Assembly: GCA_018396535.1 (NCBI GenBank)
Contig: JAGTQC010000003.1
Location: 988 to 64,987 of the forward strand
DNA length: 64,000 nucleotides
From: Candidatus Bathyarchaeota archaeon
GTDB taxonomy: Archaea > Thermoproteota > CALKCG01 > B24 > DRYS01
Direction: 5' to 3'
Shown here: one piece after another, positions 1 to 64,000 of the stretch
How positions within the stretch are numbered: the stretch's first letter is position 1
How the letters are laid out: every line of letters begins with the position of its first letter
Position numbers and translations under genes: made by a program
Notes under the pieces: generated by a model
Told to the model about the DNA's origin: nothing
Database searches by the model: none
What the model saw: only the letters and a program-made list of their open reading frames with translations

Positions 1-2
1 TT

Positions 3-941
3 GAGGCTAGGGAGCCTCTAAGATATAGATGGCAGTTATCAGCTCTGATACTATTCATGGCTATCTCTGTTGCTTTATGGTGGTATGCTAGTATAGGAAA
101 CCTGCCAGTCGTATGGGGCTTCATAAACTATCTAATGTATATGTTATGGATGGTATGTAGAGCTAGGGTTGCCGCAGAGTATGGTATACTAGCAGATCCG
201 ATAAACGATAACTACTGGGCTCATAACTGGACGTATACATTTAGACACTGGTTTATCGCAGATCCAGCATCACCATTCTTTGTAAGAGATCTGCAAGCTA
301 GATATCTCGTATTGAGGAGCGATTACCCATGGTACTTCAGTGTAGTTAGATCAACACCCGTAGCTACATTACTACAAAGCTATAAGGTAGCTTCACTCGA
401 AGGTCTGCATGCTAAACATGTACTACTAGGAACTATTATAGCCATAGCATTCTGTATACCTATATCGCTATTCTACTTAACAGCTCTATGGCATAGTTTC
501 GGAGCCTTAAACCTATCGATCTTCAACTATACGGGTGCACCCCATAACTACTATCAGAGGGGCCCCACATATGCATGTATAACCGAGGTAGGAGACTACT
601 ATCGAGGTAGTTTAAGCGCTGGTGGACCTAGAGCCTCACAGTGGATACTATTCTCTATAGGTGCAGCGATAGTATCTATAGTCTATGCTCTACATGCGAA
701 GTATCCATGGTTCCCACTGAATCCTGCAGGAGTAACGATGGGTATGGGTTGGATGATGGTTCCAGTCCTAACACCAGCTATCGTAGCCTACATAGCTAAG
801 GTTATCGTTATGAGGATTGGTGGAGCTAAGCTATACGAGGATGTAGCTATGCCATTCGCTATAGGCTTAACGGTAGCTACAGGTCCAGCCTTAGTGATAA
901 CAGGTCTATACCAGTTAACGACAACCCTAGCTGTAATGTAG
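3..941 (+). CDS. Integral membrane protein of unknown function; the reading frame is open to the window edge, so it is 5'-partial
   Basis: Frame 3 has no stop from nt 3. Translation is strongly hydrophobic with multiple predicted TM segments. A T-rich tract follows the stop at 963-970. Confidence 0.45.
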   Translation, partial: EAREPLRYRWQLSALILFMAISVALWWYASIGNLPVVWGFINYLMYMLWMVCRARVAAEYGILADPINDNYWAHNWTYTFRHWFIADPASPFFVRDLQARYLVLRSDYPWYFSVVRSTPVATLLQSYKVASLEGLHAKHVLLGTIIAIAFCIPISLFYLTALWHSFGALNLSIFNYTGAPHNYYQRGPTYACITEVGDYYRGSLSAGGPRASQWILFSIGAAIVSIVYALHAKYPWFPLNPAGVTMGMGWMMVPVLTPAIVAYIAKVIVMRIGGAKLYEDVAMPFAIGLTVATGPALVITGLYQLTTTLAVM

Positions 942-962
942 CAGGTCGTTAGAATATAGCCT

Positions 963-972
963 TATTTTTCCC
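963..972 (+). terminator. Oligo-T archaeal-type terminator after the membrane protein gene
   Basis: ttattttt then a C-run, about 20 nt downstream of the stop at 941. Confidence 0.35.
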
Positions 973-1096
973 CTCCCTTTCTCTATACTACCATTTAAGC
1001 TTAAACTTTTAAATCCTAGATAAGCCTAGATAACCCTATCCAAAGCTATATTGATCGTCGTACTTCACCCATTTACTTGAAGCTTTAAGTTATGGT

Positions 1097-1108
1097 AATA
1101 TTTAAATC
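1097..1108 (+). promoter_or_regulatory. TATA-box-like element (taatatttaaat) about 33-44 nt upstream of the ATG at 1141
   Basis: AT-rich TATA-like hexamer context in an intergenic region. Spacing is compatible with a short-leader or leaderless archaeal transcript. Confidence 0.3.
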
Positions 1109-1140
1109 GTAGCATCCTATCATCTGTTAGCGTTATAGCT

Positions 1141-2250
1141 ATGTCGGATGTGTTTTGGGTGAATTATAGAGCTACTAGTATGGATATACTTTCTAAGCTG
1201 GAGAGGTTGATAGAGGAATCAGGTGTATTCGAAGATATAGGTTCAGGTGATATAGTCGCTGTGAAGGTTCATCCAGGTTTATACGGTAGTGTAAGGTATC
1301 TTAGACCGGTATATGTGAGGAAGATAGTCGAAGTGATTAAAGCTAGGGGTGGTAAACCGTTTGTAACCGAAACTGTAGGGCATAATCCGATGGGTAGTAG
1401 AGGTACTGCTGAAGGATATATACGTGAGATGATAGCTAACGGTTTCACATCTGAAACCTTAGGTGCACCTATACTCATAGCCGATGGGTTATGGGGTTTA
1501 GACGAGGTTAAGATCGAGATAGATGGGTTAAAGCTTAAAGAGACACGTATAGCTTCTGCTATAGCATACTCAGATTTCCTAGTATCGATAGCTAGAGTTA
1601 AGGCTCATGGATCCGCAGGCTTTGCAGCAGCTATAAAGAATGTAGGTGTAGGATGCGTCAGTCGTGCTGGTAAAAGTAGGATACACTTTTCTTCAGGTCC
1701 ATCGATCAATGTAAAGTTATGCGATGGATGCAGTCTATGCGTTAAATACTGTAAGCTATCTGCTATAAAGCTTAGAAACGGTATACCTGTAATAGACCCC
1801 TCCAGATGTAATCAATGCCTTATATGCGTTAACGTATGTCCAAAGAAGGCTTTAACAGCTGATAGAACGGAACCGCCTGAGACACAGTATCGTATAGCTG
1901 ATTCAGCTCTAGCAGTATCGAAAGCTTTGAATGGTAGGATAGCGTACATAAACGTGGCCGTAGAGATAACGCCTCAATGCGATTGCGGTAGGAGGGTTGA
2001 TACACCTATAGTACCGGATCAAGGTATATTCGCTTCTAGAGATCCTGTAGCTTTGGATAGGCTAGTAGCCGATAAGATAGTAGCAGCTCCAGGTATACCC
2101 GGATCGGCGGCAGAGGATGCGGGAGCTTTAGATCCTGGATCAGATAAGATACTAAAGATAAGAGGTACAGATTGGAGGATACTTCTCGAAGCAGCTGAGA
2201 AAATCGGTTTAGGCTCTCAGAGATACCATGAAGTATTCCTAGATATATGA
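1141..2250 (+). CDS. DUF362-domain protein with an inserted 2x[4Fe-4S] ferredoxin module
   Basis: Two CxxCxxCxxxCP motifs (CDGCSLCVKYCK, CNQCLICVNVCPKK). A K-x-H...G...KN-x-G motif typical of DUF362. A second DUF362 paralog lies at 18594. Confidence 0.65.
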   Translation: MSDVFWVNYRATSMDILSKLERLIEESGVFEDIGSGDIVAVKVHPGLYGSVRYLRPVYVRKIVEVIKARGGKPFVTETVGHNPMGSRGTAEGYIREMIANGFTSETLGAPILIADGLWGLDEVKIEIDGLKLKETRIASAIAYSDFLVSIARVKAHGSAGFAAAIKNVGVGCVSRAGKSRIHFSSGPSINVKLCDGCSLCVKYCKLSAIKLRNGIPVIDPSRCNQCLICVNVCPKKALTADRTEPPETQYRIADSALAVSKALNGRIAYINVAVEITPQCDCGRRVDTPIVPDQGIFASRDPVALDRLVADKIVAAPGIPGSAAEDAGALDPGSDKILKIRGTDWRILLEAAEKIGLGSQRYHEVFLDI

Positions 2251-2295
2251 TAGAGAGTTCGTTTAAATACTAGATATAACACCGAATTATATTCT

Positions 2296-3162
2296 ATGCC
2301 TCTCCTAGAGAGAAGGCGTTTAGGCCGTATAGGCTATGAAGCTAGCATATTGACGCTCGGCGGATGCGGTGTAGGTAAGCTAGATCAGAGGGAAGCAGAT
2401 AAGGCTATAGAGTTAGCTCTAAGTTATGGTGTGAATATAGTCGATGTAGCTCCGAGCTATGGTGAAGCTGAATATAGGTTGGCTAGATGGATTCAGATGT
2501 ACAGGGATAGACTCTTCATAGCGGAGAAAACATTGGAGCGTACGAGGGAGGGGGTTTTAAAGGAGCTTGATAGAAGCCTAGATAGACTCGGTGTAGAGTA
2601 CTTCGATCTATACCAGATGCACGCTTTAGGAGAGCCTACCGATATAGAAAAAGTCTTCAGTCCAGGAGGAGCATTAGAAGCCTTCATAGAAGCTAGGGAT
2701 ACAGGGTTGACGAGATATATAGGTATAACCGGGCATAGGGATATGCGTATACTCTTGAAAGCTCTAAAACTATTCGACTTCGACTCAGTGCTACTACCCG
2801 TGAATATAGCTAGCATGACAGCACCTTCTCCTGAGAACGATTTTAGACCTATCCTCAGAGAAGCTATCGAACGCGATATAGCAGTCATAGCTATAAAGGC
2901 TATAGCTAAAGGTAGATGGAAGGATGAGAGGAGATACTCGACATGGTATGAACCCTTAGATGATCCGTATGATATAGATCTAGCTGTATGGTTTACGCTA
3001 TCCCAAGAGCCTGTAGCTACATACTCCCTTCCATGCGATGTAAGGCTATGGCCCCTAGTACTGGATTCCGCTGTAAGATTTAGAAAGCTATCCATAGAGG
3101 AGCAGGCTGAAGCTATAGAGTATGCGAAGAGGAAGGGTTTAACCCCGCTCTTCCCAGAATAG
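2296..3162 (+). CDS. Aldo/keto reductase family oxidoreductase
   Basis: N-terminal GYEASILTLGG...YGVNIVDVAPSYG and overall TIM-barrel AKR signature. Length 288 aa. Confidence 0.7.
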   Translation: MPLLERRRLGRIGYEASILTLGGCGVGKLDQREADKAIELALSYGVNIVDVAPSYGEAEYRLARWIQMYRDRLFIAEKTLERTREGVLKELDRSLDRLGVEYFDLYQMHALGEPTDIEKVFSPGGALEAFIEARDTGLTRYIGITGHRDMRILLKALKLFDFDSVLLPVNIASMTAPSPENDFRPILREAIERDIAVIAIKAIAKGRWKDERRYSTWYEPLDDPYDIDLAVWFTLSQEPVATYSLPCDVRLWPLVLDSAVRFRKLSIEEQAEAIEYAKRKGLTPLFPE

Positions 3163-3217
3163 TATCTATAGAGCTGAAACCTCTAGAAACGCTCGTTCCA
3201 CGAACACCTATGTAGAT

Positions 3218-4249
3218 CTAGATGGTGCTACTAATGATGAAATCTGATGGTCTACTACCTACAACTAGTCGATAATACTCATATCCACTACTATCTACAA
3301 CCTTTTCAACCTTACCCTCCGCTACTACGATTTCCCCTCTCCTCGCCTGCTCGCAGAACCTACCTCTAAAGGAGACGACCTCCTCTAGAGGCTTAGCATA
3401 ATCGACGCCGTATAGAAACTCAACGTTGGAAACTATATATTTACATGGAGTGAATATGGAATCGCTATCATCATCCACCCTAGCCTTTATCCTAGCGTAG
3501 CCTATACGTTTATATAATCTATCCCCATAGGATTCCCCAACTTCATGTCGATCAGGTATAAACCTTACGAAGAAATCCCTACCTAGAAACTTTCCTTGAT
3601 GAACCTTCCTAGCTTCAATCCTACAGAAATCGTCGAAAGACATCCATGTATCCCTAGATCTAAAATCATACAGTCTCCTAAGATCATCTAAACAATATGG
3701 AGAGAACATACCCTCCCCACTATTTAGTAGATTCTTCAACATATCGTGTATAGTGAAGCAATTCCTCCTACCATAAACTACTACATCTATATCGGAATCA
3801 AAACTATGTAGATCTACAAGTATAGATCCAGATATACCGATACAATCGGTGGGGATGCCTGTAAGATCGTGGAGGATATTTACGAGCGTTAACGCTTGAG
3901 ATTCTACGATATCTATATCGTAACCCTTGGATAACGTCGAAACCTTCTCTACCGGATCGTAGAGTTTAGCTATTAGATGTCTAGGTACACCCTCCATCCA
4001 ATCATCGAATACATGATCATAGTAGATGTAGTGCGGATACCCCATCATTAGGATGAAGTCTCTATCGCTTAGAGAATAGACCTTGCTATACCTTCTCCCG
4101 CATCTAACCCTACCTCCAGATGGCTCCTCGAAATACCTTAGATAAGCTATAACCCTATCAGGCGGATGAATTAACCCCTTAACATCGAATATCAAACCCT
4201 CGACGGTCTCTAGGAAATATCCTTCACGTACATCCATAGATTCAGCCAC
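3218..4249 (-). CDS. Pol-beta-superfamily nucleotidyltransferase (archaeal 'predicted nucleotidyltransferase' family), translationally coupled to the CitG-like gene
   Basis: hG[GS]x9-13DhD motif (GISGSILVDLHSFDSDIDVVVYG). Its start codon abuts the stop of the upstream CitG-like ORF (4249/4250). Confidence 0.6.
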   Translation of the reverse strand: MAESMDVREGYFLETVEGLIFDVKGLIHPPDRVIAYLRYFEEPSGGRVRCGRRYSKVYSLSDRDFILMMGYPHYIYYDHVFDDWMEGVPRHLIAKLYDPVEKVSTLSKGYDIDIVESQALTLVNILHDLTGIPTDCIGISGSILVDLHSFDSDIDVVVYGRRNCFTIHDMLKNLLNSGEGMFSPYCLDDLRRLYDFRSRDTWMSFDDFCRIEARKVHQGKFLGRDFFVRFIPDRHEVGESYGDRLYKRIGYARIKARVDDDSDSIFTPCKYIVSNVEFLYGVDYAKPLEEVVSFRGRFCEQARRGEIVVAEGKVEKVVDSSGYEYYRLVVGSRPSDFIISSTI

Positions 4250-5266
4250 CTAGAATCTCAAACCGTTTAGTAAAGCTATCATAAGCGATGAAGCTGTTAG
4301 ATCTGCAGTCGTACCTGGATTATACTCTCTACCTAAGCTATGAAGCTTCTCATCAAACCTCCATAGAGCATCCCGTCCTCTATCCGTAGTTAAGCCTCCC
4401 AGATCTAGTATCATCCCAGCTTCTATAGATACCCATAAAGTCTCCTTCACACCTACCTCCACAGCCCTTCTTATATCGCTTTCGATTTTAAGCCCTACAC
4501 TCCTAGCGATAAACGTATCTGGAAACATAGATAGAATCCTAAGGAAAGTATGAACTATAGCTGTGTTTATATCTTTAGTCGATTCGAAAGTTTCGATAAG
4601 ATACCTAAACCCGTATTCGAACGATATCTCCATACATGTAACAAGCTCCCTAGCAATATTATCGTATGATGAAGATTCGAGCATAACATCGTATAAGTTT
4701 ATACCATCCCTTAAGATCTTCATCTTCGCGCTACTATCGTATAGATCTGGGGCTCTACCATAGATAACTCTGCCCATCCTACTAGGGGGATTAGCCGTAG
4801 CTATAGCTCTATACACATTGATAGTATCTATAGGTATAGTAGAACGTATCACATTATCGATATTCCTCCTTAAAACATCCTCTTCAAACCCACCTCTCTC
4901 AATATATGTTTTAGTAGAAGCGATGGAGAGAGGTATGAATAGCAGACAGATACCTAGATGTGTATTCCCACCATGATGCGAAGATAAAACATCCATAACA
5001 GCCCTCCTGATAAGCCTCCCAACCCCTAGCTTCGATAACTGTACTCGCCCCCTAGCTGCCATAACACCTCTTAAAGCAGCATCTCTGATAGCCGATCCTA
5101 AAGCGATAGATCCAGCTATGAAATGCTCGAATCGTGTACCATCACGACTCCTACTCCTATGGACGTTACCAGGCTTAGGCCAACCGCTCACCTCTAAAGC
5201 TGAGGCAAGCTCAGCGCAACGCCTAACATACTCTACAAGCTGCTTTACATTCAATGCCCTCGGCAT
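4250..5266 (-). CDS. Triphosphoribosyl-dephospho-CoA synthase (CitG/MdcB) family protein
   Basis: N-terminal ...SGWPKPGNVHRS... and ...HGGNTHLGI... motifs typical of CitG/MdcB ATP:dephospho-CoA triphosphoribosyltransferases. 338 aa. Confidence 0.6.
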   Translation of the reverse strand: MPRALNVKQLVEYVRRCAELASALEVSGWPKPGNVHRSRSRDGTRFEHFIAGSIALGSAIRDAALRGVMAARGRVQLSKLGVGRLIRRAVMDVLSSHHGGNTHLGICLLFIPLSIASTKTYIERGGFEEDVLRRNIDNVIRSTIPIDTINVYRAIATANPPSRMGRVIYGRAPDLYDSSAKMKILRDGINLYDVMLESSSYDNIARELVTCMEISFEYGFRYLIETFESTKDINTAIVHTFLRILSMFPDTFIARSVGLKIESDIRRAVEVGVKETLWVSIEAGMILDLGGLTTDRGRDALWRFDEKLHSLGREYNPGTTADLTASSLMIALLNGLRF

Positions 5267-5631
5267 GACTCGAATATTATCTAGTGGATGTTGAATCTAA
5301 ACTTAGCTTTACCATCTAAATCCTCCTTATGGAAACTTTCACACCATACCCTCAAATACCATGAGGAATGCTATGTAAGGATAGATATAGCCTCTAAGTT
5401 GGTCGATCCAACAGGGTAGCCTAAAATCTTAAACCCTGATGGAGCTTTAAAGGCTAGATTTATATCTGAAATTGAAGTCTTAAGATCCTATACGCTAATG
5501 GAAAGCTAGTGGTTACGAAGAGAAGGGTATATATCTAAAATAGCGGAGATACTAATTGAACAAGTAGAAAGAAAGGCTTCATAGGTAAAGCTTAAACCAA
5601 TTACATGGTAAAATGAGCTAGATAGAGGGAA

Positions 5632-5718
5632 GCCGGGGTAGCCTAGCCCGGTAAGGCGCCGGACTCGAGATCCGGTTCCCCTCATAGGGGATCAGGGGTT
5701 CAAATCCCCTCCCCGGCG
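5632..5718 (+). tRNA. tRNA-Ser (anticodon CGA) with a long variable arm
   Basis: Acceptor stem GCCGGGG/CCCCGGC. Anticodon stem CCGGA/TCCGG with loop CTCGAGA. Variable-arm stem CCCC/GGGG. T-arm GGGGTTCAAATCCCC. No encoded CCA. Confidence 0.85.
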
Positions 5719-5754
5719 CCTACAATCTATCCCCGCTATAACCCATAGACCGAG

Positions 5755-7086
5755 ATGCTTATCTATGCTAGTAGATTACGATTAGCTTATGATATGGTGG
5801 AGAATCTAGCTCTGCTAGGTGGTACGAGAGCGTTAAATAGGATCGAAGAGTTAGACTCAGCTTCCCGCTGGCCTATATTCGGTGATGAAGAGAAGAAAGC
5901 TGTATGCGAGGTATTGGATAGCAGGGATCCATACTCGTATATAGGAAGGTTTGAAGATGAATTCGCATCATATCATAACGTTAAGTTTGCTCTAGCCCAT
6001 AATAATGGGACATCTGCTCTACACTCAGCATACTTCGCCGTCGGTGTGGAGCCTGGGGATGAGGTTATAACACCAGCTTATACATGGCATCTACAAGTAG
6101 CTCCGATCCTAGCTCTCCACGCTATCCCAGTCTTCTGCGATATAGATCCTAGGACGGGTTGTATAGATCCGAGGGATATCGAACATAAGATATCCCATCG
6201 GACTAAAGCTATAGTAGTCGTACATCTGTATGGTGCGGTAGCCCCTATGGATGAAATAATCTCGATAGCAAAGGATCATGATATAGCTGTGATAGAGGAT
6301 TGCTCCCATGCTCACGGCGCCAAGTATAAGGGTAGGAAGGTTGGTACGATAGGCGATATAGGCTGCTTCAGCTTGCAAGCTAGTAAACTTATGACGGGTA
6401 TAGAAGGTGGAGTTATGATAACGAATAACGAGGAGTATTATGAGAGAGCATGTATCTTAGGGCATTATGAGCGTATACCTAGACTTAGGATGGAGAAGTA
6501 TCGTAGATACTATCAGACAGATAGAGATATGGCTCCATCATGTTTCGGGTTTAAATATCGTATTCATCCATTAGCTGCAGCTATAGCTTCTATACAATTG
6601 AAGCATCTAGATGAATGGAATTCTATAAGGAGGAGCAATATGACGTATATAACCAAAGCTTTATCTATCATCGGAGAAGAGTTGGGGTATATATTCGAGC
6701 CGCCATACGAAGCACCCGGGACGGAGCGTCTATGGTACGGCTATGTATGTCAATATCATCCTGATAAAACCGGGGTATCTAAAAGCCGTTTCATAGAGGC
6801 TTTGAAAGCTGAGGGTCTACCTGCATCTGATATGCGTGGATTCCTGCCAGTATACTGGAATCCCATATACGAGGAGAGGAGTGTATGGCGTGAAGGCTAT
6901 CCGTTTGATGCATCTTACGTAAGCCGTAAGATAACGTACGAGAGAGGTATATGTCCAGAAGCTGAAAGAATATGGCTTCGAACCATACGCTTACCTGTAA
7001 TACATCGTAGAGTAAGCATAGAGCTACTCGAAGAATACGTATACGCTATCGAGAAGGTTCTAAGAAACATATCCAGTCTACGTTAA
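5755..7086 (+). CDS. DegT/DnrJ/EryC1/StrS-family PLP-dependent sugar aminotransferase/dehydratase
   Basis: NGTSALH...GDEVITPAYTWHL...DCSHAHGAKY...SFSLQASKLMT motifs. 443 aa. An alternative ATG lies at 5794. Confidence 0.8.
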   Translation: MLIYASRLRLAYDMVENLALLGGTRALNRIEELDSASRWPIFGDEEKKAVCEVLDSRDPYSYIGRFEDEFASYHNVKFALAHNNGTSALHSAYFAVGVEPGDEVITPAYTWHLQVAPILALHAIPVFCDIDPRTGCIDPRDIEHKISHRTKAIVVVHLYGAVAPMDEIISIAKDHDIAVIEDCSHAHGAKYKGRKVGTIGDIGCFSLQASKLMTGIEGGVMITNNEEYYERACILGHYERIPRLRMEKYRRYYQTDRDMAPSCFGFKYRIHPLAAAIASIQLKHLDEWNSIRRSNMTYITKALSIIGEELGYIFEPPYEAPGTERLWYGYVCQYHPDKTGVSKSRFIEALKAEGLPASDMRGFLPVYWNPIYEERSVWREGYPFDASYVSRKITYERGICPEAERIWLRTIRLPVIHRRVSIELLEEYVYAIEKVLRNISSLR

Positions 7087-7180
7087 TCCTAGAATATAAG
7101 CTATCCTTGAGCTAAACATATACGGCTGGCTATTCATAGAGTCAATCTTAAATAGGCTTTAAACAGATTCTTTTTCATCG

Positions 7181-8821
7181 ATGCAGGTAGAGATAGTCCC
7201 CCAACCTAAAACTCTAAGGTTTACAGGTAGATGGATCGAATTTGATGGCTTCGAGAATATCCCCGATTTTCTATCTAGAGAGTTCAATATACCTAAGGGT
7301 AAATGGGTAATAGAGGAGGTTGAAGGTAAAGGTACAGGTCTTAATGTGGGAGGAAACTGTGTAGAGGTATGGGGTGATAGGAACGTATGCTATGCTACTA
7401 TAATACAGCTAACTAGACTTAAACCAGGATACATACCCGAGGTATCTGTAGAGGAGGATTTCAACTTCAACTTTAGATGCTTCCACCTAGATATAGCTAG
7501 GGGAGGTGTTCCTAAACTCGAGTATTTCGAGAAACTTCTAAGACTACTCTTCCTATTGAAATACAATTATCTAGCTGTATACGTGGAGGATCTATTTCCA
7601 TGGAAATCCTATCCCGAGATAGGGGTGGATAGAGGTAGGTTAACATACGAGGAGTGGTCTAGGATAGTATGGTATGGAGCTCAGCTCGGAGTAGATGTCT
7701 TTCCATCGCTAGAGATTCTAGGGCATATGGAGCATATCCTAACGCTGCCGGGTTTCAGAAGGTTTAGTGAATGGCGTAGACCTGAAGAGGGTTGTCTAGA
7801 TGCTTCGAACGAAGAAGCTAGAATTTTCGCTATGACTCTACTCGAGGATGCTCTAGATCAGACTGAATCGAAATATATACATGTAGGTGGAGATGAAACG
7901 TGGGCTCTAGGTAGGGGTAGAAGTCTAGATGCTACTGGTAGGTTTGAAGGGCCTAAGCTATACCTAGAATTCTATAGGGAGGTTGTGGAGAGGGTTAAAC
8001 GTAGAGGGAAGATACCGATACTATGGGGTGATATGATATCTGGGATGTATCTTAGAGAAAAGGAGGCGTTGCTATGGAGGGATCTAGTAGAAGCAGATCT
8101 ATGGAAATCAGTCATAATAGCTAACTGGGATTATAGTCCGGAATCCAAAGAGTATTTCAAACGTAAGATAAAGATATTCTCGGATAGAGGCTTAACACAG
8201 TTTGTTTGCCCAGGGCTTGCTAACTGGAATAGATATTATCCAGATTTCGATATAGCTTTAACAAACCTCAGAAACTTTCTGGATGCAGCTAGAGAGGAGG
8301 GTGTTGATGGATTTATCATAACGGCTTGGGGTGATGATGGAGAGGAATGCCTATTCTCACTCATAGAGCCGTTGATACTAGCAGCTATAGAGTATGGTGA
8401 AGGTGATGGTAGATGGGAGGATAAGTGGTCTGCCTTAATAGGTGAGCATAGGAGTATAGTCGAGGTTAGGAGATCCCTCGGTAGGATGGAGATAGCTGAA
8501 CATCTAAAACCTACGTTATTCCAGCCTAGATCTAAGCTTAAAGATAGAGGGAGCGTCTACGAATACTGGAAGTCTACGGCTAAAACCTTATCGAATCTAA
8601 ACCTGCCTAGAGATCTAGAATTCATAAGGAGATGTATAGAACTAGGTTTAAAGAAGGTAGACGGCTTAGATTCTATCTCAGATTATATCGGTTTATCTAG
8701 TATATACGCAGAGTTATGGCTGAGTGAGAGGAAGCCTAACGGGTTGGAGAGGGTTCTCGGTAGATTCTGGTCTGCAGCTGCCTACCGTGATCTAGAGCTA
8801 CGTTTACGTATAGGTGGATAG
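7181..8821 (+). CDS. GH20-like beta-N-acetylhexosaminidase family glycoside hydrolase
   Basis: FHLDIARG... and HVGGDE catalytic-region motifs typical of the GH20 TIM barrel. 546 aa. Confidence 0.5.
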   Translation: MQVEIVPQPKTLRFTGRWIEFDGFENIPDFLSREFNIPKGKWVIEEVEGKGTGLNVGGNCVEVWGDRNVCYATIIQLTRLKPGYIPEVSVEEDFNFNFRCFHLDIARGGVPKLEYFEKLLRLLFLLKYNYLAVYVEDLFPWKSYPEIGVDRGRLTYEEWSRIVWYGAQLGVDVFPSLEILGHMEHILTLPGFRRFSEWRRPEEGCLDASNEEARIFAMTLLEDALDQTESKYIHVGGDETWALGRGRSLDATGRFEGPKLYLEFYREVVERVKRRGKIPILWGDMISGMYLREKEALLWRDLVEADLWKSVIIANWDYSPESKEYFKRKIKIFSDRGLTQFVCPGLANWNRYYPDFDIALTNLRNFLDAAREEGVDGFIITAWGDDGEECLFSLIEPLILAAIEYGEGDGRWEDKWSALIGEHRSIVEVRRSLGRMEIAEHLKPTLFQPRSKLKDRGSVYEYWKSTAKTLSNLNLPRDLEFIRRCIELGLKKVDGLDSISDYIGLSSIYAELWLSERKPNGLERVLGRFWSAAAYRDLELRLRIGG

Positions 8822-8858
8822 AGGATTGGCATCAGCTAGCTATAGCGAAACTATCGGT

Positions 8859-9857
8859 ATGATACTATGCGGGGGGTTGGGGAAGAGGCTTAGACCGCTT
8901 ACAGACTCCACGCCTAAGCCTCTGATAGAGATAAAGAATGGATACACCATACTAGATAAGCAGATACTCGATATGAAGTATGCAGGTATAAATCACGTGA
9001 TACTTCTAACAGGCTACCTTCACGAGAAGATAGAGGAGAGGTATGGTAGCTATTGGAATGGTATACGCATAGACTACTCCATCGAGGAGGATCCGATAGG
9101 TACCTGGGGTGCTGTATCTGCTGCCCTAGAGAAATTTAGACCTAGATGTAAGATACTTGTATCGAATGGTGATATAGTAACAGATCTAAACATAAGGAGG
9201 ATGATATCCTCCTCTAGGTATCCTGTTGCAATGTTCATCGTTACTATGAAGAGTCCATACGGTATAGTAGAGATTAGCGGTGATAAGATAATAGGATTCC
9301 TAGAGAAGCCGCAGCTACCATACTACATAAACGGAGGCTTCTACATCGTTAACGATAGCTTCGATATACTAGAGTTTATCGGTAGACCCAAATCCTACTC
9401 TGATCTCGAGAAGGATGTATTCCCTAAGCTAGCTAAATCAGGTCTACTAGGATACTATATGGAGCCCTACGATGTATTCTGGAAATCCATAGATACTGTG
9501 AAGGATCTAGAAGAAGTACGTAAAGAATTCGCATATAGGGAGGATAAACCATGGGGGTATGAGAAGCTAATCGAATCATCCCGATCGTACATATATAAGA
9601 AGATACTTATCAAAGAGGGTTATAGGATACCTCTACATAAGCATAGAGCTAGCGAAACAATATACGTCGTCTCAGGTAAGATCAGGGTTGATGTAGACGG
9701 TAGAGAGTTTCAACTAGAGCAGGGTGAAAAGTATACTATAGGAGTCGACTCTGAGCATGCAGTATCAGCTATCGAGACCGCAATGATAGACTCCATACTA
9801 TCTCCAAGTATCGGTGATATCCACTGGCTCGATAACCGATGGATTATAGAGATGTAA
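8859..9857 (+). CDS. Sugar-phosphate nucleotidyltransferase with a C-terminal cupin domain (mannose-1-phosphate guanylyltransferase-like)
   Basis: MILCGGLGKRLRPLT...KPLI NTP-transferase motif. C-terminal cupin HxH region. The longer ORF from 8814 overlaps the GH20 gene, so 8859 is the likelier start. Confidence 0.7.
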   Translation: MILCGGLGKRLRPLTDSTPKPLIEIKNGYTILDKQILDMKYAGINHVILLTGYLHEKIEERYGSYWNGIRIDYSIEEDPIGTWGAVSAALEKFRPRCKILVSNGDIVTDLNIRRMISSSRYPVAMFIVTMKSPYGIVEISGDKIIGFLEKPQLPYYINGGFYIVNDSFDILEFIGRPKSYSDLEKDVFPKLAKSGLLGYYMEPYDVFWKSIDTVKDLEEVRKEFAYREDKPWGYEKLIESSRSYIYKKILIKEGYRIPLHKHRASETIYVVSGKIRVDVDGREFQLEQGEKYTIGVDSEHAVSAIETAMIDSILSPSIGDIHWLDNRWIIEM

Positions 9858-9904
9858 GCATTTATCTAGGTATTGATGCATCCAATATCTCGGTGGGAAA
9901 CCTC

Positions 9905-10450
9905 ATGTCGATGGATATATTCCAAGCTATAACTGGTAGACGTAGTATTAGAACGTTTAAAACGGATCCAGTATCCAGGGAGACTTTAATCAGGATATTA
10001 GAGGCAGCTCAATGGGCCCCATCAGCTGGGAATATGCAGGCTAGAGATTTCATAGTAGTCGAGGATCAGGATGTGAAGGTTAAGCTAGCAGAAGCATCAT
10101 GGGGTCAATACTTTATAGCAGAAGCACCGGTGGTCGTAGTCGTATGTGCAAATTTAGAAAGATCTGCTCAAAGATATGGTGAGAGGGGTAGAACCCTATA
10201 TGCTATACTAGATGCAGCTGCAGCTGTGGAGAATATGCTATTAGCTGCATACGCTTTAGGTCTAGGTACATGTTGGATAGGGGCATTCGATGATGATAGG
10301 GTTAAACGTATACTATCCCTACCAGATCATGTTAAGCCTATAGCGATAATACCCATAGGATATCCGGGTAGGCAGCCTAGACCTACACCTAGGATACCTA
10401 TAAGCCGCATAACCTATAGAGATAGGTACGGAAACCCATACTTCAGCTAG
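9905..10450 (+). CDS. Nitroreductase family protein
   Basis: MSMDIFQAITGRRSIRTF...AAQWAPSAGNMQ... The ORF track start (9839) overlaps the upstream gene, so the internal ATG is the likelier start. Confidence 0.75.
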   Translation: MSMDIFQAITGRRSIRTFKTDPVSRETLIRILEAAQWAPSAGNMQARDFIVVEDQDVKVKLAEASWGQYFIAEAPVVVVVCANLERSAQRYGERGRTLYAILDAAAAVENMLLAAYALGLGTCWIGAFDDDRVKRILSLPDHVKPIAIIPIGYPGRQPRPTPRIPISRITYRDRYGNPYFS

Positions 10451-10460
10451 ATCCTCCAAA

Positions 10461-10472
10461 CAGTTTTTTTCT
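10461..10472 (+). terminator. Oligo-T terminator (T7 run) just after the nitroreductase stop
   Basis: cagtttttttctc lies 11 nt after the stop. Archaeal termination typically occurs at oligo-T tracts. Confidence 0.45.
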
Positions 10473-10636
10473 CAAGATAATTCATTCTAATCCTAGTATA
10501 CCTCACACCATCTACATAGGTATCTGAAGAGTAACCTATAAAAGTTGGTAAGGATTCGATAAGATCATATCTCCTCAAAACGCATCTGAACTCTATTCGG
10601 ATAGACCTGATCGATAACTGTTAAAAGTACGGATAG

Positions 10637-11467
10637 CTATAGGTATGCAGGGCTGCATCTAACACCTTTATCCCTACATATCCTTTCTACTCGTCTTCTC
10701 ACATCCATCCACCATTCACTACTCCTTCTAGTTAGTAGAGGAAGTTTATCGATAGGGTAATTTCCATATTCCTCTAAAGCCATCCTCATCGAGTCTAAAA
10801 CCCACCTTCTCAAGTTAAGCTTATCGTATATGATCTCGCATCCTATACGTTTAGCATTATCCACTACTAGCTCTATACATCTATAATCATCATTTAGATA
10901 GGGTATTATAGGTCCTAGAAATATCCATGTATCTACACCTAGATTAGATACGGTTTCTAAGGCTGAGATTCTTCTCGATGGTGGTGGAGCCTTAGGCTCT
11001 ATTATTTTCGCAATATCTTCATCCATAGTTGTTATAGTTACTCCTACATCGAATAAGCTAGGCTTAATCAAATCTACATCTCTAACGATAAGATCAGATT
11101 TAGTCTGTATAGTTACATGGATATCACCTACGTCGGATAGAACTTCTACACATTGTCTAGTCAACATATACCTAGATTCTAAAGGCTGATAGGGGTCTGT
11201 AACGGTACCTATACCTATAACACCCTTAAACCTACCAGATCTAACCTCCTTCGCTAAGATTCTATGGATATTACGCTTAACTTTAACAAACCTACCCCAT
11301 GATAGAGCTTCAACCCTACCTCTAAGCATAGATCTACCATAACAGTATATACATCCATGCTCGCATCCTACATATGGGTTTAGAGCATAATCTACATCTG
11401 GAAGCCTACTAGGGATTAGTGCATATCTACACTCGACTACCGATACCCTTAGATAGTTATAATCCAA
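10637..11467 (-). CDS. Radical SAM protein of the SPL/DNA-repair-photolyase-like family (COG1533-like)
   Basis: CEHGCIYC CxxxCxxC cluster near the N-terminus. Size and architecture are typical of SplB-like rSAM proteins. Confidence 0.65.
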   Translation of the reverse strand: MDYNYLRVSVVECRYALIPSRLPDVDYALNPYVGCEHGCIYCYGRSMLRGRVEALSWGRFVKVKRNIHRILAKEVRSGRFKGVIGIGTVTDPYQPLESRYMLTRQCVEVLSDVGDIHVTIQTKSDLIVRDVDLIKPSLFDVGVTITTMDEDIAKIIEPKAPPPSRRISALETVSNLGVDTWIFLGPIIPYLNDDYRCIELVVDNAKRIGCEIIYDKLNLRRWVLDSMRMALEEYGNYPIDKLPLLTRRSSEWWMDVRRRVERICRDKGVRCSPAYL

Positions 11468-11561
11468 ACCCTATATAGTATAATTACGGTAAAACTGAGA
11501 TCCTCATAAAGATTGATATCAGATATACAGCGTGAAGAGATGTTAAATAAAGGATTCTAGC

Positions 11562-12080
11562 TCAATGTTTAAACGGATATCTAACACCATACCTATCTAG
11601 GTAGAATAACTCCTCCAAAGGCTTCCTAGGTCTAGGTGGTGGGGTTTCGTCAGGTACTCCAACTGTTAATATTATTATGACGGATAGCTCCTTAGGTATA
11701 CCTAGTACATCCTTAACTTTATCCTCATCGAAGGCACCTATCCAGCATACACCTAACCCTTCTTCGTATGCTTCGAGAGTCATGAAGCTAGCAGCTATAA
11801 ACGGATCCTGTTTATACCATCTAGAGATATTTGGATCACCTAGTACTACTATCACGAATGATGCATCAGCTACGAAGCCCTGCCCTCTACAAGCATCTAC
11901 AAGCTTCTTCTTCATATCACTATCCTTAACCACTATGAAGCTCCAAGGCTGCCTATTACCAGCTGAAGGTGCAAGTCTACCAGCCTCCATTATCCTGAGA
12001 ACCTTATCCTCATTTACTTCGACACCAACCTTATACCTTCTTATAGTTCTACGATTCTTAATTACATTGAATACCTCCAA
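11562..12080 (-). CDS. Nitroreductase family protein, a paralog of 9905-10450
   Basis: NRRTIRRYK...APSAGNRQPW... 172 aa. Confidence 0.75.
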   Translation of the reverse strand: MEVFNVIKNRRTIRRYKVGVEVNEDKVLRIMEAGRLAPSAGNRQPWSFIVVKDSDMKKKLVDACRGQGFVADASFVIVVLGDPNISRWYKQDPFIAASFMTLEAYEEGLGVCWIGAFDEDKVKDVLGIPKELSVIIILTVGVPDETPPPRPRKPLEELFYLDRYGVRYPFKH

Positions 12081-12163
12081 CTATACCACCTAAATCAAGG
12101 CTACCAGATCTAAGATATATTAATATTGTTATGTAAACTAGGAAGATAGCTTGGTGGCCTCCG

Positions 12164-13264
12164 TTGTATAAGTATACTATCCCTGATCGTATGAAGGCCG
12201 CTATCCTGGAAGCACCGTTCACGATAAAGCTGAAATCTATACCTACACCTAAACCTAGGATTGATGAAGTTCTTCTAAAGGTAGCTGCATGCGGTATATG
12301 CGGGAGTGATGTAAGATACTTCATGGGGGAGAACCCATGGTCGCTACATACTTTAGGAATCGAGGAGCCTATCCCTCAGAACACCATACTCGGACATGAG
12401 GTTTCAGGTCTAGTTGTAGATGTTGGCTCACCAGAATTCGAGGATATGATAGGATCTAGGGTTGGCGTTATAGCTTTCAAATCATGTGGGAGGTGTTACT
12501 ACTGTCTTAGAGGTCTCCATAACCTCTGTGGCGATATGCTTCATATAGGTCATGACGGACGGTGGAGGGATAGAGAATACATACCTGGAGGATATGCAGA
12601 GTATATGCCTCTATGGTGGGATAAAGCCCATCCCATACCAGATAGGATAAGCTTTGAAGAAGCTACTCAATTAGACGGTCTAGCCGTAGCAGTGCATGCA
12701 GTTGGTAGAGCAGATATTAAACCTAGCGATACGGTTGCGGTATTAGGAGCTGGACCGATAGGGCTTATGATTCTGCAGGTAGCTAGAGCTATGGGTGCAT
12801 GCAGGATTATAGCTGTAGATGTTAGGAGTAAGCCGTTAGAGGTAGCTAGAGATCTAGGCGCAGACTCTACCATAGACGTATCTAGAGCTGGTATATACGA
12901 TAGCCTCTTAAAGGAGACTGGAGGTATAGGTATAGATGTAATCTTCGATACCGTATGCTCAGAATCCACGATTACTCAATGTTTGAAATCTCTAGCTAGA
13001 AGGGGTAGGCTAATACTTGTAGCGTTGAATCGTTTAGATATCAAATTGAATCTTCTAGATTTGAGCGGGGAGAGGATTATAACATCATCATCTAACAATC
13101 TATATCATGAATATACGGTTGCTGTTAATCTACTCTCATCAGGTAGGGTTCGAGTTAAACCATTCATAACGCATATATTCAGGTTAGATGAAGTCGAGAA
13201 GGCATTCCATGTAGCTATCCATAAGGATGAGTATGAAGCTATAAAGATCATACTAAAACCGTAG
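12164..13264 (+). CDS. Zinc-dependent medium-chain alcohol/polyol dehydrogenase (threonine/sorbitol dehydrogenase-like)
   Basis: GICGSDVRYF, GHEVSGLVVDVG, a structural-zinc Cys cluster (CGRCYYC), and a GAGPIGL Rossmann motif. Confidence 0.8.
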   Translation: MYKYTIPDRMKAAILEAPFTIKLKSIPTPKPRIDEVLLKVAACGICGSDVRYFMGENPWSLHTLGIEEPIPQNTILGHEVSGLVVDVGSPEFEDMIGSRVGVIAFKSCGRCYYCLRGLHNLCGDMLHIGHDGRWRDREYIPGGYAEYMPLWWDKAHPIPDRISFEEATQLDGLAVAVHAVGRADIKPSDTVAVLGAGPIGLMILQVARAMGACRIIAVDVRSKPLEVARDLGADSTIDVSRAGIYDSLLKETGGIGIDVIFDTVCSESTITQCLKSLARRGRLILVALNRLDIKLNLLDLSGERIITSSSNNLYHEYTVAVNLLSSGRVRVKPFITHIFRLDEVEKAFHVAIHKDEYEAIKIILKP

Positions 13265-13420
13265 TCTACCACTAGGTTAACTATACATCCAGTCTTAGAT
13301 TCCACGTATCTTTAAATCTAATCTACATAGTATAGGCTAGGATAGCTTCATCCTTTACATTAAGATTCATATAGCGTTTAATTCTAGTAGAGACTGTTAG
13401 CGTAAAGGTGTAGAAGCTAG

Positions 13421-14617
13421 TTGGCTGCTATGGATGTATCCACCCTATTCTCGCTCATAGGTTTATTCATAATAATAGGGTTTATAGCTGATATAGCCTT
13501 TAAGAAGATAGGTATACCTGATCTAATAGTTCTCGTAGGTTTAGGATTACTGGTAGGTCCTATACTAGGTTTGATAGATGTAGACTATATCAGGGGATCT
13601 ATGCATCTAATATCGACTTTGGCTATAGCTATAATACTATTCGATGGAGGTTTAAGCTTCGATATTAGATCCGTAATATCTGGTGCTTCTAGAGCTGTTA
13701 TCCTAGCTCTATTAGGCTTCATCTTATCTACGATATCGGTGACACTATTCTCTATCTTAATCCTGAACTGGGATATACATAGTGGAGTACTGCTCGGAGT
13801 CATAGTTAGCGATACGAGTTCAGCTGTAACTATTCCCATCGTAACTAGGCTATCAACACTGAACGGTAGGATAGCATCTATGCTAACTCTCGAATCGGTG
13901 TTAACCGATGTATTAGTCGTAGTCGTGGGTCTAACGCTTATTAGGATACCTGTGAATCTAGCTAGTGAATCGATTATATGGATGTTGGTTAGAGAAACCG
14001 TATCATGCTTCTCCATCGGTTGCTTCTCAGGTATAATCGCAGGCTTAATATGGTCTAAAATACTCGAAGCAGCTTACAGGGAGGCTTATAGGGATATTCT
14101 AACATTATCAGTAGCTCTACTACTATACGGCTTTGTCGAGATCCTAGGAGGAAGTGGACCTATATCCGCTCTCTCCTTCGGGCTAACCCTAGGAAATACA
14201 AGGCTGTTAAAAACTTGTTCAAGAAGCGAGGCTAGCATAGGCGTGGATGTTAGAACCTTCCAATCCCAGATATCCTTCCTAGTAAGGACATTCCTATTTG
14301 TATCTATAGGTGTAGTCTCAGTATTCGACGATATAGTGATAGTAGTCATCGGGCTAGCCATATCGATAATCCTCATCATCACGAGATACTTAGCTGTCAG
14401 AGTATCGTTATTCAAAGCTCCTCTAATCGTTAAGCTTAAAACACGAATTCTAACATTCATGGTGGGTAGGGGTTTAGCAGCAGCATCTATAGCGAGTTTA
14501 GCATCGTACTATCGTATACCTCATAGCGGTGAGATGTATAGTTTAACAGTATCAATTATACTGTTCACGGTGATACTCTCTTCTATAGGAGCTATGATAG
14601 AGAAGCTTTCATCTTAG
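13421..14617 (+). CDS. Cation:proton (Na+/H+) antiporter, CPA1/NhaP-like
   Basis: Multi-TM protein with an N-terminal ...IIIGFIADIAFKKIGIPDLIVLVGLGLLVGP... motif characteristic of Na+/H+ exchangers. Confidence 0.65.
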   Translation: MAAMDVSTLFSLIGLFIIIGFIADIAFKKIGIPDLIVLVGLGLLVGPILGLIDVDYIRGSMHLISTLAIAIILFDGGLSFDIRSVISGASRAVILALLGFILSTISVTLFSILILNWDIHSGVLLGVIVSDTSSAVTIPIVTRLSTLNGRIASMLTLESVLTDVLVVVVGLTLIRIPVNLASESIIWMLVRETVSCFSIGCFSGIIAGLIWSKILEAAYREAYRDILTLSVALLLYGFVEILGGSGPISALSFGLTLGNTRLLKTCSRSEASIGVDVRTFQSQISFLVRTFLFVSIGVVSVFDDIVIVVIGLAISIILIITRYLAVRVSLFKAPLIVKLKTRILTFMVGRGLAAASIASLASYYRIPHSGEMYSLTVSIILFTVILSSIGAMIEKLSS

Positions 14618-15706
14618 ATCAGCTCTACCTGCCATATACTTATCCATAACCTCGCTAGGTATATTAACATCAACCTCCCTATGCCTAGTAGCAGACTCGT
14701 AGAAAGCGTCTATAACATACTGCTCTACGACTATACATACCGGATCTATAGGTGACGGTAGCCCTTTCTCTACAGCTTCGATAAACCTATACATCTTCTC
14801 ACGCCAAGCCTCCTCCCCCTTCTTAGGTAGGATAACTTGCGAAGTGAGCATATACCCGTTTTCATCTCTATACAATCTAAGAGGGTTAAGCTTCAAGCCA
14901 CCCATACTACCCATGAAGAATGTTTCGCCAAGGTTATCGTTATGCATAGCCCATGCAACCTTTACTAGAAGTATACCTCCCCCGTCAAATCTTACAATCC
15001 CCATAAAGAAATCTTCGACTTCGAATGCATCTGGATTCCACTTCCATCCCCCCTCGACTACAGCCTCTCTACGTCTCCCTATAGCTGAAGCTGTATATCC
15101 GTATACGCTAACTGGTATAGGTGATAGGAGTATGTAGAATGCATTATCTAGAGCATAGCATCCTAGATCTAAAAGTACACCACCACGGGAAATATCCCTT
15201 CTAGTAAAGCTTTCACCAGGTATAGCTCTCCTCCTCTCTCCCCCTACTATACTCTCTCCATAATAGAACTCTCCTAGTAACCCGTTTACGACGAATCGTC
15301 TAGCAGCTATTATTTCTGGATCGAACCTTGTCTGGAACCCCACCATAAGTATTCTCCCACTCTCCTCAGCTGCTTTAAGCATATTGAAAGCTTCAATACC
15401 AGACGTAGCCATAGGCTTCTCTACGAGGACATCTACTCCATGTCTGAGAGCGTATATCGTCGGCTCAGCGTGGGATGAGTGGGGTGTACATACACTTACA
15501 GCATCGAGTTCGACGGAATCTATAAGATCCTTATAGTTTGTGAAAACATTCTCTCTGGGTATACCGAATTTTTCAGCAAAACTCAAAGCTCTCTCCTCTA
15601 TAATATCGCATACACCGGTAAGCTCAACTCCTAGCTCCTTATAGAATCTTGCATGTGTAGCAGCTATACCCCCAGCTCCTATAATACCTACTCTAACCCT
15701 GCTCAT
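14609..15706 (-). CDS. Gfo/Idh/MocA family NAD(P)-dependent oxidoreductase (ThuB-like)
   Basis: VGIIGAGGIA N-terminal Rossmann motif and an EKP motif. 365 aa. Confidence 0.8.
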   Translation of the reverse strand: MSRVRVGIIGAGGIAATHARFYKELGVELTGVCDIIEERALSFAEKFGIPRENVFTNYKDLIDSVELDAVSVCTPHSSHAEPTIYALRHGVDVLVEKPMATSGIEAFNMLKAAEESGRILMVGFQTRFDPEIIAARRFVVNGLLGEFYYGESIVGGERRRAIPGESFTRRDISRGGVLLDLGCYALDNAFYILLSPIPVSVYGYTASAIGRRREAVVEGGWKWNPDAFEVEDFFMGIVRFDGGGILLVKVAWAMHNDNLGETFFMGSMGGLKLNPLRLYRDENGYMLTSQVILPKKGEEAWREKMYRFIEAVEKGLPSPIDPVCIVVEQYVIDAFYESATRHREVDVNIPSEVMDKYMAGRADLR

Positions 15707-15900
15707 AACCTATCGATTGATAAAGATCGAGCTCATATAAGTCATGAATATATATTCTACAACGGAATATCATAGCCTACTGTATAGTGATTAAGATTTA
15801 GTGGTTGAATCATATCCGCATCCCGATCTCCCGTATTTAAGCGTATACTCAGTAGTTAATCCTTAAATCCTCCGCACCATACATCATACCGTAGACCACT

Positions 15901-17757
15901 ATGAGCCTCCCATCTAGACCTATAGTGGATTCTATCATCGATCTTAAAAACCTAGATTTCAGTATCGGCTTCTTAAACTGGTTTGCAACTTCTGATAGGA
16001 TTGGCGGTAGTACATTTATCTTAGACCCTAATGGTGGTGTAAGAGTTATCTGTCGTGAGGGTGGATGGAGGCTCGAGTATAAGCCTCTACTCAGAGTTTC
16101 TGAAGGAGAGCGTTTTACATTAGAAGTGGAATCCTCTTGTAGACTTAAGAAAACTAGATTCTGTGGTAGGACTGGGGAGTTGGATTTCCTATCGACTAGG
16201 ATCGATATTCTAGATGAGAATAGAAACCCTGTTAGAGTAGTCTTCGATAGATGGATCTTCGGTGATTCAGGTGAACCATTCATACGTACAGATCTAGGTC
16301 TATGGAGATGCGGGGATATAAGGCTTGTAGGATCTAAAAGCTTGAAACGTAGAATAAGCTTCTTCCAGGTACCTAGGGGTGGGAGGTATCTATCTATAGT
16401 TATCGAAGGTAGAGGTGAGGGGGAGAGTTATGTAAAGCGTATCGAGCTTAAACGCGGTATCCCTATGAATATAGAGTCTACCCGTCAACCAGTCTACTTT
16501 AGAGATGCACCTAGAGCCATAGTATACAAAAGGATTAGCTTAGGAAATTATGCTGCTAAATTCCTAAGGATGGGCGACCTCGACGGTGATGGTAATATCG
16601 AATTCGTATTCGCTCAGAACGAGAGGATAGGTCCAGGTGACATATATAAGCATATAACATGTCTCACCGCTATAGATATGGATGGCAGGATCCTATGGCA
16701 GATAGGCTCTCCTTCACTCGAAAACTTTGAAGTTACCTCCGATCTACCAGTCTCTATATACGATATCAACGAGGATGGTAGATGCGAGGTTATATGCTGT
16801 ATGAACTTCAAGATAATGATTCTCGACGGTTTGACTGGAAAGGTTATACGTATGGCCGATACTCCAGAATCATGTACTGGTGGAGGTTATGTCGAGGGGC
16901 CTGAAACTTTATTCGGGAGGATCAGCGGAGATTGCATAGTCGTATGTAATCTAAGAGGTTTAGATAGCGATAGAGATTTCCTTCTTAAAGATCGATACAA
17001 TAATGTATGGGCATATAACGATAAGCTGGAGATGATATGGCATTATAGTGGTAAGCTTATACATTCACCCCTAGTCTACGATATCGATGGCGATGGGAGG
17101 ATGGAGGTATTCGTAGGGGATGCTCTCCTAGATCACGATGGCTCTCCCATATGGCATATAGATATATACGATCATTGTGACAGCGCAATAGTATATAGGC
17201 ATAGAGATAGACTTATATTAGCCGTAGCATATCAGAATGGAGGCTTCCACTTCCTAGATGCTGAGACTGGTGATATAATCAAGGAGTATTACCTAGGCCA
17301 TGCTCAGACTCTTTCACTAGGATATATAGGTGTCGGAGGGGAGAGGCTAATATGTGGGCATACCTTCTGGGGCGGGTTAAACCAATTCATCTTTAATCTA
17401 GATGGAGAGATAGTCTACGCTATATTCGATGGAGTATACGGATGGATACCTGTAAACTGGATTGGGGATGGATCAGAGCTCCTAGCTTCACCTAGAGGTC
17501 TATACGATTGTTATGGTAATATGGTGGTCGAATTCCCAGATCCGCATGTAGGTAGTATATGGGGTTCTAAAGTATTCGCATATGATATCTGCGGTGATGC
17601 TAGAGAGGAAGTTATCGTATGGGATGAGAGGTATCTATCCATCTATACACAGATGGGCGGAGCTAAGCCTAGATATAGGTTTGATAGAAAAATATATAAT
17701 CAAACATTCTATGGTAATGGAAACTTTGTAGGATATAGAATGGAGCTACCATACTAA
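15901..17757 (+). CDS. FG-GAP/Ca-binding repeat beta-propeller protein, possibly polysaccharide lyase family 11 (rhamnogalacturonan lyase)-like; no signal peptide
   Basis: Repeated DxDGDG-type motifs ([47 protein letters not shown]) spaced as propeller blades. 618 aa. Confidence 0.4.
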
Positions 17758-18485
17758 AGCTTCTCTAATGGATCTACCCTACCGAATACTGGAGGCCCCC
17801 TCCTAACAGGCTTAGCCCAGAGTATAGCGTTGTATATAACCCTTCTAACGTTAGGATCGTAGTATATCGGGTAGGTTTCATGTCCAGGGCTGAAGTAGAA
17901 TATCCGACCCATACCTCTATAGAAGCAGCATCCGCTTCGAAAAACTTCGCCACCCTTAAACCAGCTTATGAATACGAGTTGATCTGGAGGAGGTATATCG
18001 AAGGGTTCACCGTACATTTCGCTATGCTCCACTTCAAAGTATTCGCCTAAACCATCAGCTATCGGATGCCATGGAGCTACAACCCAAACCCTCTCCCTTT
18101 CACCAGCTTCCCTCCATTTCAAACGACAACTTGTACCCATAAGCCGTCTAAATATCTTAGATAGATGAGCTGAATGGAGGACTATAAGACCCATACCCTC
18201 GGATACAACCCTACGGTATACTCTATCTACGACTTCATCAGCAACCTTCTCATGTGCTCGATGACCCCACCATACAAGTACATCAGTCGATCTAAGCCTA
18301 TCCTCTGTTAACCCATGTTCAGGTTCTTCGAGAGTAGCTACACTAACTTCTAGATTCTCCATTCCTCTAAGATATTCTGCGATAGCTTCATGTATCCCCT
18401 TAGGGTATATCCTAGCTACCTCTGGATCCTCCCTCTCATGGATGTACTCATTCCATACAGTAACCCTGATCATATGCATAATCAA
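17754..18485 (-). CDS. ThuA-like (class-I glutamine-amidotransferase-fold) protein
   Basis: [11 protein letters not shown]...VLVWWGH...GLIVLHSA pattern typical of the ThuA family. 243 aa. Confidence 0.5.
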
Positions 18486-18593
18486 CCCCCTAGAGACTGT
18501 ATTGATTCTTAATTCATAAATAAATACTTAATCGAGGAATGATATCTAGGAGCTGAATATTTTTCTACCTATTCAACGGTTTTATATGATGAG

Positions 18594-20081
18594 ATGTGCG
18601 ATAGATATAGGAATAGGGTGTTGGAGCATATAGATAGGAGGAGATTCTTCTTCATAGGATTGCTAAGCCTAATATGGCTCATCCTTAGAAGCGGTACTAA
18701 ACCTTCAAGAATAACATATCCCTGTCAAAGGGTAGCTCTAGCGAACGTTCAGCTATGGCTCATATTGTACATGGCTCCAATCATATATGCATTTCACGGT
18801 TTAAATCTATCATCTCTTAAAAACTTTTTCAAACGTAAGAAGCTATTCACCATAGCTCTAGCCTCATGTATAATTATAGCAAGCTTTACTACAATCTGGT
18901 TTATCTTAGAACGTAGTCGTGAAGTATCTGTGGAACTATCTATAGAAGGGAGGTTAGCATCTAGAAGCCCGTCATCCGATATATTCGTTATCGTAGGTAC
19001 TAATGGTTATGATGGAGGATTCCGTAAGCTTATCGAACTTATGTCAACCTATGGTATTAGATTTTATAGATCTGATACTGTAGGAGAGCTTAAGGGTCCG
19101 GATGGGTTGATAGCTCGCGATGACGTCGTTATAGTGAAGGTTAATTCTCAATGGGATGAGAGAGGTGGGACAAATACTGATCTTCTAAAAGCTGTTATAG
19201 AAGCTATAGTAGGTCATCCAGATGGATTTATAGGTGAGATAGTCGTAGCGGATAATGGTCAAGCACAGTATGGACCGTACGGTTTTGGAGGAAGTTTAAA
19301 CTGGGATCGTAACAATGCTGAAGATAGGGCGCAGTCTGTACAGAAGGTTGTAGATCTGTTCTCTAACAGATATAGGGTATCCACCTACCTCTGGGATTCT
19401 ATAACACTTAGAAGAGTTAAAGAGTATATCGAAGGGGATATGGAGGATGGATACGTTGTCTACGATAATCCTGATCCTAAAACTGGTATAATCGTATCCT
19501 ATCCTAAGTTCAAGACGAAGTTTGGTACATATATAAGCTTCAAGTATGGATTATGGGATCCGGAATCTAAGAGCTACCGTCAAGATAAGCTTAAGGTAAT
19601 CAATATACCTGTACTTAAGACGCACTCCATATATGGGGTTACCGCATGTGTAAAGCACTATATGGGTATCCCATCTGATAGGCTTACACAGCATAACCCG
19701 CATATATCCGTAGGATCGGGTGGTATGGGTACGCTCATGGCTGAGACTAGATTCCCCACATTGAATATACTCGATGCCATATGGATCAATCCGCATCCTA
19801 GAAGCGGTCCTAGAACACCTTACAATTCTGCGGTTAGAGTTGGGGTTATAGCAGCTAGCCTTGACCCTGTAGCGCTAGACTACTGGGCTTCGAAGAATAT
19901 ACTCATGAAAACTGCTAGTATTCTAGGTTATAGAGATCTATCATCTATGGATCCAGATAATACTTCACCAGGATCATTCGGTTCATGGCTTAGATTATCG
20001 ATGGAAGCTCTTAGAACAGCAGGATACCAGGTTGTAATGGGGGATGAATATATAAACGTATACGTGTACAGATACAGGTAG
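18594..20081 (+). CDS. DUF362-domain protein with an N-terminal twin-arginine (Tat)-like signal and TM segment; probably exported
   Basis: DRRRFFFIGLLSLIWLIL Tat-like signal. A C-terminal LKTHSIYGVTACVKHYMG DUF362 motif, comparable to KAHGSAGFAAAIKNVG in the 1141 gene. Confidence 0.45.
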   Translation: MCDRYRNRVLEHIDRRRFFFIGLLSLIWLILRSGTKPSRITYPCQRVALANVQLWLILYMAPIIYAFHGLNLSSLKNFFKRKKLFTIALASCIIIASFTTIWFILERSREVSVELSIEGRLASRSPSSDIFVIVGTNGYDGGFRKLIELMSTYGIRFYRSDTVGELKGPDGLIARDDVVIVKVNSQWDERGGTNTDLLKAVIEAIVGHPDGFIGEIVVADNGQAQYGPYGFGGSLNWDRNNAEDRAQSVQKVVDLFSNRYRVSTYLWDSITLRRVKEYIEGDMEDGYVVYDNPDPKTGIIVSYPKFKTKFGTYISFKYGLWDPESKSYRQDKLKVINIPVLKTHSIYGVTACVKHYMGIPSDRLTQHNPHISVGSGGMGTLMAETRFPTLNILDAIWINPHPRSGPRTPYNSAVRVGVIAASLDPVALDYWASKNILMKTASILGYRDLSSMDPDNTSPGSFGSWLRLSMEALRTAGYQVVMGDEYINVYVYRYR

Positions 20082-20084
20082 CCG

Positions 20085-20552
20085 CTAGTATTCTGGTACG
20101 AATACTAGAGCAGCTACTGCAGATCCATATAACCCTGCGGGTACTCTTAAAACCTCTATCCTATAGCCTACATCCCTTAAGGCAACGCCTCTAACCTTAC
20201 ACATCTCGTTCAACCTAGCTTGTAGATTCTTCCTCAATTGCTCCTCATCCATATTACCGTGTACCTCAGCTACTAATCCGTAATCACTCCCCTCTATAAA
20301 CCCCCACGCTATCCCAGCTCCTAGCAATTCTCCCGGATCCCCCTCTATGTGAGCCATAACGGTGAACGTTATAGCTCCAGCCTCTATATTGTAGTAGTCT
20401 ATCATCACAGAGCCTCTAGGTATGATCGAACTAACCGGGACGAGGTTACATTGAGCTATACCTGCATTAATTAATGCCTGATCGAAAGCATTAAGTTTAG
20501 ATATAGCACTTAACGCCTTGCCACCTGTTACGAAGAACTTTTTAGGTAGGAT
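20085..20552 (-). CDS. pdaD: Pyruvoyl-dependent arginine decarboxylase (PdaD) proenzyme; start codon is non-canonical or unresolved
   Basis: I extended the track ORF (20085..20408, GTG start) upstream in frame. This recovers ILPKKFFVTGG...LNAFDQALINAGIAQCNLVPVSSIIP, including the Ser-Ser self-cleavage site. An in-frame TGA sits immediately upstream of the ATC at 20552. A GAGGTGGTG SD-like element lies 7 nt upstream. Confidence 0.6.
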   Translation of the reverse strand: MLPKKFFVTGGKALSAISKLNAFDQALINAGIAQCNLVPVSSIIPRGSVMIDYYNIEAGAITFTVMAHIEGDPGELLGAGIAWGFIEGSDYGLVAEVHGNMDEEQLRKNLQARLNEMCKVRGVALRDVGYRIEVLRVPAGLYGSAVAALVFVPEY

Positions 20553-20775
20553 TCAACACCACCTCTCTACTAAGTTTCAGAGCAAAACAATTATAGGTAG
20601 AATAAAAACGTTTTGTGCTTATTTAGATGTATACACTAATTCTATCTCCTTCTCTAGATTCTCAAGCCCCCTCTCTAATCTTCTAAACAAAGTTTAACTA
20701 TCCATAGGCTAATCTTAAACATCTAATAATATACACTATCGAGTGATACACCTTTATACATAGTGGTGCTCCAGC

Positions 20776-21651
20776 TTGACCCTTAACGATCTAGGTAAGC
20801 TTAGATATAGGTTTGAATGGATTAGAATACCCGTATTTACGGTAGAATGTCTGAGAAAGTCTCTGAGAGAATCTAGGATTACGCTAGATCTAGGTCTATC
20901 CTGGATCGAATGTAAAATCCTCGATAATTATCTGCATATAGGTGAACTACGTATAGATATATCTAGCATAGACGAGTTAAGGGATGAGCGTGCTATATAC
21001 ATCCTAGAAGATAATGTATTCAAGCCTATAGCATTTTGGGGTGGTAATCACTTCTATAAACTCGTATCTATCAAGTATGATACTGCACCTACGCTGGAGA
21101 TAGATGGGATACATATGCATAGAGTATCCGGTATAACCCCATGGAGCGATGCGAAACTTAAAGCTTCGTATCTAAGGATACGAAGAGGGATGAGGGTCTT
21201 AGATATAGGTACTGGTCTAGGCTATACAGCTATATGGTGTAGACGTATGGGTGCTTCGGTCTATACTGTGGAGAAGGATCCATGGGTTCTCAGGATTGCA
21301 TCCTATAATCCTTGGAGTAGATTCCTAGAGGATCCAGGTATATGTATACTACTCCTAGATGCGTGTAAACTCGTAGAGATTCTACCAGACTCAGTCTTTC
21401 ATAGAATACTCCATGATCCTCCTAGGTTTAGCTTAGCTGGAGAGTTATACAGCCTAGAATTCTATAGAGAGCTTTACAGGATACTAAGACCTGGAGGCCT
21501 ACTCTTACACTATACTGGTAGACCAGGTACGATTCAAGGTCGTAGACTTGTAAACGGTATCTCTCGTAGATTGCATGATGCTGGATTCGAAGATTTAGAA
21601 TGGATAGATGATGTTCAAGGCTTTAGATGTCTTAAACCTAGTCTCTCATAG
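20776..21651 (+). CDS. Class-I SAM-dependent methyltransferase with a D-P-P-(R)-F amino-methyltransferase-like motif and an N-terminal domain of unknown function
   Basis: VLDIGTGLGYTAI (motif I), HDPPRF (motif IV-like). 291 aa. Confidence 0.55.
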   Translation: MTLNDLGKLRYRFEWIRIPVFTVECLRKSLRESRITLDLGLSWIECKILDNYLHIGELRIDISSIDELRDERAIYILEDNVFKPIAFWGGNHFYKLVSIKYDTAPTLEIDGIHMHRVSGITPWSDAKLKASYLRIRRGMRVLDIGTGLGYTAIWCRRMGASVYTVEKDPWVLRIASYNPWSRFLEDPGICILLLDACKLVEILPDSVFHRILHDPPRFSLAGELYSLEFYRELYRILRPGGLLLHYTGRPGTIQGRRLVNGISRRLHDAGFEDLEWIDDVQGFRCLKPSLS

Positions 21652-23137
21652 CTTCTATCCTAAAGTTTGTGATACCCATCCGTCTACCAGCTCTCTCTAA
21701 TCTACGTAGACATTTACGTGTAAGTTTACCAACTTCATCTTCATCTACATAGATTACAGCTTCATCCCCTTGTATCTCGACTCTACACCTATCTACATAT
21801 CTATTCAGAACGTTTTCTAGAATGGATGATGTCTCCGATATCTCCCTACGCTTAATAGGTACAACAAACGTCCTCTCTCCGAAGACGTATATCTCGTATT
21901 CAACCTCTCCTGTGAGGTAATCCTTAACCTGGACTACAGGTCTAGCTAGATCGGAATCTCGTAGACCATGAGGTATCTTAACTATAGTCTCCAGAGAGTA
22001 GACCTTTGTAACGATACCATTCTCTAGGAATATAACCGTATCTATTATGGATGGTATCATACCTAGTTCAACTCTACCCACAAATCTTTGGATAGCATCT
22101 ATAGGGGAGGTAGCGTGGACAACCCCTATCATACCTACGCCAGCTAGCCTTAGATCTGCATATAGCTTGAAATCGTTTGTACCCCTCATCTCATCGAAAA
22201 CCGTATAATCCGGTCTACTTAGTAGGAGTACATCGTATATCTCATCAGGGTTTGAAACATTCTTAGAGTATTGAGTTATAGCTTCTGGAAGCTGTAGATC
22301 TCTAGGAGATTCTATAGTCTTAACGATCTTCCCTAGGCTTAGATAGTATTCGGCTAAGGCTTGAGCGAAGGTGGATTTACCCATACCCGGAGCTCCAGCT
22401 ATTAGAATACCTTCTGCTTGTGTTTCAAGTCTACTTACAAGCTTAGATGGCAGCTTATAATCCTTGAGCGTAAGTTTAACTATAGGTTTAACAGCCGTGA
22501 TCTCTAAACCATCGCTGAACGGTGGGTAAGTTACGACTATCCTATATGGCCCCATCTGGAATATCTTAGATCCATCCCTATCTATCTCTAAATATGCCTC
22601 TCCACTCCGCACCCTATCCATAAACCCCTCCACCAACGCTTCGAGATCTTCCCTACTCAAGATAACCTCTTCAAGAGTTTCAAAACGCCAATTACCTGGT
22701 GTACCGCGTTTAAGTCTAGGTTGAACCCCCTCCTTAAGATGAACGGACATGACATTCTCCTTGAAGAAGTCTTCGAGTTTAAGTTTAGAAGATGGAGGCA
22801 TATACATACATTTTACGTTTAAAGCCTCGGCTATACTAGCTAACGCTAGATCGCATGTAACTATCGTCGCATCTATCCTTAAAGCTTCTCCTATAAGAGC
22901 TTCAGGTGTTTCACTCTGTACAGGTAGTATGTTTAGCGATATACCCCTCTCTCTAAGAAGCTTCACAGATTCTTCTAGATTTTGGAGAAGCCATTTATCA
23001 CCGCTTAGAAATCTTTCACGTATCTTCCTTAGAACGATATCTGGTATTAATACCTCGGAATCAGGCATCTCCTCTAAGGCAAGCTTCCTAATGAAGCCAT
23101 TTCTCAACGCTGATAGATCTACTATAAACTTTGGCAA
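21638..23137 (-). CDS. PIN-domain / P-loop ATPase (PilT-like) / KH-domain protein (archaeal PINc-ATPase family)
   Basis: N-terminal PIN-like acidic residues. Walker A GAPGMGKST. C-terminal KH-like region. 499 aa. Confidence 0.65.
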   Translation of the reverse strand: MPKFIVDLSALRNGFIRKLALEEMPDSEVLIPDIVLRKIRERFLSGDKWLLQNLEESVKLLRERGISLNILPVQSETPEALIGEALRIDATIVTCDLALASIAEALNVKCMYMPPSSKLKLEDFFKENVMSVHLKEGVQPRLKRGTPGNWRFETLEEVILSREDLEALVEGFMDRVRSGEAYLEIDRDGSKIFQMGPYRIVVTYPPFSDGLEITAVKPIVKLTLKDYKLPSKLVSRLETQAEGILIAGAPGMGKSTFAQALAEYYLSLGKIVKTIESPRDLQLPEAITQYSKNVSNPDEIYDVLLLSRPDYTVFDEMRGTNDFKLYADLRLAGVGMIGVVHATSPIDAIQRFVGRVELGMIPSIIDTVIFLENGIVTKVYSLETIVKIPHGLRDSDLARPVVQVKDYLTGEVEYEIYVFGERTFVVPIKRREISETSSILENVLNRYVDRCRVEIQGDEAVIYVDEDEVGKLTRKCLRRLERAGRRMGITNFRIEAMRD

Positions 23138-23187
23138 GTCCCGGTTTTCTCCAAGCTATAACGGTAGTAGCTTTATATAAACATTGT

Positions 23188-24087
23188 CTAGGATAATAGG
23201 TGGCTATACCTCATAGCTGAGTCTGGTGCTAACGTTACGATAATGCCCTCCCTAAGTTCTTCAGCAATCTTTAAAGCTATACATAGATTCGCACCAGTGG
23301 AGAGACCGCCCATAATACCCTCAAATCTTATAGCATACCTCATATACTTCAACGCATCTTCAAATCCAACACTCTCCACTCTATCGATAAACCTACGGTA
23401 TCTTTCGTATATCCCAGGTATTCCGTTATGTGAAAGCCCCTCTATCCTCTCTCCTACCGAGCCTGGGCCATCGAGGATAGCAGCTCCTCTAGGCACTACT
23501 CCTACGATCTTTACGTTACTCAGCTTCTCTTTAAGATACATAGCTACCCCAGATATCGTCCCGCATGTACCTATACCCATAACGAAGGCATCAAGATACC
23601 CCCCAGTCTGCATATAGATTTCTCTAGCTGTCGTTTCATAGTGAGCTTTCACATTAGCTTCATTATCATATTGATTAAGGAATACCCCTCCCTCCCTATA
23701 CGCTATCTCCCTAGCAGTCTCTAGAGCTTTTCTATACCCACCAGATACTTCGACAACCTCTGCACCTAGAGCTTTAATCAATCCTATCTTAACAGGTGAA
23801 GCCTCCTCCTCTACGACTAATATCGCTTTATAACCCAGCCTCGATGCAACCCAAGCTACAGATAATGCTGTATTACCACTCGATGCCTCCACGATAACAC
23901 CGCCCGGCTTAAGTTTCCCCTGCCTCTCCGCCTCTCTAACCATATAGATAGCTATCCTATCCTTATGGCTACCAGTAGGATTCATATACTCTAACTTAAC
24001 TAGTACCCTAGCCATACCATCTCTTCTAAGCTTCTTAAGCTCTACTATCGGAGTACCCCCTACTAGGGATAGTATATCCCGATACAT
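23188..24087 (-). CDS. Cysteine synthase / O-phosphoserine sulfhydrylase family (PLP-dependent, fold type II)
   Basis: NPTGSHKDR PLP-lysine motif, SSGNT, and a GIGTCGT glycine loop. Confidence 0.8.
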   Translation of the reverse strand: MYRDILSLVGGTPIVELKKLRRDGMARVLVKLEYMNPTGSHKDRIAIYMVREAERQGKLKPGGVIVEASSGNTALSVAWVASRLGYKAILVVEEEASPVKIGLIKALGAEVVEVSGGYRKALETAREIAYREGGVFLNQYDNEANVKAHYETTAREIYMQTGGYLDAFVMGIGTCGTISGVAMYLKEKLSNVKIVGVVPRGAAILDGPGSVGERIEGLSHNGIPGIYERYRRFIDRVESVGFEDALKYMRYAIRFEGIMGGLSTGANLCIALKIAEELREGIIVTLAPDSAMRYSHLLS

Positions 24088-24353
24088 TCTATACCAGCCG
24101 CTTCTAGCTCTGCTAGGTGAAAGATTTAACCTCTCCTTTATCAGATCGCTATGTTAGATAAAAACTCTTCTAATAACTCCATCTTATAGAGCGTTATACG
24201 AGTCTAGCTCTATATGTAAGGATTTAACGATTCACCCCCTAAGACTATAATCACCGTTAAAGTTCTCATAATATGTCTGAATCTACGATGCAGTTCCGTC
24301 TGGATTGTAAGGAAATACATTTCTACTAGTTATCTTATTCTATATGTTTAGCT

Positions 24354-25424
24354 ATGCTATTCTTCATATTTACCACAGGCATATGTAATCTTAGATGCGA
24401 TTATTGTGGTGGAAGTTTCTCTGAAAGAATGGTTCCGGCTAAACCTGTATATGATATGGGTTCTCTCCTCAAGTTTCTCGAAGATACATATCCCGTATCC
24501 ATAGCATTCTATGGTGGGGAGCCTTTACTGAACGCTAAATTCATATCAGCGTTTATGGATAGGTTTGATGCTGAAAGATATATAATTCAAACTAATGGTC
24601 TACTAATTGATAGACTAGACCCTGCATATTGGCGTAGAATGGATACGATTCTGTTATCCATAGATGGTGTAGAGTATGTTACAGATAAGCATAGGGGTAT
24701 CGGCGTATATGATACAGTAGTTAGATCCGCTCGTAAGCTTAGGCTTATAGGCTTCGAGGGGGATCTTGTAGCGAGAATGACTGCTACAGAAGATACCGAT
24801 ATATATAGGGATGTATATCACCTTGTAGAGTTAAACCTATTCGATCATATCCATTGGCAGCTTAATGTCGTATGGTCTCCTCCATGGTCTAACTTCGAAG
24901 AATGGTGTAGAAGCTACCTAGATGGTTTAGTAAGGTTATTGGATCTATGGGTATATAAGATGGAGGATGAGGGGAGGGTTCTAGGGATAGCCCCCTTCCA
25001 GGGGTGTTTGAAACGTATCCTTCTAGGAGGATCCGCTCCTCCATGTGGTGCTGGTGTAGATGCATATGCGATATCTACAGATGGCTCTATCCTCGCATGC
25101 CCTATAGCGGTAGATGTAGAATGGGGTAGGTTAGGAGATATACGCTTAGATAGGTTCGGTGAATTGAAGAAAGCTCCAGAGATAGGTGAACCATGTACAT
25201 CTTGCATAGAGTTTAGGGTATGTGGAGGTAGATGTCTATACGCCTATATGGAGAGGCTGTGGGGTCTGGAAGGTTTCCGTAAGGTATGTAGTATAACACT
25301 ATCTATGATATCGCTTTTAAAGAGTCGTCTAGATACTATTATAGACTCTCTAGAATCTCACGGTCTATCATTAGATGATATAACCTACCCGCTGTTCAAT
25401 AATAGCGTAGAGATAATACCTTAA
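24354..25424 (+). CDS. Radical SAM enzyme with a C-terminal SPASM/twitch auxiliary-cluster domain (peptide or protein-modifying maturase-like)
   Basis: CNLRCDYC CxxxCxxC. GGEPLL. C-terminal Cys cluster CGAG...CP...CTSC...CGGRC. Confidence 0.7.
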   Translation: MLFFIFTTGICNLRCDYCGGSFSERMVPAKPVYDMGSLLKFLEDTYPVSIAFYGGEPLLNAKFISAFMDRFDAERYIIQTNGLLIDRLDPAYWRRMDTILLSIDGVEYVTDKHRGIGVYDTVVRSARKLRLIGFEGDLVARMTATEDTDIYRDVYHLVELNLFDHIHWQLNVVWSPPWSNFEEWCRSYLDGLVRLLDLWVYKMEDEGRVLGIAPFQGCLKRILLGGSAPPCGAGVDAYAISTDGSILACPIAVDVEWGRLGDIRLDRFGELKKAPEIGEPCTSCIEFRVCGGRCLYAYMERLWGLEGFRKVCSITLSMISLLKSRLDTIIDSLESHGLSLDDITYPLFNNSVEIIP

Positions 25425-25479
25425 AGTCAAAGTTAATAACTGAACTACCTATACATATAGCCATGTAGGTGTACTCGGA

Positions 25480-26508
25480 TTGAAGGCTGCAATTCTATAT
25501 GCTCCATACGATATTAGAATCGAAGATATACCTAGACCAGAGGCGGGTTACGGAGAGGTTCTAGTTAGGATAAGAGCAGTAGGTATATGCGGATCAGATG
25601 TACATTTCTACACTACTGGTAAGTGTAGTGGCTTTGTAGTTAAGGAGCCATTAATACTTGGACATGAATGCTCAGGTGAAGTAGTAGATGTAGGTGATGG
25701 TGTAGATAACGTTAAAGTCGGTGATAGAGTTGCTGTGGAGCCAGGCTTCCCATGCGGTAGATGCTACTACTGTAGGATAGGCCGGTATAATCTATGCCCA
25801 GATGTCATTTTCTATGGGGCTCCTCCCATACATGGAGCATTTAGAGAGTACTCCATAGCTAAAGCGTCATTCGTCTATAGGATAGGTGGAGGTATGAGTT
25901 TCGAGGAAGCCGCTTTGATAGAGCCTCTAGCCGTAGGTATGCAAGCTGTAAAACGTAGTGGTATGGAGAGCGGATCTATCGCAGCTGTATTCGGATGCGG
26001 CCCTGTCGGTCTACTAACGATCCAGGCAGCTCTAGTTTCAGGTGCAGCATCGATTATAGCTATAGATCCAGTTGATTATCGAGCTAAGCTTGCTGAGGAG
26101 CTTGGTGCATCATATATCGTAAACCCTATAGAGACTGATGTGGTAGACTATGTAAGGAAATTAACTAATGGTATGGGTGTAGATGTCGTATTCGAAGCAT
26201 CTGGTAATCCTAAAGCTTTCAACGATGCATTGAAGGTTGTACGGCGTGGAGGAGTTGTAGTTCAGATAGGTATGTTTGGGGAGTATATAACGTTCGATCC
26301 TGCTCTTATAATAGATAAGGAGGTGGATATACGCGGAGTTTTCCGCTACGCCAACGTATACGAGCAGGCGATTAGACTTGCTTTATCTGGTCGTATTAAG
26401 CTTAAACCTCTAATAACGCATATATTCCCATTGGATAGAATTAAGGAAGCCTTCGATACCATAATAGAGAGAAGAGGGAATCCTGTGAAAGTTATAGTTA
26501 AACCATGA
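25480..26508 (+). CDS. Zinc-dependent alcohol/polyol dehydrogenase (a paralog of 12164-13264)
   Basis: GICGSDVHFY, GHECSGEVVDVG, CGRCYYC, GCGPVGL. Confidence 0.8.
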   Translation: MKAAILYAPYDIRIEDIPRPEAGYGEVLVRIRAVGICGSDVHFYTTGKCSGFVVKEPLILGHECSGEVVDVGDGVDNVKVGDRVAVEPGFPCGRCYYCRIGRYNLCPDVIFYGAPPIHGAFREYSIAKASFVYRIGGGMSFEEAALIEPLAVGMQAVKRSGMESGSIAAVFGCGPVGLLTIQAALVSGAASIIAIDPVDYRAKLAEELGASYIVNPIETDVVDYVRKLTNGMGVDVVFEASGNPKAFNDALKVVRRGGVVVQIGMFGEYITFDPALIIDKEVDIRGVFRYANVYEQAIRLALSGRIKLKPLITHIFPLDRIKEAFDTIIERRGNPVKVIVKP

Positions 26509-26527
26509 ATACAACTTCTCATAAGCT

Positions 26528-28087
26528 ATGTCTAGAATATTCTATTCTAGCGATATACGGCGTATAGAAGTTAATGCTAGATTCCTAGGCTTATCTGAGC
26601 TTCAGATGATGGAGTCAGCTGGTAGAGCTGTAGCAGACTATATATCCAGTAGGTTTAAGCCTTGTAGAGTTGCTGTATACTGTGGTCTAGGCGGAAATGG
26701 TGGTGATGGATTAGTAGCAGCTAGGTATCTAGCTTCTCGTGGATTCGATGTTAAGGTAGTGCTAGTCGGTTATCCAGATAGAATCTCTCATAGAGGTACA
26801 CGGGAGAACTGGTTTCTCGTATCACGTCTAAATACGATAGATACATACATAGCTTCTGATAGCTTATCCATACCTAAGATAGAAGCTGAAGTATATATCG
26901 ATGCACTATTAGGCGTCGGCGTTAGAGGTGAGGTTAAACCTCCGATATCCGAAGCTATAGGAGTACTCAACGGTATGAAAGGCTTTAAGATATCTATAGA
27001 CGTACCGTCCGGTCTCGATTCTGATACAGGTGAAATACTAGGTTGCGCAGTTAAAGCCGATACTACGATTACTATACACGGTGTTAAGCCAGGTCTAAGA
27101 CTTAGACCAGATTACGTAGGTGAAATAGTAGTCGTAGATGTAGGTATCCCCCGTGAAACCGAGTTATACGCTGGACCAGGGGATCTTAGAATTGTCATTA
27201 AGCCTAGGAAGACGAAATCTCATAAGGGCGACTATGGTAGAGTCCTCGTGATAGGAGGAAGTGAAGTATTCACAGGTGCACCCACCCTAACAGCTTTAGC
27301 AGCTTTCGAAGTAGGTGTAGATCTAGTAGTAGTTGCAGCCCCTGAAGTTACTGGCTTAGTCATATCCTCCTATACGCCAAACCTTATAGTGGTTAAACTT
27401 CCTGGAGGCCACTTAAAGAAGAGCCACCTCGACGTTCTTAAAGAGTGGATAAATCGATGTGATTCAGTAGCTATAGGTCCAGGATTAGGTCTCAAAGAAG
27501 AGACTATAGCGGCTGTCCAGCTTATCGTAAGCGAGGTAGTGGAAGCTAGGAAGCCTATAGTAATAGATGCTGATGCTTTGAAAGCTCTACCTAGAGAGTC
27601 TAAGTTTAAGAGGTTAGCTGTTTTAACACCTCATCAAGGTGAGTTCCGCATCCTTACAGGAGTAACTCTTCCAGAAAGACTAGTGGATAGAGGTGTGGTA
27701 GTATCCGAGTGGGCTGAGAAGTTTGAGGCGGTAATCCTACTTAAGGGCCCGGTTGATATAATCTCTGATGGGAAGAATATAAGATACAACTTTACGGGAA
27801 ACCCTGCTATGACGGTAGGGGGTACTGGAGATGTTCTTACAGGATTAGTAGCCGGCTTCCTAGCTCAAGGCTTCTCACCGTTTGATGCAGGGTTAGCGGC
27901 AGCATTCCTTAACGGGGCAGCTGGGGATCTAGCTGTAGAATCTAAGCCGTATATAGTAGCTACAGATCTACTCGATCACATAAAGGCTGTGATAAGCTAT
28001 ATCCTAAACGATGAGATTGAGACCCTCTCCTCTAAGATACTAGCTAAAAAAGATTTAAGAAGGATTATCAAGGAGATCGAAGGCTAG
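26528..28087 (+). CDS. nnr: Bifunctional NAD(P)H-hydrate repair enzyme Nnr (YjeF-N epimerase + ADP-dependent dehydratase)
   Basis: YCGLGGNGGDGLVAARYL (YjeF-N). C-terminal carbohydrate-kinase-like GPGLG...GTGDVL motifs. 519 aa. Confidence 0.8.
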   Translation: MSRIFYSSDIRRIEVNARFLGLSELQMMESAGRAVADYISSRFKPCRVAVYCGLGGNGGDGLVAARYLASRGFDVKVVLVGYPDRISHRGTRENWFLVSRLNTIDTYIASDSLSIPKIEAEVYIDALLGVGVRGEVKPPISEAIGVLNGMKGFKISIDVPSGLDSDTGEILGCAVKADTTITIHGVKPGLRLRPDYVGEIVVVDVGIPRETELYAGPGDLRIVIKPRKTKSHKGDYGRVLVIGGSEVFTGAPTLTALAAFEVGVDLVVVAAPEVTGLVISSYTPNLIVVKLPGGHLKKSHLDVLKEWINRCDSVAIGPGLGLKEETIAAVQLIVSEVVEARKPIVIDADALKALPRESKFKRLAVLTPHQGEFRILTGVTLPERLVDRGVVVSEWAEKFEAVILLKGPVDIISDGKNIRYNFTGNPAMTVGGTGDVLTGLVAGFLAQGFSPFDAGLAAAFLNGAAGDLAVESKPYIVATDLLDHIKAVISYILNDEIETLSSKILAKKDLRRIIKEIEG

Positions 28088-28518
28088 AGTGTATATTCTT
28101 CGATCCAATATGATTCTCCACTTCTAAGCATCTCTCTCTTAAATAGTGGTACCTCTCTCTTATACCTTTCTACAGCCTCTATTAGTGTTTCGAAAACTTC
28201 TCTACGATGGCTTCCAGCTACGGCTACGTAAACTAGTACTTCGCCTACTTTGAATTCTCCTACGAAGTGGTGGATTTCGACTGCTACTATACCCTCCCTC
28301 CCCTCTAGTTCCCTACATATCTTCTCCAATCTATCTTCAGCCATCTCTTCATAAGCTTCTACTTCAAGCCTTTCTACATCACCCTTTACACCTATTCCGC
28401 GTACAATCCCTATGAATACAGCTATAGCTCCAATCTTATACGAATCGCTTCTACTATACAATCCAGATAGAATATCATCCAGGTTTATCTCCCCCTTCCT
28501 ATGTATATGCTTCTTCAT
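28084..28518 (-). CDS. moaE: Molybdopterin synthase catalytic subunit MoaE
   Basis: Size (144 aa) and a conserved ...GAIAVFIGIVRG...VAVAGSHRREVFE... core typical of MoaE. Confidence 0.65.
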   Translation of the reverse strand: MKKHIHRKGEINLDDILSGLYSRSDSYKIGAIAVFIGIVRGIGVKGDVERLEVEAYEEMAEDRLEKICRELEGREGIVAVEIHHFVGEFKVGEVLVYVAVAGSHRREVFETLIEAVERYKREVPLFKREMLRSGESYWIEEYTL

Positions 28519-28575
28519 AGACTGATCGTTACATCCATGTCATAGTTGCGTAGACATAAACTTTATACGTGATGG

Positions 28576-29184
28576 ATGGTATTCTTATCGTTTGTGTCGA
28601 TAAGTGTAGAAGGGTTTATCGAATTAGGCTATCTAGGAGTTTTCGTTATAGCATTTCTCTTAAACCTAGCTCCATTCACAAATCCCACTAACCCCCTCCT
28701 AGTCCTCCTCATAATACAGGTAACACCTGCATTAAATCCTATAGTCGTAGGCATACTAGTCGCATTAGGTGCTACAGCTTCTAAGATCTTACATTACGTA
28801 GTAGCATACTATACCGCTAGGAAGGTTAAAGTGAGAGTATTCGAAAATAGTATACTTCTGAATAGATTCGGCTTTCTAGCAGCCTTCATAGCGGCGGTAA
28901 CACCGCTCCCAGATGATTGGGCTGCTATACCGTTAGCCATCGTCGGTTTCAATATAGTGAAATTCACGTTAGGCTTTCTGATAGGAAAGCTTACGACTTG
29001 TATAACCGCTGGTATTCTAGGTGAGAGGATCTTATGGTTATTAGAGGAGTCTATGGGTGTATGGGGATCTATAATATCATTTGTAGGAACGATTATATTG
29101 ATAGTGGCTGCTCTAGTATGGAGGGATAGGATAGAGAAGATTGTCTTGATAGTTTTTAGAAAGCTTAAACTTATTAAAAGTTAA
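28576..29184 (+). CDS. DedA/YqaA (VTT-domain)-like small membrane protein
   Basis: Four to five TM helices. A PLPDDWAAIPLAIVG motif resembles the VTT/DedA re-entrant loop. Confidence 0.4.
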   Translation: MVFLSFVSISVEGFIELGYLGVFVIAFLLNLAPFTNPTNPLLVLLIIQVTPALNPIVVGILVALGATASKILHYVVAYYTARKVKVRVFENSILLNRFGFLAAFIAAVTPLPDDWAAIPLAIVGFNIVKFTLGFLIGKLTTCITAGILGERILWLLEESMGVWGSIISFVGTIILIVAALVWRDRIEKIVLIVFRKLKLIKS

Positions 29185-29242
29185 TCTTAACTATTTTTAA
29201 AGCATAAGATTTAAATATTTGTTAGCTAACATACTATTTAAC

Positions 29243-29662
29243 ATGGTTTCAAAGGAATTACTAGATCTACTGAACAAGGCTATAGCTGGAGAATTACAGG
29301 CTTCTATCCAGTATATGTGGCAGCATGTATTGTGGAAGGGTGTTAAAGCATTCGCAGTGCAGGGTGAACTTGAGAAGATAGCTATCGAAGAGATGAAGCA
29401 TGCTGAGGCTATCGCTGAAAGACTGGTGTATCTCGGGGGTACGCCTACGACTATCCCTGCTCCTATATCGATAGGTGCTACTCTTAGAGAGATGATTAAT
29501 TTCGATAGAGAAGCTGAGGAGAGCACTATAAGCTTGTATAAAGTGATAGTGAGGAAGGCTGAGGAGGAGGGTGATATAACGACGAGTGAATTATTCAGGG
29601 ATATACTGAAGGATGAGGAGAGACATCACGACTTCTTTGTAAGTATACTCGAAGAATTATAA
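29243..29662 (+). CDS. Ferritin-like / bacterioferritin-family di-iron protein
   Basis: ELQASIQYMWQH...EEMKHAEAIAERL...DEERHHDFF EXXH-type ferroxidase motifs. The track ORF starts at 29219, but the second ATG gives a typical N-terminus. Confidence 0.6.
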   Translation: MVSKELLDLLNKAIAGELQASIQYMWQHVLWKGVKAFAVQGELEKIAIEEMKHAEAIAERLVYLGGTPTTIPAPISIGATLREMINFDREAEESTISLYKVIVRKAEEEGDITTSELFRDILKDEERHHDFFVSILEEL

Positions 29663-29702
29663 CATTATTTATTCACTATTTCAATTATTTGGTGGTGTAG
29701 TT

Positions 29703-29975
29703 TTGTATATAAGAGTATTACCAGGTTTAGGTCAAGTTATAGATGAGTATAATAGATATAGATCTCCAGAAGTTACTGCGAAAATAGAGTATATCGGGGA
29801 AGACTACATCGATATATTGTTTAAAGGCTCGTTCTGCTATACATGTGGCTTCTATGATTATTTTGAAGATTTCATAATCGAAGCTAGAGAGTTTGGTATA
29901 ATTTTATCCTTGGAAAGAATTGTTGAAATAGGTGGAGGTGCTATAGTTAGGTTTAAAGTAGAAGGGGGAGTGTAG
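29703..29975 (+). CDS. Small conserved hypothetical protein (90 aa, TTG start) immediately upstream of the flavodiiron gene
   Basis: ORF with a CYTCGFYDYF motif. Its stop lies 5 nt before the FprA start. A GGGGGAG SD-like motif precedes the downstream gene. Confidence 0.3.
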   Translation: MYIRVLPGLGQVIDEYNRYRSPEVTAKIEYIGEDYIDILFKGSFCYTCGFYDYFEDFIIEAREFGIILSLERIVEIGGGAIVRFKVEGGV

Positions 29976-29979
29976 ACCT

Positions 29980-31182
29980 ATGGCGAAGTATATCGTAGAG
30001 AGGATTCTAGATAACCTGTACCTTTTAAGAATTAATGATGATAGAGTAAAGTTTTTCGAAGCTTTATGGTATATCCCAGAGGGTATAACATATAATGCAT
30101 ACCTATTGACATCTGAAGAAGGTGTTATACTTTTCGATGGATGGAAGAACTGTTATGCTGAAGAATTCGTAGATGCTGTTAGAGAAGTATCCGATCCGGA
30201 GGATATAAGGTACATAGTGGTACACCATGTAGAGCAGGATCATAGCGGTTCTATTCAGAGAATTCTCGAAGCTAATAGCGGTGTAGCAGAAGTCCTATGT
30301 CATCCACTTGCTACTAAGATGCTTCAATCGCTTTATACTACTCCGTTTAGATTCAGGGTGGTTAGGGATGGAGAAGAATTACTTTTAGGTGGTAGAACAT
30401 TGAAGTTTATCTATACTCCATGGCTGCATTGGCCTGAAACTATGGTTAGCTATATCGTAGAGGATGGTGTATTGATTTCATGTGATATCTTTGGAGGCTT
30501 CTCCATACCTTTAATGATATTCGATGATGAAAACGATCTAACAGACTACCTTAAATATGTTCGTAAATATGTGGTAGACATCGTCGGATACTACAGTGAT
30601 TATATACTTAAAGCCTTGGATAAGATGAAGAATTCAGGTATATCCCCTAAGATTATAGCCCCTGCTCACGGGCTTATCTTTCGTAGAAACCCTAGGATTA
30701 TAATGGATTATTATGAGAGGATAGCTAGAGGACTACCTGAGAAAGGTAAGGTGACTATAGTATACAACTCGATGTATGGCTCTGTGTATGAAGCTATCTC
30801 CTACGCTGTCGGATATCTTGAGAAGATGGGTGTTAGGCCTATCGTATTCAGGTTTACCGATTCAGAACACCCGCCTATAGGCGATATACTATCCGAGATA
30901 GTGGATTCAGATGCTCTGATAATAGGGGTCTCTATCTATGAGAACGATCTATTCCCATATATGAGCTATCTACTCGAACTTATGGCTAGGAAGATTCGGG
31001 TAGGTAAACCCATACTATTGATATCATCTTACGGTTGGAGTAGGGTTGCGTCAGCTAAGGTTTCCGAGAAACTAGCTAAAACAAGTTTCGAGATGGTGGG
31101 GGTCGTAGAGTTTCAAGGTCGACCGAGTATAGATGATTTGAGGAAGATTGGTGACGGTATTACTAGGTTACTTAGAGGCTAG
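29980..31182 (+). CDS. Flavodiiron protein (FprA-type; metallo-beta-lactamase + flavodoxin domains)
   Basis: HHVEQDHSG di-iron MBL motif. A C-terminal flavodoxin-like domain. 400 aa. Confidence 0.75.
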   Translation: MAKYIVERILDNLYLLRINDDRVKFFEALWYIPEGITYNAYLLTSEEGVILFDGWKNCYAEEFVDAVREVSDPEDIRYIVVHHVEQDHSGSIQRILEANSGVAEVLCHPLATKMLQSLYTTPFRFRVVRDGEELLLGGRTLKFIYTPWLHWPETMVSYIVEDGVLISCDIFGGFSIPLMIFDDENDLTDYLKYVRKYVVDIVGYYSDYILKALDKMKNSGISPKIIAPAHGLIFRRNPRIIMDYYERIARGLPEKGKVTIVYNSMYGSVYEAISYAVGYLEKMGVRPIVFRFTDSEHPPIGDILSEIVDSDALIIGVSIYENDLFPYMSYLLELMARKIRVGKPILLISSYGWSRVASAKVSEKLAKTSFEMVGVVEFQGRPSIDDLRKIGDGITRLLRG

Positions 31183-31227
31183 ATTATAATCCGTAATAAT
31201 CTCCCTCCTCTAACGTGGTGTTAAATA

Positions 31228-31938
31228 TTGGTTTGGCTCCTAGCTAGAATCGATCCCCCAATTGTATGTCGTATAGTTAGAAGGCTGAATAGGTTCGTAG
31301 TCTTAGTCTCAGTGGATGGAAAGCTTGTTAAAGCCTACCTAAATAATACTGGTAGGCTTAGAGATTATCTTATCGAGGGTAGGTTAGCATACGCTTCTAC
31401 CGCTCCTCCTAATCGAAGAACAACCTATAATCTCTTCGCTATAGATGAGGATGGCTTAGCAGCTTTAATCGATACCCGTCTTCAAACAGTGTTCTTCGAG
31501 GAAGCCTTGAATAGAGGGTTGATACCATGGCTTAGCGGGTTTAGGATAGTTAAAAGGAATGTTCGCCTCTATTCCTCGCTGATAGACTATCTACTTAAAC
31601 TCGAAGAGAAGGATGTGTATATGGAGGTTAAAAGCGCGGTTATGAGGATTGATAGATCCGTAGCTTCATATCCAGATTGCCCATCGATTAGAGGTAGGAA
31701 GCATGTGGAGGATCTTATATCTGCTTCATCTAGAGGTTTAAACTGTGTTATCCTCTTCCTAGCCTCCCTACCCTATGTAGATACATTTAAACCTAATAGT
31801 AGTGTGGACCCGAAGCTAACGGATCTATTGAAACTAGCTATTAGAGCAGGTGTTCTCGTTAAGGCTGTATCCATGTATTATGATCCATCGGATTCATCTA
31901 TATATCTAGATAACCCTGAGCTTAGAGTAGAATTATAA
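31228..31938 (+). CDS. sfsA: SfsA (sugar fermentation stimulation protein) family nuclease-fold protein
   Basis: RRLNRFVVLVSVDGKLVKAYLNNTGRL matches the SfsA N-terminal signature (KRYKRF...DG...HCPNTG). TTG start. Confidence 0.55.
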   Translation: MVWLLARIDPPIVCRIVRRLNRFVVLVSVDGKLVKAYLNNTGRLRDYLIEGRLAYASTAPPNRRTTYNLFAIDEDGLAALIDTRLQTVFFEEALNRGLIPWLSGFRIVKRNVRLYSSLIDYLLKLEEKDVYMEVKSAVMRIDRSVASYPDCPSIRGRKHVEDLISASSRGLNCVILFLASLPYVDTFKPNSSVDPKLTDLLKLAIRAGVLVKAVSMYYDPSDSSIYLDNPELRVEL

Positions 31939-31949
31939 ATCAGGGTATA

Positions 31950-32588
31950 GTGGCTGTGATAGAGCAGCTCCTGGATAGGGTAAGGTATTTAATCGGGAGT
32001 AGTGTAGGGGAGAGAGTTAGACTTAGGATGGAGGAGTTTAGAAGACTGGGTAGGTATGGGTCTGATAAGGATCTATTCTTGGAGCTATGCTTCTGTATAC
32101 TCACTGCCAGATTTAGTGCTGAAAGATGTATACGTATACAGGAGAGGATGGGTGAGGGGTTTATAACGCTACCGGAGGATTATCTAGCTAGAGAGTTGAA
32201 GAAGCTCGGTCATAGGTATCCATATATCAGAGCTAGGTATATAGTTGAAGCTAGACGGCATATACATAAACTTAGATGGCTTATAGACTCCTTCGATAAC
32301 GGTGTAGAAGCTAGATCCTGGCTTATCGAGAATATCAAGGGTCTAGGATATAAGGAGGCCAGCCATTTCTTAAGGAATGTAGGGTTTGATGATGTAGCTA
32401 TAATCGATTTCCATATACTAAACCTCCTAGCTAGGTATGGTATAATAGAGAAGCCTAAGACTTTAACTCCTAGAAGGTACCGTGAGATAGAATCTATACT
32501 TAGAGTTATAGCTTCAAAGCTGAATGTAACATTGGGTGAGCTAGACCTATACTTGTGGTATATAGAAACGGGAAAAATACTTAAGTAA
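31950..32588 (+). CDS. ogg: N-glycosylase/DNA lyase (archaeal Ogg2-type 8-oxoguanine DNA glycosylase, HhH-GPD)
   Basis: Size (~212 aa), LFLELCFCILTARFSAE..., and a GLGYKEASHFLRNVG HhH-GPD motif with an FDDVAIIDFH catalytic region. Confidence 0.6.
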   Translation: MAVIEQLLDRVRYLIGSSVGERVRLRMEEFRRLGRYGSDKDLFLELCFCILTARFSAERCIRIQERMGEGFITLPEDYLARELKKLGHRYPYIRARYIVEARRHIHKLRWLIDSFDNGVEARSWLIENIKGLGYKEASHFLRNVGFDDVAIIDFHILNLLARYGIIEKPKTLTPRRYREIESILRVIASKLNVTLGELDLYLWYIETGKILK

Positions 32589-32611
32589 TTTATGGAATCG
32601 AGTAATCCTCC

Positions 32612-33268
32612 CTATTTAAGTTCGTATGCAAATATTATATCATTCCTTCGAGGTATACCGAATCTACCTACCTCCTCGTGAGCGAGATCACGAGTGTATA
32701 GTATCTTACCACCGAGCATATACTCCGCTATGAAGGCTGGTATATTATCATTTTCATGGGATACTATAAGTCTCTTAACATTATTTTCGTAAGCTATCTG
32801 CTTCAGCTTATCTATCATAAGTCTGAATAATCCTGTGCCTTGGTATCTTGGGTGAACGCTCATCTTCCAGTATTGTATAGAGATATTCTCCTCTGGATCC
32901 ATGGTGAAGAGGAAATCTAGGAATCCAGCTGGCTCTCCATCTATGTAAATGCATAGTGTCTTTACGTTATACTCTTTATGCTTATATGGGTAGAAGTCTG
33001 GTGGAATCCACTCCCTGGATAGATCGATACTCTCGGCTGGAGGGTATCCGAGGATATCCCATAGCGTCTCAAATACACTTCTCTTCTTCGGATCTTGCTT
33101 CATCTTATCTGTAATCTCGATTTGTATATCTCCGCTTATCTCGGGTCTAGATATATGGTGTGCTCCGATGATAGCTACTCTGGCACACCTATAGCATAGA
33201 TATTCTCCATCTATAGCGCATCTATACTGTGCTATCCTACCACATCTTGTGCATATAGGTATCTCCAT
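32612..33268 (-). CDS. GNAT-family N-acetyltransferase with an N-terminal C4 zinc-ribbon
   Basis: CTRCG...CYRC zinc ribbon. C-terminal HPRYQGTGLFRLM acetyl-CoA binding motif. Confidence 0.55.
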   Translation of the reverse strand: MEIPICTRCGRIAQYRCAIDGEYLCYRCARVAIIGAHHISRPEISGDIQIEITDKMKQDPKKRSVFETLWDILGYPPAESIDLSREWIPPDFYPYKHKEYNVKTLCIYIDGEPAGFLDFLFTMDPEENISIQYWKMSVHPRYQGTGLFRLMIDKLKQIAYENNVKRLIVSHENDNIPAFIAEYMLGGKILYTRDLAHEEVGRFGIPRRNDIIFAYELK

Positions 33269-33397
33269 ACATGATACACCTCGAAGATTAGGATCAAAGG
33301 ATAGCTGAACTCGAGTGGTATAAGTTTTCTCTATCCAGTTATATCAGGAGAAAATTCTAAGCTAGCAACATAATATATATATAGATGGTTTAGCGGC

Positions 33398-34030
33398 ATG
33401 AATATCCTTAATGTAGTGAAGGTAGTTGTAGGTCCTCTAGCAACGAACTGTTATATAGTATGGTGTGAATCTACACGTGAATCCTGTATAATAGATCCAG
33501 GTTTCGAAGGGGAGGTTATAATCGAGAGGGTTGAAGATCTAGATTTACATGTGACTACGCTATTATGTACTCATGCACATTTCGATCATATAGGAGCTGC
33601 AAGCTTCATTAGGGATAGGTTTGAAGCAAAACTATGTATTCATGAAGCTGATACACCCTACCTAGATACATATTCTAGGATGGCTGAAGATTTCGGTTTC
33701 AATAGGGTAGATACACCTAGTCCAGATATACTTCTAAAGGATGGCGTTATCCTACGTATAGGTGAATCGAAGTTGAAAATTATACATACGCCTGGGCATA
33801 CGCCTGGAAGCTGCTCTATAATCTCTGAAGGTAGAGTATTTACTGGTGATACATTATTCTCGGGTAGTACTGGTAGATGGGATCTACCAGGTGGTAGTTT
33901 CTACTATCTCAAACTTTCGTTAAAGCGGTTGATGATGTTACCTACCGATACGCTGATCCTACCTGGTCACGGGCCATATACTACGATATGGAGGGAGAGA
34001 ATGTATAATCCATTGATAAGGTGTCTATGA
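33398..34030 (+). CDS. MBL-fold metallo-hydrolase (glyoxalase II-like)
   Basis: THAHFDHIGA HxHxDH motif. HTPGHTPG. 210 aa. Confidence 0.75.
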   Translation: MNILNVVKVVVGPLATNCYIVWCESTRESCIIDPGFEGEVIIERVEDLDLHVTTLLCTHAHFDHIGAASFIRDRFEAKLCIHEADTPYLDTYSRMAEDFGFNRVDTPSPDILLKDGVILRIGESKLKIIHTPGHTPGSCSIISEGRVFTGDTLFSGSTGRWDLPGGSFYYLKLSLKRLMMLPTDTLILPGHGPYTTIWRERMYNPLIRCL

Positions 34031-34081
34031 GCATCGGTGGTTTACCCTTGTAGGGATGTTAAACTTTAAGATGGTTATTGT

Positions 34082-34378
34082 ATGTGTATAGTAGTGTTGT
34101 GGGGTATGCCTCGTTATATACTGAGGGTTTGTATGCCTGCTAGGGATTGGCATAGAGTATCTGATTTCGTATCCGATATAAAGAATTCCAGGGTTATAAA
34201 ACGTATAGTGACGAGAATATTTCCTGATAGACCTGATTTAGATGCGTTAGAATTGGTTCTTTTAATCGAGTGTTCGAAGAGTTATGTGTTGGAGATCGAG
34301 AGGGAGCTGGCATCTAGGACTTGCGGTACCATAGGCTTCTTCGTGATATATCCTCTAACCGATAACTCGATGGCTTAA
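34082..34378 (+). CDS. Small hypothetical protein (98 aa) upstream of the GH127 gene; coding status uncertain
   Basis: ORF only. No recognisable motif. Confidence 0.2.
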   Translation: MCIVVLWGMPRYILRVCMPARDWHRVSDFVSDIKNSRVIKRIVTRIFPDRPDLDALELVLLIECSKSYVLEIERELASRTCGTIGFFVIYPLTDNSMA

Positions 34379-34398
34379 CTCTTGGAGAAACTAATTAT

Positions 34399-36303
34399 AT
34401 GTGTAGGTGGATAAGTATGCCCTATAATACCGTTATCATAGATACATCATCTAGTCCGTATGCTAAGCTTCACCCTATACCTATCGAAGAAGTACGTCTT
34501 GAAGATGGATTTTGGGCTCCTAGGCTTAAGATTCTTAGAGAGGTTACCATTCCATCTCAGTACAGTCTACTTGAGAGTACTGGGCGTATCGATAACTTTA
34601 GACGTGCAGCAGGGAAGGTATCTAAACCGTTTTCAGGCTTGATCTTCAACGATAGCGATGTATATAAGTGGATAGAAGCTGTAGCATTCCTTCTCGCATA
34701 TGGTTTCGATGAGAATCTCTACAAGCTCTCCAGATCTGTTGTAGAGGAGGTTGTAGCTGCTCAGGATGATGATGGTTATCTCAATACATACTTCATGTTT
34801 GAATTTAAGAATATGAGATGGCGTAACCTTAGAGATAGCCATGAGTTATACTGTGCTGGCCATCTTATGCAAGCTGGGGTAGCATACTATAGATCTACCG
34901 GTAGGAGGGATCTTCTCGATTCTGCTATAAGGTTTGCGGATAACATATACGATACATTCGTAGCTAAAGGCTTCCGATGCGTAGATGGTCATCCTGAAGT
35001 TGAGATGGCTTTAGTAGAATTATACCGTACGATCAGGGATAGTAGGTATCTAGATCTAGCATGCTTCTTCATAGATAATCGAGGTCTAGGTCTTATAGGT
35101 GGAAGTCCATACCATATAGATCACAAACCGTTTAGAGAGCTTTCAGAGATAGTGGGGCATGCGGTACGTGCACTCTACTTGAATTGTGGAGCTACAGATG
35201 TATACATGGAGATAGGGGATGATAGGATTTGGGAAGCGTTACAGCGTCTATGGCGTAGTATGGTGTATCGTAAGATGTATATAACGGGGGGTGTCGGATC
35301 CAGGTATGAGGGTGAAGCCTTCGGTGATGATTATGAGCTTCCAAATTATAGAGCATATTCTGAAACTTGTGCTGCGATAGCTAGCTTCATGTGGAATTGG
35401 AGGATGCTTAACGCTAGTATGGATGCATGCTATACGGATATTATGGAGCTTGCATTGTATAACGCTATCCTATCAGGTATATCGTTGGATGGTAGATCAT
35501 ACTTCTATGTAAACCCGTTAGCGGATAGGGGTCGTCATAGGAGGCAGGATTGGTTTACATGTGCATGCTGCCCACCTAATATAGCTAGGCTTATAGCTTC
35601 GATCCCAGGGTATATCTATTCTAAATCCGTAGATGGGTTATGGGTTAACCTGTATATTCAGAGTACGGTTTCTACTAATCTAGAATGTGGTAGAGTTAGG
35701 TTGAAGCAGGTTACCGATTACCCATGGGATGGTAGGGTGAAGCTTATTGTCGAGCCGGAGAGGGAGGATGAATTCTCCATATACATACGTATACCTGGAT
35801 GGTGTCGTAACTTTAGCGTAGAGGTTGATAGGGAGAGGATCGATGCTAAGGTTAGGCCGCCGTCATATCTAGAGGTTAGACGGGTATGGAGGTATGGGGA
35901 TTACATAAGTTTGTATATGGATATGCCTGTAGAGCTTATGGTTTCTCATCCATGGGTTACCGAGAATAGTAGTAGAGTCTCTATAGTGAGAGGTCCGTTA
36001 GTATATTGTGTAGAGCAGGTTGATAATGAGGGGTTTGATATATGGGATCTAGCTATCGATCGTAGTATAAGATTCGAGTTGAAGCTATGTGAGGATTTTT
36101 TAGGACGTATAGTGAGGATAGTGGGGGATGGGTATACCTTAGAGTTTGAAGGTGGAGAGATGCTCTATACCAATATAGATAATCTACGTTATAGGGTTAG
36201 AAGGGTTAGGTTTAATGCTATACCCTACTATGCTTGGGCGAATAGGGGTCCTGGATCTATGATCGTATGGATCCGTTTAATCGATGGGTATTTGAAAGTA
36301 TAG
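34399..36303 (+). CDS. Glycoside hydrolase family 127 (DUF1680) beta-L-arabinofuranosidase-like
   Basis: CACCPPN zinc/catalytic cysteine motif characteristic of GH127 (HypBA1-type). 634 aa. Confidence 0.75.
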   Translation: MCRWISMPYNTVIIDTSSSPYAKLHPIPIEEVRLEDGFWAPRLKILREVTIPSQYSLLESTGRIDNFRRAAGKVSKPFSGLIFNDSDVYKWIEAVAFLLAYGFDENLYKLSRSVVEEVVAAQDDDGYLNTYFMFEFKNMRWRNLRDSHELYCAGHLMQAGVAYYRSTGRRDLLDSAIRFADNIYDTFVAKGFRCVDGHPEVEMALVELYRTIRDSRYLDLACFFIDNRGLGLIGGSPYHIDHKPFRELSEIVGHAVRALYLNCGATDVYMEIGDDRIWEALQRLWRSMVYRKMYITGGVGSRYEGEAFGDDYELPNYRAYSETCAAIASFMWNWRMLNASMDACYTDIMELALYNAILSGISLDGRSYFYVNPLADRGRHRRQDWFTCACCPPNIARLIASIPGYIYSKSVDGLWVNLYIQSTVSTNLECGRVRLKQVTDYPWDGRVKLIVEPEREDEFSIYIRIPGWCRNFSVEVDRERIDAKVRPPSYLEVRRVWRYGDYISLYMDMPVELMVSHPWVTENSSRVSIVRGPLVYCVEQVDNEGFDIWDLAIDRSIRFELKLCEDFLGRIVRIVGDGYTLEFEGGEMLYTNIDNLRYRVRRVRFNAIPYYAWANRGPGSMIVWIRLIDGYLKV

Positions 36304-36308
36304 TCTTG

Positions 36309-37712
36309 TTATCTGAAGTGTTTAGCCATCTCCTCGTTCTCGCTTATGGATAGTAGAGCGTTTATTACGCCTTCAGCCTGCCTGGTATTCTTTGTTCTAA
36401 CATCTACTATCACCCAGTTGAATAGCGTATCTCTCCCACCTTCTAGATATGCTTCGAGAGCCCACTCCATCCTAAGGAGTCTGGGGTAGATTACGTAGTT
36501 CATTATACGTTTAGGTAGCTTCTTTACTCCAATCCTATGTACACCCTTTCCATCTATCTCTACAGGTATCTCTACAGCTACGTTATCTGGTATACCCTCT
36601 ACTACTCCTTGATTCGTAACGTTAACCTGGTAGACCCCCCTTATATCGTTTACTATAGAGTCTATGATAGGTACTATCGATTCTCTACTCTTCCTAGGTT
36701 GTAGTAGTTGAGTTAGCGGTGTCGTTTCATCTTTTATAGCGGATATAGCTTTATTCAGCCATTCTTCATGTCTATCTAGGTAGATCTTCCATCCGATCTC
36801 TGAATCTGGTCCACCGGTAGGTCCGAACCATCTCTTCTTAACTCTCAGATTCCAGTGGTATTTCCATGTTCCTCCACGTACTGTATCACCTACAGGGTAT
36901 AATCCGTAGCATCTATACATATCTACTGCAGCTGGAGACATCTGTATATCGAATGGGCTTCTCTGCTTTCTACGCCATATCCTCCAGTACCTCTCTGAAT
37001 CCTTCTCTATCCATTCATCTATGAGTGGGTATGCATCCCTATCATCATACCTAAACTTTGTAAGCCAGATTACATGGTTGAATCCTATACACTCGAACTC
37101 GACCTTCTCCGGATCTAATCCTATCGTCTCCGCTATCTCGGAGTAGCCTAGATGCCCATGGCATAAGCCTACAACCTTAACCTTTGTCTCCCTGGAGAGT
37201 AGTGTTGTTCCCTCGAATACAGGGTTTGCTAGTAGGAATAGCCATGCATCTCTGCTTAGATCCTCTACATCTCTAGCTATATCCATCATGAGTTTGAACT
37301 GGTAGTAGCCCCATATCGTATGGTAGTCTGATACCATATTCCACTCGACGCTGTTTATACCTCTATAGTAGCCGTATTCTTCGCATATACTCCGCATCCT
37401 CTCGTAGTATCCATGCCCGCGGGCTAGGGCTGTATTTATAACGAAATCTGCATCCTCTATGGATTCCCTCCTATCAAGCGTCTTCTCGAATTTGAATTCA
37501 GCTTTAACTTCGGATGCATATCTCCTTGCGAAATCGTATACGAGGTTTAGCCTCTCCTCGTTTATATCCATGAAGGAGATCGTGCTCCCGTAGAGGCTGG
37601 GTGTGAGGCATAGGTCGCGGATTAGGGTTGCAGACCAAGCTATACTACCAGCGCCTATTACAGAAATCTTTATATCTATCATAGATTCCACCGAACGATA
37701 TAGATCATCCAC
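36309..37712 (-). CDS. Glycoside hydrolase family 4 (NAD+/Mn2+-dependent alpha-glucosidase/galactosidase or 6-phospho-glycosidase family)
   Basis: N-terminal ISVIGAGSIAW Rossmann motif and a VGLCHGH motif typical of GH4. 467 aa. Confidence 0.75.
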   Translation of the reverse strand: MDDLYRSVESMIDIKISVIGAGSIAWSATLIRDLCLTPSLYGSTISFMDINEERLNLVYDFARRYASEVKAEFKFEKTLDRRESIEDADFVINTALARGHGYYERMRSICEEYGYYRGINSVEWNMVSDYHTIWGYYQFKLMMDIARDVEDLSRDAWLFLLANPVFEGTTLLSRETKVKVVGLCHGHLGYSEIAETIGLDPEKVEFECIGFNHVIWLTKFRYDDRDAYPLIDEWIEKDSERYWRIWRRKQRSPFDIQMSPAAVDMYRCYGLYPVGDTVRGGTWKYHWNLRVKKRWFGPTGGPDSEIGWKIYLDRHEEWLNKAISAIKDETTPLTQLLQPRKSRESIVPIIDSIVNDIRGVYQVNVTNQGVVEGIPDNVAVEIPVEIDGKGVHRIGVKKLPKRIMNYVIYPRLLRMEWALEAYLEGGRDTLFNWVIVDVRTKNTRQAEGVINALLSISENEEMAKHFR

Positions 37713-37772
37713 TAATCCTCTTAAGCTTTACGTATATGGTCTAGGATCTGCTAGGTTTATTATCGTATTAGG

Positions 37773-38162
37773 TTAGCCTATTAGGCGGTCTATTATAGTC
37801 TTAACCTTCTCTATCTTCTTCAACATATGCTCCAGATACTCTATACCTTCATCTGTTATAGTGTATATCCTTTTAGCTGGGCCTCCATCATCTGTCTCCC
37901 ATCTAGAGTGTAGTAAGCCGTGTGCTTCTAGTTTACGTAGTAACCCGTATACGAGTGGTTTAGGTACATCTAGATTATACTTCTCCTTTAGGAGTGAGTG
38001 TATTTCGCTTCCATGCATAGACTTCTCCTTAACTAGTTTGAGTATAGCTATGTGGAGTAGTCCACGTATAGGTCCGAGATGTATCGGGGGGTGGTGTGGA
38101 TGGGGTAGCCTATGCTCGCATCCATGTGGATGTTTAGGGTGTATGTGTGGATCTATACACAT
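37773..38162 (-). CDS. PadR-family winged-helix transcriptional regulator with a His-rich N-terminal extension
   Basis: LLHIAILKLVKEKSMHGSEI...YGLLRKLEAHGLL PadR core. N-terminal HIHPKHPHGCEHRLPHPHHPPIH. Confidence 0.75.
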   Translation of the reverse strand: MCIDPHIHPKHPHGCEHRLPHPHHPPIHLGPIRGLLHIAILKLVKEKSMHGSEIHSLLKEKYNLDVPKPLVYGLLRKLEAHGLLHSRWETDDGGPAKRIYTITDEGIEYLEHMLKKIEKVKTIIDRLIG

Positions 38163-38168
38163 GTCTAC

Positions 38169-38202
38169 TCAGATATCTAGGTATATCAGATATCTAGATA
38201 TA
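38169..38202. promoter_or_regulatory. Two direct copies of TCAGATATCTAG(G/A)TATA, each with an AGATATCT palindrome, in the divergent PadR/GH51 intergenic region; candidate PadR operator
   Basis: Copies at 38169-38185 and 38186-38202, 7 nt upstream of the PadR ATG. Confidence 0.4.
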
Positions 38203-38260
38203 AGTGTTTACCATCATCGAGGATAGAGATTGTTTCTAAAGATTTAAGTCTAGTAGATGG

Positions 38261-39814
38261 GTGTTAACTCTCTCTTCTAGGGGGTTATGGATGGGGTGTT
38301 GTAGGTTAGTCGTAGGGTTGGATGAACGTGTAAGCGATATAGATCCTAATATCTTTGGGCATTTTATCGAGCATCTTGGGCGTTGTATATATCATGGTAT
38401 ATGGGTTGGTAGAGGTTCTGATATACCTAATATTGATGGTTTGAGGATGGATGTAGTAGAGGCTTTCAGATCTATCGGTGTGCCTATTATTAGATGGCCT
38501 GGCGGCTGTTTCGCGGATACGTATCACTGGATGGATGGTGTTGGTCCTGTGGAGCGTAGGCCTAGGAGGGTTAATATATGGTGGGGTGGTGAGGAGACTA
38601 ACGAGTTTGGGACGGATGAGTTTATTAAGTTATGTAGGCTTGTAGGTGCTGAGCCGTATATATGCGTGAATGTTGGCTCCGGTAGTCCTGAGGAGGCTGC
38701 TGCTTGGCTTGAATACTGTAACTATACTGGTGGTAGTAGGTATGCGAGGCTTAGGGTTGAGAATGGTTATCCAGAGCCGTATAGGGTTAGGTATTGGGGT
38801 GTTGGTAATGAGAGTTGGGGTTGTGGCGGATCGTTTGATCCTGTATACTATGCTTGGGAGTATCGTAGGTTTGCTACATTTCTTAAACAGACTGATCCAT
38901 CGGTTAAACTAGTAGCTTGCGGGCATACATCTACCGATTGGAATCTACGCTTAATGGAGTCTTTGAGGAATTTCATCCATCTAATCGATTACCTATCTAT
39001 ACACTACTACTTCTTCCGTAATCATCAACGTTATGGTGGTGATGTTGATTTCACAGATGAGCAGTATCTGAATCTTTTATTCGATATTCAGCATCTAGAG
39101 TATGAGATTAAGCAGGCTATATCTATAGTAGACTTCTTCTCCGAGGGTAGGAAGGATGTATGGATAGCTGTGGATGAGTGGGGTGTATGGCATCCTCAAG
39201 CTACTACCGAGAATGGATTATACCAGCAGAATACTCTTAGAGATGCTATACTAGCAGCATCCATCCTCAACCTATTCATCAAATATTCGAGGAGGGTTAG
39301 GATGGCTAATATAGCTCAAGCTGTTAACGTACTACAGAGTATATGTTTAACTAGGGGTAGGGATACGGTTCTAACACCTACATACCATGTTTTCAAATTG
39401 TATAAGCCTCATATAGCTGGTATAGCTTTGGGAACGAGGGTTGAATCCCCCGTCATAAAGGAGCCATCTAGAGATGATTTCGTAGGTCTCCGCGGTGTTC
39501 GTAGAAGGCTTGAATCTCTGAAAGCTATAGATGCATCAGCATCTATAGATCTAAATAGTAGTAGACTAGTTATAACTATAGTGAATAGAAGTCTAGATGA
39601 AGATATCGATATAGAAGTGGTAGTTAACGGAGGATACAGGATAGCTGAGAGTGAATACGCATACATAACATCTAAAAGTGTAAGATCCTACAACGATTTC
39701 GATACACCTAACAATATACGTATAACCGAGGAATCCATAGATATCAAGAGTAACAGATTCACCCTAAACCTTCAGAAACATTCGATAAATAGGCTAATAC
39801 TAAAGCTAAGCTGA
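38261..39814 (+). CDS. abfA: GH51 alpha-L-arabinofuranosidase
   Basis: NIFGHFIEHLGRCIYHGIWVG...WPGGCFAD...WGVGNESWGCGG motifs typical of GH51. 517 aa. Confidence 0.8.
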   Translation: MLTLSSRGLWMGCCRLVVGLDERVSDIDPNIFGHFIEHLGRCIYHGIWVGRGSDIPNIDGLRMDVVEAFRSIGVPIIRWPGGCFADTYHWMDGVGPVERRPRRVNIWWGGEETNEFGTDEFIKLCRLVGAEPYICVNVGSGSPEEAAAWLEYCNYTGGSRYARLRVENGYPEPYRVRYWGVGNESWGCGGSFDPVYYAWEYRRFATFLKQTDPSVKLVACGHTSTDWNLRLMESLRNFIHLIDYLSIHYYFFRNHQRYGGDVDFTDEQYLNLLFDIQHLEYEIKQAISIVDFFSEGRKDVWIAVDEWGVWHPQATTENGLYQQNTLRDAILAASILNLFIKYSRRVRMANIAQAVNVLQSICLTRGRDTVLTPTYHVFKLYKPHIAGIALGTRVESPVIKEPSRDDFVGLRGVRRRLESLKAIDASASIDLNSSRLVITIVNRSLDEDIDIEVVVNGGYRIAESEYAYITSKSVRSYNDFDTPNNIRITEESIDIKSNRFTLNLQKHSINRLILKLS

Positions 39815-39883
39815 TGGTTGAAATCCATATAGAATGTTATGGAAAAACTAGGAGGGGGTATACCAGATACCTATATACATAGA

Positions 39884-39956
39884 AGCCGGGGAGGGGATTC
39901 GAACCCCTGTGATGCGGGTCTGCAGCCCGCCGCCTACGCCTCTCAGCCACCCCGGC
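39884..39956 (-). tRNA. tRNA-Cys (anticodon GCA)
   Basis: Minus-strand sequence GCCGGGG...GCGGG-CTGCAGA-CCCGC...AGGGGTTCGAATCCCCT-CCCCGGC-T. 73 nt, no encoded CCA. Confidence 0.8.
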
Positions 39957-40055
39957 TCTACTATAGGAGGATAGGTGCTCGACTTCTATTAAGGTTTAAC
40001 TCTATAACCAGGCTTAGCTTTTTATACAGTGAAGCTTCAACTTATGGCTATCTAG

Positions 40056-40889
40056 GTGGTGTATATGAAGCTAATCTTCGGCGCTATGAACGATCCATCT
40101 AAGGATATAGTAGAGGAGGTTAGATCTATAGCGTTACTCGGCTTCGACTATATAGATCTTACAGTAGAGGGTCCTAGAGCTTCTACTAGAGATATCATGG
40201 ATAGGTTGAGAGAGTTGAGGGATGAGATATCTAGATTAGATCTGGATATAGTAGGTCATACAGCATGGTTTCTAGAATTAGCCCATCCATATGAACGTAT
40301 ACGTAGAGTTTTCCTAGAGGAAGCTTTAGAAGCTTTAGATATACTAGCTAAGCTAGATGTCGATAAGGTTACGTTCCACCCATTTCTTCTAGCTTCAAGC
40401 TTGTATCGTAGACAACCTTATAGATCTAAACTTCTAGAATACCTCATATCATCCCTTAGGGAGGTTAGTATTAGAGCAGACGATAACGGTATGAAGGTTA
40501 TGATAGAGAATATGGATGGTGGTAGGATGTGGCGTATAGATGAGTATGCTAGGATTATTAGCGAAGTAGATGTATACTTCCATCTAGATGTAGCTCATGC
40601 AAACCTGGATGTAGAATCGCTTAATCTACGATCATTTCTAGATAGATTCAAGCCTGGTGATAGACTCCTCCATATACATATATCCGATAATGTAGGAGGA
40701 TCAGCATCTAAGGGTTGGGATCTACATCTACCGATAGGTGTAGGATCGATAGATTGGGAGGAGGTATTCAGAATACTAAAGGATTACGGTTATAGTGGAA
40801 CTATAACGCTAGAAGTATTCTCTAAGGATAGGGATTATCTTAGGATGAGTCTAGATAAGGTTAGGAATCTATCATCGAGGATAGCTTAG
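40056..40889 (+). CDS. Sugar-phosphate isomerase/epimerase (xylose-isomerase-like TIM barrel) family protein
   Basis: His/Glu/Asp metal-ligand pattern spaced as in AP-endonuclease-2/xylose-isomerase-like TIM barrels. 277 aa. Confidence 0.6.
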   Translation: MVYMKLIFGAMNDPSKDIVEEVRSIALLGFDYIDLTVEGPRASTRDIMDRLRELRDEISRLDLDIVGHTAWFLELAHPYERIRRVFLEEALEALDILAKLDVDKVTFHPFLLASSLYRRQPYRSKLLEYLISSLREVSIRADDNGMKVMIENMDGGRMWRIDEYARIISEVDVYFHLDVAHANLDVESLNLRSFLDRFKPGDRLLHIHISDNVGGSASKGWDLHLPIGVGSIDWEEVFRILKDYGYSGTITLEVFSKDRDYLRMSLDKVRNLSSRIA

Positions 40890-41526
40890 ATAGCTTATAG
40901 GCTATCCTAGTAATCCTAGATGATATAGTGGAAGCTCTACCTACAGGTCTACAAAGCTTCATAGATATAGCTTCGATTATATCCTTTAGATTAACGCTAT
41001 CGCATTCGATTATGGTATATGAATCACCTATCGTATCCGGTATATGGCTATCACTACTACCGAGCTTAGCCGCTCCTAAAACCTCTGCTAGCCTAGAATT
41101 CCTAGTATAAGCTACCCTATATGGTCTTAGAGAAGCGTTTAAAACTTCTACACAATCGATCCTGGATAGCCTAGTATATCTGGAATCACCTATCCTCATA
41201 GGGTTTGGATGAGCTAATACGACTATACCTCCAAGCCTATGTATATAGTCTATGAAGCTTTGAGCATAGGTTCTCCCATGCACACATACATCTGTAACAC
41301 CTAAACCTATCATATGCCCGATTTCAGTCTCCACTTCTAATCCAGGTATAGCGATAATCCTACCGTAAATCCTCTCTACTAATCCAGATCTAGGTGCTAT
41401 ACCGTGATCAGTAATAGCTACACCATCCAACCCCTTCATCCTAGTATAAGCTATCAAGCTAGATATACCTATAGATGAATCCCTAGATCTAACCGTATGT
41501 ACGTGTAGATCTAATTTAATTCTCAG
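40861..41526 (-). CDS. PHP-domain metal-dependent phosphoesterase; start codon is non-canonical or unresolved, and it overlaps the metG stop
   Basis: Extending the frame upstream gives ...LRIKLDLHVHTVRS... (PHP motif I) immediately after an in-frame TAG. No ATG/GTG/TTG precedes the TTG at 41457. Candidate CTG at 41524-41526 or ATT at 41518-41520. GGTGA lies 6 nt upstream of the CTG. Confidence 0.55.
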   Translation of the reverse strand: MRIKLDLHVHTVRSRDSSIGISSLIAYTRMKGLDGVAITDHGIAPRSGLVERIYGRIIAIPGLEVETEIGHMIGLGVTDVCVHGRTYAQSFIDYIHRLGGIVVLAHPNPMRIGDSRYTRLSRIDCVEVLNASLRPYRVAYTRNSRLAEVLGAAKLGSSDSHIPDTIGDSYTIIECDSVNLKDIIEAISMKLCRPVGRASTISSRITRIAYKLSKLSSMIDS

Positions 41527-43186
41527 CTAGCTTCACCCTAAGCTTAGCCTCCTCCTCCTCTACATCTACCTTAGATATCTTCTCAAAGAATATCTTCGGC
41601 TTCCCTATCCTAGCACCGGGTTTGAACTCCATGTACACCTCATCCCACCTAACCATCTCATCTAAACCGAGGATTCTTCTAAGCTCGATCGCAGTGTATG
41701 GTAGATACATGAATAATAGTACACTAAGCTTATAGATTATCTGTAAAGCTACGTATATAGTCCTAGCAGCTTCATCCCTAGAAACCCTCCAAGGCTCCCT
41801 TTCGTTAAGTAATCTATTCCCGAGAGCGGATAATTCTAGTATATGGGAGAGCCCCTCCTTAAACCTGAAGCTCTCTAAGCTTGATTCGACTTCTCTAACC
41901 AATCTATCAGCCTCCTCTAGATACATCCTATCCTCATCCATCAGAATCTTTGGATCAGGTACCTCGCTGTTAAACAATCTATATGTTAGAGTTAGCGTTC
42001 TATACAAGAAGTTAGCTAGATTACCTATAAGTTCATCATTAACTTTAGACATGAAATCGATCCATCTAAAATCGCTATCCCTAAACTCAGGTGCTATCCT
42101 AGCAGCGTAGAATCTAATCATATCTGGATGAAACTTCTCGAGCATCTCATGCAGCCATACAACCCATCCTCGACTAGTAGATAGCTTACGCCCTTCTAAA
42201 GTTACAAATTCATTAACTACCACATTCTCAGGTAGTATATAGCCTCCGTGAGCTATTAGTAGAGCTGGGAATAGTATGGTATGGAAGAATAGGTTATCCT
42301 TACCTATGAAGCAATACAGTTCTGTACTACTATCTAACCAGAAGCGTTTCCAAGAATCGGATTCCCCCTTCTCCATAGCCCAATCCTTAGTAGCTGAGAT
42401 GTATCCTAGGAGATTCTCAGCCCAGTTATATATAACCTGCTTCTCAGCACCTGGGAACGGTGCTGGAGGACCCCAATCGTAATCTCTAGTTATATCCTTA
42501 TCCTTTAATCCCTCTCTTTTAAGCCAGTCTATAGTCTTATTATATGTAGCCCGTCTCCAATTCTTCTTAGGCTCTACATACCTTAATACATCCTCTGTTA
42601 AAGCTGAAAGTTTTAGAAACCAGTGTATAGTCCTCTGTTCTATAGGTTTAGCTCCGCATATACTACATCTAGGGTTTAATAGCTCCCATGCCTCGTACCA
42701 TCTACCACATACCTCGCATACATCTCCATACTGATCCTCCGCTCCACAATATGGGCATACACCTTTAACAAACCTATCTGGTAGAGGCCTTCTACAATTA
42801 GGACAGTATAATTGTGTAATCTCCTTAGGATATACGTAGCCTTTACGGTATAGATTCTCATAGAATTCTCTAACAGTATCATAGTGTATAGGTTTAGATG
42901 TTCTAGAGTATATATCGAAGCTTATAGCTAGTTTTTCGAAGACGGTCTTCTGTATATCGTAATACTTATCGCATAATTCTCTAGGTGTTAAACCCTGTTT
43001 TAAAGCTTCTAGGATTACAGAGGCGGCATTTTCATCGGTTCCGCAGACGAAGAGGACTTCATCACCCTTCATCCTTCTAAACCTAGCATATATATCTGCT
43101 GGGAGGTATGCTCCAGCTAGATGGCCGAAATGTCTTGGAGCGTATACATACGGGAGAGCCGCTGTTATTAGTATACGCTTACCCAG
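41516..43186 (-). CDS. metG: Methionyl-tRNA synthetase; true start lies upstream of the first ATG, probably CTG at 43184-43186
   Basis: KLSTS (KMSKS) and a zinc knuckle CPYCG...CEVCG. The essential HIGH-region KRILITAALPYVYAPRHFGH lies upstream of the ATG at 43072, directly after an in-frame TGA. GGAGGTG lies 8 nt upstream of the CTG. Confidence 0.8.
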   Translation of the reverse strand: MGKRILITAALPYVYAPRHFGHLAGAYLPADIYARFRRMKGDEVLFVCGTDENAASVILEALKQGLTPRELCDKYYDIQKTVFEKLAISFDIYSRTSKPIHYDTVREFYENLYRKGYVYPKEITQLYCPNCRRPLPDRFVKGVCPYCGAEDQYGDVCEVCGRWYEAWELLNPRCSICGAKPIEQRTIHWFLKLSALTEDVLRYVEPKKNWRRATYNKTIDWLKREGLKDKDITRDYDWGPPAPFPGAEKQVIYNWAENLLGYISATKDWAMEKGESDSWKRFWLDSSTELYCFIGKDNLFFHTILFPALLIAHGGYILPENVVVNEFVTLEGRKLSTSRGWVVWLHEMLEKFHPDMIRFYAARIAPEFRDSDFRWIDFMSKVNDELIGNLANFLYRTLTLTYRLFNSEVPDPKILMDEDRMYLEEADRLVREVESSLESFRFKEGLSHILELSALGNRLLNEREPWRVSRDEAARTIYVALQIIYKLSVLLFMYLPYTAIELRRILGLDEMVRWDEVYMEFKPGARIGKPKIFFEKISKVDVEEEEAKLRVKLAEN

Positions 43187-43286
43187 TTCTCAGACACCTC
43201 CACTCCTCTTCTAGCATCTACATCTAAGTTATCGTTAAGCCTATAGGATTCAAGTAAATATTTCCCGCTATTAATCTGAATACGCC

Positions 43287-43706
43287 TTACATTCTATCCT
43301 TAGTAAGTCTTTCCATACTCTGCTTGAGCATGCATCTAATCGTAGATGGATCTACTCGTTCACCCTTTGCTTTCTTAATTAGAGCCCATAAACCTATAAC
43401 TCCAAGCCCCATAGCATCGCTTAGAAACGGTTCTGGAAACAATATTAGGAGCCATGCTAGGAGTAGCAGGTTATCCTCTAGACCTGGTTTTAAATTTTCC
43501 CTATTAATTTCGATCCTCCTCATTAAGGTTCTAGCTTCGATTAGAAGATGTCTCCTCCTCTCTAAAGGTAGATTCTCCAGGTTCAATGCTTCATAGATTA
43601 ACCTGTAAGGCTCTACCTTTAGATATGTATCTACAGCTCTATGAAACTTATCTATACTTTTAAGCTTCTTCTCTAGATTTAATATAGCTTTATCTATGCT
43701 ATCCAT
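43287..43706 (-). CDS. Hypothetical protein with one predicted TM helix
   Basis: ORF only. No recognisable motif. Confidence 0.3.
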   Translation of the reverse strand: MDSIDKAILNLEKKLKSIDKFHRAVDTYLKVEPYRLIYEALNLENLPLERRRHLLIEARTLMRRIEINRENLKPGLEDNLLLLAWLLILFPEPFLSDAMGLGVIGLWALIKKAKGERVDPSTIRCMLKQSMERLTKDRM

Positions 43707-43837
43707 CTTATCTTCGATCTCCTTCTATCAGATATTAAGCATTATACTCGCTCTACATATAAAAGCGGTCTTAAGATTGATTCTCAACTATACACTACTT
43801 CTAGACTATAGTATTATACTAAACGATAACGAGTAGC

Positions 43838-44311
43838 TTGATCAACGGAGGAATGTTTATTAAAATATGTAGCATACATTCTATACCAGTTATGAGTGGA
43901 TTCAAATTCGATTATGAATCTATGCTTGATGAAGCTTATAGTAGACTCCCATCTAAATTAAAATCTACAGGTAGGTTTGAAGTTCCACGTCCTAGAGTAG
44001 AGGCAGCTGGTAAGAGGACTATAATCCTAAATTTCAAACAGATAGCGGAAGCTATGAATAGAGATGAGAAGGAGTTAGCTAATTACCTAGTTAGGGAGCT
44101 TGGTACAGCCCCCTCGTTTGAAGGTGATAATCTCGTACTACAGGGTAGGTTTAGCCAGCAGAGTGTGGAGAGAGCTATCAACACATATATAAGGGATTAT
44201 GTAGTGTGTCCTGTATGTAAGAGGCCAGATACAGTTTTAGTTAAAGAGAAAAAATTCCTATTCCTAGTATGTCAAGCATGTGGTGCTAGATCATCTGTTA
44301 GACCATACTAA
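43838..44311 (+). CDS. eif2b: Translation initiation factor aIF2 beta subunit
   Basis: C-terminal C4 zinc ribbon CPVCKRPDT...CQACG and a conserved N-terminal aIF2-beta core. 157 aa; the true start may be internal. Confidence 0.7.
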   Translation: MINGGMFIKICSIHSIPVMSGFKFDYESMLDEAYSRLPSKLKSTGRFEVPRPRVEAAGKRTIILNFKQIAEAMNRDEKELANYLVRELGTAPSFEGDNLVLQGRFSQQSVERAINTYIRDYVVCPVCKRPDTVLVKEKKFLFLVCQACGARSSVRPY

Positions 44312-44829
44312 TACTCTATCCCCTTCCTAGCTGGTATACCTAGATAGAATGGATGCTTAACCTCGATCATCTCTGTAACAAGATCTGCTCTCTCTATAAG
44401 CTCTCTAGGAGCATTTCTCCCTGTTAAGACTACTACTGTTTCATCTGGTACTGCATCTAGGAGGGATATAATATCTTCAACTTTAAGTAAGCCTGCAGCT
44501 GCTGCGAGGTTTACTTCATCTAGAATTAATACTCTAGGCCTCCTCTCCAGAGCCTTCCACGCGAATTCTAAGCCAGCTTTAGCTAGCTCGTAATCTATCG
44601 AGGTAGGTTTACTTAGATCTATAAACTCCTCTCTGCCAAACTGATATATCTCGTATTCAGGTGAAAGCCTATCCTTAATCCTATACTCACCTACATCCTT
44701 TCTACCTTTAAGAAATTGCAATATAATGACCTTATACCCATGGCCTACTGCTCTTAAGGCTAAGCCGAATGCTGTTAGGCTTTTCCCCTCACCACTTCCA
44801 GTATATAGATGAATATTACCCTTACTCAT
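44308..44829 (-). CDS. cobO: Cob(I)yrinic acid a,c-diamide adenosyltransferase (CobA/CobO/BtuR family)
   Basis: IHLYTGSGEGKSLTAFGLALRAVG P-loop and size (173 aa) typical of CobA-type ATP:corrinoid adenosyltransferases. Confidence 0.7.
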   Translation of the reverse strand: MSKGNIHLYTGSGEGKSLTAFGLALRAVGHGYKVIILQFLKGRKDVGEYRIKDRLSPEYEIYQFGREEFIDLSKPTSIDYELAKAGLEFAWKALERRPRVLILDEVNLAAAAGLLKVEDIISLLDAVPDETVVVLTGRNAPRELIERADLVTEMIEVKHPFYLGIPARKGIEY

Positions 44830-45015
44830 AGCGTTACCTTAAACCTAAATTAGATTTGAGATGAGGTTAAAAATTTACTTCAGTCTACATAGATTATAGA
44901 TAGTGCTCATATATTTAGTTATATAATTTGGCCATCTTTAAACATGATTCAGCAATTTTTAAATCTCAGATCTTCCAGGGTATCATAACCTATATCCTAC
45001 TAGGGAATCAAAACT

Positions 45016-45027
45016 GTACAGCTGTAC
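45016..45027. promoter_or_regulatory. Perfect 12-nt palindrome GTACAGCTGTAC about 10 nt upstream of the MFS transporter start; candidate regulator binding site
   Basis: Exact inverted repeat in the 5' region of 45037. Confidence 0.25.
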
Positions 45028-45036
45028 TGGTGAGGT

Positions 45037-46224
45037 ATGGTGAAGGGGCTTCATCCACGTAACGTTCTACTCATAGTTACTCTATCTCATACTATGCAGC
45101 ATATATTCGTAGGATCATCCATCCTCTTCCCTCTTATAATTTCAGAGTTGAACCTAGATTACACTACGTTCGGTGTAATCATAGCTTTAGCATCATCGAT
45201 CGGAGGTCTATCACAAATGATGTTTAGTATAGCTAGCCGTAGAGTATCTAGGCATATACTCCTAGGATCTGGTAATATGGCTCTATCGATAGGTATGATT
45301 ATCACAGGTTTATCGAAAGGTATCTCAGATCTCGCTTTTGCAAGGCTCCTCTCGAACATAGGTACTGCCCCTCAGCATCCTATAGGTACTGCGATAATAA
45401 GTGAGAAATTCGATAGTAGGTCTACTGGTAAAGCGTTAGGCTTCCATTACGGTATAGCGTATATAGGTAATATAGTTGGGCCTATTCTGATGACGGTATC
45501 AGCTATAGCTTTAGGTTGGAGGATGACATTTCTCATATTCTCTATACCAGCTCTCATAGTAGGTTTAACTATCGTATGGTATCTAGGTAAGGATCCAAGT
45601 ATATCTGGTAGAGGTATAAGGGATAGGCATGCGGTTAAGGATCTAAAGTCTGATCTAACTTCTATCTTAAGGGTTAGAGGTATACCCTTTGTACTGGCTT
45701 CTCAGATAGCGATATCCGGTGGAGTAGATATAGGGATATTAACTACATATATACCTATCTTCCTCGCAGATTTTATAAGAATTGATGTATACGAGAGGAG
45801 CCTCATATATGCTATAGGCCTTCTTGGTGGATCCATAGGGCCACTTCTCCTTGGAAGATATGGAGATATAGCTGGCTACCTAAGGATAGCTCCCACAGCC
45901 GCTGGGATAGCTTCTATCCTAGTTTATTCTATGGTGATGCATAAGTCTAGCAGCATACTTCTAGCATTACACATATTTCTTCTTATGTTCACAGGCTTCT
46001 CCCTACCGACCTTGCTACAATCCTACATAGTTAGATCTGTATATGGGTATGATAGGGATCTAGTTGTAGGATTATTCTTTACTGTAAATTTCATCTCTAA
46101 TTCTATATGGGCTGCTGTGATAGGATATATCGTAGATGTATACTCATCATTCGATCCAGCTCTCATACTAATGGGTTCACTTGGCTTAATAGGGATGCTT
46201 ATCCTACTAGTCCAAATTAATTAG
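45037..46224 (+). CDS. MFS-type transporter
   Basis: About 12 predicted TM helices and an overall MFS-like layout. 395 aa. Confidence 0.65.
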   Translation: MVKGLHPRNVLLIVTLSHTMQHIFVGSSILFPLIISELNLDYTTFGVIIALASSIGGLSQMMFSIASRRVSRHILLGSGNMALSIGMIITGLSKGISDLAFARLLSNIGTAPQHPIGTAIISEKFDSRSTGKALGFHYGIAYIGNIVGPILMTVSAIALGWRMTFLIFSIPALIVGLTIVWYLGKDPSISGRGIRDRHAVKDLKSDLTSILRVRGIPFVLASQIAISGGVDIGILTTYIPIFLADFIRIDVYERSLIYAIGLLGGSIGPLLLGRYGDIAGYLRIAPTAAGIASILVYSMVMHKSSSILLALHIFLLMFTGFSLPTLLQSYIVRSVYGYDRDLVVGLFFTVNFISNSIWAAVIGYIVDVYSSFDPALILMGSLGLIGMLILLVQIN

Positions 46225-46324
46225 ATAAGTCTTGATTATATTAGGATCCCCGTCTTTAAAAATAGTTATATCCCTACGTAGAGTTTAAATATATGGTATC
46301 TAAACCTTGAAATGCTAAGAAGGT

Positions 46325-47140
46325 TTGAATCTCGAGGTAGTCGAAAAAACGGAAGATTCATTAGCGTTAATCATACATAGTTTACCCTTAGGTCTAATTA
46401 ACGCTATAAGGAGGATAATGATAGCTGAAGTTCCATCGATGGCTATAGATGACGTATTGATAGTAGAGAATAGCTCTTTCATATACGATGAAGTTTTAGC
46501 TCATAGACTTGGACTTATACCGCTTATAACCGATTTAGACTCGTTTGTTAAACCTGAAGACTGTGATTGTGGAGAACCCTTAGGTTGTGGTCGATGCAGG
46601 GCGGTCCTACTGCTAGATGTGGAAGCTAAAGACTCTATAAGGGTTGTATATTCTTCAGATCTAAAACCAGACCCATCTAATCCTACAGTTAGACCTGTGA
46701 ATCCAGATATACCTATAGCTAAGCTTGCCCCAGGCCAGAGGATCAAATTAGAAGCTTACGCCAGACTGGGTGTAGGTTTGCAGCATGCTAAATGGCAGCC
46801 TGTGACTGTATGCTATCACAGATATATAGCTTCTATCACTATCCATAGAGATAGATGTGATGGATGCGGTAGATGCGTGGATGTATGTTATCGAAAAGTT
46901 CTAGCCCTAATAAATGGTATAGTTAGTCCAGTTAATATACTTGAATGTACTTTATGTAATGATTGTGTAACTTCATGTCCTAGAGCAGCTATAGAGGTTA
47001 GGCCTGAGAAAGACTCCTTCTACTTAAAATTTGAAACTACGGGTTCGCTCCCCCCTCAAAGGATATTCGAAGAGGCGCTTAAAATCCTTAGAGCTAAAGC
47101 CTCAGAGTTCGTATCTAAGCTTGGAGGTGTAGAAAGGTGA
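46325..47140 (+). CDS. rpoD: DNA-directed RNA polymerase subunit D (Rpo3) with a 4Fe-4S ferredoxin-like insertion
   Basis: LINAIRRIMIAEVPSMAID. CDGCGRCVDVC and CTLCNDCVTSC cluster motifs. TTG start. Confidence 0.85.
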   Translation: MNLEVVEKTEDSLALIIHSLPLGLINAIRRIMIAEVPSMAIDDVLIVENSSFIYDEVLAHRLGLIPLITDLDSFVKPEDCDCGEPLGCGRCRAVLLLDVEAKDSIRVVYSSDLKPDPSNPTVRPVNPDIPIAKLAPGQRIKLEAYARLGVGLQHAKWQPVTVCYHRYIASITIHRDRCDGCGRCVDVCYRKVLALINGIVSPVNILECTLCNDCVTSCPRAAIEVRPEKDSFYLKFETTGSLPPQRIFEEALKILRAKASEFVSKLGGVER

Positions 47141-47493
47141 AATTAGGTAAATCTAATCCAATTCTAATAGAGACTATAAAAATCCTTAGGAATACAGCTA
47201 AATCCCGTAAGAAGCGTGTATGGGATGCTATAGCGAATAAGCTAGAAAAGCCTGGTGATATCAGGATCGTAAACGTCTCTAAACTCGATAAGTATCTTAA
47301 CGATGGTGATATAGCTGTAGTCCCAGGTAAGGTTCTAGGTGGGGGTTCTATCAGTAAGAGAGTTACCGTAGCAGCTTTAGCGTTTTCCGCAAAGGCTAAG
47401 AGTAAGATAGAATCTGCAGGTGGTAGGTGTATAAGCTTGAGGAAGCTAATCGAAGAGAATCCTGATGGATCATATGTTAAGATTATCGGGTGA
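47137..47493 (+). CDS. rpl18e: Ribosomal protein L18e
   Basis: Position in the rpoD-L18e-L13-S9-rpoN operon. Basic 118-aa protein. GTG start overlapping the rpoD stop. Confidence 0.75.
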   Translation: MKLGKSNPILIETIKILRNTAKSRKKRVWDAIANKLEKPGDIRIVNVSKLDKYLNDGDIAVVPGKVLGGGSISKRVTVAALAFSAKAKSKIESAGGRCISLRKLIEENPDGSYVKIIG

Positions 47494-47499
47494 TATAGC

Positions 47500-47952
47500 A
47501 TGTCTAATACCATTACAGATTCTATAATCATAGATGCATCCAACCATATATTAGGTAGACTTGCAAGCTTCATAGCTAAGAAACTTCTTCAGGGTTACCG
47601 AGTATTCGTGGTTAACGCTGAAAAAGCCGTAGTATCTTGTACATCTCGGCAATCTATCGTAGAAGAGTGGAAGAGTTTTATAGAGGTTGGCCGTTATAGA
47701 GCAGGGCCACTCCATTATAGGAGACCCGATAGAATACTACGTAGAGTTGTGAGGGGGATGCTCCCCTATAGAACTGAAAAGGGGCGTAGAGCTTATAAAC
47801 GATTAAAGGTATACATAGGTTTCCCTGAAGAATTGAAGGGTTGCAGTATACTGGAAGTACCAGAAGCTAAATCAGATAAGCTTAGATGTAGGTTTATAAC
47901 TCTTGCAGAATTAGCTGAGAGTATAGGTTGGAAATGTGGTGGTGAGGATTGA
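47500..47952 (+). CDS. rpl13: Ribosomal protein L13
   Basis: IIDASNHILGRLAS...VVNAEKAV. Confidence 0.85.
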   Translation: MSNTITDSIIIDASNHILGRLASFIAKKLLQGYRVFVVNAEKAVVSCTSRQSIVEEWKSFIEVGRYRAGPLHYRRPDRILRRVVRGMLPYRTEKGRRAYKRLKVYIGFPEELKGCSILEVPEAKSDKLRCRFITLAELAESIGWKCGGED

Positions 47953-48380
47953 GTAGAGCTAGAGTAGTTCGTAAGGGTTTAGTAACAGTTGGATGGAGGA
48001 AAACTGCTATTGCTAGAGCGTATATAAGAAGTGGTGGGGGTATAGTGAGAATTAATAATAAGCCGATACAGCTTCTAGAACCTGAAGAAGCACGTATACT
48101 GGCTGAGGAACCTCTCTTGATAGCTAATCTTGTAAATCCAGATATAACGAAATCTATAGATATAGATGTTAACGTCAGTGGTGGAGGGGTAATGAGTCAA
48201 GCTCAAGCTGTCAGAATGGCTATTGCAAGAGCTCTGGTTGAATGGAGCAAAGATAAAAAGCTTGAATCAATATTTAAGGATTATGATCGTACGATGCTTG
48301 TAGGCGACCCTCGTCAAACAGAACCTAAGAAATTCGGAGGGCCGGGTCCTAGAAGAAGGAGGCAAAAGAGTTATAGATAA
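47949..48380 (+). CDS. rps9: Ribosomal protein S9
   Basis: C-terminal ...GGPGPRRRRQKSYR. TTG start overlapping the L13 stop. Confidence 0.85.
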   Translation: MSRARVVRKGLVTVGWRKTAIARAYIRSGGGIVRINNKPIQLLEPEEARILAEEPLLIANLVNPDITKSIDIDVNVSGGGVMSQAQAVRMAIARALVEWSKDKKLESIFKDYDRTMLVGDPRQTEPKKFGGPGPRRRRQKSYR

Positions 48381-48383
48381 GGG

Positions 48384-48605
48384 GTGTTTACATTGGGTAT
48401 GGTCCCTATAAGATGTTTTAGTTGTGGAAAACTTCTAGCAGATAAGTGGAATTTGTTTAAATCAAGAGTCGCAAATGGTGAAGATCCAGCTAAGGTTCTA
48501 GATGATCTAGGTATAAAACGTTACTGCTGTAGAACTGTTATGCTTTCTACAGTAGAATTTATAGATGATGTAATAAAGTACGCTATATATAGGAGGCGAG
48601 AGTAA
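48384..48605 (+). CDS. rpoN: DNA-directed RNA polymerase subunit N (Rpo10)
   Basis: PIRCFSCGK...RYCCR zinc-binding motif. 73 aa; the true start is probably the internal Met. Confidence 0.8.
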
Positions 48606-49867
48606 TGCCTGATTATACGATTATAGAGGATATTAGAGCTCGTAAAGTATTCGATAGTAGAGGTAATCCAACAGTAGAAGTTGAGATCTACACGCGGGGT
48701 GGTGGAGTCGGTAGAGTATCGGCACCTGCAGGTGCTAGTACAGGTAAGTGGGAGGTTATAGCCTATCCGCCTGGAGGTGTGGACGAAGCTTTAAAGATAC
48801 TAAAGGATGAGATAGCTCCTAGGCTTATAGGTATGGATTCAGAGAAGCAGGAAGAGATTGATGCTATACTTAAAGAGATAGATGGCTCTCCACGTTTATC
48901 ACATATAGGCGGGAATACAGCGTATGCTATATCTATAGCTAATGCTCTAGCAGCAGCTTCATCGTATGATCTACCTCTATTCATGTATCTAGGTGGAAGA
49001 AACGCTAGGTATATGCCATATCCCGTAGGTAATATACTGGGTGGAGGTAAGCACGCAGGTGCAGGATGTCCAGATATACAGGAATTTCTATCGATACCAC
49101 TAGGTGCTAAGAATTTTATGGAAGCTGCTCAAGCTAACATTCTCGCTCATAAGAATCTACGCAATATTCTCGAGAGGGAAAATATTCCATTCTTCGGTGG
49201 CAAAGGTGATGAAGGAGCTTGGGCTCCTGCTGTGAGTGATGATAAGGCTTTCGAATATGTAGCTGAAGCTATAGAAAAAACCTCTGATGAAATAGGATTT
49301 GAAGTAAGATTTGGTGTCGACGTGGCTTCCTCATCATTCTGGAGAGAAGAGGAGGATGTATATTTCTATAAACATGGAGGGAAAAAGCTTACGACAGGCG
49401 AACAGATAGACTTCATAGTAGATAAGATAAAAAGCTATAGGCTTATATACGTAGAGGATCCACTTCATGAAGAAGATTTTGAAGGGTTTAGAGAGCTTAC
49501 ATCTAAGGTAAGAGGATGTTTCATAGTCGGTGACGATCTATTCGTGACTAATATAGAGAGACTTAAGAAAGGTGTGAGTCTGGGAGCAGCTAATGCTCTC
49601 ATAATCAAGCCTAACCAAGTTGGTACGATATCAGATACCATAGCTACAGTTGAATACGCTCATGAAAACCTTTATACAACAGTATTCTCCCATAGGTCTG
49701 GAGAGACTGAATCTGTAGTACTGGCACATCTAGCTGTCGGCTTAAGATGCCCCTTCGTAAAGCTTGGTGTTGTAGGTGGCGAGCGTATAGCTAAGATTAA
49801 TGAGCTCATACGTATAGAGGAGTATCTAGGATCTGAAGCTAGAATGGCTAAGGTTAGGTTCAGGTGA
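48605..49867 (+). CDS. eno: Enolase
   Basis: VFDSRGNPTVEVE..., SHRSGETE, KPNQVGT motifs. 420 aa. Confidence 0.9.
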   Translation: MPDYTIIEDIRARKVFDSRGNPTVEVEIYTRGGGVGRVSAPAGASTGKWEVIAYPPGGVDEALKILKDEIAPRLIGMDSEKQEEIDAILKEIDGSPRLSHIGGNTAYAISIANALAAASSYDLPLFMYLGGRNARYMPYPVGNILGGGKHAGAGCPDIQEFLSIPLGAKNFMEAAQANILAHKNLRNILERENIPFFGGKGDEGAWAPAVSDDKAFEYVAEAIEKTSDEIGFEVRFGVDVASSSFWREEEDVYFYKHGGKKLTTGEQIDFIVDKIKSYRLIYVEDPLHEEDFEGFRELTSKVRGCFIVGDDLFVTNIERLKKGVSLGAANALIIKPNQVGTISDTIATVEYAHENLYTTVFSHRSGETESVVLAHLAVGLRCPFVKLGVVGGERIAKINELIRIEEYLGSEARMAKVRFR

Positions 49868-49874
49868 TAGTATT

Positions 49875-50498
49875 ATGAGTAGTAGTGAAGTACCTAGTGG
49901 TGGAGGGGGTATCCTACTTCCGCTAGATCTAGCGTTATCATCAGGTATACATATAGGGTCTATGGTTAAAACGAAGCATATGGAACCATTCATATACAAA
50001 GTTAGAAGTGATGGCGTAAATATAATCAATATGGTAAAGATTATGGAGAGAATACAGATTGCCGCAAAATTCCTAGCTAGGTTTGTCCCGTCTGAAGTTT
50101 ATATAGTATCATCTAGAGTTCATGCACGTAAACCTGTATTAAAGTTCTGTGAAGTTACAGGATTTAAGCCGATAGTTGGGCGCTTCTTACCTGGCACCTT
50201 CACTAATCCAAGTTTAGCTACATATGTGGAACCTAAGGTCGTCTTAGTAGTTGATCCTAGAGTAGATGAGCAAGCTGTAGTAGAAGCTTCTAAAGTAGGA
50301 ATACCTGTGATTTCACTAGTGGATACGGATAACTCTCTCTCTAATGTAGATCTAGCTATACCATGTAATAATAAGGGTAGAAAAGCGCTAGCTATGGTAT
50401 TCTGGCTGCTAGCACGTGAAGTTTTAAGAGTCACAGGTACTCTATCACCAAGTGAGGATTTAAACATACCAGTGAAAGAATTTGAAGAGGAGGTATAA
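49875..50498 (+). CDS. rps2: Ribosomal protein S2
   Basis: LLAAGVHIG-like GIHIGS. Conserved C-terminal region. Operon position after eno. Confidence 0.85.
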   Translation: MSSSEVPSGGGGILLPLDLALSSGIHIGSMVKTKHMEPFIYKVRSDGVNIINMVKIMERIQIAAKFLARFVPSEVYIVSSRVHARKPVLKFCEVTGFKPIVGRFLPGTFTNPSLATYVEPKVVLVVDPRVDEQAVVEASKVGIPVISLVDTDNSLSNVDLAIPCNNKGRKALAMVFWLLAREVLRVTGTLSPSEDLNIPVKEFEEEV

Positions 50499-52806
50499 CT
50501 CTGAAGATATCATAGGTTTCCTGGTTAGAGTTAAAGGCATAGTTCAAGGTGTAGGTTTTCGTCCATTTATATATCGTTTAGCACATAGATATAATCTTAA
50601 GGGCTACGTTAAGAATCTTAAGAATGGAGATGTAGAGATATACATCGAGGGTGTTAGCTCATCCATCTGCAAATTTATGGATGATCTAATTAGGGAGAAG
50701 CCGCCGATAACCGTTATAGATTGTATTGAAACATTTGAAGTAGAACCTAGAGGAGAGGAGACTTTCAGAATAGAAAAAAGTGGTGAAGAAGGTAGGAGCA
50801 AAGGTTCGATTATACCTCCAGATATAGCTATATGTGATTCATGTTTGAAGGAACTTAGGGCACCATCCAATAGACGTTATAAATACTTCTTTATAACGTG
50901 TACAGATTGTGGCCCCAGATTCACGATAATAGAGAGGCTTCCGTACGACCGTATAAATACTTCGATGAAGATATTCGACATGTGTAGTGAATGTTTTAAC
51001 GAATATACGAACCCGTTAGATAGGAGATTTCATGCTCAAACTATAGCATGCTCTCGATGTGGTCCCAAAGTATATCTTACGGATAATCATGGAGTTAAAG
51101 TGGAATGTGCAGATCCTATACTGGAGGCTAGTAGGCTTATAGATGAAGGCCTCATAATAGCTGTGAAAGGCTATGGTGGTTTCCATATAGCTACAGCTAC
51201 TACGATAGATGAACCTATTAGGAGGCTTAGAGAAAGGAAGGGTAGGAAGAATAAACCATTCGCTATAATGGCTAGGGATATTAAGACTATAGAAGGCTTC
51301 GCTGAACTAACAGATATCGAAAGGAAGCTTCTAGAAAGCTATATGCACCCAATAGTCCTGTTGAAAAAGAACAAAGATTACTACCTATCAGATCTTATAG
51401 CTCCAAACTTGCATCTTATTGGTGTAATGTTGCCGTACACTGGATTACATATACTTTTATTTGAGGGTACGAAAGAACCAGCCCTGGTTATGACAAGTGG
51501 TAATGTATCTGGTCAACCTATAGTTAAGGATGATGACGAAGCTATATCCAAACTTGGTAAGCTAGTAGATTATATATTATTCCATGATCGACCTATAGTA
51601 CAAAGATGCGACGATTCCGTGGTCAAGATAGTAGATGGTGAGCCATTGATTGTTAGAAGGTCCAGGGGGTACACACCTATGCCCATCAGACTTAAATACA
51701 ATGCCAATCTAGATATACTCGCACTAGGATGTGAGGAAAACGTTGTAGCATGTATAATCAGAGGTAACGAAGCATACCTTACACAGCATATAGGAGATAT
51801 GGACGATATAGAATCTTTGGTCTTCCTTAAAAAATCCATAGAACATTTCATAAACCTATTGTCGGTCAATCCTAAAATTATAGTATGTGATCTTAATCCG
51901 CGTTTTGCTACGACGAGATTAGCCTTTGATATGGCTAGAGTAATGCATATACCCGTAATTCAAATCCAACATCATGCAGCTCACGCATATAGCCTATTGG
52001 CAGAGTCAGGGTTAGATGAAGCTATTATAGTAGCTGCTGATGGCTTCGGCTATGGTTTAGATAGAGCTGCCTGGGGTGGTGAGATTATTCATATATCTAA
52101 GGATGGATGGACAAGGATAGGCCATTTAGAGGAGCATCCCATGGTAGGTGGTGATCTAGCTACTCGTTATCCTGTAAGAATGGTTATAGGTATACTTAAG
52201 GATGATCCTAGAATAGAGGAATGGGTTAAATCTAGGATATACATGCTGCCACACGGCGAGAGGGAGTTAGATGTAATATTCAATCAGCTAGAGAAAGGTG
52301 TATATACACGTACAACTAGTTGTGGTAGGTTATTGGATGCTGTGTCAACTCTACTTGGTATATGCTTCGAAAGGACCTATGAAGGTGAGCCAGCTATGAA
52401 GCTTGAATCAGCAGCTCAAGGAGGAGAAGATATCTTGCACTTAAACCCATTATATAACGGCGATGTCATCATCACTAAGGCATTAATAGAATCAATTTTC
52501 GATAACCTCGATAGGGTCAGTAGGAAGGATTTAGCCTATTCAGCTCACATCTACATAGCTAGAAGCTTCGCGCATTATGTTGTTGATAAAGCATTAGAGC
52601 TAGGTGTAAAGCATGTAGGATTCACGGGTGGTGTAGCCTACAATGGTATTATAATTAGAGAGTTTAGAAGGATTGTGGAGAGTGAAGGGTTAAACTTCGT
52701 GAAGCATAAACTAGTACCAGCTGGTGATGGAGGGATATCACTTGGTCAATCATACTATGCATTACTCAGTTCATCTGCGAGGATAATCCATATACCGTCC
52801 AGTTAA
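50482..52806 (+). CDS. hypF: [NiFe]-hydrogenase maturation carbamoyltransferase HypF
   Basis: Acylphosphatase domain (VQGVGFRPF). Two CxxC-x18-CxxC zinc fingers. YrdC-like and Kae1/YgjD-like carbamoyltransferase domains. 774 aa; TTG start overlapping the S2 stop. Confidence 0.85.
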   Translation: MKRRYNSEDIIGFLVRVKGIVQGVGFRPFIYRLAHRYNLKGYVKNLKNGDVEIYIEGVSSSICKFMDDLIREKPPITVIDCIETFEVEPRGEETFRIEKSGEEGRSKGSIIPPDIAICDSCLKELRAPSNRRYKYFFITCTDCGPRFTIIERLPYDRINTSMKIFDMCSECFNEYTNPLDRRFHAQTIACSRCGPKVYLTDNHGVKVECADPILEASRLIDEGLIIAVKGYGGFHIATATTIDEPIRRLRERKGRKNKPFAIMARDIKTIEGFAELTDIERKLLESYMHPIVLLKKNKDYYLSDLIAPNLHLIGVMLPYTGLHILLFEGTKEPALVMTSGNVSGQPIVKDDDEAISKLGKLVDYILFHDRPIVQRCDDSVVKIVDGEPLIVRRSRGYTPMPIRLKYNANLDILALGCEENVVACIIRGNEAYLTQHIGDMDDIESLVFLKKSIEHFINLLSVNPKIIVCDLNPRFATTRLAFDMARVMHIPVIQIQHHAAHAYSLLAESGLDEAIIVAADGFGYGLDRAAWGGEIIHISKDGWTRIGHLEEHPMVGGDLATRYPVRMVIGILKDDPRIEEWVKSRIYMLPHGERELDVIFNQLEKGVYTRTTSCGRLLDAVSTLLGICFERTYEGEPAMKLESAAQGGEDILHLNPLYNGDVIITKALIESIFDNLDRVSRKDLAYSAHIYIARSFAHYVVDKALELGVKHVGFTGGVAYNGIIIREFRRIVESEGLNFVKHKLVPAGDGGISLGQSYYALLSSSARIIHIPSS

Positions 52807-53280
52807 CTGTGAAATACGAATCTGATTCCTCGTTATAATACTTCTTCACTTTAGGATTGTAATAAGCTAGATTTGGATGATATATCAAAATCATGTGAAC
52901 CAGATCATCCACTCCAGTTTTTATGACAGCTCCATGCATACGGCTATAATTTTAGAGCTAGTACAACTATAGGTTCATCATTAACTGCTCCTTTAGACAT
53001 AATACATAACCTTCTAAGATCATACATGTGCAGTGTATTGACTAAAATTAACTAAAATTATATGTTTTCATCTAGAAATATAAAGCTAAAACTCGTAAAC
53101 GATTTACCTTTGATATCTCCTCGATAATCAGAGTCTATCCTACCTATCATTAATATATTCGCATTGAGAAATTCCCCCTTATAGATTATACTTCTTATGC
53201 GAATATGAATTAACTTCGATTATTGGATATATTTATAATATATTGTTATATACGATAGAGTTCAGTTCATCAAGCATTAA

Positions 53281-54276
53281 TTATAATATATCATATGGTA
53301 TCTTAAGTTTTCTACGAATATTTTCAGAATCCTTCTCTATTCGTGATGACAGAGCCTTCTCTAAGAGCTCTCTAAATTTGGGATAACTCATTTCCTGTTC
53401 TTTAATCCATTCTTTAGAAAATGTACCTGAAATTATCTCTTCCAAGCTCTTAACCATAGGTTCATATATTTTATCGATGTACCTATCTATACGGGATAGC
53501 TGTCCATATTGGCTGGTTTTAGAGTGGAGTATGAGCTGTCCTAATAAGCCTAGTTTACATACTTGTCGAAAAACTTCTATAAGCTCGCCAGAAGCTATAA
53601 GCTCTGTTAATACAGCTTCAACACTATATCCTTTAGACACGAGTATTTCGTAGGCTCTTAAGAAAGCTGAGATTATTACAGGCATAACGGCTTGTTCGGT
53701 GAATAAATCGAGTTCGGTTTCTTCTTCAAAGCTCGATTCTATAACTCCTGCACGTGTAAACCCTAAAGCTTTAGCTAAAGCTAGAATTCTAGACCATGCA
53801 GCTCCAGTTACATCCTGTCTAATAGCTACAAAGGCGGGGGCTCCATATCCTAGTTCATATAGTCTTCTTACGCCAACCCCTATCATTCTAGGAGCTAGTA
53901 ACCCTACATCTATGTCATTACGTGGAATTATTAATCCATACCTTATGGAGAAGCCATGAGCAAATACTATCATGCACCCAGTCTTTATATTAGGCTCTAT
54001 ATCCGAGTAATACACTATCCTCTGAACTTCATCTGGTATGAGAATGCAAATTATATCCGACTGTCTAGTAGCATCGCTTATATCGTATACATAGAACCCA
54101 TCAGATAACGCCCTATCCCAATACTCATCTTTAATATTCCCTACGATAACGTTTAAGCCACTATCCCTCAAATTCATAGCCCATGCTCTTCCCTGATTAC
54201 CGTATCCTAGGATTCCGATAGTTAGGTTATTTAACACGGATAGCGTTGCATCCTCATCATAGAATATCCGAGTCAA
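53281..54276 (-). CDS. ilvC: Ketol-acid reductoisomerase (class I)
   Basis: IGILGYGNQGRAWAMNLRDSG NADPH motif and overall KARI architecture. 331 aa. Confidence 0.85.
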   Translation of the reverse strand: MTRIFYDEDATLSVLNNLTIGILGYGNQGRAWAMNLRDSGLNVIVGNIKDEYWDRALSDGFYVYDISDATRQSDIICILIPDEVQRIVYYSDIEPNIKTGCMIVFAHGFSIRYGLIIPRNDIDVGLLAPRMIGVGVRRLYELGYGAPAFVAIRQDVTGAAWSRILALAKALGFTRAGVIESSFEEETELDLFTEQAVMPVIISAFLRAYEILVSKGYSVEAVLTELIASGELIEVFRQVCKLGLLGQLILHSKTSQYGQLSRIDRYIDKIYEPMVKSLEEIISGTFSKEWIKEQEMSYPKFRELLEKALSSRIEKDSENIRRKLKIPYDIL

Positions 54277-54361
54277 ATTATCACCAGTATCCCCTCAAAA
54301 CATACTTCAATATTTAAAATTAACTGTGTAGATCATACATAAGACTTAACTATATAGAGGT

Positions 54362-55210
54362 TTGAATCCTAATACGATGGTGTACGTGACTAAAGCTGAT
54401 GGTAGTAGGCAACCATTCGATTTAAGTAAGGTGTATAGAACATGTTTGAAGATGAATATACCAAGAGAGTATATCGATGCTATATGCAGGAAAGTGGAGG
54501 AGAAGGTTTACGATGGTATAGCGACAAAGGATATATTAAGAATAATCCGAGATGAAGCTAGTGTATTCGATTCATCATACTCGTGGATATCTGATCTAAG
54601 ATCTGCTATATCTAGACTTAGATCTAAGCCTGATTTCGAGCAGTATGCGCGTCTCATCTTGGAGTCTTTAGGATTTCAAGTTGCTCCAAACCAGATCATA
54701 AGAGGCGAATGTGTAGAGTATGAATTAGACGGATTATTACTCAAAGATGGTCAGATCTATATCCTAGAAGTTAAACATCATACAAATCCCCACGAGAAAG
54801 TGGATCTAACAGTGGTACTTAAGGTTAGAGCTATAGTAGAGGATTTACTATTGGGTTATGAAAAGAGAATAAATCAGATTAAGATATCGGGAGGATATAT
54901 CGTCACCAACGCAAAGTTTACTGATCATGCAATGAGATACGCTAAGTGTAAAGGTATAAACCTTCTAGGATGGGGTACATATGAGGATATAGAGAGGATT
55001 ATATTAGAGAATAGGCTTCATCCAATAACTATCATAAGCGATCTTGATGGATTGGAGCTGCAAACCCTAGCCGATATGGGTCTTGTAACACTTAAACAGA
55101 TCATAATGTTCACTCCAGATAAATTATCGGTTATAACAGGTATAGGAATCGATAGATGTCAGGAAATACTAGCGAAGGCATACGAATTCTTCAAGAAGCT
55201 TGGAAGTTAG
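54362..55210 (+). CDS. ATP-cone domain protein fused to a restriction-endonuclease-like (PD-(D/E)xK-like) core and a C-terminal helix-hairpin-helix
   Basis: N-terminal VTKADGSRQPFDLSKV...ICRKVEE ATP-cone-like region. ECVEYELDGLLL...ILEVKHH nuclease-fold-like motif. C-terminal LSVITGIGIDRCQEIL HhH. Confidence 0.45.
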   Translation: MNPNTMVYVTKADGSRQPFDLSKVYRTCLKMNIPREYIDAICRKVEEKVYDGIATKDILRIIRDEASVFDSSYSWISDLRSAISRLRSKPDFEQYARLILESLGFQVAPNQIIRGECVEYELDGLLLKDGQIYILEVKHHTNPHEKVDLTVVLKVRAIVEDLLLGYEKRINQIKISGGYIVTNAKFTDHAMRYAKCKGINLLGWGTYEDIERIILENRLHPITIISDLDGLELQTLADMGLVTLKQIIMFTPDKLSVITGIGIDRCQEILAKAYEFFKKLGS

Positions 55211-56265
55211 CATATCCTAGGTACTGGGTCGCCTAACGGTGGAGGTATAATTCTCTTGCCACCGATTAAAGTCTCCATAGCTACACCTTCAAATTCGTCT
55301 GTAGCTTCACCTATTATAGCAGCATCTTTTCCTTCGTCAGTTTCTCTTAAAACTTCTAAGATCTCTTCAGCCATCTCTGCTACTACAGCTAGGACAACCT
55401 TACCCTCATTTCCTATCTCCAGTGGATCTATACCGAGCATTTCACATGCAGCTCTCACACCCTCCCTTATAGGTATATCTTCTTCTTTAATCAGTATACC
55501 TACATGCGATTTCTCACTCCACTCATTGAGTAGGTTAGCTAAACCGCCTCTTGTAGGATCCTTCATAGATACTACACCTCCTACTGATAACACTTTCTCT
55601 ATCATCCTATTTAGAGGTCTGACATCAGATTTTATACTACTCTCAAATCCATACCCTTCTCTACAGCTTAGTATAGCTACCCCATGATCCCCTATAGTCC
55701 CTGATACTATTATCTTATCCCCAGGTCTAATATTGGAATCTAGAAGCCATCTAGCTTCAATCCCTCCTCTGAACCTACGTACAACATCTATGTTATAATC
55801 TAGGTATTGGCTCCTTACACCTATTCCAGAACAATTTATTATGCATCCATCTAATGATCCTTTCTCAACAACTTTAGTATCGCCTGTGACTACATATACA
55901 TCAGCTTCTCTACATGTAGAGGCTATACTCTGCATAATTCTATCTAGATCATAGATAGGAAATCCCTCCTCTAATACGAGAGCTAGCGATAAAGCTATAG
56001 GTTTACCCCCCATGACAGATATATCGTTAACTGTACCTGAAACAGCTAGCCTGCCTATATCCCCACCTGGAAAGAATAATGGTTTGACGGTGTAGGAATC
56101 AGATTTAAAAACCACGTCATTAACTACAGCAGAATCATCTAAAGCGTGCAGCCCTACTTCGAAGTTATCTCTAGGCAGGATGGATAATATGTGCTCCTTA
56201 ATAAGCCTGTGCATAAGATACCCACCAGCTCCATGAGCCATAACTATCCTATCAGATTTATCCAT
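55207..56265 (-). CDS. hypE: Hydrogenase maturation protein HypE (PurM-like), C-terminal PRIC
   Basis: MAHGAGG N-terminus, AIR-synthase-related fold, conserved C-terminal ...PRIC cysteine. Confidence 0.8.
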   Translation of the reverse strand: MDKSDRIVMAHGAGGYLMHRLIKEHILSILPRDNFEVGLHALDDSAVVNDVVFKSDSYTVKPLFFPGGDIGRLAVSGTVNDISVMGGKPIALSLALVLEEGFPIYDLDRIMQSIASTCREADVYVVTGDTKVVEKGSLDGCIINCSGIGVRSQYLDYNIDVVRRFRGGIEARWLLDSNIRPGDKIIVSGTIGDHGVAILSCREGYGFESSIKSDVRPLNRMIEKVLSVGGVVSMKDPTRGGLANLLNEWSEKSHVGILIKEEDIPIREGVRAACEMLGIDPLEIGNEGKVVLAVVAEMAEEILEVLRETDEGKDAAIIGEATDEFEGVAMETLIGGKRIIPPPLGDPVPRIC

Positions 56266-56339
56266 AGCATCCTCAATACAGGAATTGATTTACCTAACGT
56301 TTAATAAACCCTACTCTTGAATATGGGAAAGATGACCTT

Positions 56340-57260
56340 ATGACAGAAGCTGTTGCTCCAGGTAAAATAATAATATGTGGAGAGCATTTCGTAGTATATG
56401 GTGAACCAGCTATAGTAGCCGCAGTAGATCTTAAAGCATATGCCTATGCTTCATTTGTAGATGAACTAGGTATACATATATACTCTAGTAGAGTATCCGA
56501 AGTCTCGTTACGGCCTATACATGAGGTTATAAAGCTTCTTTTAGAATCTAGGAATGTAAGGTTAGATAATAGGGGTATAGCAGTATCGATTAATTCAGAA
56601 ATACCGATTTCTGCTGGTTTAGGTTCTTCCGCAGCTGTGGCTATAGCGTCAATCTTAGCAGTATCAAAGCTCTTAGGGCTTAAGCTTAAGAAAAGAGAAG
56701 TTATATCATTAGGCGTTAGGGCAGAAGAGTTTATTCATGGTAGACCTTCAGGTATAGATCCAACTATATCCACTTACGGAGGAATACTCCTATTTAAGCG
56801 TGGAGGAAGGGTTAGACGGATAAAACCCACTAAGCCTATGGAGTTTGTGATAGCCGATTCAGGTATAAAGAGATCTACAGGTATTATGGTTCGTAAGGTA
56901 GGTGAGCTTTCTTCAAAGTACCCAGAGGTATTTCTAGGATTACGGTATACGATGCGTAAGATTGTGAGAAGAGCTATGAAAGCTATAGTCGAAGGGGAAA
57001 TCGAAATACTGGGAGATATGCTTAACCTAAACCACGGGCTCTTATCTGCTATAGGTGTATCGAATAGTAAGTTGGAGAGACTTGTATATGTGGCTAGAGA
57101 GGTTGGAGCTTTAGGTTCGAAGATTACCGGTGCTGGTGGAGGTGGATGTATTATAGCTCTAGCTAAACCTGGAGAATCAGATAGGATTGCTTCATCTCTT
57201 ATAGATGCTGGTGCTGAAGCAGTATATAAGGCTAGGATAGCAGAGGTAGGTGCTATGTGA
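56340..57260 (+). CDS. mvk: Mevalonate kinase
   Basis: APGKIIICGEHFVVYG N-terminal motif. GLGSSAA GHMP-kinase motif. Confidence 0.8.
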   Translation: MTEAVAPGKIIICGEHFVVYGEPAIVAAVDLKAYAYASFVDELGIHIYSSRVSEVSLRPIHEVIKLLLESRNVRLDNRGIAVSINSEIPISAGLGSSAAVAIASILAVSKLLGLKLKKREVISLGVRAEEFIHGRPSGIDPTISTYGGILLFKRGGRVRRIKPTKPMEFVIADSGIKRSTGIMVRKVGELSSKYPEVFLGLRYTMRKIVRRAMKAIVEGEIEILGDMLNLNHGLLSAIGVSNSKLERLVYVAREVGALGSKITGAGGGGCIIALAKPGESDRIASSLIDAGAEAVYKARIAEVGAM

Positions 57261-58039
57261 TGATAGTCGTTAAGTTAGGTGGAAGCGTTATAACCGATAA
57301 GAGTAAGCCCTTATCGTTTAATGAAGATGTCTCCAGAAGGTTAGCTGATGAAATACTATCTACGGGCTTAAAGGATGTGATATTGGTTCATGGAGGGGGA
57401 TCTTTTGGGCATTACATAGCTTCAACTTACGGTTTAAACAAAGTGGTTAAACCCATATCTCAAGCTACACCAGGTCTTCTGGAAACCCATATGAGTATGC
57501 GTAGACTTACGGATAGGTTAGTAAGTGTATTTTCTAGTAAGGGTCTTCGTATATACCCAATCTCTGCTTCCAGCATAATGGTAGCTAGGAGAGGACGTAT
57601 AGATTCAATCTATCTAGAACCTATAAAGCTATCGTTTAAGATAGGATTAATACCTTTGTTACATGGTGATGTAGTCTTTGATTACGAAGATGGCTTCTCT
57701 ATCGTATCTGGGGATCAAGTAGCAGTTAGGTTAGCTTTAGAATTCAAAGCACATAAAGTTATCTTCGTGGTAGATGTAGATGGAGTCTATGACAGGGATC
57801 CGAGATCTGAAGGAGCCTCTCTTATAAGAGAGCTTAAGATAGAATTTCTAGAAGAAATATTTCCAGTATATAGTGGATCCATAGACGTGACGGGTGGAAT
57901 GATTTCTAAGCTTAGAGAAGCCTCGATTCTAATAGAGAAGGGTATAGAAGTATATATAATCAATGGTTTGAAACCGGGTCGTTTATATAGAGCGATTATG
58001 GGGTTTGATGTAGAAGGTACACGTCTAATCGGAGGGTAA
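57257..58039 (+). CDS. ipk: Isopentenyl phosphate kinase (amino-acid-kinase fold)
   Basis: VKLGGSVITDK...VHGGGSFGH. Position between mvk and fni. Confidence 0.75.
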   Translation: MMIVVKLGGSVITDKSKPLSFNEDVSRRLADEILSTGLKDVILVHGGGSFGHYIASTYGLNKVVKPISQATPGLLETHMSMRRLTDRLVSVFSSKGLRIYPISASSIMVARRGRIDSIYLEPIKLSFKIGLIPLLHGDVVFDYEDGFSIVSGDQVAVRLALEFKAHKVIFVVDVDGVYDRDPRSEGASLIRELKIEFLEEIFPVYSGSIDVTGGMISKLREASILIEKGIEVYIINGLKPGRLYRAIMGFDVEGTRLIGG

Positions 58040-58047
58040 GATGGTAT

Positions 58048-59118
58048 TTGAATATAGAAGTGAGAAAAAATGAGCATATAGAAATATGTCTCACTAAGCC
58101 GGTCGAAGCTGAGAGAGAGACTACATGGCTCGAATACGTATACCTCCCTCATAGAAGCCTACCTGAAGTAGATCCAAGAGATATAGATCTAGAAATAGAT
58201 TTCCTAGGCTTCAAATTCTCCGCACCCATAATGGTTTCAGCTATAACCGGTGGCAGTAATCTAGGATTCAAGATTAACGCGAATATAGCAGAAACCGTGG
58301 AGAAGCTTCGATTAGGTATGTGTGTAGGTAGTCAGAGGATACTACTAGAGAAACCAGAGTCTATATACAGCTTTAAGATAGTTAGAGATAAGGCTCCTAC
58401 AGCATTCATATCTGCTAATATCGGTTTTCAAGAGTTGAGGAGATATGGTGTAGATAGATTGGTGGAACTGATAGAATCTATAAGGGCTGACGCTCTAACT
58501 ATACATTTAAACCCTCTACAAGAGCTACTGCAAGTCGAAAGTGAACCTATGTTTAGAGGGCTATTATCCGCGATGAAAGATATAGTGAAAGAGCTTAAAA
58601 TACCGGTTATCGTTAAGGAAACAGGTGCAGGTATAATTCGTGAAGATGCGGCTAGATTAGAGGAGATAGGCGTGAAAGCTATAGATGTTGCTGGTTTAGG
58701 TGGTACAAGCTGGTCTAGGGTGGAATATTATCGTGCGATAAGATGGCATGATGATATAAAGGTGGAAGTATCTAAAGCCTTTTGGGATTGGGGTATACCT
58801 ACCGCTGCTAGTATACTTGAAGTTAAATCCGCAACTAGAAACATTAAGTTAGTAGCTTCTGGTGGGTTAAGATCAGGAGTAGATATGGCTAAAGCAATAT
58901 GTCTCGGTGCCGATATGTGCGCAATAGCTCTACCCATACTTAAGCCAGCGCTTAAAAGTGCCCAGGAAGTAGAGAAAACTCTAAAGACGTTTATCGAAGG
59001 ATTGAGGATAGCTATGGTACTTACAGGCGTATCAAAGATAGATGATCTTAAGAAGATTAAACCTATAATTGTAGGTAGGCTAGCAGAGTGGGTGAATAAA
59101 AGGGGGTTGAATAGTTGA
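58048..59118 (+). CDS. fni: Isopentenyl-diphosphate delta-isomerase type 2 (FMN-dependent)
   Basis: KNEHIEICL N-terminus. FMN-binding TIM barrel with ...VKETGAG...ASGGLRSG... Confidence 0.85.
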   Translation: MNIEVRKNEHIEICLTKPVEAERETTWLEYVYLPHRSLPEVDPRDIDLEIDFLGFKFSAPIMVSAITGGSNLGFKINANIAETVEKLRLGMCVGSQRILLEKPESIYSFKIVRDKAPTAFISANIGFQELRRYGVDRLVELIESIRADALTIHLNPLQELLQVESEPMFRGLLSAMKDIVKELKIPVIVKETGAGIIREDAARLEEIGVKAIDVAGLGGTSWSRVEYYRAIRWHDDIKVEVSKAFWDWGIPTAASILEVKSATRNIKLVASGGLRSGVDMAKAICLGADMCAIALPILKPALKSAQEVEKTLKTFIEGLRIAMVLTGVSKIDDLKKIKPIIVGRLAEWVNKRGLNS

Positions 59119-60116
59119 GCAATCTTTTAGATGAGATAAAAGCATGTTGCGAGGTGGTAGATAGGTATATATTTGAGCTTCTAGAATCCGATAAAGATAT
59201 ACCTGTTCTCTACGAATCTAGTATCCATTTATTTAGAGCTGGTGGGAAGCGTGTAAGGCCTTTCCTAACTATGAAGTCATGTGAAGCTGTAGGAGGGGAC
59301 CCGTACATATCTATACCGTTCGCTTCAGCTATCGAAATTCTTCATACCTTCACGTTGATTCATGATGATATAATGGATGAAAGCGATACCAGGAGGGGGG
59401 TTCCTACAGTGCATACAATCTGGGGTATACCTCAAGCTATAACATCTGGAGACTATCTTTTTGCAAAGGTATTTCAAGCTATATGTAGATTCAAGGATAT
59501 CGAGAAGGTAGGCTATGATAAGATCACGAAGATAGCTGCTATGATAGCTGAAGCTATGATAGATATAGCTAAGGGTCAAACTCTAGATATGCTTCTACAA
59601 TCTAGGATGGATGTTTCAGAGGAGGAATGCCTTGAGATGATAAGATTGAAGACAGCTAGACTCTTCCAGGTATCTGCAGAGATAGGTGCTCTCATAGGTA
59701 GATGTAGTAGTGAAGAGTTCGAAGCCTTATCTAGATATGGTTTAAAAGCTGGTCTGGCATTTCAGATAGTGGACGATATATTAGGGCTGATAGGTAGTGA
59801 GGAAGAGTTAGGTAAACCAGTAGGTAGCGATCTTAGGGAGGGTAAAAAGACTTTGATAATAGTGTATAGCCTTAAGAATCTCCCACCTAAGAGTAAAGGT
59901 ATCGTTACCAGGGTTCTCGGTAGAAGGGATGCATCAGATAGTGATGTAAGAAGAGCGATCGATACACTCATACGTTATGGATGCATAGACTATGCTAGGA
60001 GTATAGCTCTAAAATTTAGGGATGAAGCTATAGAGGCTATATCTAGAATCAAGCCTAGCCCTAGTAAGAGGAGTCTTGAGGAGTTAGCAAAGCTATTCGT
60101 AGATAGGAGATTATAA
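59115..60116 (+). CDS. idsA: Geranylgeranyl diphosphate synthase (short-chain trans-polyprenyl synthase)
   Basis: First DDxxD (IHDDIMDESD) and second aspartate-rich (FQIVDDILG) motifs. Confidence 0.8.
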   Translation: MSNLLDEIKACCEVVDRYIFELLESDKDIPVLYESSIHLFRAGGKRVRPFLTMKSCEAVGGDPYISIPFASAIEILHTFTLIHDDIMDESDTRRGVPTVHTIWGIPQAITSGDYLFAKVFQAICRFKDIEKVGYDKITKIAAMIAEAMIDIAKGQTLDMLLQSRMDVSEEECLEMIRLKTARLFQVSAEIGALIGRCSSEEFEALSRYGLKAGLAFQIVDDILGLIGSEEELGKPVGSDLREGKKTLIIVYSLKNLPPKSKGIVTRVLGRRDASDSDVRRAIDTLIRYGCIDYARSIALKFRDEAIEAISRIKPSPSKRSLEELAKLFVDRRL

Positions 60117-60136
60117 TATTTGAAGGTTGATTCTCT

Positions 60137-61897
60137 ATGAGTATGGATCTTAGAGTCTTCCGAGAGGAAGTATTCAAATACGCATTGATAAACGCAGTAA
60201 AGTATAATGGTAAAGCTAGGGTTGAACCTGTGGTATCTAAATTTCTAGGTGAACATAGAGAGCTACGTAATAGGGCTAGAGAAGTAATATCTATGGTGGA
60301 GGAGGTGGTTAAGGAGGTTAATAGTCTTACATTAGCAGAACAGAAGCGTATATTGGAGGAGAAATTCCCAGAACTCTTGATGGAAGAGGAGCCTAAGAAG
60401 AGAGAATTCAAATTGCCTCCCCTACCTAATGTTGAGAAGTACTCGGTCATAGTTACAAGGTATGCTCCAAACCCGGATTTCGTACTGCATTTTGGTCAAG
60501 CTAGAGCTATATATTTAAGCCATGATTATGCTAGGATGTATAATGGTATATTCATACTTAGATTTGAGGATACGGATCCGAGAGTGAAGAAACCTAAAAT
60601 AGAATTCTACGATGCTATAAGGGAGGATTTAATCTGGTTAGGATGTAAATGGGATAAGGAGTATATCCAAAGTAAACGTCTAGAAATCTACTATAGCATA
60701 GCTAAGAAGCTTATCGATATAGGTGGAGCATATGTATGTACGTGCAATCCGGATATATTCCGCTCGTTTATCCACTCATCTAATCCATGTCCATGTAGGG
60801 ATCTCGCAGTAGAGTATCAAGCTGAAAGATTCGATAAGATGCTTGAAGGAATATACGAGGAGGGAGAAGCTGTACTTCGGGTTAAAACTGATTTATCCCA
60901 TCCCAACCCATCTGTGAGGGATTGGGTTGCATTAAGAATAATAGATACTAAAGTACATCCCCATCCCATAGTTGGTGATAAATATCATGTATGGCCGACT
61001 TACAATTTCGCAGCTGGTGTAGATGATCATCTAATGGAGATATCCCATATAATAAGAGGGAAGGAGTTCCTAGTCAGCGTGGAGAAGCAGATGTATATGT
61101 ATAGATGGTTAGGTTGGGATTATCCTGAACATATACACTACGGTAAATGGATGATGATCGGAGCCGGTACCATGTCTAAATCTAAGATGCTTAGAGATAT
61201 CCAGCTAGGATTGTATAAGAGTTGGGATGACCCACGTTTACCGACGCTAGCTGCTCTAAGACGTAGAGGTATACAACCTGAATCTATACATAGGATGATA
61301 TTAGAGCTTGGTGTAAAGCTATCTGAGGTAAGGTTTAGTTGGGAGAATCTATATGCGTATAATAGGAAGATAATCGATCCGATAGCTAGGAGATTCTTCT
61401 ATGTAGCTGATCCAATAAGATTGAGGATCAAATCGATCCCCTTAACAGAGGTTACCGCTAGGATACCATTCCATCCGAATAAGGAGGATATGGGGTATAG
61501 GGAGATAAAGGTGAAGGTTAAGGATGGTGTAGTCGAATTGTATATATCGAAGAGTGATACCGTTATCCTAGCTACGGGTAATGTTGTGAGACTTATAGGT
61601 TTATTCAATATTAACCCCATAAGCGTATCGGATAAGATAGTGGAGGCGGTATGGCATAGTAGAAGTTATGAGGAAGCTGCAAAGCTTAGAGCTAGACTCA
61701 TACACTGGGTTCCGATAGAGGAGAATGTAGCGATTAGAGTTGTTATGCCAGATGCATCGGAATCTAGTGGGTATGGGGAGAAATTATGTGAAACGATAAG
61801 TTTAGGTGAAGTTATCCAATTTGAAAGATTTGGTTTTGCTAAGTTTGATTCGAAGCTACCAGATGGTACTATGGTATTCTATTATACGCATGATTAA
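60137..61897 (+). CDS. gltX: Glutamyl-tRNA synthetase (archaeal type)
   Basis: HFGQARA (HIGH-like). MSKS at GTMSKSK. Archaeal-type C-terminal anticodon-binding domain. 586 aa. Confidence 0.85.
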   Translation: MSMDLRVFREEVFKYALINAVKYNGKARVEPVVSKFLGEHRELRNRAREVISMVEEVVKEVNSLTLAEQKRILEEKFPELLMEEEPKKREFKLPPLPNVEKYSVIVTRYAPNPDFVLHFGQARAIYLSHDYARMYNGIFILRFEDTDPRVKKPKIEFYDAIREDLIWLGCKWDKEYIQSKRLEIYYSIAKKLIDIGGAYVCTCNPDIFRSFIHSSNPCPCRDLAVEYQAERFDKMLEGIYEEGEAVLRVKTDLSHPNPSVRDWVALRIIDTKVHPHPIVGDKYHVWPTYNFAAGVDDHLMEISHIIRGKEFLVSVEKQMYMYRWLGWDYPEHIHYGKWMMIGAGTMSKSKMLRDIQLGLYKSWDDPRLPTLAALRRRGIQPESIHRMILELGVKLSEVRFSWENLYAYNRKIIDPIARRFFYVADPIRLRIKSIPLTEVTARIPFHPNKEDMGYREIKVKVKDGVVELYISKSDTVILATGNVVRLIGLFNINPISVSDKIVEAVWHSRSYEEAAKLRARLIHWVPIEENVAIRVVMPDASESSGYGEKLCETISLGEVIQFERFGFAKFDSKLPDGTMVFYYTHD

Positions 61898-62568
61898 CTT
61901 ATAAAACGGTCTAGACATGGTATTTTAGCTCTTAGCTTATCTAGGATTAATCTAAATTCTGTATCTGTTAGATTAAAGATCTCTCTCAATTCATCTAATA
62001 GTAGGTCCATCTCTTTACCTCTAGAGAGTATGATACGCTCAGCAAGCCTCCTCTCTATATATGTATCGCAGAGTATGCGTAGCAGTTCATCTAGATAACG
62101 ATATATCTCCCTCTTTAAGGCTAATAAGCTAGCCTCCACCATCCTCAACCTAGTTAGATCCCTATCCACTAATTCGGATAGTATAGATATCCTCTCTATA
62201 GCTTCCCTACAATCTTCTATACGCTTAATATTCTCGAGTTCTCCCTTCATGCCTTCCACTTCTCCACATATAGATTCTTCCAAACTTCTAATCGATATAT
62301 CGAATACTCCATCTGTAAATCCTAGATCTATGGAGAATCCTGTTTTGAGATAGTAGTATTTTCTAGGTGGACCTATACTACTATTCCTTTTAAAACTGGA
62401 TATTAATCCATAGCGTTCGAGTATATTTAGATGCTTAAGTATGGCTGGCTCACTCAGGTTTAATTCTCTAGCTAACTCTAGAAGATACTTCGGACCAACG
62501 GCTAGCGATCTCAAGATTCTAAGCCTAGTTTGGTTACCCAATACTTCTAGTAGCTCCTCGATACTCAT
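61894..62568 (-). CDS. ArsR/TrmB-like winged-helix transcriptional regulator with a C-terminal coiled-coil extension
   Basis: N-terminal LGNQTRLRILRSLAVGPKYLLELARELNLSEPAILKHLNILERYGLI HTH. Confidence 0.55.
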   Translation of the reverse strand: MSIEELLEVLGNQTRLRILRSLAVGPKYLLELARELNLSEPAILKHLNILERYGLISSFKRNSSIGPPRKYYYLKTGFSIDLGFTDGVFDISIRSLEESICGEVEGMKGELENIKRIEDCREAIERISILSELVDRDLTRLRMVEASLLALKREIYRYLDELLRILCDTYIERRLAERIILSRGKEMDLLLDELREIFNLTDTEFRLILDKLRAKIPCLDRFIS

Positions 62569-62657
62569 AACTCTAAATCCTAGTATAGTCTAGAGAAACA
62601 TTTAAATATTAACCTTTAGTTAATAACTTGGTGGAAGAAAGGAGGTGGGGTGTAGAA

Positions 62658-64000
62658 ATGTCAGCTACTCAGAAATCTAGAGAGCTACAGCTTAGAGTTG
62701 CGGAAGCGTATGCTAGAGATGTAGGGAGGGGTATAGTACGTATAGATCCTAAGGCTATGGAGGAGATAGGTCTATCTACCGGTGATGCTGTCGAGATTAT
62801 CGGTAAGAAGAGGACTGCAGCTATATGTTGGCCTACACACCCGGAGGATTATGGTAAGGGTATTATAAGAATGGATGGGTATACTAGAGCTAATGCTGAT
62901 GTATCTATAGATGATAAGGTTAGGGTTAGGAAGGTTGAGCCTAGGAGACTCTCTAAGGTAGTCTTAGCTCCTACAGAGCCGTTAAGGATTATGGGTGGTG
63001 AGGTTTATCTATCAAGAGTTCTAGAGGGTAGGGTTTTAGCTAAGAATGATACGATCCCGGTAGGTATAATGGGGCGTGAGATATCGTTTATAGTAGTTGG
63101 TATGGAGCCGTCTGCTAGGGTTGGTATAGTATCTAGGAATACTAGTATAGTTATATCGGATAGGCCGCCTAGAACATCTACATCGGGTATACCGAGGGTA
63201 ACATACGAGGATATAGGTGGTTTATCAGAGCAGATACAAAAGCTTAGAGAGATGATAGAGCTTCCGTTAAGGCATCCAGAGCTATTCGAGAGGCTAGGTG
63301 TAGAACCTCCTAAAGGTGTACTACTCTACGGTCCTCCAGGTACTGGTAAGACATTGCTAGCTAAGGCTGTAGCTAATGAGAGTGATGCATACTTCATAAG
63401 TATAAGTGGACCTGAAATTATGAGTAAGTTTTACGGTGAATCTGAAGCTAGGCTTAGAGAGATATTCAAGGAAGCTGAAGAGAATGCTCCAGCTATAATA
63501 TTCATCGATGAGATAGATTCCATAGCTCCTAAGAGGGAGGAGGTTACCGGGGAGGTTGAGAGGAGGGTTGTAGCACAGCTACTAGCATTAATGGATGGAT
63601 TGAAGAGTAGGGGTAAGGTTGTGGTTATAGGTGCTACCAACAGGCCTAACGCTCTAGATCCAGCTCTACGTAGACCTGGAAGATTCGATAGAGAGATAGA
63701 AGTCGGTGTACCAGATGAGAAGGGTAGGTTAGAGATACTACAGATACATACTAGGAATATGCCGTTAGCTGAGGATGTGGATTTGAAGAAGCTTGCGAGT
63801 ATTACTCATGGATTCGTAGGAGCTGATCTAGCAGCTTTATGTAAGGAGGCTGCTATGAGAGCTCTAAGACGAATCCTACCTGAGATAGATCTCGAAGCTG
63901 ATGAGATACCAGCTGAAATCCTAGAGAAGCTTAAGGTTACTATGAACGATTTCCTCGAAGCTTTAAACGAGATAGAGCCGTCAGCTATGAGGGAGGTATA
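62658..64000 (+). CDS. cdc48: CDC48/VAT-type AAA+ ATPase, 3'-partial; it continues beyond the window and so is absent from the ORF track
   Basis: N-domain (double-psi barrel). First AAA module GPPGTGKT...IIFIDEID...second region. A perfect SD GGAGGTG at 62641-62647, 10 nt upstream of the ATG. Confidence 0.85.

Follow-up and report, generated by a model that had tools for sequence, protein, structure and literature searches.

The gene described here lies on the plus strand of the window, the whole 64-kb stretch of DNA that was analysed, and its product joins an ATP-cone, a nuclease domain and a helix-hairpin-helix (HhH) domain. We call it the cone-nuclease gene. The features of the locus are as follows, with residues counted along the open reading frame:

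50482-52806, plus strand: hypF, two positions upstream of the cone-nuclease gene
53281-54276, minus strand: ilvC, the left neighbour
54351-54356, plus strand: candidate archaeal TATA box, TATATA, about 24 nt 5' of the ATG at 54377, found by sequence inspection
54362-55210, plus strand: open reading frame with a TTG start, 282 aa, stop codon TAG at 55208-55210
54377-55210, plus strand: probable true coding sequence with an ATG start, 277 aa, from the alignment of homologues
54383-54625, plus strand: ATP-cone domain, residues 8-88, a beta-hairpin with K11-A12-D13-G14 followed by a four-helix bundle
54626-55009, plus strand: Mrr_cat or AF1548-type PD-(D/E)xK nuclease domain, residues 89-216
54638-54640, 54728-54730, 54767-54769 and 54773-54775, plus strand: codons of the predicted catalytic residues E93, D123, E136 and K138, respectively
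55010-55207, plus strand: C-terminal HhH domain, AF1548-like_C, residues 217-282, similar to the N-terminal domain of RadA/RAD51
55207-56265, minus strand: hypE, the right neighbour, convergent

Almost all of the approximately 370 homologues are 265-290 aa long and align from the methionine encoded at 54377 (M6 of the open reading frame). Because of these lengths and starts, together with the spacing of the TATATA element, the true start is probably ATG 54377 and not TTG 54362. Judged from the nucleotide sequence, the mRNA is probably leaderless and begins from the TATATA at 54351-54356, a putative promoter. At the 3' end, the gene runs into the convergent hypE, with a 4-nt overlap that includes the stop codon.

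A preliminary description had the gene wedged between hypF and hypE and considered this position, together with ilvC, to be odd. The hypE flank stands; the hypF flank does not, as ilvC is the immediate left neighbour. The order hypF, UDG, ilvC, cone-nuclease gene, hypE and mevalonate-pathway genes is found only in relatives with about 77% protein identity, which are collinear with the window throughout this 17-kb region (nucleotide identity about 78%); the hypF/hypE/ilvC setting is absent from all more distant loci examined. Because it is limited to these relatives, the placement carries no functional signal, and we reject a functional linkage to hypF/hypE in favor of lineage-local synteny. 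Genes for beta-CASP, AMP phosphorylase, RuBisCO and R15P isomerase were all absent from the 64-kb window in a tblastn search. Only a PvlArgDC gene was matched in the same search, approximately 34 kb from the cone-nuclease gene. The gene thus stands alone in the window, with no informative local context, as a typical and well-conserved member of its family; therefore, its role rests on family membership.

The three domains were called in the preliminary description, and Pfam, a structural homologue and a predicted model together support all of them. Judged against the curated gathering cut-offs, Pfam ATP-cone (PF03477) matches residues 8-66 (29.9 bits, cut-off 25.8) and Mrr_cat (PF04471) matches residues 89-202 (30.6 bits, cut-off 21); AF1548-like_C (PF22357, residues 221-273, 15.8 bits, cut-off 23.9) and HHH_5 (residues 236-271, 13.8 bits, cut-off 27) fall below theirs. 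NCBIfam gave noise-level matches only for the window protein. A phmmer search of PDB sequences matched 1Y88, the structure of AF1548, over residues 96-274 (E=1.6e-19). The AlphaFold2 model, computed from a 36-sequence alignment, has a pLDDT of 93.7 and a pTM of 0.85, and its structural neighbours include AF1548, the nucleases NucS and Can2/Card1, the cones of NrdR and ribonucleotide reductases (RNRs), and the HhH domain of RadA/RAD51. The protein is thus a three-part one, consisting of a predicted adenine-nucleotide sensor, a predicted intact nuclease domain and a predicted DNA-binding tail.

In the model, the nuclease core consists of a helix at residues 88-102, strands within 106-138, a helix at 149-167 and a strand at 177-186; the predicted alpha-beta-beta-beta-alpha-beta core with its E...D...(D/E)xK signature has the fold of the Mrr_cat group. 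The ELD...ILEVK motif noticed earlier corresponds to D123, E136 and K138, which are aligned by phmmer with D38, E51 and K53 of AF1548, the predicted catalytic triad of that protein (PMC1821046, PMC1874628). We aligned 374 full-length relatives; the archaeal query or profile had supplied 256 of them and its bacterial counterpart 118. E93, D123, E136, K138 and D161 are 100% invariant across archaea and bacteria, and C117 and C196 are 93-100% conserved. As the first four of these residues, the predicted catalytic ones, never vary, the domain reads as catalytically intact and not degenerate, and the suggestion that it might be an inactive Mrr-like remnant does not apply. With the domains correct and the catalytic residues conserved, the earlier reading of a nucleotide-sensing, DNA-cleaving protein is a reasonable one. 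Behind the nuclease domain comes a helical domain of the AF1548 C-terminal type, as in the AF1548-like architecture; it has an (HhH)2 fold with hairpins of the Gly-hydrophobic-Gly type, including ITGIG at residues 258-262.

The N-terminal domain is modelled as a beta-hairpin capping a four-helix bundle, the fold of an ATP-cone, and a profile of the family N-termini matches the cones of RNR R1 proteins (E=0.0035-0.05). We aligned the family cone to E. coli NrdA, in which K9, R10, K21, T55, H59 and K91 contact the nucleotide (PMC11447812). The hairpin Lys (NrdA K9) is K11 in the family (97-100% conserved), the helix-1 Lys (K21) is K23 (about 97%), and the helix-3 Thr (T55) is T55 (at least 95%); position 80, which is K or R in 100% of members, would lie in helix 4 and be the likely equivalent of K91. 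At the two other contacts, the phosphate-clamp R10 is replaced at position 12 by Ala in 78% of members (Arg in 1.6%), and H59, responsible for ribose discrimination, by Leu, Tyr or Phe at position 59. The hairpin of NrdR is K-R-D-G, whereas that of the cone-nuclease family is K-A-[D/S]-G. By these residue patterns, the cone pocket is under strong selection yet differs from the RNR and NrdR pockets, and because the Arg of the canonical KRDG clamp is replaced, the ligand may be other than ATP or dATP.

The family is large. Searched against 1.84 billion cluster representatives (50% identity), the archaeal profile found 501 clusters at E<=1e-30, and the best 150 of these are nearly all 260-295 aa long with full-length matches. 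A GTDB scan found the gene in 276 species genomes; the loci kept from it belong to Bathyarchaeia, Aenigmatarchaeota, Thermoprotei, Nitrososphaeria, Culexmicrobium and Asgard lineages. A protein from a Bathyarchaeia MAG is 98% identical to that of the window, and members from Bathyarchaeia, Aenigmatarchaeota and Asgard archaea share approximately 40% identity, with very uniform length and sequence. Full-length bacterial homologues show 26-27% identity; a search seeded with the Pontibacter protein gave at least 7,522 clusters of this architecture (90% identity), and the named matches are mainly from Bacteroidota. These proteins are entered in databases as "restriction endonuclease", "ATP cone domain-containing protein", "ATPase" or "Holliday junction resolvase". 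The protein had been introduced as one without a standard annotated archaeal function, but NCBI already names the family, and AF1548 (1y88) has been placed in the Mrr_cat/COG1787 group, group 50 (Steczkiewicz et al. 2012, PMC3424549). Among the full-text papers searched, neither experimental nor comparative work on the cone-nuclease fusion turned up, nor did biochemical data for any family member; for AF1548/1Y88, only fold-level predictions and the Mrr_cat group placement were found. The fusion is a large, catalogued and functionally uncharacterised archaeal and bacterial family of fixed architecture.

For archaea, we clustered the neighbour ORFs of 76 non-redundant loci. There is no universal partner gene, and the commonest neighbour families reach 11 of the 76 loci:

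ScpB, in some loci together with SMC: 11 of 76
HhH-GPD glycosylase: 11 of 76, in five directly downstream and co-directional
dCMP deaminase: 9 of 76, often divergent and adjacent
R15P isomerase (IF-2B family): 8 of 76, in three arrangements, with RuBisCO III and/or AMP phosphorylase in most
Type-II P-type ATPase: 8 of 76
Lhr helicase: 6 of 76
PvlArgDC: 6 of 76
PfkB kinase: 5 of 76, upstream and co-directional, with a pyridine-nucleotide-disulfide oxidoreductase between it and the cone-nuclease gene

In eight Bathyarchaeia loci, the gene adjoins or lies near a cluster of AMP phosphorylase, RuBisCO and R15P isomerase genes, and in five Bathyarchaeia loci the R15P isomerase gene is the divergent neighbour, 22-69 nt away. 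This association with the salvage pathway concerns a minority of archaeal loci (8/76) and represents perhaps 3-4 independent events. Neither a methyltransferase nor an RNR gene is among the annotated recurrent neighbour families of the 76 archaeal loci. The repair and chromosome neighbours in archaea (HhH-GPD, Lhr, ScpB, SMC and UDG) suit a role in DNA repair equally well.

The bacterial set consists of 84 loci, 80 of them from a metagenome scan, and for 67 the sequence reaches more than 1.5 kb downstream of the gene. In 43 of these 67, the next gene downstream, co-directional and separated by a median of 14 nt, encodes a beta-CASP nuclease (Lactamase_B, Beta-Casp and RMMBL domains); the operon continues with an AMP-phosphorylase-like gene, whose product has about 500 aa, in 25/67 and with a Prs-like gene in 21/67. 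Among all 84 loci, a type-II P-type ATPase gene adjoins the cone-nuclease gene in 29, a tandem USP gene is present in 18 (mostly just upstream), an AAA_28 protein in 17, a GAPDH-like gene in 13-14 and a downstream PPK2 in 7. Plasmids of Pontibacter (Bacteroidota) and Criblamydia (Chlamydiota) carry the same operon with the cone-nuclease gene first, followed by genes for an MBL-fold hydrolase, a "thymidine phosphorylase family" protein and ribose-phosphate pyrophosphokinase; around the Criblamydia copy lie genes for phosphoketolase, glycogen phosphorylase and acetate kinase. The theme of the bacterial neighbourhoods is adenylate or energy stress combined with the breakdown of nucleic acids and nucleotides. 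A gene that leads an operon, or is transcribed away from one, also has a position typical of a regulator. In addition to the P-type ATPase genes, the bacterial islands hold metal-efflux genes and a multicopper oxidase, so the co-location may reflect a shared stress regulon and not one pathway.

We tentatively propose that the family is an adenylate-gated nuclease that feeds nucleotide salvage, a reading to which we give somewhat less than an even chance; the gene product would be a cytoplasmic enzyme built of the three domains. The salvage role is proposed because of the operon links to beta-CASP, AMP-phosphorylase-like and Prs-like genes. ATP-cones of NrdR and RNR work via nucleotide-dependent oligomerisation (PMC12176259, PMC5794259). 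By analogy, the N-terminal cone would bind an adenine nucleotide, and its occupancy would shift the quaternary state or the domain packing, as it does in RNRs and NrdR. The shift, probably through oligomerisation, would switch the nuclease on or off, thus coupling cleavage to the adenylate or dATP status of the cell, while the (HhH)2-like domain at the C-terminus would grip nucleic acid without sequence specificity. Under energy or nutrient stress, the cone-nuclease might make the first cut in nucleic-acid turnover; in bacteria, the products would go to exonucleolytic breakdown by the beta-CASP partner. Phosphorolysis of NMPs and salvage of the ribose phosphate would then follow, through AMP phosphorylase, R15P isomerase, type III RuBisCO and Prs. 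The pathway of AMP phosphorylase, R15P isomerase and type III RuBisCO is an established one and was reportedly described by Sato et al. in 2007 and Aono et al. in 2015. In this scheme, the domain architecture, the fold, the conserved residues, the family size and the gene neighbourhoods are observed, and the inferred parts are ligand binding, gating, the nature of the substrate (DNA or RNA) and the role in physiology.

A bolder version of this proposal, which we regard as speculative and rather doubtful, is that the NMP-degradation (pentose-bisphosphate) pathway of archaea and bacteria has this family as a hitherto unrecognised point of entry. Here, the K-A-x-G cone would read the adenylate charge, and at low energy it would permit cleavage of the cell's own RNA or DNA by the PD-(D/E)xK nuclease. 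The beta-CASP partner would trim the fragments, and either AMP phosphorylase, R15P isomerase and RuBisCO, or Prs and PPK2, would turn them into carbon, phosphate and ATP.

Three other explanations need to be weighed. First, the protein could be a DNA-repair or structure-specific endonuclease, similar to NucS/EndoMS or Hjc and tuned through its cone by ATP/dATP, that acts on damaged or branched chromosomal DNA together with glycosylases and helicases. The resemblance of the C-terminal domain to the DNA-binding N-terminal domain of RadA/RAD51 fits this explanation, as do the archaeal neighbours listed above, namely HhH-GPD (five of the 11 directly downstream and co-directional), Lhr and ScpB/SMC, and the UDG gene that lies two genes from the cone-nuclease gene in the closest relatives. 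However, no single repair partner is conserved, the match to NucS is confined to the nuclease domain (118 aligned residues), and the dominant bacterial operon, with its AMP-phosphorylase-like, Prs-like, PPK2 and USP genes, is metabolic and not a repair operon. We consider a repair nuclease unlikely.

Second, the protein could be an adenylate-sensing transcription factor, functionally an NrdR analogue as the preliminary description had suggested, in which the nuclease-fold and HhH domains only bind DNA and the cone controls binding at the operators of an adjacent stress or salvage operon. There is a precedent in NrdR, where a cone is joined to a DNA-binding module and nucleotides control oligomerisation (PMC12176259); the bacterial operon typically starts with the cone-nuclease gene, and the short divergent spacing between this gene and the R15P isomerase gene in the five Bathyarchaeia loci would suit a regulator. 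Against this, the complete invariance of the four catalytic residues and D161 in 374 sequences is unexpected for a fold that only binds, and many loci, including the window, have no plausible target operon. Proximity to RNR genes had been put forward as a check, and no RNR gene is among the annotated recurrent neighbour families of the 76 archaeal and 84 bacterial loci, which argues against an NrdR analogue. A regulator of this kind therefore seems quite improbable.

Third, we give little credence to an Mrr-like type IV restriction or abortive-infection nuclease that is triggered or licensed by changes of the nucleotide pool during infection and attacks foreign or modified DNA: Mrr_cat scores above its Pfam cut-off, members carry the NCBI name "restriction endonuclease", MspJI, AspBHI and Shedu SduA are further structural neighbours of the model besides Can2/Card1, and two bacterial copies are plasmid-borne, but a PADLOC scan gave only an insignificant Csx1 match (E=0.023), 50,697 phage records gave zero matches, the recurrent neighbour families include no methyltransferase or recognised defence gene, the flanking genes are housekeeping or metabolic, the uniform length and sequence are unlike those of fast-evolving defence genes, and the N-terminus carries an ATP-cone with no Mrr_N by Pfam. 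On the absence of Mrr_N and of phage matches and on the insignificant PADLOC result, the type IV restriction enzyme Mrr proper was rejected as an identity for the protein. Overall, the neighbourhoods suggest recycling of nucleic acids into nucleotides under energy stress in preference to restriction or RNR control. Because of this neighbourhood evidence, the public label "restriction endonuclease" is unsupported and probably wrong for the family.

The result that is specific to the window is modest, as the gene is unexceptional within its large family. To our knowledge, ATP-cones outside RNRs and NrdR have been little studied. If the cone gates the nuclease, this allosteric module would extend to nucleic-acid degradation, as a parallel, in housekeeping metabolism, to the coupling of CARF domains and nucleases in CRISPR ancillary enzymes. 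The operon link to beta-CASP, AMP-phosphorylase-like, Prs-like and PPK2 genes suggests a source of NMPs for the archaeal AMP-phosphorylase/RuBisCO pathway, and this context gives a hypothesis that is testable in culturable Bacteroidota. If the entry-point version were true, the protein would be the first ATP-cone-gated nuclease, a switch for "self-digestion for energy" common to Bacteroidota, Bathyarchaeia and other archaea.

Of the systems already known, the Archaeoglobus fulgidus protein AF1548 (PDB 1Y88, a structural genomics entry of unknown function) shares the nuclease and C-terminal HhH domains with the window protein but has no ATP-cone: the alignment starts near residue 25 of its 199-residue chain, opposite residue 96 of the query. 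Where the window protein has HH139-140, AF1548 has FH. NrdR consists of a Zn-ribbon and a C-terminal ATP-cone, whereas the window protein has an N-terminal cone followed by nuclease and HhH domains; Pfam finds no Zn-ribbon in it, and it does not belong to the NrdR type. From the archaeal mismatch endonuclease NucS/EndoMS, the protein differs in both its N- and C-terminal modules, and the nuclease domain alone aligns. E. coli Mrr, of the Mrr_cat/COG1787 group, shares the catalytic-domain family (PF04471); Mrr proper combines it with an N-terminal Mrr_N domain for DNA recognition and acts in the restriction of modified DNA, while the window protein has an ATP-cone and an HhH domain, and the family has housekeeping or metabolic neighbours. 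Finally, Can2/Card1, the cA4-activated PD-(D/E)xK nucleases of type III CRISPR systems, sense through a CARF domain, in the place of which the window protein has an ATP-cone, together with an extra HhH domain; unlike Can2/Card1, the cone-nuclease family is found outside any CRISPR or defence context.

In bacteria, the homologue of the cone-nuclease gene (encoding the ATP-cone, PD-(D/E)xK nuclease and HhH protein) is the first gene of a conserved co-directional operon, found in Bacteroidota and on one Chlamydiota plasmid (compared loci L088:1972-6597, L089:5995-10602 and L093-L172). It is followed, in order, by genes for a beta-CASP nuclease, an AMP-phosphorylase-like protein, a Prs-like protein and an unknown 226-aa protein, and at some loci then by PPK2; upstream of it are tandem USP and GAPDH-like genes. 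No account of such an operon was found in the literature searched.

Two further neighbours recur. A type-II P-type cation ATPase gene (Cation_ATPase_N/C) adjoins the cone-nuclease gene or lies near it in archaea and bacteria alike, namely at archaeal loci L012, L049, L063, L072, L074, L076, L078 and L085 and at 29 of the 84 bacterial loci, and the two genes overlap in a Flavobacterium genome (L091:1658-4282); no mechanistic connection between them is obvious. The gene for pyruvoyl-dependent arginine decarboxylase (PvlArgDC) directly adjoins the cone-nuclease gene in Aenigmatarchaeota and is two genes off in Thermoprotei loci; in the window the two are ~34 kb apart. The window features concerned here and below are as follows:

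5632-5720, + strand, tRNA-Ser(CGA), Rfam/ARAGORN
20097-20549, - strand, PvlArgDC homologue, 37% identity, E=8e-25
39882-39957, - strand, tRNA-Cys(GCA), Rfam/ARAGORN
52807-53280, hypF-ilvC gap, 475 nt, AT-rich
52826-52942, - strand, uracil-DNA glycosylase (UDG) remnant, 39 aa, 46% identity to residues 151-189, E=5e-8
56340-60116, isoprenoid cluster, co-directional, directly after hypE

On the hypE side, the cone-nuclease gene shares its last 4 nt (55207-55210) with the 3' end of hypE, which runs convergently, and the identical overlap occurs in the closest relatives, L006 and L008. hypE encodes a protein whose last residues, ...PRIC, are the HypE C-terminal motif. The isoprenoid cluster comprises mevalonate kinase, isopentenyl-phosphate kinase (AA_kinase), type-2 IDI (FMN_dh) and polyprenyl synthase, identities that are Pfam families read by synteny from L006. 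On the other side, the hypF-ilvC gap contains the UDG remnant only; relatives with ~77% protein identity carry an intact 205-aa UDG (PF03167) at the equivalent position. The UDG gene is mostly deleted or decayed in the window genome. Across the whole 64 kb, neither Rfam nor ARAGORN found RNA genes beyond the two tRNAs.

The Bathyarchaeia MAG JZ-2_201705_bins_140 holds two non-identical copies of the cone-nuclease gene on separate scaffolds (L016 and L038), both in the same context of PfkB, Pyr_redox, the cone-nuclease gene and then convergent genes. This pair could reflect strain heterogeneity of the bin or a duplication.

Within the protein itself, several conserved residues may bind a metal or have a structural role: C117, C196, H139, H140 and D161. 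The two histidines directly follow the ExK motif and belong to the archaeal branch. D161 is 100% invariant among the 374 full-length relatives aligned; C117 and C196 are 93-100% conserved in the same set, and both cysteines are present in AF1548 of Archaeoglobus fulgidus.
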